Part shown: positions 1 through 64,000 of the stretch, piece by piece
Numbering within the stretch: position 1 is the first letter of the stretch
How the letters are laid out: each line of letters opens with the position of its first letter
Source: Lingula anatina
Taxonomy: Eukaryota; Animalia; Brachiopoda
NCBI GenBank assembly: GCA_051362555.1
Contig: CM120641.1
Location: 40,492,401 to 40,556,400, forward strand
DNA length: 64,000 bases
Direction: 5' to 3'
The notes under the pieces: model-generated
The model's database searches: none
The model's input: the letters and a program-made list of their open reading frames with translations, nothing else
What the model was told of the DNA's origin: nothing
Translations under genes and position numbers: made by a program

Positions 1-87
1 GAAGTATAATTATCTCGAAATTGTAAACAAATGTGTTATAACTGAAAAAACTCCTGACTGAGTTCTGAGAGGGAGAAATAAACAAAC

Positions 88-261
88 CTTTTGTAATTCA
101 GCTCGACAAATAGCACAATAGTTCTGCTGGCACAAGACCCTCATTCGGGTAGCACATTTGAAACACACAGGATGATTACATTTTCCAATCGCAAAATACT
201 TGATCTCTTCGTTACAGAGAGGACAAACGTCCTGGGTATTATCCGTGATCTTTGAAGACAT
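88..261 (-). CDS. ZNF598: E3 ubiquitin ligase ZNF598/Hel2 (ribosome-collision sensor), first coding exon; rest of gene lies left of the window
   Basis: Translates to MSSKITDNTQDVCPLCNEEIKYFAIGKCNHPVCFKCATRMRVLCQQNYCAICRAELQK, the ZNF598-type RING (CxxC..G.C.H.VC..C..RMRVLC....CA.CR). Donor AAG|GTTTGT at 87. Confidence 0.88.
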
Positions 262-587
262 GATCCTGAATGCCGTTTTCTAATCAATTAAATATTAATC
301 TTTCTGTGTACTGCGAAGTAAAACCGTCTGCTAGCTAGTGGATATGTAACATAGAGCATGGCGCCGAGATATAAATACCCGGATGTTGGTGGCTAGTGGT
401 GCAATATTTCCGCACACGTCATCAAATGATTGTGTTATCTGTGATAAATGAAAGTGTGAAAAAAGTAAGAATTATCAGTTTGAATAAAATGAATGGGAAA
501 TATTTTACATTGTTGTGTGATATTTATGGCAGAAATTTTATGAATGATCATTCAAATAAATGTCATATTTTACACCAACCTAACTTT

Positions 588-595
588 TGACGTCA
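588..595. promoter_or_regulatory. Perfect CRE palindrome TGACGTCA in the ZNF598/synaptogyrin divergent interval
   Basis: TGACGTCA at 588-595, 45 nt upstream of the synaptogyrin ATG, within the 379-bp gap between the two start codons. Function inferred. Confidence 0.4.
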
Positions 596-640
596 CCAGC
601 ACATGATATCTTTGTGAGAGCTAAATTTAGAAGTTTCAAG

Positions 641-3600
641 ATGGAAGGCCAAGCTTATGGAGCAGGGATGGCTGGTGGCTCGTTTGATGCCATAGCTTTT
701 ATCAAGAAACCAAGTGTGATTCTTAGACTATTTAGTTTGGTAAGTGTGTCTGAGCTGCATGAAATTGAGATATATTTATACTTTTTGCAATCTCCATGTT
801 AAATAATTGCAGAAGTCATGGCCCTGGTTTGCGTGGTCTTGCAAAGACTGCAATTTCTAGATGGTGGATCTATGCGCAATTTGAACAACGAAAGTTAGCA
901 TTTCGAGGTGATCAATAATTGGAGTAAAATTTTGTACTAGGTGTTGATTCTATGCCTTTACTTTCACCAGAACTTATGACATAGTCTTGGTTTCAAATGG
1001 CAATTAATGGATATAATTATATAGAATATTTATTTCAATAAAATCAATATCACCTGTATTTGTGAAATGAAAAGGATGACATTGTACTTATTGCTGTCCA
1101 TTAATATTAACGTCATATTTTGTTAGTCATCATATTCTGTTGTTTTGCTTTGTATTTATTAGTGTTGACTTTTACATTTTGTTTCATTTTGGTTTTTGTT
1201 TCATACTAGTAGCTTCCTTTCCCATTGCCCTTGAGCCAAGGATAGATATAAGAAGCAATTACATTTATGAGTCCCAATGTTATAGTTATGCATATTGTAC
1301 TCATAACATATGTGCACATATGAACAAATGGGAATTGCATTGAGTAGGTAAATAAAAATCAACATTTGGTCTGTTTTCATGTCAAATTGTGAGAAGTACA
1401 GTACATAAAAAAGTGCATAGCGATACTACATGCCTTGGCTTTCTTTGTCCCAAATGTGCCCATAAAATATAGCACAGGTCCTGAGCTGAATTGAATGCCC
1501 TGATTTCTTTGTGCATTTAGTGAGCATATATCAATGCACAATGAAATTAGGAATTCAAGTATACTTGCATATATATACATGCCATATTGGGGCACATTTG
1601 GGAAAAAGAAAGTCAAGATATATGCACATGTTGTTCTTCTGTGCATACATTATTTTGTATGTACTTCTACAAATAGAGACAAAATGACACTTCTTACTGA
1701 TCAATTCAACATACTTTTGGTTTGGGACCCCCCCCCCCTCCAAGCATGTACATGTATTTCATAAGTTTGATTATGATAGCAATGTACATATATATGCTAG
1801 AATAATTGTGTGTTTGTCATCTCTTGTAGCTGTTCTCCATAATTGTGTTTGGCTGTATATCAAGTCCAGTGGGAGGCTACTATGAGGGGCAATGTGTGTA
1901 CAACAATGATCCAAATGCTTGTAACTATGGCATTGCAATAGGAGTTATTGCCTTCATGGCCTGCATTGTTTTCCTTATATTGGAAGCTTTGTTTGAAAAC
2001 CTAAGCAGTGTCCAACAGAGAAAGATGGTTGTCATGGCAGATATGGCATTTTCAGGTAAGACATGTTAAATCAACTCATATGTTAGCAAAAATAATTTAG
2101 AAATAAGTCAGAGCAGAATGATATCAATCTTAGAATAATTAAACACAGCTTATTTGATGGGTGTGTGTTTGAATACATCATACATTATATTGTGTTTACC
2201 TGTTTTTCACATACAGGCTTCTGGACATTCCTGTGGTTTGTTGGCTTCTGTTATCTGACCAACCAGTGGAGTAAATCTAACCATCCAGATACAGTCAATG
2301 TCAGCAATCCACAGGCAGCCATTGCATTCTCTTTCTTCTCCATAGGAACTTGGGTAAGTTTTGAAATGTTTCTATAGTTTGAACACTCTACAGAAATTGT
2401 CTGCTAAATTTTTGAGTAAGTGAAAAGGGATGCTGGAAGACAGGTAGGAAAAACTACTTTATTTGAGCCATTTAGAAGGTTTAAGGTTATTAAGTGCCTG
2501 TAAATACCTAGTAATGCATAAAATACCTGTGCAATTGCATGTTCATATAGGTCCCATTTCTAATGGGTACAAATGTGTTGAAATTGAAGTAATTCATCTA
2601 ATACTGACATGCTTTCAATATGTATCTAAAAAGATGCCAGTGATACTGAATCATAAGATTAATTCAGTTTTAGCATTCAGAGTGCAGTGGCTATTCTAAG
2701 CAATATAAAATGTCATCTTGTAGTTTGTAATAAATACTACTTTTAACGGACTGATGCTCTGTTTTGTCCATAGAAGCCTGATTGATTGACAACTCCTGTA
2801 CAATCAAAACTTAAAGAATGCAAGGTTTCCATTAATGTGTCCCAAGGGACTGGTCAATAAGAAAGATTGGTTGTTGCAGCATTTAGACTTGTAAAACCAT
2901 TATTGGAAATTATGCTCAGACAGCTTTCTGCTCCCTTAAAAAAAAGAAAGAATTAAAATTGTCATATAAATTTGGCCTAATCTTGTGTCAAATGTCATAA
3001 TGAATCAAAATAAAAATGTTGTTTTTATTTAGGTCAAGTAGTGGAGTTGATTCGATAGATTTTATATAAGAGTAAATGGAATTTATTTATAGTATATTGA
3101 TTTTTTTGCTCTCAAGTGAATTCAGTGTAGCTGTAAAGATTTTTCTAAAACTAAAAGATCTTGGTTCATGCTGTTTATTTATTTATTTCCTTCATTAATT
3201 TTCTTAGGAAGATGATTACTGATGAAATGATAATACTAGAAAAGTTCATCCTTCCATGTTTAATTGACATTGTAAAGCACTTAATACTAAGGCTGCATTT
3301 TACAACACACAATACAACGGTTACTTCCAGATCAGAAAGTAAATATATGATGATGGCTTAAGTTAACAGTGCAAGTAATATCAATTAATTTATGTCCTAC
3401 CAGACAGAAGTGAGAATATTAAATATTAGCTTGCTATTTAACAGAGTTGTAAATGTTGCTTCCCAGTGGCAATTTCCTTATAAGTATGAAAATATCACTA
3501 CAGTATTCAATTATGTAAGTTCATTTGCTGGCAAACTTTACATTCTCTGTTACAAGAAATTATGAATGTTTGTTATCCTAGTTAACAAACACTTCAGTGC

Positions 3601-5135
3601 ATACTTGAGTTGAAGATTTCTCGGTGCTGTAGCATTTGTGGGCATAATTGTAAGAAAGGAGCTAGATCAATGCTTGCATATTGATTGACAACCACTCTAT
3701 ATCACATTGATTGGGTTGAGGTCAGTGTGTTGACTTTCAGTCACAGGCAGTTTGACAGTACTATTGCAACATAATAACTCATTGATTTTGTATTGCACCA
3801 TTGGAGCTATATTAAATGCTTCTTTTCATTTGTCACCACTTCACTGATGCAGGCTTTGAGATCATGGTGTTCAATATTTTATATTAAAAGATTCATGTCA
3901 TGACAGGTGCATCATGTGTTTACAGTTCCAATAATTCTTTAATGAGTTTCATATATAGAGCTGCGGATATAATAAACAATATATGGATTTTGTTAATAAA
4001 GAAAGCTTAAACACAACATTCATGGAAGAAATCATAACTCACAAAAATTATGAATTAGGTTATACCTATGACATTTTGAAATGATTGGTGCCTAACTGGT
4101 TTAAGTGATTGATGATATATTTAAAATTGTTTTTGAAGAGTATTGATCCTTTTGTTTCACACATCTCAGTGTCTGAGTAAGTGTGTTATCCTATTTGCTG
4201 TTTTCCCCGTCTACTTCAACATGTATTAAATAAACTGTACTTCTCATTTTATTGAATACACTTCTGTTGTAGGAGTTAAAATTATTTAACAGAAAAAATG
4301 TTAACAGTATTTAAAAAACGGCAGTTTTACGTCTTGTTACTAGGTCAACTTTTGGGATTTAATGATTAATTTATTGGCTTACTAGTATTGTATATATATG
4401 GTGTTTGTTATCAAGGACACAAAAGCAGACTGTTTTGTCAGTAATCGAGGAAACTGATAACCTGTTTATTCTTGATGAAAGACAAAGAGAACTTAAGATA
4501 ATTATTAACTTATATCAAATAATAAGCTTTATCTGTTACTTGTATTACAGCTGTTGAAAAAGTTATTTTTATTTTTGAAGTTAATTGGGCTTTTAACAAA
4601 GATATCAAGGGAGGGGGGCTAAGAGTTTGCCCTATCCTATAAGGGGAGGAACAATACTATGAGTACCATAAAAAAGTTTGTAATGGTAATTGGTGTAATT
4701 TGCCCTAAAACTGCACTAATTTTTATTTTATATTTTCTTCCTCTACTCCTATTTTCTTGGTTTACTCTCTATGCAAGTTAACAATATAGTATATATATAG
4801 ACCATATATATATATTTACCTGTTTGAATGTCCTTGTGGAGACTACACATCACTTGCATTTACAAGTTGAATACGTACTTGATAGATGAGAAAATATGTG
4901 GGTGTAATCTTGAAGTTATACATTTCAGGCTGGTCTGACTGTCCTTGCCGTGATGAAGTACCGTCAAGGTGTGTCTGACATGTTCTCCTCTGGCTATGGA
5001 GACCCCAGTAATGTTGGCTCTTCACCTTACCCCAGCTACCCAGGGGACAATGATCCATACCAAGAACCCCCCTTTAGTGGCCCCCCACCCCAGAGTCAAG
5101 GGGGTACCGACCAGTACACCCCCCCTACATACTAA
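641..5135 (+). CDS. SYNGR: Synaptogyrin (MARVEL domain), 4 exons, 222 aa
   Basis: Exons 641-739, 1830-2055, 2217-2353, 4929-5135, all GT-AG and frame-consistent (669 nt). Motifs MEGQAYGAGMAGGSFD, CVYNNDPNACNYG, FWTFLWFVGFCYLTNQW, AAIAFSFFSIGTW, and a Pro/Tyr-rich tail ending YTPPTY. Confidence 0.93.
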
Positions 5136-8100
5136 ACTTAGGGCGTAGAGCTTACCAAGCAATGGAAAGATATGGCACAAGATGTTAGACAGTTCGTATC
5201 ATAAAAAAGATGGCTGTGTAGTTTTTGATAGTAATGAAGCATGGATATCATGGATTGTGTAAAGTGTATAACCAGTTTTCAGCAGTCTTCATCAGAATAT
5301 GATCTTATGGTTGTGTCTTATGATTAATTTATTATTCTTTGAAATAGGAAAGTGATTTATTTGAATAACTTGCAGTGTGTGTAATGCCTTGCCTACTGCA
5401 AAGTATTTGTGTAATGTGTTGGCTGGGCTGATTTATTCAGAAATTTTTACTTTTGTAGCTTTATGTTTCAACCATATTAGCCCACCATGTAAAATGTTCG
5501 AAAACTGCTGCACAAGTTGCTATGTACTGTTTGTACATTGTCTTGGTGTAAAATGGCTACTGGAGTTATAGCTTCCAATATCTATTCATCATAATATTTA
5601 CATTTTTTAATACTTTGTCATTAGTTGTGTTCTGTATTATTACCAGAATATATATATGTGGTCACCATTTGGCTATCCAATAAAGGTAAAACATGAAAAA
5701 GACTATGTTTAGAATGACCTATCTGTTAATTCAAAAAGAGTTCCCCTTCTTCAGATTGTTTTTAATCTGAATATTTAATGAATACTAATATACGGAATAC
5801 TTATTATATCACACTTTGATTGTTAATCAATTGTTTTCTTTATATTGTTAGGGAGTTAAGTTTTGATTTTTTATACATCATTGTGTGCGATTGGTTTTGC
5901 TGGTCTAAGTAGAGTACAAACTTACAAAATGAAATACACTGTGAATGTCTTAAAATTAGTTGTGTTAGTACATTGTAGAGTTGGATATTTAATTGAAACT
6001 AGTATGGCCAAAGATAAAGTCATGGAGAGTTGTCATGTACATGTTATAGCAAACAGTGGGTATAAAGAAGTGGTTGTAAGTTGTAACGGTGTGGATGTTA
6101 TGTATTGTGTATAATTATAGGTTTATGGACATTTCCTGTTCACCATTTGCCATAGATGTTTGTAAATAAAATGTACAATTTCTGGGACTTTTTTCCTTTT
6201 GTGTCTGTGACACCCTTTTCAAGTAATGAATTGATACGGTCTTCAGTTTTACCTTGATTTTTGCATAGCTTTTGAAGCTTTATTTTATACTTTCTTCTTA
6301 ACAACAAGAGTTGAATGGGAAACCTTTTGTGTGTTTAAGTTTGTATTTTTCTGCTAGATATATAGTTAACATTCCTTGACTGCAGCATTGGCACACTGAT
6401 GTTCTTTTTGCTAAATTTAGATGCACTTAACCACTTATTGCAAACTGGAATCACAGCTGGAATATGAGGATATTTACTGTCTTCTCAATTATGAAATTGT
6501 TTGCAAAAAAGTAAGTGATATAGTATGCCATATCAGTCAGTTAATTTGAACTTGTGCTTGTACTTTTCTGCACTGTATTTATTAATAATAAGTTTATGAA
6601 AAAAGTTGACTTTTTGACGATTGTAATTCAAGGATGATCTATTTTTACTTTTCTATATGAAAAAATTTCCTTCTCATTTCCAATAAATCAATGCACCATC
6701 AATGGTACACTTGTTTCTCTTATAATGATGACATCTACCCAGTTGAGAGAGAACCATGAGAACTGAAGGTCATATGACACATTTCTCAGAATTATCCATA
6801 ATTTGCAGGTGAAAGTGGATGCCACATTCTGCTGTTGGTTTAAGATCCACTATAAAAGTGTAATGCTCGATTGCTCATTTAATTTTAGTGGATAAATGTC
6901 ATTTGTATCAGTGCTGCAAATTATCAAAGTTGTATGCAACATGTTATATTTAGAGAGGTATGGTATGTACATTTCAAAAAAGAAATGCTTGAATAAATGG
7001 CTACTGAACAACTTTCGTATTTTTCATAAAAAGAGGGCTGCCATTTGCAAAACTGACTGAAACGGACTCCAAAACTGTTGTGATTTCTTTATTCAACAGC
7101 CATGGCTGTTTTAGTGGCTGAAAACAAGATCAAATGCAAAGACTTGCAACAGGAAAGGAATAAGAATCTATACAGTGCATGATGCTATAGTGGCCATTTA
7201 TATTCACATTTCACTGGCAGAGATTTTAAGATCAATGGCAGTTGCATAACTCTTGCTACAAATCCTGAGCGTACTTGAATCAAAATGCAATAGACTTGGA
7301 GAGAAAAGCTGCATCAGTAAGACTTATAGTAAAATGCATAAAAATACAATAACAAATGTGAAATTGTAATTGAGTAAAATAGCAACAACTAAATGTCAAG
7401 TATGATATGCAGCATACAGCACTTAAGTCTGCAGATTTATAGAGAGATTTGGTCCCCAAACAGCATCAAACTGTGTGGTGCATATACCCTGCATAATAAG
7501 GAAGGCCATAAAAGTTAACATCTTTAAAATACCTTGTAATATGTTGTACTCACATGCTGCTAAGATAGTAAGAACATTTTAAAGTCAATGCCCGGACTTC
7601 ATACAAAGCATGTGAAAATATATTCTTCTAATAAATTTATGGATTTCAAGCATATGTACAATAGATCTCTTTAAATAAGCAGCTGTTTTTACAAAAACAT
7701 ATTTACATTACAATATAGGTGTAACAATGGTCGAAGTTATTTGCAAAATTATCAATCGATTTGTATTATTCTTTAAACATTTTAACCATGCAAAATTGGA
7801 AAATTATCTTTGAGTTCACTTCTTAAGCCTGATTTACTGTTCATTACTTCCAATTAATTAGTCATTAATCGTTACTTTCATATATAACTTACCCCTCTAT
7901 TTGATAGAATCAAATACACTAAATTAACAAAAAATTATCAATTAGCTACTTCAACAGAAACAAGTACAGTGAACCCTGTATGTGGCTTTTACCAATATAT
8001 CTGCAGTTTACCTGAAAATTTGAACATTTTTCATCCGTAATTTTTAATGCACTACACATATATGTAAAAGCATTGGTCATTTAACAACAATCACAACCAA

Positions 8101-8457
8101 GACAATCACAACAAACACATCCCAGCGAGCAGCCTGGAAGTGATCATCATGAATGCATCCACTTGGACAGCTTAGATCCCATCCATCAAGGACAACTCTA
8201 TATCCATAATACTGATAACTCCATTTTTCTAAAACACCTTGAAAGACAGTATTCCAATTTAGCATTCCAACATCAAAATGATCTGTACAAGGAAGAAATC
8301 TTCTATTAGCGTCCGTTGTTGAATAGTCTCCTTAATGTATTTTCTCTCAGTTATCTAACCATTCAAGGAAACCAACCCATTTTTCTTCTGTCTCTAATGA
8401 AACTGGAGGACCCTATGCAACTCCGGCAAATATAAATGAAAATAATTGGACTTGTCA

Positions 8458-11400
8458 TCATAATAAAGAAGCTGCCTCCAAGTTTTCTCTGACAATTGTG
8501 TCCATGACAACCTGAAACACCACCTGAATGTTGCTAGTGTCTGTTGCTGTGGTAAAATGGGGATATATCACCTTCCCCTGGTGTTTGTTCTGGATCTGGT
8601 ACATGTGCTGTATAAAGCGTGCTGCTCGGTCCACATCACAGTCAGGGCCTACAGATATTATATATATTATCAGATAGTTTTGTACTTGACAAATGCACGC
8701 CTCACATATGAATACTGTAATTAATGACTTAAGAATCTGAACACGATAGAATCAAACTTTTTATTGTTAAATTATTTTCTTCTAAAATAAAGTTAAATAT
8801 ATCAAAACATTGTGTATTCACTTCAATATTCACTGCAATAGTTTACAGATATCTAGAATTCTTTAAAACACACGGAAATCAAAATGATGTGTTTACTACA
8901 TGGGAAACCAATTTTAAAAATAGTTATATGTACAGAGTAAGGGTAATAATTCCAGACAGAAAGTCTCACCTGTATATTCTGGGAAGTAGTACCTCATGTG
9001 TCTTCCTGAGTTGAGTATTTTCTCTTGAAACAAGTCAAGTTTGTTCATGAATAAAATCTAAAAACAGAAAGAAATTATTTCATACTCACCCAACTGTTTT
9101 TTTTTTCAAAAGCAGATTATAAATTATAACCACATCCACAGATTAATTATTATTATAGGGGTGCTCTGATAAAATTAATTCTTTTTGTGAAAGCTGCATA
9201 TTGAGAAAGTGAAATGTAAATTTTTTATCTACACTCTTTGAGGTTTAAAAGAGGTATGCAAATCATATATCAATAAAACTGTTCAGATATTCAGATAACA
9301 ATGCATTCAAAGTTTTTTGACAACTTACTATAGAGGTCTCTAAGAAGAACCTGTTGTTGCATATTGAACTGAATAACTTCAAGCTTTCCCTTAACCGATT
9401 CTGAAAAACATTTTCATTTATTTTAAAATCAACAATTTCCCATTTATAATTTCTCTTCTTGTAACACCTCATTTTAAATAGGATTTCAATTAATCAGTGA
9501 CCATATGAGATGATGTTAAAACTGAAAAGTAGTGTCTGAGCAATGGTTTACTCAAAAACAGCAAAATTAACTCACCACCGAAGGATCTTCATAGAGTGTC
9601 ATATCATATCCACTTAATGATACAACAAAAAGAATGGCGCGAACATCATCAAAGCACTGTATCCATTTACGACGTTCTGACCTCTGACCACCAACATCAA
9701 ACAACCTAGCAGCCAAAGAAAGTCATGGAGTTACTATTTTAACAGAAATATTCTTTCACAGTACTGCATTAATATAACTATATCTGAATACTTGCCAATA
9801 GTAAAACAGTAATAAAAGAGATCAAACATCCAAGCCAAACTGGAGAAAAAGATGCTTATTTTTCACGATGATTCATATAAACAACTGCTAGTATACATGG
9901 CCCATACATCTTCAAATGTATTTCCTGCAAAATTTTTACCGTCCATTCTATATTGTGATCAAACATACAATACTGCTTACACAAAAAAGATAAAAATTTG
10001 TGCATAGATTTTTTACAACCATAAAAAACAAAATAAGTGTAACTGTACAGTAATTGTGCCTTTAAGCCAACAATAAAATCAGAAATAACATCGTTATTTC
10101 ACACATTAGCAAAACAATCACAGCATAATCCAACCACAAGAACAACTACAACAACTACCTGAAGATGACATCATTAATCTTGAAACAAGTCTCAATTATC
10201 CCCGTAGTGCGCACCCTGGCACGCAACACATCTTTGGATGTTGGAGAATAGTTATCTGAATTTAACCTGTCCATGTTTTCAAAAAAGCTGTGAAAAAGAA
10301 CACACAGGGATAAAGAGAATAAATCAAACCAAACAAAACGCAGACATGTGTTTTTGTTAGTAGTGCCAGGGTTATGACCTTCACACTTCAAAGCTTAGCA
10401 AGCCAGCAAAAATCAGGAAGATAACAACTCCTACACACAATTGCACAGTTAAAAAGAGAATTTCTAATATGAGGATGTTTGTTCCGGAATGTTCTCACTT
10501 TCATTTTTCCTCCACAGTACACAGAGAAAAATATTAGCATTTCTCTCAAAAAAAATTTTTTTTGAAAAATTTTAAAAATCAAGAAAGCAAACTGTAGTTG
10601 GTATATTGAGTCCCTATTATTTTCAAAATCAGTTAACATGTGACTATATTTTAGTGTAGAAGTTATTCCCTTCACAAACCACATCTAATCATGTTTAAAA
10701 GGGGTTAGGTAGTACCTGAAGATGAAATCATTAATCTTGAAGCAAGTCTCAATTATACCCGTGGTTCGCACCCTTGCCCTCAACACATCCAGGGCAGACG
10801 GAGAGAAGTTCTCTGAACTTATTCTCTCCATGTTTTCAAAATAGCTGTAAGTGAATAAGAAAGAGTTGGTATGTTATATGAATTACTAGATGGCCTTACC
10901 AAAATGGGCACAGGGTGACAATCTGATTAAAAAGAATTCAAAAGAAGATTTCACCTACTGAACCCCACATCCAAATATAGCACAAGATTTGAATTCAATT
11001 TGCCTGGTGACTAATTCATAGGGGTTGTGAATCATCATGCTGAAATACTAAATTTGAGGACAGAATTTTACTTTAATGTGTTCCTTATGTTTGAAATATG
11101 AATTCAATCACCTGGCTAATTGAAAAGTAATATTCATGCAGAGTTATCCATTATTTGTAGATGTTAAGTTTTAAATGCTAATTATTATTAGAATTACCAT
11201 GCCATTTTAAAGCGTAGCAGGAATGATTTTTCCCACACTAAAGTGGACAAACATTTTGAAATCAAACATAAAATATCATTTGATGCTGTTGACATATGCT
11301 CAAGATACACAAAATCCAAATCCAACTCAAATAATCACTTTTACTTTATCTAGGAACCTAATACTACTGTCAATGTACACATGCTGGGTAAAGGAAGATA

Positions 11401-14400
11401 ACAAACTCACGATTATTGTTTAAAAACAACAATGATATTAACACTCACTGAACATTGTCAAAATCATCTCATCATTAAGGTCTTTAATTGAGATAAATGT
11501 ACTATAATATATATCTTCTACATGTTATTAATGTTAAATTAAGGGAAAAACAATAACTTACTATATTGCAGAATCATTCAGTTCATATTCATAACCCCTT
11601 GCAACAGCTAACTGAACTCCACGATCCCGCCAAAGTCCTTTTAATGCATTTGATATGAACGGCAGCATGACATGGTTTTCATCAAAGCACCTCTGACAAG
11701 ACAGCACTGTTTGAGCATGCACCTTTAAATGAAGGGCAATCAAGAGTTTAAAAAAATAGTTCAATTTTAAATATTCTCATTGAACTGGAAAAACATATAA
11801 AATTATACAAATAAAAATTCACCAAATATTCATCTTACAAGATTCCATGAATTCCTCATTCTAATATCTTGCTGAGAGATCCCTCTGTATCCCTATCTCT
11901 CATTTTTTTCAAAAATAAAACCTTTAACATTCTTTCTTTGTAAGAGTATTTGAAAAAACATTCACAATCCCACCATCCCATGGCATGGCAGAAAATCCAA
12001 CATACCTTATTTTTAGGGTTTTCTAAATTGATCCTTAGAAGTCCCATCCCATTTAGGACATACTTCATAGAACTTAGGAGATTGTCCAAAACAGTTGTCT
12101 GTAAAGAATTTAAAGATCTAAAATATATATTCAGGTAATTGCAAATCATTTGACAGCAGGCAAAAGTATTAATATTTTTAAAATGAAATAATTTAGAAGC
12201 AACACAATGGGGACATGCTTTCAAATTGAAAATTATAACACACATAAATGAAACTATGATAAGATCTGATTTGAAATTGAAACTGCACATTCATTATCAG
12301 TTTCTTCTAAAAATAAATGTCTTATATTACCCCCCCCCTCCCCCAGGACACACACATAAATATTTGACATAATTTGTATATTGAAAACTTTTATCACAGT
12401 GGTGATCTGAGTCATAACACCTCTGTTGGTAGGAATCAAAAGCATTCTCTTATCAACATTTATCTTGTTTCACCTTCTTGTGACTGCTGACTTAATCTTC
12501 ATTCATGCAGATAACAAAGTAATAACCTTCACAAAGGGAAAGTCAGGAGGACTGAAATTTTTGTCCAAAATATTCAATGTCTTCCTTGACCCACAATCAA
12601 CTTACTCACCCAGTTTTGTTTGTAGTGCAGACAGAATACCAGAAACTTGATGAAACATTGAATCTCTACTTAGCTCTTTAATAGAAATATAACAAATTGA
12701 CAGCTTGCAGATGAATGGATGTGTCTAGTGCCCAAGATATTTTTTTCTCTCTACAATTCAGTATATAGGCTGTAAATAAAGCAGCCAAACAAAGCAGCAG
12801 TCTTTTTATATTCAGGTAAATCATTAAAATGCCAGGGTAGTTTAATATTCATCTTGTAAATATACCTTAAAACTCTGCAGTTCCTCCATTGTGAATCCAT
12901 CATTATGGATTATTTTCATCTGCTTTACTAGAGTGCTCTTTCCACTTTCCCCAGCACCTATAATAAAAAATCCAAAGTTTTGTTACTTTAATACGTACAG
13001 CAAATAATGCTCCATAATATCTTTGCAATACAGAAATAAAGGAAAATGATTTGAATTGCAGAGTGCTCTTAACTCTCCAGATTCTTTTAAAAACAAATGT
13101 GTAGTTTTAGGCTTCATTCACATGGAAAGTATATTTTCTAAAAATCTATTTTCTATTCGCGGTATATCTTGTGATCACGGTCTGATTTTTAGAAAATAGA
13201 CTTTCCATGTGAACGAAGCCTTATAAGATGAAGTTTAGAGCTGAGCTGTGATATTAATATAGTCTTCTAAGTTCCCATACCTAGAATAAAAACATGTTAC
13301 TTAAACATAAAAAAAAAACATTTTAATTCATATACAATAAAAAAAGGAAACAACATCCCCCCAAAATGCTTTGAAAGAATCCTTCAAATTTGGAACATTT
13401 TTATCACAGGTCACTTTGGTTTCATGTGCATTCTTTTGAGTACATTTGTGACAAATTCCAAGAATGGTGGCATATGTTCCAATTATGATACTGATAAAGT
13501 GTTTTGTCCACAAACCACTTTAAATGCAGTGTAAACTGTGATTGCCCTCCACACCATAGTGATTATCCTATTTTGAACTTTTTCTGGTGTATCATGACCT
13601 CATAAACCTCTGATAAAGAAAATATAAAGCCACACCTTTCAATATTAATCCAAGTGTTTTATTGTTTCAAACACGTTATGAAAATTTCAAAATAGTGAAT
13701 CACTGCAAAATTGACATTTTAATAAAAAATTACACCTGGGGAATAGAAACCATAATTATCTGTTTATTTACATGTTTAAAACATGGTAATACTTATTTAT
13801 TTCTATAGGGAAATAAATATCCAATTGAAGTCATAGGAGGAAATTTTCTGTTATCGAAATTCTATTAGTATAAATATTTTGATTCAATAAAATTTAATTA
13901 CTTTCATGTGGAATGATTTACATATTTAATTTTCAAGAATAAAAAAAAATATGAAAAAAAGTATTTGGACAGTGATATGATTTAACCCAGTAAAATTTAT
14001 AGGGGACATTAATGGAAAAGTACAAAAAAATCTGTTTTCATAAAGTATTGCACATAATAGTTGGCTCTATGCCTTTGAGGTGAACAGGTAAATACACTCT
14101 GGGTAATTAATAAGTTAGTATTCAAATATAAAATTAATAGGAATGAAAGCAATGAGTCACTTCTTGCTTCAAATTTGATAATGCTATACACTATAAATCA
14201 TTCATCAAAGTGTGGATTTCCTTTCTTGTATATATTCTAGATAAAGATTACTGAAAAAAAAAATTTATGTGAGCACATGTACAAAGCAAATGAGACTAAC
14301 AGTCACTAAGAAAGAGACTGTTACATTATGTCCAAGCACAAAAGTGAAATGGATATTTTGAAACTAAAATTATCAAACAATTCTCTCCTATAATACAACT

Positions 14401-15632
14401 TCCACTGGCAACACCTGGTCATGTAATACTAGTATTTGTATGAACATACCACACAGATGGAAGCTGCTTGTGGTGTCACATATGCTGACATATCACTTGA
14501 TATACAAGTGACATAGACACAGAGGCTACATAAGTCAGACTGTTTAATTGCTAAAGTAGATATATAGGTTAAAATTTAAGGCTTAATATCAATTAAGTTG
14601 ATCAGTTAATTGAATCTAAACCTTTTATATAATGAAAGGCTTAAAACCGTTCACTTGTCTTTCTTAAATGCCTTTCTCACAATTAAACGAGACAGTTTTA
14701 TTCAACCCTTTTTTAAGTTTTAGAGAAATATGAAACACCAGTTGTTAGGGATGAAATCTTAAATGTCAAACATCATTTAAAGACAGGTCTGTGACCTTAA
14801 ACATATGGCCAATTGCTTATATATGTGTTTCAAACCCAGTACTGAAACTTGAAAAAGGACCATACTTTTGTTTTGATAAACTTACAACATGTACTAGTAG
14901 TTTGTGAACAGAGCTTTTTTTCACAAAGATGTTATTTACAATACATTAGATTGGCTCCTCATGCTTTAAAACTTTAATTCATATTATTATAAAAATTATG
15001 TATGATATCCTTGCTGGATCTCTTACCTTTAAAAAAAAAGGAAAAAAATACATTGCATATTTAATTTCCTTTTTCATATGAAACAGATCCAATTTGTAAC
15101 AAATAAATAGGTTCTTGGTTATTCAATCTGAGAAAGGCATTGATAAAACAAAGCTGCATTCATATTATATGGCATCACATTTTTAAACATATCAACAAAA
15201 AATATACAGCACTTAAAATGGTCAATCCTAATGCCAAACTTGCCTGCTACACATATGGCATCTTATCAAAATGTTCAGCTCATCTGAGAATCACAAGAGA
15301 ATAGTTAGAATACTTTGTGCATATTTACTGTTTAATTTTTAAAAAAGGTATAATTATTTCAATTTATTCCCCAGCAAAGGTACAACTACACAATCTACTA
15401 AATAACGAAGGTATTTTATTGACATTCCAAGACAAATAATAATAGTAGGATTGTTACAAGCTCACTGTGCATTACTTCCTTGTGAAATTTTATAGTTAAT
15501 GAACTCACCTAATAACAATATTTTGATAATGTGACTCTCCTCTCTCGCCATTATCTGAAGTGCACGGTCTATTTCTTCACTTCTTGCACGAGCTTTTCGC
15601 TCTTCTTGGTCCAAACTCAAGCACGCACCCAT
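8458..15632 (-). CDS. GNAV1: Heterotrimeric G protein alpha subunit, class V (Gv), 9 coding exons, 359 aa
   Basis: Exons 15509-15632, 12866-12957, 12006-12098, 11562-11722, [10716-10844 or 10159-10287], 9576-9705, 9329-9400, 8970-9057, 8458-8648 (1080 nt). G boxes [28 protein letters not shown]. Helical-domain segments [23 protein letters not shown] and [12 protein letters not shown], plus SGRHMRYY and the [10 protein letters not shown]-terminus, resemble Gv as recalled rather than Gi/Gq/Gs/G12. Confidence 0.88.
10159..10287 (-). CDS. GNAV1: Gv alternative exon 5B (129 nt, phase 2-2)
   Basis: TCACAG|C...TTCAG|GTAGTT; encodes [42 protein letters not shown]; TACTAAC upstream at 10356-10362. 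Confidence 0.85.
10716..10844 (-). CDS. GNAV1: Gv alternative exon 5A (129 nt, phase 2-2)
   Basis: TTACAG|C...TTCAG|GTACTA; encodes [42 protein letters not shown]; no stops. Confidence 0.85.
13110..13220. mobile_element. PIF/Harbinger-like (Tourist-type) MITE, 111 bp
   Basis: 37-bp terminal inverted repeats (13110-13146 / 13184-13220, 35/37 match) beginning GGCTTC(A/G)TTCACATG, with TTA on both flanks (3-bp TSD). Confidence 0.75.
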
Positions 15633-16664
15633 TTTTAAATCCAAGTGAGAAAAAATTATCAAGTCACATACATTTTCAAAGTATGTCCGATGTCAAAACA
15701 GGGGTCTTGTCATGGGTGTTCGCATGGGTTAGGGCACATTTTGAAGTCCGTCTAATCAGCAAACAGATACCTTTGGTTGTTATCCTTGTAGTGTATCCCT
15801 ATGATGTAAGTTGTAAACTCCTTGTTTTTTATCATTTCAATACCAAATTAGTTCAAATAAAAGCATATCTAGAACAAAATTACAACACAACAATATCATA
15901 AACTTTCAAAATCATGAATAGCATATCAAATCGAGGCTAAGTGCTTTGAAGACTCCAAACATAAAAGAGCCAAACAAGCACGACAGGTGCTCGATTCACC
16001 TGTTTTTGTTTATAAATATTCTTATTATTTCGTTGCACGGGATCTTTTATAATAATACACATATCTGATTAATAATAAGTAAAGTCCATTTCTACAGACG
16101 TGGTGGAAGCTGTTAACTTTTCTAAATTAATTTTGATAATTATAGTTATTTTTAATAAAGATATTTTTCAAAGAAGACGCCAATAGGGCCGCCCAAACTA
16201 GGTTTGATGTACTTTATGCTGAAGATGACTGTTCTCTGCCCGACATTCGTCATCCATAACAAACCAGAATGATAATGCTGGTCATGGCAGGAGTTAACGC
16301 GTTCCACTTTAAAGAATTATAGAACTCGAACTGATGATTAATGCTAATTTTTGTCTCGAACTGCCACAAATGCACAGAGCGGGTTTCAGCACGGTAAACA
16401 AAGATAAAAATTCTTGATAATTATGCTGTAGCATTGCTTTTTCTTTTTCTTTTGGGGGGGGGGGGGAGAGAGAGTTGTATAACAAGTTGTTATGGTTTTA
16501 ATGAAAGAAAATTGTTTAATTATGTAACTTAGGCAAATGATACATGCATATACTGGTCCAAGGTAATTCATATTAATTTTCTTGTATTAAGAATTAAAAC
16601 TTTCAGTGTGAAAATCGCTCCAGGGGAATTTATGCTTGGTTCAACAAATGTATAATACTATATT

Positions 16665-16912
16665 ACTAGGAAATCACTCAGAACCCTCTCCTAATTGGAC
16701 AAATAAAAATAAAGACTAGTAATTTAACTATAACCTGACCATTATTTAATAAATGGATCATCACCAAATTCTAATAATTTTCAAGCTAACTTATTTCTGA
16801 CCTATCCTGAAAAAAATCACCAAAATCCCTCCATAACTTGAGTTAGGCTGGTGACAGACAAATAGACAAATGCAAGTAAAAATATAACCTACTTAATTAA
16901 CAGAGGTAATAA
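16665..16912 (-). mobile_element. Degenerate Helentron/HINE-type non-autonomous element
   Basis: Minus strand begins TTATTACCTCTG..GTAGGTTAT, then a (TGTC)-like tract, a core GTTATGGAGGGATTTTGGTGATTTTTTTCAGG, and ends GGAGAGGGTTCTGAGTGATTTCCTAGT. This resembles, from memory, the widespread 'ttattacctccgccaaggaggttat...ctagtt' HINE-type repeats. Confidence 0.5.
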
Positions 16913-17819
16913 TGTGTTTAGTGGAAGAAACTTATTTTGAAGAGGATGCTTTTAATTGTATATTTTATTGGACATCTTATACTGTTCCACAAACTTCTGT
17001 GACATGTAAGTATTAACATCAATACTCAAGCATTGTCCAGACATACTAGGTTTTACCTAGATTTCAATTGTCAAAGGTGTTTTAAAAATCCATTTTAATC
17101 ATATATTGTTTGCAACTGGATTTGATTTGTATATGTTCATAGTCACATAAAAAGTTTGTAAAAGTTTAAAACAAATGCTTAAAATTACTTTACTTTATAA
17201 ATCACTGATATTTCAATCTTAAAAAGAAAATCAGACTGGACTACTGGTATCCATGCAGACATTAAAATAATTGATCCTTATCATTATTAATCAGTAGAAA
17301 AAACACATTCACTAAGATCTGAAAAAAAGAAAACAGAAAGAAACAATTTTAACACCAAAATACATAAAAGGCTTAGCACACTTATTCTTCACCCCCTTAT
17401 TATAAACTCCTGTTTCACTGACAGCTGATCTGGTAATTGATTCACCTCTTTTAAGAAAACTGAGGTTTCTTTCAGTGTGACTTTCAGATGCATATGGGAA
17501 ACATGCACCAATCTGTATAGGACCTTTAGCTTATAAAAAATTGGGTAGCCAGATTCAATGTCCCTGGAAAGGTGAAAGTTGAAAAAAAAGAAGATTTGGA
17601 TTTATTCAGTTTGTCCTAAATATTTAGATGCCTGAATCCATTCATTCATTCAGGACAAAGCAAACTGGTACAGACTTTGAATAATATCAGTTCACCAAGG
17701 GCAATTGAACTTCACTAGAGCAAGCTTGTAGCAGTCTATGATTTGTTTGATTATTTCAAAGTAACATCTCAAAGCCATACAAAGATGAGTCCAGGTGTTA
17801 TAGGGTGTGGATGTCCAGT

Positions 17820-20800
17820 CTATGTTATGGTAGATTTCTGTGTGCCAGCTGCTGCTTCTGCCCCAGTCACATGTCCAGCAGCTACTGTGGTTACACCTGT
17901 GTTGGCAGAACCAGGATCAGGAGCCCCAGTAGAGCCAGATCCTGATGCTGCTGGTTCTGCTGATGCCGCAGATGGAACTGATGCTGCACCAGATAGTTCT
18001 GTTCCCCTGTGCCTAGATTTTCTATTTCTCTTGCTTGGTTTCTGTGGTTCGTTTTGCGGCCTCATGTGGTGTCCACTTTCCATGGCCTTCTTTTGTGCCC
18101 TTGATGATCGCATATTCTGCGCTACTGCACTTACGTATGGGTAAAGCTTTACTATGGTTCCTACTGCTTTTGTTCTGCCTTCTCTAAACACCATTCGCAT
18201 ATTCTGCCTTAGATATTCTGGATTTTTTATAAAACGAAACTTGACAGATGCTTTGTCACCAGTGCGTAAATGTTCTGTGCTCATTGAAATAATGCTGGCT
18301 GTCTGTCTCACACTCCCAACATGAACTGAAATGTTTATAACATGTATAGTTATTAGCTTTCACTGCAGCCAAATAATTGCATCAAAGTAGAATGACTGAC
18401 TTTCTTTCACTGATTTACTTTTTCTTTTTTTTTTTTTTTTGCAAATTACCAAACTGTAACTTGATCTATTAATGAATCAATGTGTCTGTCTCGTCAATAT
18501 TTTATAAAATTGCAAATTGTAAAAGACCTACCCATAGCCTGATATTTGCAACTTATTGTTGTGGGGTGATGGAGCACAAGCACCTCAGACTCAAACTCCC
18601 AGCATGCAGTGGGATTAAGAGCAGGGGAAACCATGACCATCCCTTTGCGTATATAAGATCTCTTTATCTGTAAGAAAAAGACAGGCATATGAAAAATTTA
18701 AAATTTAATTGAATCTGATCAGAATTTCAGTCAATAGGACAAGTCACAAAATAAGTTAGATTTAATTGCATTTATCTTTCAGCTAATGTTAACATTTGAT
18801 GCATTTAACAACTTAAAATTCTTCATTGTATCGTAATAGGTAACCAAATTATGACAAACACTTTGATTCTCATATTTTTCATTGTAAGAGGCAGCTAACA
18901 AATGCCAACATCCCTTTATGCTTCTACTGTTTTTACATACCTTCTTTAGAGCAAAAGATGCCGTTTGTCCTCCGCGCACCTCCTTCACTGGCATTCTTTT
19001 CCTGTGTATGCTCTTCACTGGCACAGGGATGAATTCTCCTAGCGAGTCTGGCCCCAGCAGCATGGTGTCATTTAGCCGGATGACACCTTTCAGTGTTGTC
19101 CCTGACACAACAGTGCCTACACCCTGAAGGGAGGAGATATATAGACTTATACTTGTATTTGATATATCCTCCGAATGTTGTTGATGGGACTATTTGTTGT
19201 TGTTTTTTTTTAACATCTTTGTCATTCATTATGTTGCTGTATCAAAATCTAATGCTGCACATATATTCATAATTTGGACAAAAAGATTCTTAAATTTAAT
19301 AAAGAAACCATTCACTATGAAGAATCTTTAAACAAACTGTATGATATTGGCAAGAAAATAATCTCTCACAATAAAATCATACCTGGATTAATAATTTGAT
19401 ATTTTTTGTACATGCACATTCAAACCTTTAGGCAAAACACAAACATCTACTTAATTCACTCACAGGCACAGAAAATGTGTCATCTATTTGAAACTCTGCT
19501 GGTTCATGCTCATTGAAGTGTATCCTTGGTGCTAGGAGATTTAAAAACATGCGGAGTAGCTGGAGATTTTCTCCTGTAACATTTGATACTTGAAATATGG
19601 GGCAGATTCTGCAAATAAATAATGAATATCTCTTATCAATACATGATATACATTTCTCTTGCATTGCTTTTAATTGTGGTACCATTTCTTTTTAGACATG
19701 ATTGTGATATGTTTAAATATTTATTTGCAACACAAGATTTTACTATTTAATACAAGTTACATTTGCTAAATCTTAATGTCATCAAGATATGAAATAACAG
19801 TGATGCCAAAATCCTTTCTTCTTGAAATATTGAAAAATTTTACCTTTCAGAGCTAAAATTCACAGCCGATGTGATCACATCATCCTCGGTCTGTACTAGC
19901 ACTGGTATTTTTCTACAGCCTGGTGATTTAAGTACCCTTTGCAGCAGTTTCAGTGTGTCTTGGAGAACATTGGGAGGACACATGTCTATTTTAGTTACAA
20001 CCACAAACACGGGCACACTAAGAGCCAGAGCCAAGCCAAGGTGCTCTTTGGTCATCCCTACAATTCCTGCATTAGCACCAATCTGGAACATTTAATTAAG
20101 GGAGAGTTAATGTTCTGATTTATCCAGTATTCTATGCACTGGACTGGAAAATTAATTAAGTGGCAATCCAATGTGATCAATGTCAATGAGCCAATGGGTA
20201 CTAGTTGCAAGCTTGTTTGTTGTTTTTATAACATATTTTTTTCTTTTTGCTCATTTAAAAAAGAATCTATTATCAAAATCACTTCCAAGTGAAAAGCAAT
20301 TTATGAATGTAAAAACTAAGCACTTTACTCCCTCTCCATTTGGTATGTTACATAAGATAATTTTGACAAAATCATTTATTCTATACTATATTGTTCAATT
20401 CATTACAAAGAAATGCTTAACCTACAAGCCTTACCATTAACATGGAGAAATCAGGGGTGTGGCCTGTCATGCCAAATACTGTGGTCTTCAGGTATCTTTC
20501 GTGGCCAGCTAAATCAATGAAGGTTATCACCTGTAAAGCGTGAAAAATGTATTACTTTAATATATAAATTTAACAACTTAACAGATTTATAAAATGTGAA
20601 TTGAAACAAAAATATACCCTAGTAAACTGTTCTATGACATGCATTCCCACAAACAGAATGCTTGCATCCATAATTGACTCAATTTTGCAAGACTCACCTT
20701 TGAAGACTCTTCACATATCTTGGTCCAGTCTAGATGGCCATGGTCAGGCTTATTGACCACCTGTCCTGAACTGTCAAACCCCAAAATGTCATTCCCTACA

Positions 20801-23800
20801 CTGCTCGTCCTGCCTGACTCCATTTCATGTTTGTGACGAAACAGCTTGAGACGAGCAAAGCCACGCCCATTATCCAACTCCCCATGGGTCAGGACACCCA
20901 GCAGAGTACTCTTGCCTGCATCCACATTCCCAACCACTGCTATCCTACAAACAACAATCAATTCATTTTATTAGAATTTGTTATTAAACAGGTTATATAG
21001 GTTTTAAGTTACATAAATTTACAAAATTTATTTGCAAGCATACACCAGTTTAAGTTGGTAAATGAAAACAGATTTTCTTTAACCATTACTAATAATTAAT
21101 AGATTTCAAATTGAAATGAGACAATTTTTTTCATCAGTTAAACTGCAAGTTTTCTTGTTAGTAAATTCAAGACGCACAAAATGAATTTTTTAACTTCTAT
21201 TCTTGAATCAAATCCTAAGGTGAATACTGACCTCACTTCCATAAAATCTCTTGACTCAGCTCGCTTTCTAATCAGAAATTCTGCAACTTGACCACACTTC
21301 TCACTTTTGAATCTTAGCTCCACACAGTCAGCATTGAGAGTAGCTGCCATGGTTTTTAGTGTTGCTATGGAAGCTTGCATGTCCTCTTCATTTAAGCCAG
21401 GGAGCTCACCCTCTATCAATGTTCACAGCCACATGATTAACAAGCAGTTTGGTTGACATTTGTGTGTGCATTAATGTGATATGTGAATAATTACATTAGT
21501 TGAACTCTCAGTTAAAACAGTTAATATGACGCTTTTAAGGATAAGAAAACCACTTGCTAGTGATAGGTACACACCTCCAATACCAATTTCATAGATGGTC
21601 TCTCCCATTCCACCATAGACTCTTTCCCTTAAATGCTCCAGTAAGAGTTCATACACATCATCACTTGGGCTAACCAAAGCCATCTATTAAAAAAAAATTA
21701 AAGAAATTTATTAAGACAGATTTAACCAAGGTATGCATGACATCAAAAGGATCAAAATTTATTTTTGCATGAATCACAACAAATTTCCAATGCAAGTTGA
21801 AAGCACTAAAATAATGTCAAAACTTCTAAAGATTCATATATTTCCAGTAACTGAATACCTCAATATAAATTCATCAACATGTAAATCTGTTAAAAAGACT
21901 AGGAAGCACACAATGTAGCTCTCGTAAAATCTTACTAAACATCAAGTACAGTACATTACCATCAGAGCATTTAGAATTTTATGGAGGGGAGGGGGTGAAT
22001 TTGCTGTACAAATGCAATAATGGTGCAGTTTTGTTATTTTTTAACCATGCTTCTTTGAGCACAGAAGTGTCTTTTTTTGTTTTGAAAAGCATCTGTGATT
22101 TTATATGAGAAGAATGATGCAACACATGTCCAGCTATGGTATCAATAAAATAATCAAGTTGTGATAGCATCAAGAGATTTATTCAAAGGTAATACCTTGG
22201 ACATAAGTTTGGTCATTTCAGCTCCCATTTCTGCATCAACACCAACATCCTCATCCTCATTTGTGAACAGACTCCCAGCCTGTGGAGGCCTCTCTGCTTT
22301 GCAACTGAGACCAGCTGCACCTGGTAAATGGCAATGTGAAGTGAAATGTCATCCTTCATTAAACAAAAACAATCTGCCATTCTTATCAGAAAAATAAATC
22401 ACATAGAAAACTACATGTGGACAGTTGGTAACAAGAAATATAATCTCAGAATATATTTCTTTCAAAACAATTTCTAATTTTTGTTTAGGAAAAACACTAA
22501 AATGTTCTTAAAAAGACAAAGAGACCAACTGCTTTATATTTATGTTTTAACTCACTCCAAAAAGTCCTTCATAACCAGTCAAAATATATTAAAATCTTAT
22601 CTATAACCTCTACAGATGCCAAATAACCTTTAACGTGTATTGCCCTTTATTTGATAATAATATATGCCAAGCTATCAATAGTCAAAATTAAAAAGAGATA
22701 ATGAATATGAAAAACAAATGTACAAAACATGAAATAGATAAAATGGGTATCATGGTCTATTGTTTAACATACATAAATTATAACATGCATACAGAATTAC
22801 AGTACACACTCTGCACCCAAATATCCCATTGTGAATATATATTCTTTACAACATGTAAATCATTCATATCAAGATCACATAAAAAGTTGACAAAGTTAAA
22901 AGAAAAGTCTATGTCTATCATATTTTTTTTTCTATTTTAGAACAACAACAACAAATGAACAAAGTATTTAAAAGTCTGTCTGTTGTTTTTTTTTCTGTTG
23001 ATTTTGTCTTCTAAATCAAACGAAACTGCCCCCCCCCCCCAAAAAAAAAAAAAATTGTTTTGTTTTGACCACAGTTCTTCAACATACATTCAGTGTATTC
23101 AGTGACAGAACACCAGTAGAGTACTGATACACTTCAGTGATTTCAGACAATGGCTAGCTTCAGATTTTGTCTGAACACAAATCGAATCAAAAGTCTTGCA
23201 AAAATCAATTGTCCACAATCAATGCTAATGGACACAGGAACCAGAAAACTAAGTGTAGGTGACTGAATTCCATGTTGACTTCATTCCAAGGCTGTCCTGT
23301 CTGATCTGGACAGAGGACCAGTCATCGCCCATTGCCATTGGAACACTGTCATGGTTTGAGTGACATAAGTGGCAAGTTCCAGACAAAACCCATAGTGATT
23401 ACATTGATTGAGGATACTAACCTGTATAAGTGTATTGCAGTGAGTGGAGGGCACATGTTACTGACAATAATAATTATGCAAGACTTTTGTATGAATAAGT
23501 ATATTAAAACCATAGATATTTTTAAAAATGTACTCTTTTTTTTGCTAGTATATTTTAACCCCTTTCCATCATATTTCTTATGATTTCAAGGACAGTCTGG
23601 ACTTTTTTGACAGATAAAAATAATTCCAACCAAACCAATACAAAAGAAGACAGTGCATCATGCTTCTTACTACCATGTAATAGCTCCTTATCTAAACTGG
23701 TAAATTGGTAAAACTTTATATTTACAAAAAAGTAAAGTGATCAAAGTGTAAGATAATGATAACCACGAGAAGATCTATACACGGGGAAAAATAAGGACTA

Positions 23801-24379
23801 CAATATCATAAAGATAACAATACATATATAACATGAACTACATCATGCAAACTTATTTAACATGTGTCTATCAACTGCTTCATGTGCAAACATCATTACC
23901 AAAACATAGTTGTTATAAGCCATCAATGAATAATTCCAAAAATGTACTTACTGCCCAATATTTTTAATATTCTACTTTCGTTTCCTGATTGCATAAAAGA
24001 AGGAGAAAGCAATAACAAAATGGACTGATTATATCCAAAGAAATCCCTCTTACAATTCAGATCTGCAAAAATGTCTGCGATAAGCTAAAATGTGTAAAAA
24101 TCTGAACAATTTTCAAATGTTTACGCCTTTAAAGGTAGTTTTTTGTAAGTCATTGTTTAGGTAGTCTGGACGTACTAATTTTTTTGTCAGTTTTATCAAA
24201 TGTGATGGAAAAGTTGGACATGGATTAAGGGAATCAAAACCACTTCAAAAGAATAATAAAAAGAATTGTTTGATGACAACTCTACCTGTTGGTGTTGGTG
24301 AAAGCGGTGTCACTGGGGAGAGGACTTCATCTGGTCCATGTCCATTGCTGAGAAGGGGAACTTCTCTTGCTCCATTCAT
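17820..24379 (-). CDS. GTPBP1: GTP-binding protein 1 (translational GTPase, eEF1A-like), 11 coding exons, ~686 aa
   Basis: Exons 24286-24379, 22196-22320, 21575-21683, 21232-21412, 20698-20944, 20435-20530, 19844-20082, 19464-19608, 18941-19123, 18532-18667, 17820-18325 (2061 nt). Motifs [72 protein letters not shown]. The start exon is the least certain. Confidence 0.93.
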
Positions 24380-25584
24380 TTTCTTTCTTTTTTTTCTATT
24401 TCAGATATTTTTTTATTTTGTCAACCCTGTTTTACACAGCACTCTTTTGTCTGTGCATTTGGTGCTGGAAGTTCAAATACACAGCAACCCACGTTACACT
24501 GCGGTGAAATCACGGCTGTGGAATCAGCTGATTATATCTTATTTACTTAATTGCAAGATGCAACCTTAGATGCGATGGCTATCCTATGCAAAACAGAATT
24601 AAAGTATATGAAACATGTCTACACTTTCCACGGTCTACTTCTTAGGTACTGGGTCTTGCAACAGTATATCACCGGCTGCAAAAATTTAATCCAATGAAAA
24701 CGTCCAAGTTTAAATCACTGCTTAGGCATCTGTCGGCATCTGGAACACTGTAGTCTATAAATCTGTGCGATCTTGTAAGATTATTTATGTACCAAGGCAG
24801 TTATAAACTAAAATAGATTCTGACGCAAGTATAAGAAATGCAATCGCAACTTAGCTTTTAGATGAAATCGAATATTTGGGACCGTGCAGAGTTTGTTTCA
24901 CCACCATGTCATCACTTCTCTCTCTGCGCTTCACCCGCTGCGCACGTCGCTTAAGTTAAAGCTTTTACTAAATAAATATATTATAATCATGGCATAGAAA
25001 TATCCTTATACGGTTTGTGTAACAATTTAGATAAAAACTATTGCCATTTTGCATTCTTAGACTCAGGGTAGCATATTTAATGGTATCTTTTTTGTGGATT
25101 TTTATTTGATATAAGCAGTCATATTTACACGGTTGTGATGACGTTTTCCGCAACAAGGTGGGCTGGGATTTGTTGCCGAGTATACACTGAAACATTTTAC
25201 ACAAAATCCTGCCGCCAACTTTGGAGTGCGTAATATTGCCATTACATCCATGTGTATCTCAAGACAGATGAGCAGAAAGAAGTCACATTATGTGATTTAA
25301 ATTTGTGTTTAATCTGCCGTCGACAGCAGCTCTTCCTATGTTGTTTCTTCCAGGCATCAATGATCAATCAAGTGAATGACTTCGTTTCGGCTTTTACTTG
25401 CTTGATTCATGAGCACTGCAACAGGACAAGGGGATTTTAAGTCTTTAATACTGTATGTGGTGTTATCAGTTATGTCAAGCACAGATGGACGTACAAAACT
25501 GCATCTTATCTACATGTAAATCACTATGATATCCATAGCCAAGTCAAAGGTGACTTTGTCAGGAACTGTGTGATATATTTGGGC

Positions 25585-28262
25585 ATGGGAGCCAGGATGT
25601 CATGTGTAAAGAAAGACAAAAATATCAAAAACACCAACAAAGTTAGCATAGAGCCGAATGGTGGGATTTACCATGAAAAACAGATAAAGGAGATGTGTGC
25701 ACTGCATGCATTGAATAACTTGTTCCAAGATAAAAAGGCTTTTACAAAGCAGTCTCTGGATGATATTTGTACCAGGTAAATTGAATTAAATAATTTAAAG
25801 TTAATGTACTCATCACACGTTTTCAACCCCCCCCCCCCCCCCCCATAGTCATTTGTATAATATTTTTATAATTTCTTCTTATACTAGTAATTTCAAATTC
25901 AGACCTTAAAGGTGATAAAACCCTTTAAATAAAACATGAAAACAACATCTGTAATATACACGGGACAGAATCACAATAAAAAACACCTCACCTGGTGAAA
26001 ACCAGAGATGGCAGATGTCAGTCTATTTGACTGGCCACTCATTTAAAACTTTAGTATTACATTGAAAATGGAAGAAGACAGACCCCAGCGCAGGGATGGG
26101 TCAAGTAATAATTTGTGAGTACGAGACATTTGCTCTATACCCTAGGAAATTTCATTTTGGTATAAGGAACTCTCATGGAGGGCACCTTTAATTTCCCTTT
26201 TTTTTTTACACTTCATTGTATCAGTTTTTTTAAAGAAGGAATATGAACTTTAGCTGTCAACTGCTTTTTGACAAGTACATGTCTTAGTCACCCTCTTCAG
26301 AAATGAAAATATTGAAAGTACTGTACTCGCAAGGGTTGCTACAGTGGTTTAACTTTATCCTAAATGTGTTTTGTGCATTTCAGATAATGAATACCATTTT
26401 GTCATATGTTTCTTTGTTGTTTATGATATGATATGATGAAGAATTATATGCTATGAAATATAATGTAGATCTTAACAAGATATTTGCATTATTAATTAGT
26501 AGGCCATCATTTTAACATGGGCCACACCATGTTTACTTACAAGTTTTTTATTGTTAGCTTTGATGTTATAAAATGTTTTAAAAGAAGCACTGGTCCCAGT
26601 ATCCCTGGTTATATACACTTGATTGTAAAATGAAAATTTAATTTTACTGGTATTTAGTCTTTAGAAGTAAATTAAATTTACAATACTATTGTGTAAAAAA
26701 ATTAAAATTAAGTTCTCAGTATTAGAAATTTTGTAATGCAAGGAGAAGATGCCTCTCTTGTAAGAAGACATACTTAAATGCACAAACACATTAAATTATG
26801 TCATTATTTTTTAGTGTTTCTCGAACTTTACTGTAGTCTCTTGTGGTATACTGAAGTATGATTTCTGTTCCTGAAAACATGCAATCTTTTCATTAACTGT
26901 AAATACAGCATTTGTAGCAAGCCAGATGTCATGGGGCTTCTAAGTTTTATATTGATCATTTTAACTACCAGTAGAATATTATTCTTTTTCTCTTTCACAG
27001 ATTATCATCGTTTGTTTTCATTCACCCATTATTTAATATTGTTCATTCATGTGTATATTCAATGTGGTATCTATATAGATATTTAGCAATTTGTTTTGCA
27101 ATCCATTCACTCCATAGTGAATTTCAGCCATAACCTGGATTTCATATTTTATTTGATGTCAAATATGCCACTTTTATTCATATAATCTATTCGTGTTTGT
27201 GTTTTCTCTTTGCAGGCTCTCCCCAGGGTATTTCTTGAATCCTCACAAGAGTGTGCTTGGCTTTGGCAACTATGATGTAAATGTAATCATGGCAGCTATA
27301 CAAACCAAGAACTGTGAAACCATATGGTTTGATAAGAGGAAGTAAGTGATGCTGCAGACTGAGTGCTGTGGTCATGTTACTTTTTTTGTGTGTGTGCTAA
27401 GGCTAATATTTCAGTAAAAAAGAAATGGTATTTTGTCTGCTTTGATGTAAAATATAGCCTGCATTCCTAAATGATTTTAGATTGTAATGTCTATATATTC
27501 AGTCCAGGTGCTGTATTGGATAACCTGCATTTGCTATTTACACATCTGTTTTGTGGGTTATGAATAACCTAATGCCAGGGTGCAAAGGTTGGCATTTTGT
27601 CTGACAGTATGTCATTTTTCCATGTTAACCAGGTGTACAGGTGTATGTGTGCATGTAACTCCCTGGTTGAACAAACTACCTGAGCAAAATATGTAATTTG
27701 GTGGGTCATAATATAAAAAAAAAAAGAGTGTAACCGAATGCAAAGAATAACCTTATTTGTTTGTGATTCCAGAGATATAGGCAGTTTAAACTTTGACAAA
27801 ATATTAGGGTTTATTCTGAACATCCCAACAGACTACAAATGGGGGTTTCTCAGACTCCCCATCCACAGAAAACACTGGATAAGTATGAGAAAAATTGGTG
27901 AGGTATATTACAATTTGGATTCCAAGCTTGATGCCCCAGAGGTTATTGGAACCTCGCTGGATTTACAGACTTACCTGAAGGAACAGATGGAGAGTAAAGA
28001 TAAAGAACTACTACTAGTTGTTACCAGTGATGTTGACAGGGAAGAAAGTTGGAGAATGCCAGAAATACCAAAGGGACAAGAAAAATCAGAGGAAATGAAT
28101 GCAAATGACACTGATGCAAATTCAAACAGGGAGAAATGTACAGTTGGAAGTGGTGATGAGAGTCAGTGTACTGATATTGTGACTCAGCAGGGAGATAAAG
28201 GTGATGTGTTGAATGATCAAAGTACTGTGAATGAAAATGGTGTTCTTTTTAAATATGTCTGA
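25585..28262 (+). CDS. JOSD1: Josephin-domain deubiquitinase (JOSD1/2 family), 3 coding exons, 268 aa
   Basis: Exons 25585-25775, 27216-27341, 27773-28262 (807 nt). Motifs [21 protein letters not shown] (catalytic Cys), [14 protein letters not shown] (His), YYNLDSKL (Asp). Confidence 0.9.
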
Positions 28263-29011
28263 TTGTTTTGCTTGATCTTCACAAAAGAAGAACCACCCAT
28301 TTTCAACATCATCATCATCACCACTATGATAGTCATGGTAATGTTTTTTTTTTAATTGGGGGGGGGGGGGGTAATTTTTTATATATATATAGTCACATTC
28401 AAAACAGGTCTTACTTAACTCTGAAATAGTCCTATGTTAGCATGCCAAGGATGTACACATTTAGAAAGTTTGAAACCACTGGAAACACCAGTAGACTATT
28501 TCCTGTCCAAGTTAAACGTGCTGATTGCAGTTAGTTTATATAGTAAATGTGTTAGTGAATGGGAACTGTGCAATGTTAGCTGTCATTGGTAAGCATTTTG
28601 TATGTTTGCAGCCAAAGTCAGTTGTCACAATCAGCTGTCAACAGAGAGCTGACATATTTAAATGCATGCACATCTTGATTAATTTAGTGAAAAACACAGT
28701 TATGAAATTACAATATACCTCTTTATCAAAGTTAATATCTATGAAATTTATTAAACAACATTGCTACAAAAATCTGGCAAAAAATTGTCTGATGCCTCAG
28801 ACATACACTAAAAGTTCTGATAATGAATGTTTGTTACTGTGCTGATGTTTATATATAAGAAATGTGCACTTATTACAATGTATTATTCATGATAAAACAA
28901 CAACCAAATACTTTTTAACTGTGTCAGTAAAAATTTCTTTTAAAAAATGGTAGCTTTTTGTAAACTTTTAACAGGAAAATGTCAAATACATTGTATCCAT
29001 TAGTTTTACTT

Positions 29012-29079
29012 AGTGAACATAATGAAATACCTTTTATTTGAGGACAGTGAACATAATGAAATACATTTTATTTGAGGAC
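29012..29079. repeat. Direct tandem duplication, 34 bp x2
   Basis: AGTGAACATAATGAAATAC(C/A)TTTTATTTGAGGAC at 29012-29045 and 29046-29079, one mismatch. Confidence 0.9.
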
Positions 29080-29849
29080 TCATGTGTATGTAGTAGCTGA
29101 AGCTTAATTTTATGTATATTTGTCAGCCACTGCATATAATATATGTATTTATTAATGCAACAAAGTATTTTTACATTTAATAATATGTTTAAGCATTAGG
29201 GAAAGTGGCACATACCATATACTTGCAATGCATCAAGTTCGGATACATGTATAAACTGATGTTTGTATCACAGTGTAATCAGTCTCTGTGTAGTTATGTA
29301 CTTAGGCTTATTAATACAAAATTAGTAATATTTACTGGCAATATGTTCCTAAGTATTTTATATGAGCAGTGCATGTATGCTAGCTGCATATGGTTACATT
29401 TTCAGTACAGCTTAGAAATGGCAAATTGTCTCATTTCTCTGTGATACACAAACCAAACAAATAAAAATTTTTGAAAGTGCTCATTTTCTCTTACATGTTC
29501 ATTTTTCTCCCTTGAATTACTAAGCAATGCTTTGTTGATTAAACTGTTATGAAACCAGCATTGTGGTCAGATTTGGTCAGAATTTAACCCAACTCCTCTT
29601 TGATTTTTACAGCCTCAAAGAGCCTTTGTGAGTCACAATTTGATAAAGATTACATGTTCAGAATTCTAGCATTCTTTGCACAGTCCAATCCATCTCAATT
29701 TCAGAGATGAAACTTCCATAAGAGTGAAAAAGTCTGAAAATATGGCGCAAGTCCAGGGGGCGCCCTGCATAGATCTCAAAAAATAATATTTTTGGCTCCC
29801 AAAAAGTCGAAAATCTGCTGATAGAAAATTCTTATTACTGCAATTTGAA

Positions 29850-30061
29850 GGTAACATGCCGATAAGTCCCCGCACTGATGCTCCCCCGCACCAGTACATT
29901 CCCGCACCAATTATTCCCCGCACCGATACTACCCCACAATTACAGATATAATGAAGGGAAGTATCGGTGTGGGGATCTATCGGTTTGGGGTGGAATCGAT
30001 GCGCATAATACAAAAAATTACTAAGGGGGATTATCAGTGCGGGGGAATATCGACATAACCC
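29850..30061. mobile_element. Mutator-like (foldback-type) MITE, 212 bp, 9-bp TSD
   Basis: Flanked by direct repeat CAATTTGAA (29841-29849 and 30062-30070). Long imperfect inverted arms are built from ~20-bp subrepeats (CCCCGCACYGAT / ATCRGTGYGGGG); GC-rich against the background. Confidence 0.75.
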
Positions 30062-30953
30062 CAATTTGAACACAGGGCCTAGGTCTCAGCTTCTATTACA
30101 ATACTGATAGATAAAAAAGTTGCTGGATAGGTAATATAAGATTCTTGAAATACCTTTGAGAATGAAACATTATAAGAGTTTTTTCTTTGGGGGTTAAGTA
30201 TTATTTTCCGTGTGGTTTTAAACTTATGATTTTGGGCAAAACCAAATAAAGTTCCAGAGTACAGGTAAAAAGAACATATTTAGTCCTTCTTGCTCAGATT
30301 TTAAAGAAATTACTTTGACATGGATTATATATTTATCAAAGCATGCTCTTAATCACAAATTTTAGCAACTGGTAGATCAATATTTTTGAATGTACATCTG
30401 CATGATTAATGATTATCTTGGATGCCAAGAGTTCTGGAAGTGCTTCCAGGTAAAAAGATCAGTGATTCTTATTACTTGATCAATTTTATTTACAAAATAG
30501 GTTGTAGGCTACACCAGTATTATCAAATATAACAGTGCTAGCTAACAAACAAACAAAAAAACATTGAGAGTAATAAAGCCATACCATGTTTAACTGCAAA
30601 CAGTTTCAACTTATTTAAAACTAGAAAGATAACTTGTACAGAGTATACAGCAATTGGCTAAGTATATTAGAAAAACTGATTAAAATCTCTAAAAGGAATG
30701 CTTAACATCATCTACATTATAAAATGGTCTTTAAGAAGACAGGAGAAAATCTGACAAAATTGTATCAAATTAAAATCTCCATTGGCAATAATTTCTGATA
30801 TATTGAAGAAATACTTCTGTTGAAAGACAGACACTTGAAATATCAACTTGTGGAATAGGAAAGACTCCAATTCTATTTAAAATCCTCAAGTCAAGTATTG
30901 TATATAATTGCCAATACCATTTCAATTTCAGCCTGATGTACCTTCTGAAGTCA

Positions 30954-31174
30954 AGCCCCCTTTACACTGGGCGGCTTCCTTTCTGTGTCTCGTAGAACGG
31001 CCCAGTTTGAGAGTAGAAAAAAATAATACATCACGTGCCGACATATGGCCGCTCATTGAGCATTCATTCTGCAACCAAAGCATTGTTTGTACCTACTTTC
31101 TACGACCACAGCGGTGCCATTTTCATTGTCGCACAAAGAAAGCAGAAAGGAGGCCATCTAGTGTATAGGGAGTT
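30954..31174. mobile_element. Degenerate TIR element (Harbinger-like MITE)
   Basis: Left AGCCCCCTTTACACTGGGCGGCTTCCTTTCTG versus reverse complement of right end AACTCCCTATACACTAGATGGCCTCCTTTCTG. TSD is degenerate (TCA/TTA). Confidence 0.6.
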
Positions 31175-32231
31175 TTAGCAGGTGCTCAAAACAATGTACT
31201 TTTAGGACATCAATAGGCTTTTTGCAGCTGCATGACCAGATGTTGACTAATGAATGCTGGAAAGCGAGCATTTCAGTAAACATATGAAGTCAACATCTAG
31301 TCATCTAGCTAGAAGGCCTATTCATAGTGAAATGTGGAAAAAAATGATCTGTTCTGCTGAGCATTAATTATAAGAAACTGGCCACTTTCACTGTCTTTAT
31401 CAACTTACACAAAATCTGTAGAATACTTTTCTAACATGATTAGCAAGTGGTATATAATAACAAAATATACACTACAAAATCTTACTGAATATTATAAACT
31501 CATACTCAGCACAGAAAGCATGTCGTTTCTTATTCATCACAATACGTGGACCCATGTACTGTTCCAGCATATGACACATATTAGCCACCACAGTTGACTA
31601 CAAAGCATTGTATCAATATTTTTGCAACATTCATAAAACTTATCCGTTTCCTCTGGAGTGGAAGACCCATTCAACTGTAGTGTTGTTCATGTATCTTCAG
31701 AATCATGTAAAATATTCAGAAGTTTAAAATAGCTATAAGACCCATCTGACCATAATATCATCTTAATTACTTGAGCTACAAGTAACTTCACTGGCATAAA
31801 GACAAATTGTGATTCTAATCATTTCATTCAACAAACTGAACAATAATCTTTTGCACCAATGAAATCTTTTCACCCTTGGAGCACCTTTGGCACCTTTTGA
31901 AGTCCTGATGTACATAAAATCAGAAAATAAGCATCCTGGTAAAATAGGGCCATTTCTACATCGAGTGGAACACTTAATTTGACAGGTCCAGTTTGAAAGA
32001 TTGGCAAGTAGATAGCCTGGCTATAACCTAAGAGTTTCGCATGACACCCCTGCTCTACATGGCCAATCAATTGACTGAACTAAATAGGAAACAAACTAAA
32101 AATTAAAGGGAGTAACTACATGCCAGAATCTCTCAAAGTGGACTGGTCCTAGTTAAGTATATTGCTCAAGTTGAAAAGGGCCACAATAATTGCACATATG
32201 TTAACTTTAAAATATTTAGTAATGTAATTTA

Positions 32232-35200
32232 TCACAATCCTGAATACTGTGGAGACTGTTCCTGGAGAGGAGTGGAGTTCATGGTGGGGAGACTTTTTTT
32301 ACGAGACAATCCTTTTTTCGATGGCTTCTCCGACTTGACTTGATCCCTGTAAAATGAATGAGCTGATTACTGGAAGATATTTTCCCAATTTCTTTTCAAG
32401 TAATTACAACTTTCTGCATATATTTATTGTATTTCATTCATGATAAATATGAAACTATGTTTTCAAGAATGAATGAATATTTCCTTACCCGAAGAAAGGT
32501 AAAATTTTGAGAAGGACATCCTTGCAGGCACCATTGGCAAGATCAGGATTTTGCTGTACAATGTAATTTAATACTCTTCTTAAATACAGCTGCAGTTTCT
32601 TTCTTCTTTCCTCGACAAACCTACTTCCCTACAAAGTGCAAAACAAAATCTTTGAGATGATTTCTCGACAACTGTCGAAAAATGCTAACGAAAAAGACCC
32701 CCCCCCCCAACTAAGATTTCTATTTTTGAATATCTTTCTCCCCACAATAAAAAAGAGCAATTTCCAGAAGGAAGAAAATTTACACTCTATTAAACTTGTT
32801 GATTATTGTATTTTAATCAAGTTCTGCTTAAAAAATGGCATTCAACTTAAGGTAATGCTGCAGCCAAATTTGAATTGCAACATAGTGAATTGGGTGTGAA
32901 TGACCAAATGTAAAAGCAAGCAAAATCTTAAATACTTTCACTGATCACATTAAGGTTTGTCTTACCTTATTTCCAATTGCTTTTTTTGGTGGAAATTCAA
33001 CTGTATTCAGAATAGGCATCTTCTTCTTCAGTACTTTGTGAAGTTCATTAAACTGTGCATATCTTCTGTACACATTCCACTCTTCATCTTTGATTCGAAT
33101 ATAAATCTATTAAATCAAGAAATATTTATGAATCAGTAAGATATGGATATTATCCATATATACAACTGCATCTATACAACTCCTTTCCAAAAGACCCTTT
33201 TTTATACACAAAAAAAATTCTTATTGATAAATAAAATGACATGTTTGAAATGTGCACTCAGTTACATCCTATCATAGTTCAAAGTAAACAGTTCTCACCT
33301 GATACACATGATGGATATCTGAACCTTTTCCTCTCATAAAAGCTGAAGGAATCCAGATGTTGACCAGAGGACGGTTTTGTCTTCAAATATAAAAAAAAAA
33401 TGTTATTTTATACCATGGTAAAAAAAGGACTTTGGTGAAAATGAATCAGTTACACTTCATGAATAATTCTCTGCTGAAGTCACTGAAATAGCAGCTATAC
33501 TTGAAACAAAAAAGTTATGAAAGAAGAAGAACAGAAGAAACTTACGAATCTGTGGAAACCATGCTAATGTCATCACCAGATCCTACATTTTCAAATCCAC
33601 TGTTACTCGGTAACTGCAACAAAAATTTATATCTCAATCATGCAGTAGAATTCAAAACTGTAAACATAAAGAAATATTATAAACTCACAGCAACTAAAGA
33701 ATTTGTCAAAGTTTGTAGATTCCTTGTGAGTGTGGATTTATTTTTTCTTTTTTACATTTTCAAAAAAACCAATCTCTATAAAAAAGTCAACAGTCTGGAA
33801 AAATTTTACAAACCGGTCCTCTCAGTTCTTCCAGTGCATTCTGTAATCGTTTTATTAGGATCTCTTTGCTATTCAGTTCTTTGTGCAACATTTCATTGAA
33901 TTCCATCAGTTCACCATGCATTTCTGCAACCTACATAAACATAGAACATGTACAAATATATTTTAATTTTTTGATAATTTCACCCAAAACCCAACAAATT
34001 CAAAACCCAAGTTCACACAAAAAAAATCAAGAAATATCCCAAAAAATGAAAATACCATCCTTGTAAATAGGAATAAAAACAAATGATTGTGCTTATTTTC
34101 TAAGTGTACATGTCAAAGGAATAATAAACCCATCTTGAGAGAATGACACTACCTGAACAAGTTTTCTTTCATATTCACTGGCCTCATGGCAGTAGTCAAT
34201 CTCTTCCTTCTCAGGGGGGACAACTGGCTGAGGTTCATCTAAGTGAATACCTAAATCTAAAAGTAAAAGATTTTTTAAAAAATCAAATTATGGCTGTAAT
34301 TTCTACAGAACTACACTCTACAGAACTACAATGTTGTTATTTGAAATCATTCAAGATATCACCTCTCTTGGAAACTTAATCTTCTAAAATAAAATATAAT
34401 CATAAATACATGAAAATGTGGGTTTTCAAAAAGCACTTTTGTTGTAGAAACAATCTTAAAAGTTTCTGTTCCTGGCCATCACAAAGGTTACTTACTGTCT
34501 GCGTGAGCCCCCTGTGTTCTCAACAACTGCACAGCACTCACATACTTCTTTAACTGGTGTTTTAGGAGGTCATTCTCCCTGAAAATAGACTGCATTTTAA
34601 GTTTTCTGTGACTATATCTGTACATAAACTAATATTATAATTAAAATAAAAGCATTTTCAAATATCAATATAAAAAGAAACTTGTACATGCAGCTACATG
34701 GCAAATAAACCTGTTCCAACCTGCTATCTTTTATTCGGTCACACTAAAATGTGCAATACAGTGCAACATGGTGCAATACACTAAAATAAATGACTCTGGA
34801 TGCGAGTACACAAAAGAAAATGTCATTCCCAAGAAAATAGGGTGATATAAAAGCAAAATATGGATTATTAATATTGTTAATCCAACTTCACAAATCACTA
34901 TGATTCTACAAGTATAGTAAGTCCCTTTTGTTTATGTTGACATGTCCACAGTATTCCCAAGAAGAGCCACTAGCGTTGATGAGAAAAAAATCAAAACAAA
35001 ATGAATATTAGTTTCAGCGCAATAAGTGATAAAGAAGGAGGCTCTGAGGAGTTTGCCTCAGCGAATCGGTGATTTCAATCTCAAACAGATGGTTTTAAAG
35101 TCTAAATCTTGCCTGCAACAGTTACATACCTGCCAAGAGCCTGTATCTTCTTCTGATCTGCTTCATGTTTCTGTTTATGGTCCTTCTCCATCTCTTCTAT

Positions 35201-38200
35201 CTCAAGTCTCAGTCCGACATTGGTCTCTCTTTCACTGTCATACATGGCATGCAGAGCCCTTTTAATGAAAAAATGTGTACATAACACTATGTAACACCAT
35301 TCCACTTGTCATTTAAAACCTATCCCTTCTATTTGGCAGTATGGCATACTTTTTATGATCATACCAGCAGATATATCTACTCTTTAACACATCACCCAAA
35401 TTTGCTTTTATACCTACATTCACTTAAGCCAAGAATTATTCTATAGATCCTTATTTCACTGAATGACAAAATACCATGTATATAATGATATTGCCATGAA
35501 TTCAAATGTATAATTTCAGTCACACTGACATCATTAAGTCAGGATATTTTAAATTTTTTCAAATAATAAAAGTTAAACTTACTTATTTTGTTCTTCTACC
35601 TCATCTTTTCTCACCATCATGGCAACCACTGCCTGTTTCAGTTCACCTGTTGATAAATTGACAAAAGTATTCAATTTTCAAATTTATAAGAAAAATTGTA
35701 CTGTCAAATTGAAATGTTCAGACATACTAGTAACAACATTATAAAGTCATATATTGAACTGATTTCATTATTCCAAAGAAAAAAATATAACATACCAGTT
35801 GTCATGGTTTCATGTTTTGGACTTTCAGCAACATTTCCTCCATCGCCCTCTGTCCTCTGTCCAAAGCTGAGTAACAGAAGATGAAAAAATGTAATATGTA
35901 ATACAGCAGGATGTAATAATTCTTGTACTGTCTAGCTAACATCATATGTAACATTGCTACCCCTACCCCTATTTCATTTCACTAATTGTTTTTAACTTCA
36001 GTCTATAATATGGCTCATAAAACAAATCAAAGTAAAATTGTAAGACTTGATTGATATAAAAAATAGAATAAAATAAATCAGACAAGTAACTAAGTATCAA
36101 GTTGATTTGAATAAACTATTATTTGAGATCAGTCATCCTTTTTTTAAATCTTGGTCCAAAATCCCTTATTTATAAAAAGGCACTATAAAAAATTCCCATT
36201 ACAAGAGGTCAACGTAAAACTTACTAGTCAGTAAGTCCCTTTTGTGCCATGGCAAGAGCCAAAGCTGCATGTTCTGTGTCTGGATAGTTTGGCAATGTAG
36301 TTAGGTCAGCAGATGAAGAACTTCCTGAAAACACAACAGATTTACATGAACCACTACATTACCATGTCAGTAAGTTTATTTACATCAACAAATTTTACCC
36401 AGACTTTCCAATTAAATTCTGGTTGGAAGCTGATAATTATGGATACTTAAATGTTTATATCACTCTTCACTTTTTTACTACACAGAGTATGTATAAAAGT
36501 AAACTTTACCAGATCTGGAATCTAGAGACTTGCTGTATGGTCCCAGGTTATCTACATCCACTGGCTCTCCTAGCACTGACAGAGGAGTCAGATCTGATGG
36601 AATGTCCATGCTGGAATGGGTAAAGATGACATTTCACTTGGAGCAAGTAGGCCTTTCTTATCATTCGTATGTAATGTTTACGATAACTTTTTCAAATCTT
36701 GCAAATAATAGGCACATTCTAAAGAAAACTGCAATGCTGTAAATAAAGAATTTATCTAGTAAATTTCACAAACCTAACAGCATCAGCTTCTGCAGATCCT
36801 CTGCTTGAATGAGAAGCCAGAGAAGTCGAGCTTCGTGAATGTTTAATTCTTCCACCACCAACTTCTTTTTCCACATCCCTATTAGTGTCCTTTTTAACAA
36901 CTGAATCATAAATGCTAGGTTCCTGATCCGATCCCTCAGAATCTCTGCGTTTCTTAGATTCCTTCTCATCAGTAAATTTATTTTCAGAGTCCGCTTTCTT
37001 GAAATGAACAGATGTCCTCTCTTCCACTGAGGCACATGTTAATGATATAGAATGAGAGTCAGGGTATGAACTGGACAAAGTTCCTGAGGTCTGAAATTCT
37101 ACACTTTTCATTTGTTTTGAAAGGTCACTACTTCTGCTTCTCAGATGAGACACTTTGACTGGCTTACTCTCTGTTGTGTTTGTTGTACTAGCACCATCAT
37201 CATCTTCATCAAATGACACAATAGTTGAGACTTTTTTCTTCTTCTTCTTGTCTTTTTTCTTTTCTGAAATGGGTTTTTAAATATCATGAAATACTTTATT
37301 TTTGATAAAGAATTTATATTACTCTGTAAATGTAGGCTTTAAGATAAATAATCTTTTGAGATAGTGTCTGTTTTATCAATCAGGAAATAAAACAAAACTT
37401 AAAAGCCATAACCTCAGATATATATCAAAACAAAAAAATGTGCAGTTACACCGTAAGTTCTATAAACCCTAAGAAACTCCTTGCAAAAAAATGTTATTCT
37501 ACCCGTCCCAACTTCCACATCTCCAGCCAACACTGGTTTGGGTTCATCCTGACTTGCTGACCTGAGTGGTTGAGGGGTACTGACAGGTAAAGAGGACGAC
37601 ACAGGCCGGATTTTATTCAGTTCTTCATTGTCTATATTTATTGCAAATAAAATGGATCCCAGTCCTGAAATAAACACATATTATAGGAACTGGGACAATT
37701 AAATGTTGATATTGTTAACAATGCAGCATACATTGATAAGTCCTAATACATGTATATCAATATGTTATCAGTGTCACATTACTTCAATGTCAACAAGTGG
37801 TTCATATCAGCTGTCATTGTGTGAAAGTTAATGATTCACTTCACTCAAACACCATATTGTGGTACTTCTACAAGTATAGTACATAGGTCATGAAAGTTCT
37901 GTTGAACTTATGATAACCACTACAATTCAACTTGACATTACTCAGCATCTGCAATTATTACACTAATTTACTACAAATGTCTGTCTGTTCTCCAAATTCA
38001 AATTTAACAAATGGGATATATTTCAACAAAATGATTTCAAAGCAAATATGGCATTAGCTTCAATACATATCTTTACCAAGTTGGTGATATACATGAGGGC
38101 AAAGCCATTTCAGCTAATTCCCTGTACATTTGTTACAATCTTACATATCCTTTTTAAAGACAGAAATAGTCAGGAGTAAATGGAAGTAAATAAAGCTATG

Positions 38201-41151
38201 TACATACCTGCAGCCATCATAGGAAGCATGCTGCTTCTCTCCACATCTTTCAAAAAAGCCCAATCTTCATAATATTGACTGAACAAAATTAAAACAAAAA
38301 TAAAAATTTATCATTTGGGCAATCTAAAACAGTATCTTTAAAATCTCAACATGAAAATGGTAAATAATCCAGTAAGCTGTATTAATTTTGGCCTGCATGA
38401 CGGATAAATTCAAAACTATTTAATAATTTCCTACAAGCAACAACTATGATTTACCTCAACTTTTGATGACTGTCCAGAAATACATGCATATGCCTCTCCA
38501 GGGAGTGTTCATTAAAACTGGATCTGAGCCACGCCCGGCCACGCCCTGCATCTGTGTTAATGTGCTTCAGAGACATATACCGCTTAATCTCATGTTGACT
38601 CAAGAATTCCTTCACATAATACCAAAATACTGAAAACATAACAAACAAACATCTACTAGTAATTCCATAAAATCCTCTGGGTTGTCCACTCCATACTGAC
38701 GCATTAATGCAGAAATCAAAATCACACATAACTGTCAAAAGGCAGTATACTTTTCTTTTTTTTGCCATAGAAATATGTTCATTATTTTTACACACAGACT
38801 AAACATAAACAATAATAATAATTACTTTGTAAAATATCATAACATGGTACACATGACATTTATCCTCACCTGGCTCTGTTTCTATGTTTTGTAAGTCTGA
38901 AAGGACACCCAAACCCTTCACCTTGGAGAGCCCAGTAAGTTCTGTCACTTGCCTAAAATAATTCAACTATCAACTCTAATTTCTGTCATAGATTAACTTA
39001 ATGAAGATTTAAGTAGCAGTCATTACAAAGGTGGTGTGGATATCTTATTTCTTAATTCTTGTTACTAGAATAGTAAATATGAACTGATATTAGCTCAGCT
39101 TTACAGTATTTACCTTTTGCCTCATCTTTTCCTCTATAAAACCTTTTACTACTACTATTCCTATCAAACTAATTGAAAAGAATTGAGATGAGGTGCAAGA
39201 GCATATTTCTTTTTTCTGAAGTAAAAAGAGACAAAAGAGTGAAACAGGTGTTATGGAAGGGGGAAAGCAGTGAAATGGCCCATTATATCTTAAAAAATCA
39301 TACTTTATCTTTTGTTTAAAAAAATCTAAGTTTTGTTGCAAATAAAACATCAATTTACTTTAGGGTTGATAAGGCCTTGTTTGCCACCAGGTTCTGCTTA
39401 ACGCCATGCTGCAATGCACTCTCCCACACAGACAGCAAGCAGACAACTCTGAAAAACAAACATAACATCCTTTTTTATGGACAGATGCATACAGTTATCA
39501 CCTGCATGTGTCATCGCCATCACCTTACACTTTCCTGGATTATTAACGAAAATTATAAACGAAATAAAAGGAAAACCATGTTACTAATGATCCTCAAACT
39601 TACAAGAATAACTGAAAGGCATAAAATACAGCTCGAGTTCGCAGAACAGCCTGACTGGATCAATTTCTGTGTTAATAATTATAAAGAGCTTCAAGTAGAC
39701 TCAATATGTTTCACATATATTGGCTGAACACTATTCCTAATTAACAGCTGGCTTAATCTTAAATTTTATGTTTTTAATTTTTCCATCACTTAACAAAATC
39801 AATTTTCAACAATATATGCTTTATATTATAACGCTTCATCTCAGTATATGTACTATAAACACAGAGAGAAATATAAGCAAACCAATTATCTTGTTTTACA
39901 ATGTAATTAGAACATAACAACATAACATGTCACTGAAAGTTATATTTACCTGCTGTCAGAATCTGTTGCTAGCTCCGTTTTCCCTCCAAATCGAACTTGG
40001 CACTGAAATAAAAATTATAGGGATACTCTTTGTTTTTTACTCTTCACAATCATGCCTTCCTATGCTTGTGGGGTTATCATTTTGGAATAATTCAGAAAAA
40101 TTCAAATAAAATTAATGCATTTAATAATATCTTATAGATTCTGATAAGAGCTTATTTAACATCTGACACTTTTTTTAACCAAGACAAACTGAAGTAGAAT
40201 GATGCTTCATACAAATTTATCAATTCTATTTCACAATTATCCCTCAACACACTGAAAACCATTTTTACTCATGATGTGAGCTGCACATTTGCAAATCTTG
40301 ATCTTACCAATAATACACACATCACAAGTACCTGTTTAACTGCATCTAAAAGCCGTGTGAGGATACTCTGTCTTTCATTTAAATACTGAGCAGCACCTGA
40401 AATATTAAATACTAGTAAATAACAAATATCATCCAAATATCTTATTCGAATGAGTTTTATTGGGTGTATCTTTTCAATTAAGACAGACTGTCAGTTCTAA
40501 AAGCATACATCTATAACACTGTTAGACTGATACTGTTTTCCTTATTGCATTTCACAAGATTGCATGGTTTCAACAGTTGGGTGATTTTATTCGAACCACA
40601 TATACTTTATGATCTTTTATTCTCTTGGAACTGGGATTTTAAGCAAATGGCCTTAATTATGGAGACCCTGCATGAGGCCATTGTTATCTTAAATGTTCCT
40701 CATTTCTTTGATGATAGCACACAGACTAATTTGTTTAAAAAAAATTAAATTGTAAATTTTCACAAAAAAAAAAAAGAAACCTGGTCACTTTCATATATGT
40801 AAATTACAGGTTATTTGGTACATGCAACATACTGCACATAAAAACTGGGCCCTCAAACATGTGCAGAGATCAGAAAAGTTAGAATTCAACTGTCTCCTTA
40901 ACTCACAATGTGTAGGGTGATGCATGCGGAATGCAATTCAATTTAAGTCAATTCACTAATAATTAAGGAACCTTGGAATCCTGATAATTCTGTGAATGTT
41001 TGAGTGTGCATTTTATATGGCAATTACTCTTATAATCTTTAATAATTCAACAGAAAACACAGAAACGTAAACAAATCAAAGTCTATGAATATTAACATAT
41101 TAATATCACAACATTAACAACATTTACTTAGAAGTATCACTTACTGTTCAT
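32232..41151 (-). CDS. SNX29: Sorting nexin-29 (RUN + coiled-coil + PX), ~22 coding exons
   Basis: Starts with ATGAACA|GTAAGT (41145-41151), then exons 40332-40396, 39950-40002, 39359-39448, 38870-38952, 38455-38629, 38208-38278, 37503-37664, 36774-37263 ... last 32232-32346. Motifs [46 protein letters not shown], and PX motifs [10 protein letters not shown] and [10 protein letters not shown]. Confidence 0.92.
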
Positions 41152-41393
41152 TTCGTCTTTTTCCTTCCCCAGAGGCCGAGATTAAGTTCATAGCAAACTT
41201 ACGTTTAAAATGACGTCTACTCTAGAATTAGGCTAAAAAAACTAACTGAAAACATCCCTGACCCACTCTCTTTGTACACTTGACTCTATTACTTAAGCTG
41301 ACCTATCGGTTAAGTTTCTGGTTCACAATCTTGTGGTGATCATACGATCCAGTGACTTATCTGGGTCAAGGTAAAGGTTGCTCAGCCGGGTAT

Positions 41394-41409
41394 CTTTCTC
41401 TTTTACAAG
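41394..41409 (+). promoter_or_regulatory. TCT/5'-TOP initiator and short non-coding first exon of RPL10
   Basis: TATCTTTCTCTTTTACAAG|GTAG: pyrimidine tract followed by a donor; acceptor at 41580-41581, 6 nt before the ATG. Typical ribosomal-protein gene layout. Confidence 0.65.
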
Positions 41410-41587
41410 GTAGCTGCCATATTTGTTGTGAAATAACATAGTTCCTATATTAATCAGAATCCATCGGCTTTATTCTAGAAGATTCTGCTAATGTTGTAAT
41501 ATAAATCGAACTTTTGATATTTGAGGTTTGTAACTCATTGCTCTTTCGACTCTAACACTTCCTATTTCTTGACAATTACAGGTCAAA

Positions 41588-43634
<2,047 letters not shown>

Positions 43635-44161
43635 CTCTTTCAGTGGTTTATTTATGATATATTTCAATCTCCTGGTACCATCTTAACAAGAAGGAGGAAA
43701 AATGACTGCAAAAACGCTGTTTGCTAATTATGAAAGGATGAATGTACAAATAAAAAAAGAAAGAAAAAATTTGCCTGACTTGTTTTCAACTTTTATTCAA
43801 ATTCTGATCAATGCATTGAAATGTATGTATCGTAGACCAGACAATCGTAATTTATAGAAGTAGTAAATGCATTCTGAATTGTCGTTGATGGCAGTCTTCC
43901 CCTACTGCCTGTGTATTTGGATATCAGTCGTACAGCGTTCTGACTCCTTGATGTAATAACGAACTGGAAGACTTCTTAATGCCTAATAAGTAAAATGTAG
44001 AGTATTTCACTTCTTGGGGCAATTTTGAAAAACCAGATACTTAAAACGAGTCTTCTGGTAATGTTACGACATTAGTGACAAGTGGCATAGGTCCACGAAG
44101 TGAAAAAGGGGCATTCGAGTGTTCCTCACCCATATAATAGTCACTGCACAACACTTGAAGA

Positions 44162-47100
44162 CTATGATGAATTCATGACGTGGACAAATTCTGAAAGGAA
44201 GATGACAAAGATGAAGTCCAAAGGTTTTAAAACGTGTAGATCTGTTTGGTATGGAATATCTCAATCTCCTGACTGTAACAAATGAAATACTAAAACTTTA
44301 AAAACCAAAACCTCATCTGGCTTGATAAATTATAACGATGAAAGGAATAAGAGAAGCTGACGGGCTGTCAGGGAAAAGGCTCAGATAACTCGTGTACCTC
44401 TCCTGAAGTCCACCTGCTTTACCCTCAAATAGTAAAAGTAATTAGCAAGTGTAATGTATATTTATATTCAAAAAATAAAACAAGTAAATAATATTTTGTC
44501 AGTTTGACCCAATCGGAATTTATCTCTTTATTTCAAACCGACAACGGTATTTGAGTGCCGAGGTTATCACATTTTTCCGACCTAAAAAATAAACTTGATG
44601 AAAAACAAAGCATTTAATATTCTGCTACTCGACCCTAGACTACATGTATTTAGATAACGATATAATAGTATCTGAGGTTCTGTTACACATCGACATTTAC
44701 CTTCATAATTAATTCTGCCGTCGTGATCAGCGTCTGCCTCTTCGATCATACTGTCCAGCATTTCGTCAGTTATATGTTCTCCCATCAACTCTAACCCTTG
44801 TTTCAGTTCATCCTAATTAAAAATAAACTTAAAGCTAAATGTAAGGATCTTTACGTGAGGACAGCCACATAATAGATTTCTTTTCAGTATAGAATGTCAA
44901 TATGATTGAAAGGGTTCAGATTTAAGGATGAGCCAGATTCTTTTAAAAACGAGACCGAAATAATGCTATCGGACCTCAAATTTAAATTGAACTTCGTTGT
45001 CTTTCGCAGACATGTCATATGAAGAATGCCGGAAAACGCATATCTGAGTGGCGAACACCAACTTTTATGTGAAAAAGAACACAAAAGGGTATCTGATGCA
45101 TTCTCTTTTCTTAAGTTTGGCATCTCAAACATGTTTTTGCTGTCATTCAGTGATTGTCTCCTCATACTACAATCTACAAAGAAGTCTTGGCTGTATACTA
45201 TTACAACAATTTTTTTGTTAAATCGAGGAGCAAGGTCAGAAGGAACTCGACAGCAAAGACATTTCTTACACGTGAAAATCAATAAAATCATATCCCTAAA
45301 TAACCATGTGTGCCCACTCCTTTTTCCTTAACCAATTTGTACGCGCTAGTATTTGTCTTTGTATGATATTGCAATTGCTTTAATTCAACCAGGTTTATTG
45401 TCCAAATCGTCACATATTTTGATAATTCTTGAATACCGCACCCTTGAAATGTATCCGTTTTTGTCTTTGTCGAAGGCTTGGAAGGCATCCATAAGAACAG
45501 AATCACTGCTTTTTTCCCTGTATTTGGCCATCCAGGATAGAAATTCTTTTTCGCTAATACTGCCTTCAGCTGAAAATATTGATATGTTATTTTTTTCATT
45601 AATACCATAGCATCAATAAGACGTATTTTTAGACATGCATTTTCATCTTCTGAATACAAATGTGTAATGCTTGTAGAAGACTTACTTGTAACCAACTGTG
45701 AAACGAAAAAGGGAATTTGATATAGCCACAACAGTATTGTGATGTCGTAAGCCGTATAGATTATTTCTTGCAACTGTAATAAGATGATTGCGACAAGGAA
45801 CGTATTTGGTTTTGAATACAAACTCATCCATCTTTTGTTAAGTGTTAAAGTTAACCAACCAAAAAATTAATGCAGTCATTTGATACAATAGCCTAGTGTC
45901 GGGTGATTGTGTATGTGCTACACAGCTCTTCCGACTCTGGCAACCATTCGAAATTTTTCTTTCAATTGGGCATATTTATCGAATTTTTAAAGCCTGGTAA
46001 ACAGATGATCAATGTGCTTTTTATGTTGCACAACGCGATAAAAAATACGGAAAAAAGCTGCCCAAGGGAAAAAAGTTTTATCTAAAGCAGAGAGGAAATT
46101 TTCAAACGATTGGCACAAGTTACCTGAGTGATGAACTTTTTCAACAAATTTTGCACAGTCGTCCTCGCTGACGTCGTAACCGAGGTCGTCCATCATGGTT
46201 TGAATTTCTGAAACCGATATTTTCCCATCTCGGTTTCTATCTAGCACTTCAAAGACAAGCTTGAGCTCTGAAAATAGTATTGCCGCAAGGGATCATTTCA
46301 GTCATGAATAAGGAAAAGATAACGTTTTCTAAGGGTATGTTAGACTACGTCCCTCCTTTCATGATAAGGTGCTTTAAAAAAATGATTGTAAATGTGAAAA
46401 AACATAACTCAAATCATACCTTAGTTTCTTTTAGGTCAAACGCAGTGAATCAGGAGAATGCAGCTGCCATCTATAGCTATAAACAAACTTTTAAAATACT
46501 GGTGAACTTGCTTGTTTACAAAGAGACAAGCGACTCCAGTCTGGGATTTTCACTGATGCCTCGTTTCAAATACACAACCCTTCCCTTGATAAACCCGCGA
46601 TGTAGTACAACATTCATTCAACAGAACAGGACCTTGCATATTTATACACTTCAACAATGTTAGCTACGTCCGGTTTATCCTGGTCATAAAGTACATTTGA
46701 TTCCACGAAAGACAAAATATTTACAAGCCCAAGTCTAAGATAGATATATACGTACTTAGAACATTAATTGTAATTTAGATCACACCATATAATCATGACC
46801 CCCTTATTCGATAACGATTTTATATGTAGTTTATGGCTATAAACGTTAATTGTCATCATTTTCTGTGATGTATTTTATTAGCATGACAAACTTTATTACA
46901 CACGTCATATTCAACTGAGGGCTCATTCTGCAAGTAAAACGCATCTTTTCAATCTCTGTTATTCAGACATGTAATTTTAAAAGTTCATAGTCTAGCTATA
47001 AACACTTCCGTAGTTCTAATATACTTTTGTCACAAACGCTCGAGTTCGTCTCTGTGTCTGCAGAATCCCACATCTGCCTCTAGGCCTGGTAACATCGTGT

Positions 47101-48204
47101 CGAGTACTACCGGCCTAGCCATCCAGCTATACATTTGTGTCCGCTGTATACAACTCGTATTATAGGTATGTTCTTCTTATAACCTCTTCAGACTTACCTT
47201 TTATCTCTTGTTCAGACATTGATCCGTATTCCTGTAAATCATAAAAGAATAGCTATTGAATGCAGTAGTCTAAATCCTTGCTTCTGGTACTGAACTATTG
47301 AGCTACATGTAGGTAGCCGCTGCCTTGCGTGCTATTTGTCCTATATGCTGTGTTATGTGAATAACTGGTAGATATAAATCAAATGGGATAGGCTTATGGG
47401 ACTTTGACTGTATATCATGTAATACTTTCACATCTTAAGGTGACGACAAATAATTGTCCCCAGTAATGTTTTGTCATATTTGTGCATAGAATTTCAAGTG
47501 CAGTAAGTGAGGTTTATATGGATATTTTTGTCATTTGGGTAAAAAAAGTCAATTTTCTTTCATTTCAACATTTAAGACAAAGTTTTAAGTGAGTCGTAAA
47601 ACTCCCTATTGTATTTCAATGACAAACATAGCATTTAATTATCTATATATTATAATTGAATATAGGGGAATAAATCATAGCTCATTCTTTTGAATACATT
47701 ATAAAAGTAAAATAATGACAGAGTTTTAAGGCCTACTGGAAGGCGAAATGTTGAGTGTCTTTGCTAGTACTTGGTTTTATGTAGGCTACCGTAGAAAAAA
47801 GTCTTCCATTCAAATTGTTTAATGGTGGATACAACTAAGACCAAAATGCATACATGTGAAATGATGTATACTCCAAGAAATGACAATATCTCAAATATTA
47901 TTCGAAGATTAAAATGCTCTACTACATGTCTGAAAAGAATCTTGCTTCTTTGTTTTCCCAAAGACATTTGATTAAGTTTCGTCACCAGTTTTGGGCTGTA
48001 TGAATTTCATCTCGCAACAGCAAGATAGCTTGCGAAAACTTTTCTGAAATTTTTCAGCGACTTGTTCGTGCCGTTCCGTGGGCTTGGTCAGCTTAAACCG
48101 ATTTAATATAAAGAAGCAGAACCTTCCTAAGAGAATCAATTGATCTTCTTACTGTGGTATATGCTATATGTTAGAAAAAATTTACGGCGAAATTATCTTA
48201 CCAT
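44162..48204 (-). CDS. Divergent calmodulin-like EF-hand protein, 6 exons, 149 aa
   Basis: Exons 48202-48204 (ATG only), 47198-47231, 46124-46267, 45442-45569, 44701-44812, 44162-44190 (450 nt). The ATG|GT first exon and 144-nt third exon are typical of calmodulin genes. Loops DRNRDGKISVSE, HHSAEGSISEKE, DKDKNGYISRDE, DADHDGRINYEE. Confidence 0.85.
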
Positions 48205-49289
48205 TTTCCAGCGTCTCGTAGTTCAGTAGACTTGATCCATACGACGTGCATAAGTCGGCTATGGATAGATGCCAGGCAGTGCTGGCTTAAAGTCAGTTAC
48301 ACTTCAGTAATTCAGGAAAAAACATACTCCTATTTCAATCTCTAATAAAATAACATGCAGAATGTGAACATACAGATAGCCCAGGACTTCTCACTAAAGA
48401 CTTTATCCTAAAAATCAAGTCCACTTGAGCCGTTAGCTTGCGGGTATCCGATGGCTATTTACATTGTGCACTTGTCGCGTCCCCAGCAAATCGCTCTCTA
48501 TCCGCTCTATGACAAAACCTGGTGGCAAAGTGCACAGCGCTCTGAGAAATGCATTTGTTACTTGGGAGAGTCAAAAGGTTTCAGGGTTGAACGAAGAAAT
48601 AAAAATAAATCTGAAATTATTGACCATACAGGCATGATTACATTATTTATGAAAGGGCCATTGTGAACAGAGAGACTGACCTTTTTATTATTTGCATAAG
48701 AATCACATAAGCTAAGAGAAGTTAGCCATTGACTGAAACCACAGGATTCATATATAAGCAAATGGAAAGAAAATTGGAGTTCCAGTCTGTTTTCATGACT
48801 AAGATATAAGATTAATATTTGTTTTGAAAAAGAATCCACTCAAATAAGTATAAACTGAGATGAGTTTTTGACAAATGTTTGTCGCCTCATACGGCAGTAC
48901 CAGAGCAGTACGCCGAGATTCGCTGTATTTTAAAGGTACCTTACGTGTAGGATGGGAAATATCGACAGTTGAGAATTTTTTCTTGGAAAATAATCCATTC
49001 TGTTCGATGAAAAATATGTACTTTAAACTGGGATGAGTTTTGTATGCCGCCTCATACAGTCGTGCTTCGCTGTACCGGGCAAAATAACCAAAATAACCAA
49101 AGGGCCATGCTTACATTTGTACATATAGGGTGGAATATATGACTTAGCTCACCCAGATAAAGCACCCCGTTTTCGTCGCAATTTTGTTCATTTTGTATAC
49201 ATCGCAGAGTCATTATTTGCCATGCTGATGAAATTCCAGGTAGATTTTGAAACGCAGGACGGCAGCCAGTGCCCAATAAGTCCAGTTAA

Positions 49290-49378
49290 AGGTATCCTAT
49301 CTCCGTTTGAAAATGCCACTAATGTGCTTTTTTTAGGGAATTTTTTTTCAAGGAAAATTTGATTTGGATAATATACCT
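49290..49378. mobile_element. Short Kolobok-like MITE (TTAA TSD)
   Basis: TTAA|AGGTATCCTATC ... GATAATATACCT|TTAA; 12-bp TIR with 10/12 match. Confidence 0.45.
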
Positions 49379-49421
49379 TTAAGAAATGACACTAGAAAAC
49401 TGGTAAGACTGGATCTTCTAG

Positions 49422-49448
49422 TATATATATATATATATATATATATAT
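49422..49448. repeat. (TA)n microsatellite
   Basis: Uninterrupted TA run. Confidence 0.9.
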
Positions 49449-50141
49449 CAATATACCTCAGTAAAACACCGTAAACGATGTTATAAACAGATAAATTGCT
49501 GGTACAAGAAATAATTGGGATGGCACTAATACTTATGTTGTCCTTACCCCTACCCCCATCAAAGGTCACCTTTTTCAGGAAAAAAATCCCACTTTGGAAT
49601 TGCAGGTTTCAGGCAATGTATATAAGAATATAGGAAGGTTTTAGAACAATGGGACCTTGATATGGCTTAAATCAGCTTATGGCAAACAACTTATAATCAT
49701 TACAAATACAGTTTGAATAAATAAATATCATTTTATTAGAGGTAAGTATATGGTAAAATATACTTTTGCAAAGTGTTGCCATTTAAAACACTTTATCACA
49801 GATTAATCTTTCTATAAGTATATTCTTGAAAATGGCAAAAAAAACTTTAAAAACATTAAATGTCTTCTTAATTAATTATTTGAATACCATTTTTTTAAAT
49901 ACTCTCATGAATAGTCCAGCAAAGAATATGACCAGCTGTGTTTTGAAAAAAATATTAAAGCAACTTTGTGAAAAAAAGTTTTGTAGTGGATGGTGGGACT
50001 ATACCAGCGTTACTTTGTCTCCTCCTTTTATAACAAGACATAGCATGGACATTCACAGCTGGCTGACAACTGAATAAGATATGACTTCTCAAAATTAATC
50101 AATTAATTAATTTGAAGTAACGCTGAATGTTGCTGAAATCC

Positions 50142-53100
50142 CTAAAACCTTGGATGCATCATAACAAAGCCAAAGTTGTATTTGGGTGGCAGTCCAATGT
50201 GTGAAACATTAAACTTTGGAGTCCATACAAAAGGTGGCAGTCCTGTTCCCAGCGTTGGCCCACTTATGGCATAGGACATTCTCTTTTGAGCCATGGCAAA
50301 ATCTGTCACCTATTAGAGGTTAAAAAGTACAGGGGGTGAGAAATCCTGTTGCATTTAAAACATGTTTTTCTTTTTTAATAATTATTTCTCAAAACTGTGA
50401 CTACAGTATGCAAAAGTTAACAACAGCATTTTTTAAAATAGTTAAAGATTACATTAAAATTATTTTATAAAAAAAATGAGAAAAATGTTTCTACCAAAGA
50501 AAACTTACTTTTGTGTCATAACATCCATCAGCCTTTGGATTTTTTGGATCCAAGTCACCACGGCAGCAAATAGCATTACATGGTTTCTTGTCAGAGTATG
50601 GGTCATGGAGGTAATCTGAAAGCATGCGCTGAACTATAGAAAACAAACTACGAGTATTGATGTGTAAACAGTTAGTAGATGTTATTTCAGTGCTGAATAT
50701 ATCATGATGAACAATTCCTTACAGACAAAAACAACATGTTAGTAAAAAGTGGTGATAAAGCATCTAAAAAGATAATTACAATTTTTTCAAAAAGCTCTAG
50801 AGGATAATTGCATATAAATTTACTGCTTTTCAAACAAAATGAAATAGAAATGTTCTTATATGCTGTAGAAGGAAAAACTAGTAACACTATCCTAAATGAA
50901 ATCATTTCTACATATTCTATCAAAACTAATAAAAAATATGTTTTCAGTGGTATCTGACTTGCTATTCTGATGAAATATTTTAGCTTCAGGTAAAAATCAT
51001 TGAGTACTATTTCTCTGCATACAACTTAGAAACGTAGACACCTACCATTGTATCTCATTATTTTCATCATGGAGTCCATATCTGTGACTTTACCAGCATC
51101 TCTTCTAAAGATTTTGGCTCTTGGTGCCATCTGGTAGGAACGGTCTAAGCCATGCTTCATTACAAAGTCAGGGTATCCACTCAAGTTGTATACAGACTCA
51201 AAGAATGGAACATTGTAGGATGGCCAGTGACCTTGAAAAAATATCATTGATGTAACAAAAATCAGCATTAATTAGGTGATATTCATAAACATTTCTCAAC
51301 ATTTAATACATCAAGAGATTTCTTCTTGCATGGGCGATGTTACTGGCTAAGTCAAATGCTGTCTGAGAGTTGAAATACTTTTTTCTATCTATGTATGCTA
51401 CAATAATTTTTTTGAGAAAAAATTAATTTCAAAGTAACACACAGAAAGTATTCTTTCAAAACATCACAGTGTCAACACTAATTGCCAGAAATCCCATATA
51501 AAATTCTCTGAAAACTCTTCACAAAAAATAGTTAAATGACCTTGTAGCTGACCTTATACACTTAAATACTAAATGCATGTATTAGGTTATCTACATGTTT
51601 TACACAGAGGTCCATGCACTGGTACATACCATCTCTAAGAATTGGGGTGACGTCTGCATACTTGACTAGGGATGGAATCTGTTCCACCACATACAGAGTT
51701 CCATCATCCAAACTTTTGCCAAGATGGACTTGATTCAAATTGATCACCATATACTGATTATTGTATGTTCCTGAAAAACAATGGAATGCAAATAATAAAT
51801 AATACAACCATACCACATTAAAGTGTACAAAAATGCCCTCATCAGACTGTTGCTACTGCCATGTCCATATAAAAATGAAGTACAATTAATGTACATGTAC
51901 ATAAGGTTATACCTATTGTCAAAGAACAAAAATCAATTGGGAATGCAAGTCTCCCAAATACATCCTTATGTACTAGTATCTATTAACAACCATACTGCTA
52001 ATATCAACAGTTAAATCATTAAAAGTTTACCAACCAGAATTACAAGTGTTTATTATTTCCCCCCACTGCTGGCCATTTCTTGCCATCATGTTTGCTACTC
52101 TGACTCTTTGCCATGCAAACACTGACTGTGGCTTGACATAGTCATACAAACTCATGTTGAAGACATTGTTTGTAGTTTGGAGGACAACAATATTGTTGCC
52201 CATTATGTAGAAATCATCAAGAGATTCTAGGAAGCCTAAAAAGAGAAGTGAATGTATATGATATTTGTACATAAACACATTAATAATAAGCCTCTAAGTT
52301 ACTGGTAGTTCTAATGGATTATTGGAACTAATTAATTAAGATAATAAATCGGTACAAAAAATTGTATGTCTAAACATCATCTTTGCATGACTGATGAATA
52401 TACCTGGGTAACTTGAGAAGGACAGCTGTCTTGCTGCTGTGTCTTTGTCTTTGACATTGAAATCATAATGTTTATAGATCCTAAGGGTTGCTGCATAGAC
52501 AAACCAGCTTGAATGTGACATAAAAATATTTTCATAGGCACCTGTCACCTGAAATGGCAAATCATCAAAACTTAACATAACAATTAGCTAAATAACATCT
52601 CTTCCATTAGTAACAATATTCATGTGGTTATGTACATCTAAGTGGTCGACTAAAGACCTATTAAAAATCATAAAATTATGATCTGGCAGCACTTACTGAC
52701 ATTAAAGCGAAAAAATAAAAAATCACACCAGAAATCAATACGAATATTGTAGAAATTTGCTTCAAGGTGTGTATGCCAATGTTTAATGTAAAAAAGTCAA
52801 TATTGAGTGAAATTCATATTTAGCCAACCTTCACCAAAGCTGAACAATGTCCACTAGATGCAATATAACTCTGGATTTCATCTGGAGTCATCTTAGAGAA
52901 GTCTGGTCTGCTATCTGGATCAATGACGTTCATTAAGTCAAGGAGATCTCCAGCACCATTTAGAAATTGGACACCAAAAAATCCTATATCTGGTACCTGT
53001 TTTTGAAAAATTTGATACTCTTAACATCATAGGTGACCTAATTTGACTAGTTTTCCAATAAAGATAAAACAGAGCATAGCAGCTTAATAATTTCAGGGTT

Positions 53101-54741
53101 GATCAGTGAATTTTTTTACATCTCAATCTAGGGAGTGTGGAAATGTCATATCAACATTACTGACAAATTTAGGGAATAAAAACAACAGTACAGTAGTAAG
53201 GGTTTTCTAGTGTTGAAATGTGGATTTCTTCAATGTACCAAATGCCCAAAGCATTTTTTCTATTTGATAAAAATTAGTGTGGATAAAAATTCTGATATTC
53301 TCAAAAATAGCAGCAGTCATGCTTGGTAACCATTATATGAATTTGTCAGGCCTAACTTTTAATTCCAATTTTTCATAAAATTACGCACCACTTTTTGATC
53401 TGCCATGTATTTATACCCAAGGTACAAGCCATCCAGCTGACAGAGTATGTACCACACATGTCTCCAGAATGGATCTGAGAGATTTTTTTCTATCTGCTGG
53501 CGGATCCATTTATCTTGAGCATTATAAAAGCTCTTCAAACCATTTATAACTTTGTCGCTCTTGCCATTGAGAAAGACACCATACATATTTGTATAATGCT
53601 GGTACATTCGCCTGGAATATAAAATGACATAAACATATCTGCAAAAAAAGTATGACAGATGGTCTATCTAAAATTGAGGATCAATTTACTGTAGATAAGA
53701 AGTTTTTCGGGAAGTCAGTTATACCTGTATAGTGTTTTCTATCTTTTTACATTTTCTGTATTTATACAGAGCATGCTTTTGCCAGCAGAAGCTCTCGACA
53801 AGTCAGCTGTGTTATCAGGGAGAGGATTGATGGATGCCAGAACTGGGTACAGTTGATTAACCAGACTCAGACTGTACTGTGACAATGAGTGAATGGATGT
53901 TCTTATAACTTATCTCAACTGACAGAAAAATTCCTTGGCTTTTCAGCAGTGTGTCACTTTTGAACACAAGACATAGGGGAAAGTTGAGAGCTTCTGTTAA
54001 AGATCTTAGAACACAACTGAAATAATTCTTGCCTTAGCTTTACCCATATCATTAGGACTCAAGGACAACAGTGAACATAAAAATATTTAAATAAGTTATA
54101 ACAAGGATGTTAAATGAAGTCTTTGGTTATATTAACTGATGAAAAATTTTAGAATTTGAAGATAGACTGCAGTACATACTTTGCAGTAAGAACCCCTTCG
54201 ATAGCACCTGCTGCAAACATAAGCTGGTTGTCCGGCAGTGTCTTTCCATATCCTGCTTTAATATCCAGAACTCCCCAGCCAGTGGTTAACAATGTATCAT
54301 TATAAGTGGCGTAGGCTGCTGCATTCTTGGTGTCAAGTGTGTCAGACTTGAAGGTAAAGTTCATCGGTGCGTTTACATACAGTGAACCTTGCATAAACTC
54401 TCCTGAAAACGAAGTGCATGTGTTTTTTTAATACATAAATATGTTATACTTTAAACAATGTCTTTTAAGTTGATCTTGACTTTAAATTGATTCATTTTGA
54501 TTCGACTTTATAATTTTAATCTAAGGACGTAAGTCGTAAGGTAATGAAATTATGCGAATAAAAACGGGTAGAGATATATAAATCTAGCTAAATTACACAT
54601 CAGCGATTTAGAAAATAACAAGGAAAAACGAGCGAACATTGTCCGCGCCAATAGAAAAATTAATGCTGACGTACCTTTCGCATAACAGATAAAAACGGTC
54701 AGGACAATTGCAGCCCGACAGCAGGCTCGTCCGTCTGCCAT
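50142..54741 (-). CDS. PLBD1: Phospholipase B-like 1 (lysosomal Ntn-hydrolase), 10 exons, 542 aa
   Basis: Exons 54675-54741, 54180-54402, 53389-53611, 52829-52996, 52404-52548, 52035-52235, 51630-51770, 51046-51231, 50509-50615, 50142-50309 (1629 nt). Signal peptide, TGWGVLDI, catalytic [65 protein letters not shown]. Confidence 0.93.
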
Positions 54742-54753
54742 TTTGTTCACAAC

Positions 54754-54835
54754 TCATGTGACCGTCATGTGGTGTTTTCAGGTCAGGGGATTCCCCCATC
54801 CTCAGCCAATGGCTGTGAAGTAAAGTGACATGTGA
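54754..54835. promoter_or_regulatory. PLBD1/ZC3H7 bidirectional promoter motifs: M-box/E-box x3, kappaB palindrome, CCAAT
   Basis: TCATGTGAC 54754-54762, GTCATGTG 54764-54771, GGGGATTCCCC 54786-54796, CCAAT 54806-54810, CATGTGA 54829-54835. Confidence 0.5.
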
Positions 54836-56710
54836 TCGAGAAGCTTATGAGGCGCCATCACCAGCTTCCTGGCTAAAACAAACTCAGTTTCTTCGTTTGT
54901 GAAAGTAGGTTTTTGCAGCTTTTGTCAGAAACTTGTTGGCGTACCAAGAAGAGAGTCAATGGTATGAGTTTTATAGACCTTGCAGTGCATTTTGACGAGA
55001 TATAGTGTAGTATTTCAAACTTGAACACAGTGTGAATATAACTTTTGTCTTGTCCTCATATACCCGCACATGTACACATTGTACATATATTGACTGCAGT
55101 TTGCAGTATTGACGTGAAAAATGTTTTGACTTGTGAACGGCTTGCGTGGAACCTGCTTGCAGACTTTATTTTAAAATAAGTGCGACCTTTTCTCATGAGA
55201 ACTTATATGGTTAATGAATTCGGCTTGTTTGTAATTTTCATTCTTTTAGTTTGGAACCAACGGTATGGACATGGCGCTCCATTCTGTTCATGGCTATATA
55301 GATTTACATTCATAAGACCAACCCGTGTCATTTAAGTTCATGATGTGTAAGGGGGGGGAGGGGGGGGGTCAAATGCACCAAAATTTAAAATAACAAAATG
55401 CATGAAAGCGAGGTCGACACATTCCATGTAAATTAAAGCTGTGTTCCAATGAAATACAATCAATCAAGTTGAACTTGATTTTATATTACATCTTTGTTAG
55501 AGTGTATGTACAGTTATTGACTTTGCCTGAGATCGATATGTTGTTTTGCAGACCTAAAAAAAAATATATTGACTGAGGTACAACAGTTGTAAATTGAACC
55601 ACAGCTTTAGCATATGGATTATTTGTCCTAAAAGAAACCGGAAGAATCAGACAACCAAAATAAACCAATGAATCAGTTAATGTTAATGTCTTGTTTTTGT
55701 TTGCCATGTATTGCTGACATCAGCACATTTTCATTATCCACCAGGTTTTGGGTTAAAACTTTAATCACAATACATTGAACTATCCAGGTTATCCACTGCA
55801 TGTCTGTACTGCTTTAGATAATGTACTTAGTACATTTTGGTGTCTTTACTGTAACTACTTAAATTGTAAATATGAAATATCAAATAAATTAAGATTAAAA
55901 AAATTAATCAAGGTGAAATGTGTGTAAACAGGGAGGGACTTATTCATCAAAAGATTCATTGGTCTTAAACCTTTTTAATGGTTGGGTAGAAGTCACAAAT
56001 TGTTTGCTTGCAAAGAACATGATAGTTTTCAACAGTTATTTTGTTATTAATTGTCAAGTGATTATTGGACCATATAAATTACTAGAATTTTTGTGTGTTT
56101 ATTGTACGTATAATTTTCCTTCCTAAGCCTAAGTGAACTTTTGGCTGTCTTTGGACTAAGGGGTGGCATTTTTGATAACATTATACCATCATAATTAAGA
56201 GGATAAACAAATTACATTTTTTATCTGTATACAAAATGGAAAAAATATTATCTCTTATTTCAGTGATATTTGATTTCATGTTTTAGTTCAGTTCAGGATA
56301 ATCCATCATAATTTGGTGTGACAGATAGCAATATTCTTTGAAAAGAAATATTGGGGTGTCTACAATAGTACAAAAAAGCAAAGCTTATAGCACATTCTAT
56401 TCAAATACTTCATTACATTTTTATATGCTCTTCAGTATCCTCTGGTGTTATTTGACATACATAGATAAGGTATTTCAGCATTTGAGGATAAAGACTTTGT
56501 TTGCTCACAAGTACGGATTTTATCCTGGCATGATGAGATATGAATGCAGCATATAAACCAACCAGCTGTGGATTTTTATCTTTATCAACTTACCATATCT
56601 TCTTATTTTTTGTGTCTCATTTCAAGCCAGTTGTGTGCATGTGATTTGTATGTGTGTATTAGTCACTTGCTCTTTTAGGACATGAAGCAGTCAAGCCTGT
56701 GTTAGAAAAG

Positions 56711-57718
56711 ATGGATGGTAAAGGAAAAGGGCATTCCCCAAAGGGTGCCCCGTGGACGTGGAGTAAAGATGAAATTCTGTATCAGATTGGTGAGAGAGAG
56801 AAGAGGATCGCCCGGATTATGCCTCATTGGAAAGATCTCATGTAAGTAGGGCGACTTGTAGATTTTCCTGCTGATGGATACAAAATAAAAGAAGTTAATT
56901 TAGTCAGGTACCTGAATAGAATAAATTGTGAATGACTATTGGAAAAGAAGGATGTTTTCTTAGCTGAAGGGGTTTCATTTATGATGTGTGTCCTTAAATG
57001 TAACAGGTGGCATATTTGTAGTGTTTGATAAATTATTGATTTATTGAAGTTGTGAGTTCTGCACTGAAGTAGACTTTGAATTGAATTATTTATCTTCACT
57101 GTAATGTCTAGATAGGATTGCTCTCTTTAAACTTTAAACTCAACCAATAATTATGGTGTCTTTATTTATGTAATATTAAAAATGAAAAAGCATCTTCCTT
57201 TCTTAAGTGTGTTTTTATTTTACAAATACAATCATGTCTTTTTGTTTTGTTTGTTTTCAGGAATGGGGAGCAGCCAAGAACATCAAAGGTAGTAGTCTAA
57301 TAAGTTTACAAATTATGTTTCATCAAAGTTTTCTTTATCCTGATTCAACAGTTTTTGTTAACTTTTAGTTTTTAAATTGATTTTAACGGCAGTTTTTTTG
57401 TTAAAAAGTTATGAAAAATGAGGTTTCTATTCAGATAAATTTTATGTATCTACTGTAGGCGGAGTTGTATACTCTTCTCAGTGACTTAAAGGAGGAAGGA
57501 AACATGAAGTTTAAAGAAGAAATGTATAACGATGCATGGGTACACTACAGGAACGCGTTGTTTATAGCCAAGAGCCTGGAGACACAACATTATGAAGATG
57601 TTGATAAAGACTTTGTGTCTGCTTTGTTCTCCAACAGGGCCTTTTGCAGTATCAAGATGGTAAGGTCACACATAAAACAAAATATTGATTTATGGCTTAC
57701 AGATTGGGTTTAAAAAAA

Positions 57719-57814
<96 letters not shown>

Positions 57815-59451
57815 AAGAAGCAAAGTACAATGTTTTATGAGACAGGCACAATATTGATGTTACTGTGACTAATCTATTTTATGTGAAAGTACACTTACAT
57901 TTGGTGCTGAAGTCAAATCTGAATTTTTGTTCTGTGAAATCTGTTGCAGATTTTCTTAGAAATTTATGTGAAGATTTATATAATTTTACAAAAAGAAAAA
58001 AAATCACAATTGTTGGCATTTTTAGGGGAGATATTTTGAGGCACTAGAAGATGCAAACTTGGGTGAGTCTGATTTTGTTGATATTTTATCTATAGTCATT
58101 ATTTGGGTATGATTTTAGTAAAGAACTTAAACTAGAGATATTGGTAATATTTGGATGAAAACGTTTGGTATAATGATTTTTTGCTGTTTAAGTATTGATT
58201 GCAGTAATGAAGCCATCTTTTTATCAGTAAAATTTAAGCAAATCTTCCACTTTTGTCAAATAGGCAAAGATTTAAAAAACTTCTTAAAAATTTTTCAATT
58301 TTAGAGAAATGTTTTTTGATTTTACAGCCATTGATGTGAGCCTAAAGAAAAATACCAAAGCGTACTATCGCAAGGCAGTAGCTTTAAAAGGACTGAAGAA
58401 GTACAAGGAAGCCTTGGAAACAGCAAGAGAAGGACAGAAGAGAGCTGAAGTATTATGCTTATTTTATTTTTGGTGAATTCCATTGAAATTGGAAACATTT
58501 GAAATATAAGAAACATTGAAGAATATATTTGAAAGTCTGTTTGGAATTTGGGTGATGGTTATTTTTTACACATTGCTTAAATTGATAACCTTTTTTAGGT
58601 TCTAAGAAAATATGGTATATGGTATAATTGTAGTCTTTATTTGTGTGACTGAGTGTATTTTATTTCAAAATGTGTTATATTATTTTTTTTAAAGAGTGGA
58701 GATTTTGGTAAAGGATTTCAAGACCTTATCAGTGAACTTTCAAGTAAAGTTCATAGTGCTAAGGCAGAGAAAGTTGAACCAGTCCGGCTGCCAGCAGAAG
58801 CCTCTGCCAACAGTGGCTCTGTGGAAAAAGAGGAGGTTGATGAGAGTTGGTTACTGGGCACTAATGTGTTTGTTAGTAAGAAGGTGAGATTAATGTTTTT
58901 TTTTTGTGTGTGTGTGTGTGTACAGTAATTTTAATTATAAGATGTAAACTGAGTACCAGTACAAGTGTTTCCTGGTATTTTTCCTGAAATATGTGTAAAA
59001 ATAGGTGATTGTTACATCAACTTGAGAAGGACGATGGAATATGACTTCTTAGTGGACAATGGTAAATAGAAAAGAAAGTATCTGTATATATTCTAATCTA
59101 ACATCTGTTTGTATGTCAGTCTTCCTGTCTAGTTATTTACATGAAATTGTTAAATTTCATATCAGACTTGTCATCTTTCATACACACAATAAATTCTTTT
59201 GTTCAACAGGCATCTGATGTTGGAAAAGATAACAAAAAGAAGAAAAACAAGAAGAAAAATGGTAAAAGACATTTAACATTTAAATGCAGATAAAATTGTA
59301 ATTTGTATTTCAAAGGCAATACAACGTCATTTAAATTTTATTTGTTAGCCAGTATTGAACCATAATTCTCATGAATGAATTTGTCCATTTTCAAGCAGAT
59401 TTTTATGTACAGACACAGATGTGTCTGTACATATTGCCATCATCTGCGTCT

Positions 59452-59501
<50 letters not shown>

Positions 59502-62500
59502 GCACTTTTACCGATAACACGATAAGTGGAAAACCATTTTACCTTTTGACTTGAAACTTGCAGAACTGATGAATATTCATAATACGCAGGTCAAGTTCGA
59601 AAATCAGCATGATCGGGTCACTTTTAGGGAATTTATGCTGTTTTTTCACTTTTTTCAGCATATATGCAGCACCGATAACACGATAAGTGGAAAACCATTT
59701 TACCTTTTGCCTTGAAACTTACAGAACTGATGAATATTCATAATACGCAGGTCAAGTTCGAAAATCAGCATGATCGGGTCACTTTTAGGGAATTTATGCT
59801 GTTTTTTCACTTTTTTCAGCATATATGCAGCACCGATAACACGATAAGTGGAAACCCATTTTACCTTTTGACTTGAAACTTACAGAACTGATGAATATTC
59901 ATAATACGCAGGTCAAGTTCGAAAATCAGCATGATTGGGCCATTTTTAGGGAATTTATGCTGTTTTTTCACTATTTTCAATATAAATACAACACTGATAA
60001 CACAATATAAGAAAAACGGATTGGCCAATTGTAATCATACTCACAGGAGTGGTCAATCTTACTAAAACGCAGGTTGAGTTCGAAAATCAGCATAATCAGG
60101 CCATTATTTTAGAAGTTATACTGTTTTTCACATTTCCTCAGATTCAATTATTAGGCATGTTAACAGTCTCATTATTTAACTAATAAGATGCCTAAAAGTG
60201 TTTGTTTGATATTTCCTGCATCTTTACAACATTGTTAGTTGATTATGTAAAAAACATGGTAAACTTGTTATCATGTATTGTGTAATAAAGTGTCAAAAAT
60301 GGAAATAAACTCATATCATTGCAGTTTATCAGATTCAATCATCCACTATGTTCAGAATCTCAGAATGGAGGAAATTGGACATTTAACACTGTTCTATTGA
60401 TACTTTTCCCATCTCATCAATTTTCTTAGTTGGTCATATAAAATGGCAGTAAAATGTTTATTTTGTTTTATGTTAAAAAAGTGTTAAAAATGGAAATAAA
60501 CCCATTTCAGAACAGTGCTGTCTTGTTTACATTTTGGCATTTTCAAGGCGTGACTTTGAAGTTCCATGGGCCTGAAGACCTTTGCTAGTCACATTTTCTG
60601 AATATCTGTGAAACAAATATTTTATAATTAAAAATTGATGGTCATTAAGCTGTTAAACATTATGTAATATTGCATCAAAATTTGAAGAAACCCCTATTTT
60701 GGGCACTGCTTCCATGATGACCATTTAAGGAAAATCATGTCACTTACTGTTCTCAAACTTACAGGAAAGAAACATGGGACTAAAATACAGCTTCAGTAGG
60801 CAATGCAGTCTGTTTGGTATTTTTATTTATTTATTTATTTATTTTGGCAGTTAAACAGTTTTTTGTTTAAATTTAATTTTTCACATATTGGCATTTTCAA
60901 GGTGTGACTTTAAAGTTCCATGATCTTGAAGACTTTTGCTTGTCACATTTTCTGAATGTCCATGTTACTAATATTTTATTAATAACATTTGATTGTCATT
61001 ATGCTGTTAAACATTATGTAATGTTGCATCAAAATTTGAAGAAACCCCTATTTTGGGCACTGCTCCTATGATGACCATTTAAGGGAAATCATGTCACTTA
61101 CTGTTCTCAAACTTACAGGAAAGAAACATGGGACTAAAATACAGCTTCAATAGGCAACGCAGTCTGTTTGGTAAATTTTTCTGGCAATTTAACAGTTTTT
61201 TGTGAAAATTTAATTTTTCACTTATTTGCATCTTTATTTTCTGTTCTTTGTCTGTACATTTGACAGCTTTGCTGCCTTGTTTTGCATTTTGCCTTTATAC
61301 AGACAGATGCATATCTTGTGAGTTTTGTAATTGTAGTAAGTCTTGGAGTAAAATTGAGTGGTGCGGATGAAGATGACACAGGGGATGAAGATGAAGAAGA
61401 AGATGAGGATGAAAGCTTGATCACTACTATCCCTAGTGCTAATCGGTTTGATGCACTAAATAATCTTGGCTCTGTCAGCAGTGCCTCTACCAGAGAGGTA
61501 TAAATATTTTAATATATAGCAGAGACATTGTAATTATGAAATGTTTAAAAATTGTTGATGGGATTTTTGATTATGAACTCTTTTCAAAGTTCTGTATTGT
61601 CATTCTACACACTGGTAGTCAGTCTTCTCTCTTTATGTACCATGCAGTAGTTTATCATATAATACTCATCAAGATGGCCTACATTCACTGTACTACAAAA
61701 ACATTTTGGTGCATGTAATTATTATGTCATTAATTTAGGATTGGAAGTGCATTTAACTTTTTGATGTATTACTGGAGTGTTCAGAATTTTTTAAATGACA
61801 TTTTACCAAAAATTACACTGTTAAGGTGCATAGCTGTTTATATACAATGGTTGAAAATAAACTGTTTTATAAATCCTGTTTACAGACTGAGGCAAGCAAA
61901 AAACAACCAGAGGTCCAAACCAAAAGTCCAAGTAGAAATCGAGATCTCTCTGACTTTGATCTGTCAGGTAATTATATCTTTTTTCAGTGTCAATTGTTTA
62001 TCAAATGATGAATTGAAGATATACATATAGGTGTTAACTTCTAATATCAAGTCAAAACAAATTTAGTGACCATGAAATGATTTGAAATTTACACTTGTAA
62101 TTCATACTTTCAGTAGGGATGGGGCAGCAACAGCTTATGTATGCTATGGATGCAAGTGCTAACAGTCCCCGCTCACAGCAAGGACAGGACAGACAAGGCA
62201 ACCCTTGGCAGCAGGTGGTCCCACAATCCCCACGTAGGTCCCAACAGTACCAGCAGCCCAGTTATAATACAAATAATGTACAGTCCCAAGAAGCTGGTGT
62301 GGTGCCCTCTAGAGGCCTGTTACCTACTCCTCTTCCGCCTTTCCCACCACCATATGACTCATGGTATGACTACAGATTTGCTTGCCGAAACTGCTTCCAG
62401 CAGATAGGGGAGGGGGTTAATGGCTACAGATTGTCCACAGTACAGAATCACCTGTGTGAGGAGAACTTTCTGTTGATGAAGCTGAAACAAGGCAATGGAC

Positions 62501-64000
62501 CTTGGTTGAAGATACGTCCAAGGCCAGTTAATGTCCATTTTGTTGGCACTTACAAGCTTTGTAGGCACTTCTTGCAACAGAAGCCGTGTAATGTGGGTAC
62601 GTATTGGCTAGTATTTCTGCACTGTATGTTTCATTTGTAGTTTTATTGGTTATGTTCAATTAGACTCTTCCTGTGATTGATTTATTTACTGGTTATAAAG
62701 AGTTGCGTTAACTGTTATGGTACATTATATATGTACGTAGAAGGGTTGATCCTATTTTTAAATACATAAACTGTAAACCGTGTTTTGATTTTACTCTAAA
62801 TTTACTGAGTGGCTTTGTTTGCTAAAGAAGCAGGTTGCTTTCAAAAAACGGCATTTACATTTTACATCATGGTTAACATTTACAGTAATTATTCTGGTTT
62901 TTTTGCACAATTTTGGTGATGTTGGCCCCATAACTTCCAAATCATTTTATTTTCAACTTAAAATTTACTGAGTGGCTTTGTTTAGTAAAGCAGCAGGTTG
63001 CTTTCAAAAATCAGCATTATCAGTTAACATTTATGGTAATAATTCTGTTTTTTTATGTGTGAAATCTTGATTTTTCACTCATTAGCATTTTCAGTGGCTT
63101 TTATATCACATGGAATTGAATCACTTCCTAGTTTTTCAATGTCCATGTCACCTGTAGTACATAATGTAAGAGGGTAAGAGTGATTATGTTATTTTAAAGC
63201 ATTATGTTACAGTGCATCAAAAATGGCCAAAACATTATTTTGTGCACTTTTTTCTGTATAACGTCTGAACATTTGACAGCTTTGCTGCCTTGTTTCCTGT
63301 ATGGTGTCTGTATATTTATTAGCTTTGCTGTCTCGTTATAGGATGTTCGTTTTAAGATCTGAAGTTTGAAAGCTGAATAATGTTACTTATTTCAAATCTA
63401 GGGGAAGCACGTTGCACATTTGCACATAATGATGAAGAAATGGAATTATGGGCTATTGACAGAGAAGGAGGATTCAGTATAGCAGACTTTATCAGCAAAC
63501 ACACAACCAATATTTGTGAGTACTGAGATAATTATCTTTTTAAATTTTACAGCTCTGTTCTCAGTTTACACATCAGTATGCTTTTAAATCCCATCTTTTG
63601 TTTTTCATTTTTACCAGGATTTCCTTTTAATTTCTAGGTTGTTAAATAATCCTTAAATTTCCCATGGTTAGCACCTACATATTGTAATGCTTCTGTCTCA
63701 AAGTTTCTTTTGTGTTTCATTTTTATATTCAGTGAGGGAAAGGTCCTTACAAGCTGCCATGGAAGCCAAGAGACAACAACAGGTGTACCCGTCATCACAC
63801 CAACAGGGGTATTCCTCATCACACCAACAGGGGTACCCAGCATTACACCAACAGGGGTACCCAGCATCACACCAACAGAGGTACCCAGCATCACACCAGC
63901 AGGGGTACCAGGCATCATATGTGCATGGTGGCACGAGGCAAAGCATGGGCAGAGGTCGCGTGATGCTGACCCCTGGTGGACAATATCCTGGTCATGGCAT
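56711..64000 (+). CDS. ZC3H7: TPR + CCCH zinc-finger protein, ZC3H7A/B-like (5' part; continues beyond the window)
   Basis: Frame-consistent exons starting at 56711, 57261, 57459, 58026, 58328, 58695, 59210, 61337, 61886, 62114, 63402, 63733. TPRs (LKEEGNMKFK, LFSNRAFCSIKMGRYFEALEDA, KAYYRKAVAL) are followed by the ZC3H7-type FACRNCF...WLKIRPRP..FVGTYKLC...C...CTFAHNDEEMELW. A helicase-fused relative cannot be excluded without the downstream sequence. Confidence 0.75.
57721..57812. repeat. (GT)n microsatellite
   Basis: About 46 perfect GT units. Confidence 0.95.
59510..60135 (+). repeat. 161-bp tandem repeat, ~4 copies, inside the HINE
   Basis: Units start at 59510, 59671, 59832 and 59993 (ACCGATAACACGATAAGTGG...); the first three are near-identical and the fourth is diverged. 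Confidence 0.93.
60531..61220 (+). repeat. ~354-bp tandem duplication inside the HINE
   Basis: GGCATTTTCAAGGYGTGACTTT...AAACATGGGACTAAAATACAGCTTCA recurs at 60536 and 60890. Confidence 0.88.
62790..63338 (+). mobile_element. Older degenerate copy of the same HINE family
   Basis: ~163-bp-period repeat (62798, 62961) sharing GCAGGT....TTC.AAAATCAGCAT with the 161-bp unit. Two 3'-end modules: GTCTGAACATTTGACAGCTTTGCTGCCTTGTT (~63263-63294) and TGTCTGTATATTTATTAGCTTTGCTGTCTCGTT (~63306-63338). Confidence 0.6.
63775..63918 (+). repeat. Coding 24-bp minisatellite encoding (QQGYPASH)-like x6
   Basis: CAACAGGGGTACCCAGCATCACAC-like units, in frame in the last visible ZC3H7-like exon. Confidence 0.88.

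Follow-up and report, generated by a model that had tools for sequence, protein, structure and literature searches.

Does the Gαv gene of the brachiopod Lingula anatina give rise to two proteins by an either-or choice between two neighbouring copies of a single exon, and if so, what directs that choice? The gene lies on the minus strand of a window of 64 kb (the whole stretch of DNA that was analysed), running from 15632 to 8458 with nine coding exons per isoform, the fifth of which is present in two copies, 5A and 5B (Table 1). Both tandem exons are spliced to exons 4 and 6, and the gene is likely to produce two 359-aa isoforms by exclusive choice between them, with a pair of intron–exon stems as predicted helpers. 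Exons were placed from the sequence and the joints found in RNA agreed with this placement. In the case of exon 3, a second AG at 12117, 19 nt upstream, would shift the frame; the listed RNA joints fall only at 12098.

Table 1. Features of the Gαv gene of L. anatina, in order of transcription (positions are those of the window)
Feature	Positions	Strand	Remarks
Gαv exon 1	15509..15632	-	124 nt coding from the ATG at 15632; joined to exon 2 in RNA
Gαv exon 2	12866..12957	-	92 nt; RNA joints
Gαv exon 3	12006..12098	-	93 nt; RNA joints
Gαv exon 4	11562..11722	-	161 nt, phase 2 at end; RNA joints
Intronic element a	10906..10917	-	Complements exon 5A nt 66-76, 6+5 bp with 1-nt bulge
Gαv exon 5A	10716..10844	-	129 nt; alphaE-alphaF, switch I, beta2, start of beta3; joints 4-5A and 5A-6
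Exonic arm in 5A	10769..10779	-	Partner of element a; codons of the R-A-R-V stretch
Intronic element b	10363..10372	-	Perfect 10-nt complement of exon 5B nt 66-75
TACTAAC, candidate branch point (role inferred)	10356..10362	-	Immediately 3' of element b; ~70 nt to 5B acceptor
Gαv exon 5B	10159..10287	-	129 nt; copy in RefSeq XP_013417530.1; joints 4-5B and 5B-6
Exonic arm in 5B	10213..10222	-	Partner of element b
Gαv exon 6	9576..9705	-	130 nt; DVGGQ, switch II; RNA joints
Gαv exon 7	9329..9400	-	72 nt; RNA joints
Gαv exon 8	8970..9057	-	88 nt; RNA joints
Gαv exon 9	8458..8648	-	191 nt coding, up to stop; RNA joints

Exon 5A lies upstream of 5B, with a 428-nt intron between them. As is characteristic of tandem-duplicated exons, the two copies are equal in length, phase 2-2, bounded by AG/GT and preserve the reading frame; a preliminary description of this DNA had reported the same arrangement, and its coordinates and splice sites are borne out. 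Its claim that either exon yields a 359-aa G-alpha also holds, with no internal stop codon in either translation. Inclusion of 5A and 5B together gives an in-frame product of 402 aa and joining exon 4 straight to exon 6 creates a stop codon at the joint. At the nucleotide level the copies are identical at 106 of 129 positions (82%), a similarity far above chance (blastn self-match E 8e-34), and blastn self-comparison identified no third copy of exon 5 within the window. The 42 whole codons contain 10 amino-acid changes and eight synonymous ones. In keeping with what had been described for the end of the helical domain, nine of the ten fall within codons 1-18, the tenth being an F/V change at codon 40; the 21 residues of the switch-I stretch are indeed the same in both copies despite six synonymous codon differences. 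The flanking introns, which had been called unrelated, show no overall alignment (the local alignment score of the two upstream introns is 27, against 23.4 +/- 2.9 after shuffling), but each of these introns carries a short element, similar in the two, that is complementary to the exon it precedes, and to this extent the earlier statement has to be amended.

Assignment of the gene to the Gv class comes from phylogeny, as had been suggested, and from exon layout. In a quick maximum likelihood tree of 41 rows, with SH-aLRT values and without bootstrap, both isoforms group with eight named fish Gv proteins in a clade of 28 rows (SH-aLRT 100, stem 0.88); outside it lie the Gi, Go, Gq, G12 and Gs rows, whose labels we take from C-terminal motifs, with names confirmed for Gi, G11 and Golf and not for Go and G12. 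Named fish gnav1 proteins are 66-70% identical to this Gα (about 515-560 bits), compared with 354 bits for the best solved Go/Gi chains. The nine-exon layout fits Gv: set against what we take to be the GNAI exon sizes (129 nt for GNAI exon 5 included), two exons of 72 + 88 nt replace one, and exon 2 measures 92 nt. Gv genes are described, in the part of PMC5896119 considered here, as having nine coding exons, with GNAI exon 7 split in two and intron 2 shifted. Isoform B is 100% identical to RefSeq XP_013417530.1 from L. anatina, which is named 'G(o) alpha' and whose 90% cluster has two members only. Numerous invertebrate proteins that bear the name 'G(o) subunit alpha(-like)' group with the named fish Gv proteins (18 in the tree) and, judged by this grouping, Gv is widely misnamed, the RefSeq model of the present gene included. 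A search of the protein collection with exon 5A found no protein identical to isoform A among 44 candidates, weak negative evidence on which isoform A appears to be unannotated.

To follow the use of the two copies, eight of the nine listed same-species RNA runs were used (X1, X2 and X4-X9), with 6-30% of each being read; a joint was listed if supported by at least three reads from two starts within one run. Over the eight runs, total joint reads amounted to 29 for 4-5A, 8 for 4-5B, 7 for 5A-6 and 9 for 5B-6, both copies being joined to both constitutive neighbours, exons 4 and 6. The 4-5A reads came from X1 (9), X2 (8), X8 (5), X7 (4), X6 (2) and X9 (1), with none in X4 or X5. Those for 4-5B numbered 2 in X2, 0 in X5 and 3 each in X6 and X9, and were under the listing limit in X1, X4, X7 and X8. 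The 5A-6 joint (0 reads in X1 and X4, 3 in X7, 4 in X8) and the 5B-6 joint (0 in X1, 1 in X4, 2 in X7, 6 in X8) were both under that limit in X2, X5, X6 and X9. This count, which the preliminary description had proposed as a check, reveals all four either-or joints; the 5A-5B and 4-6 joints have no listed row in the eight runs, at a depth of 1-10x where up to two reads per run could stay unlisted. Mutually exclusive use, as claimed earlier, is thus borne out insofar as both copies are used via all four joints, with strict exclusivity likely rather than proven at this read depth.

Individual runs add detail. With 5B covered to a depth of ~4, X6 and X9 each have three reads that run from exon 4 straight into 5B, indicating that most 5B in these samples is not preceded by 5A. 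The two 4-5B reads of X2 extend only 18 nt into 5B and cover one diagnostic base, and X5 yielded only two reads, both intronic. In X8 the 5B acceptor is often unspliced, with eight intronic reads across it at 10291, and the X8 5B-6 reads may for this reason derive from unfinished transcripts. Intronic reads are seen near 5A/5B in X6-X9, most of intron 1 is bare in X1, X4, X7 and X8, and splicing around 5A/5B looks slow. Usage also differs between samples, being nearly all 5A in X1 and X2 and mixed in X6 and X9: 5A:5B reads are 17:2 in the former pair and 3:6 in the latter (p 0.005), and counting distinct starts gives 11:2 versus 3:4 (p 0.12, or p 0.011 without X2's two reads), which hints at regulated exon choice between samples. 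Relative to window positions 8300-15800, X7-X9 carry many differences in introns and UTRs and, in exon 3, three synonymous ones, which suggests that they come from a diverged population filed under one species name; 5A and 5B are both in use within these three runs. Intron 1 contains an imperfect palindrome of ~113 nt (13109-13221) with a heavy RNA pile-up whose loose ends come from elsewhere, and which looks like a small inverted-repeat mobile element.

What has selection made of the two copies? Between 5A and 5B, dN/dS is 0.24 with a dS of 0.56 (Nei-Gojobori, Fisher p 0.004), so that the pair is under purifying selection, as had been inferred earlier. For codons 19-42 the ratio is 0.075, and for codons 1-18 it is 0.42 (p 0.26, no significant departure from neutral). 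The dS values (0.49 versus 0.67) lend no support to a recent gene conversion of the switch half. The nearest other protein is an unnamed Logan record (P0002). Outside exon 5 it shows 24 differences over 317 sites; within exon 5 it departs from 5A at 8 of 42 sites and from 5B at 10 of 42. In a set of 590 Gv pairs matched for their distance outside exon 5, the median number of exon-5 differences is 5, with at least 8 in 9.8% and at least 10 in just 1.5% of pairs, and on this basis the evolution of 5B may have sped up. Residues N169 and S171 are common to 5A and 5B, rare elsewhere (3% and 0%, respectively) and absent from P0002, a pattern suggesting that the duplication, or a conversion, postdates the split from P0002.

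No convincing exon-5 swap pair was found among 237 stored Gv proteins covering exon 5; the four pairs that are near-identical outside exon 5 and different within it are all between different cyprinid species. Likewise, no gene with two exon-5 copies was seen in the best 80 of 106 metagenome loci, and each of 14 animal Gv-like metagenome loci with both flanking exons has a single exon 5. The duplication thus appears, so far, to be lineage-restricted, and would be old enough for intron similarity to have been erased. One metagenome contig (L030:1055-3489) carries two adjacent intronless Gα-like genes on opposite strands.

The intron–exon elements are new here, being absent from the preliminary description, and were first seen post hoc, in a duplex scan of 10 region pairs. 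Each exon copy has its own intronic element upstream of its own acceptor and both elements target the same exon stretch, nt 66-76. Within the exonic arm the two copies differ at nt 67 and nt 70, both differences being synonymous and both being matched in the elements (G-C/U-A and A-U/C-G). The duplex energies at the exons' own acceptors, -20.1 kcal/mol for 5A and -21.9 kcal/mol for 5B, are the two lowest of 19 acceptors, ten of which come from the neighbouring gene with approximate placement. Equal or better duplexes were obtained in 3/600 shuffles for 5A and 2/600 for 5B, and in 3/409 window segments for each. Own-exon pairings (a-5A -20.9, b-5B -21.9 kcal/mol) are stronger than cross-pairings (a-5B -16.2, b-5A -11.8 kcal/mol) and can coexist, with ensemble results that vary: across eight windows the expected pairing ranges, depending on the window, from 0 to ~10 bp. 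The stems are present in the local folds, in the minimum-energy structures as well as in the centroid ones, with z-scores of only -2.2 and -1.1. No comparable stem was present among 12 single-copy Gv exon-5 loci, five of them close relatives, a set from which five near-duplicates and one truncated locus were left out. Compensation is seen between the paralogous copies only, no second two-copy species having been found. We put the chance that the stems have a functional role at about even. The constitutive exon-9 acceptor (8648) also has a strong duplex between upstream intron and exon (-18.3 kcal/mol, 0/60 shuffles). The neighbouring gene whose acceptors served as duplex controls is a multi-exon gene directly upstream on the minus strand (~24380-17830), which we take from its translated motifs to be GTPBP1-like (GTP-binding protein 1).

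How might one copy be chosen and the other passed over? Three simple devices do not fit this locus. Steric exclusion by a branch point close to the 5A donor is at odds with an intron of 428 nt, an AG-free zone of 89 nt and a candidate branch point ~355 nt from that donor; minor-spliceosome incompatibility is at odds with introns that are all GT-AG and lack a U12 donor as we take it to be; and decay could not guard against co-inclusion of 5A and 5B, the product being in frame. Exclusivity appearing to be neither steric, nor due to the minor spliceosome, nor, as regards double inclusion, policed by decay, active control would be needed. In the scheme that we propose, the 3' splice site of each copy would lie inside the stem of that copy, and the 5B stem would abut the candidate branch point, TACTAAC, which lies within the 89-nt AG-free zone, the longest of nine introns. 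Ending at this point, the 5B stem would hinder U2 snRNP binding. The stems would damp both acceptors such that one copy is committed per transcript, and weak donors (GTACTA for 5A, GTAGTT for 5B) would add to the control; at positions +3 to +6 these match the donor consensus at one and two positions, respectively, compared with two to four for the other seven donors. Transcripts that skip both copies would be removed by nonsense-mediated decay because of the stop at the 4-6 joint, and double inclusion, being in frame, would require an active block. For intron–intron docking, the best duplexes beat 15/15 crude shuffles for two pairs; these duplexes are long and gapped.

The stems are where an alternative account comes closest to ours. 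The complementarity may be due to chance or be a non-functional relic, the choice being decided instead by the weakness of the splice sites and by RNA-binding proteins, such as one of the STAR/Quaking type acting at ACTAAC, and we judge this account to fall only a little short of an even chance. It is favoured by the post-hoc discovery of the elements, by folding that depends on the window and by the similar duplex at exon 9, as well as by ACTAAC at 10361 and CTAAC at 10708, which we take to be motifs of that type. It has to reckon, however, with one exon stretch being matched twice over, each time at low probability, with compensation of both intra-arm differences and with the absence of stems from the 12 single-copy loci. 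A somewhat lower, though still substantial, chance attaches to the idea that either-or splicing is real and that the isoforms are interchangeable, each copy remaining intact only because it enters some transcripts and the differences being tolerated drift. All ten differences fall at sites that vary among orthologues and none at an invariant site, dN/dS is below 1 even in codons 1-18, and a second copy is missing from the 14 other animal loci; on the other hand, nine of the ten differences are clustered in codons 1-18 where orthologue pairs would predict 51% (binomial p 0.013, from pairs that are not independent), and usage differs between samples in reads if less clearly in distinct starts.

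Frequent co-inclusion of both exons, or leaky use of one copy that is a decaying duplicate, we regard as very improbable. Double inclusion would remain in frame, the listing limits could hide rare joints, and a double-inclusion form with 43 additional residues is described for Anopheles Gq in the part of PMC4553527 considered here. Against this stand the four exclusive joints seen and the lack of any listed 5A-5B joint, the zero depth on the 5B bin in X1 and on the main 5A bin in X4 and the six synonymous and no amino-acid changes over the 21-codon core. That the assembly has placed two alleles or a stray paralogue in tandem is barely credible: single samples contain RNA reads from both exons and from the intron between 5A and 5B, and the copies differ by 18% with ten amino-acid changes, whereas eight of nine checked read variants in other exons are synonymous. 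Exclusive choice between two expressed exons, with stems as predicted helpers, remains our preferred reading. A bolder version, in which Gv is a third Gα class with recurrent duplication of the switch-I exon, co-duplicated hairpins that co-evolved with the synonymous codons of switch I shut their own acceptors, and a swap of a cleft tyrosine and an ICL2-pocket residue yields tissue-specific Gv isoforms that differ in activation, seems to us unlikely.

With regard to the proteins themselves, residue n here corresponds to Gαi n-3 in an alignment to Gαi3/Go. In a structural model (mean pLDDT 80), alphaE, the loop that joins it to alphaF and the beginning of alphaF hold the nine clustered differences, and beta3 opens with residue 197. 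Residue 158, tyrosine in isoform A and phenylalanine in isoform B, is the equivalent of Gαi Y155, which sits in the interdomain cleft; it belongs to a pair of tyrosines there that, when phosphorylated, increase exchange, according to the part considered of bioRxiv 2020.08.09.229716. Residue 197 (F in A, V in B) is the equivalent of Gαi L194 and Gαs V217, which are placed in the receptor ICL2 pocket in the part considered of PMC7308389. Across 204 other Gv proteins every one of the ten changed positions is variable; at position 158, F occurs in 90, Y in 60 and L in 52. The different helical-domain surfaces for regulators or effectors that the preliminary description had inferred would, on this evidence, be a possibility at most. 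The two isoforms would share catalytic switch I and differ in modest tuning, most plausibly via residues 158 and 197, which as candidate functional switches are leads only, both varying among Gv orthologues. The literature covered contained no known Gv receptor, and likewise no support for Gv tyrosine phosphorylation.

Duplication of this exon has precedents in other Gα classes. Exons 4.1/4.2 of GNAQ/GNA11 in coelacanth, gar and teleosts and exon 5 of tunicate preGNAI are tandem duplicates used in a mutually exclusive manner (Lokits et al. 2018, PMC5896119), for which independent origins in Gq and Gi were inferred and the region credited with an 'especially high susceptibility'. As in Lingula Gv, it is an internal exon, homologous by rank and position, that is duplicated and used either-or; the differences are the class, the phylum and the lack of any RNA stem in the part of PMC5896119 considered, which sampled only two protostomes and makes no mention there of Gv exon duplication. 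In insect Gαq (Lygus B/B', Anopheles D/D*) the variants diverge after Leu155 and one Lygus variant is head-specific (PMC4553527, in part). Here too, double inclusion adds 43 aa, with homology to the Lingula exon 5 judged from position and length, unaligned; insect Gq, however, has three alternative exon pairs that are shared across insect orders and Lingula Gv one pair in one lineage. The vertebrate GNAO exons 7.1-8.1/7.2-8.2 are also mutually exclusive duplicated Gα exons, but these are terminal exons encoding the C-terminal receptor-contact region and not the switch-I exon (PMC5896119, same part). Zebrafish gnav1 (NP_001159486.1), of the same class and clade as the Lingula gene and 69% identical to it, is a single gene, and 'splic' is absent from the main text of PMC11087313.

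For the stems, the closest parallels are docker-selector and bidirectional pairing systems, in which short elements lie near duplicated exons; an origin by stem-arm duplication has been proposed, and srp exons each have their own pair (PMC6071210, in part). The Lingula stems resemble these in being short complementary elements beside duplicated exons. In docker-selector systems a single common element pairs by turns with a partner at each exon and the arms are described as intronic, whereas in Lingula the exon was apparently duplicated together with both arms, one of them is coding and each putative stem would enclose its own acceptor. Within the finding as a whole, these paired stems are the most original point and also the least certain.

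The preliminary description knew of no comparable report for Gv. We found none for Gv exon duplication or Lingula Gα splicing either, in a search that covered neither supplements (those of PMC5896119 may bear on the point) nor the 2009 paper defining Gv, but the homologous exon was already known to be duplicated in GNAQ/GNA11 and preGNAI (PMC5896119) and, judged by position and its 43-aa length, in insect Gq (PMC4553527), both sources considered in part. The Lingula Gv exon pair is, then, real, expressed and apparently unreported for Gv, its kind and the exon itself being already known. A Gα class with receptors and effectors described as unknown gains an expressed, apparently unannotated isoform, and Gv joins the Gα genes in which this one exon has repeatedly been duplicated and retained. 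The isoform pair amounts to a natural swap in which switch I is constant and the end of the helical domain and the first beta3 residue vary. If the stems are functional, exon choice would be controlled by hairpins of which one arm is coding, and compensatory changes between the paralogous copies would have preserved them. The reach of these results is limited to one lineage so far. Elsewhere in the window, tandem repeats occupy 59510-61295 and 62784-63915, and include units of ~161 nt with 83-89% identity.
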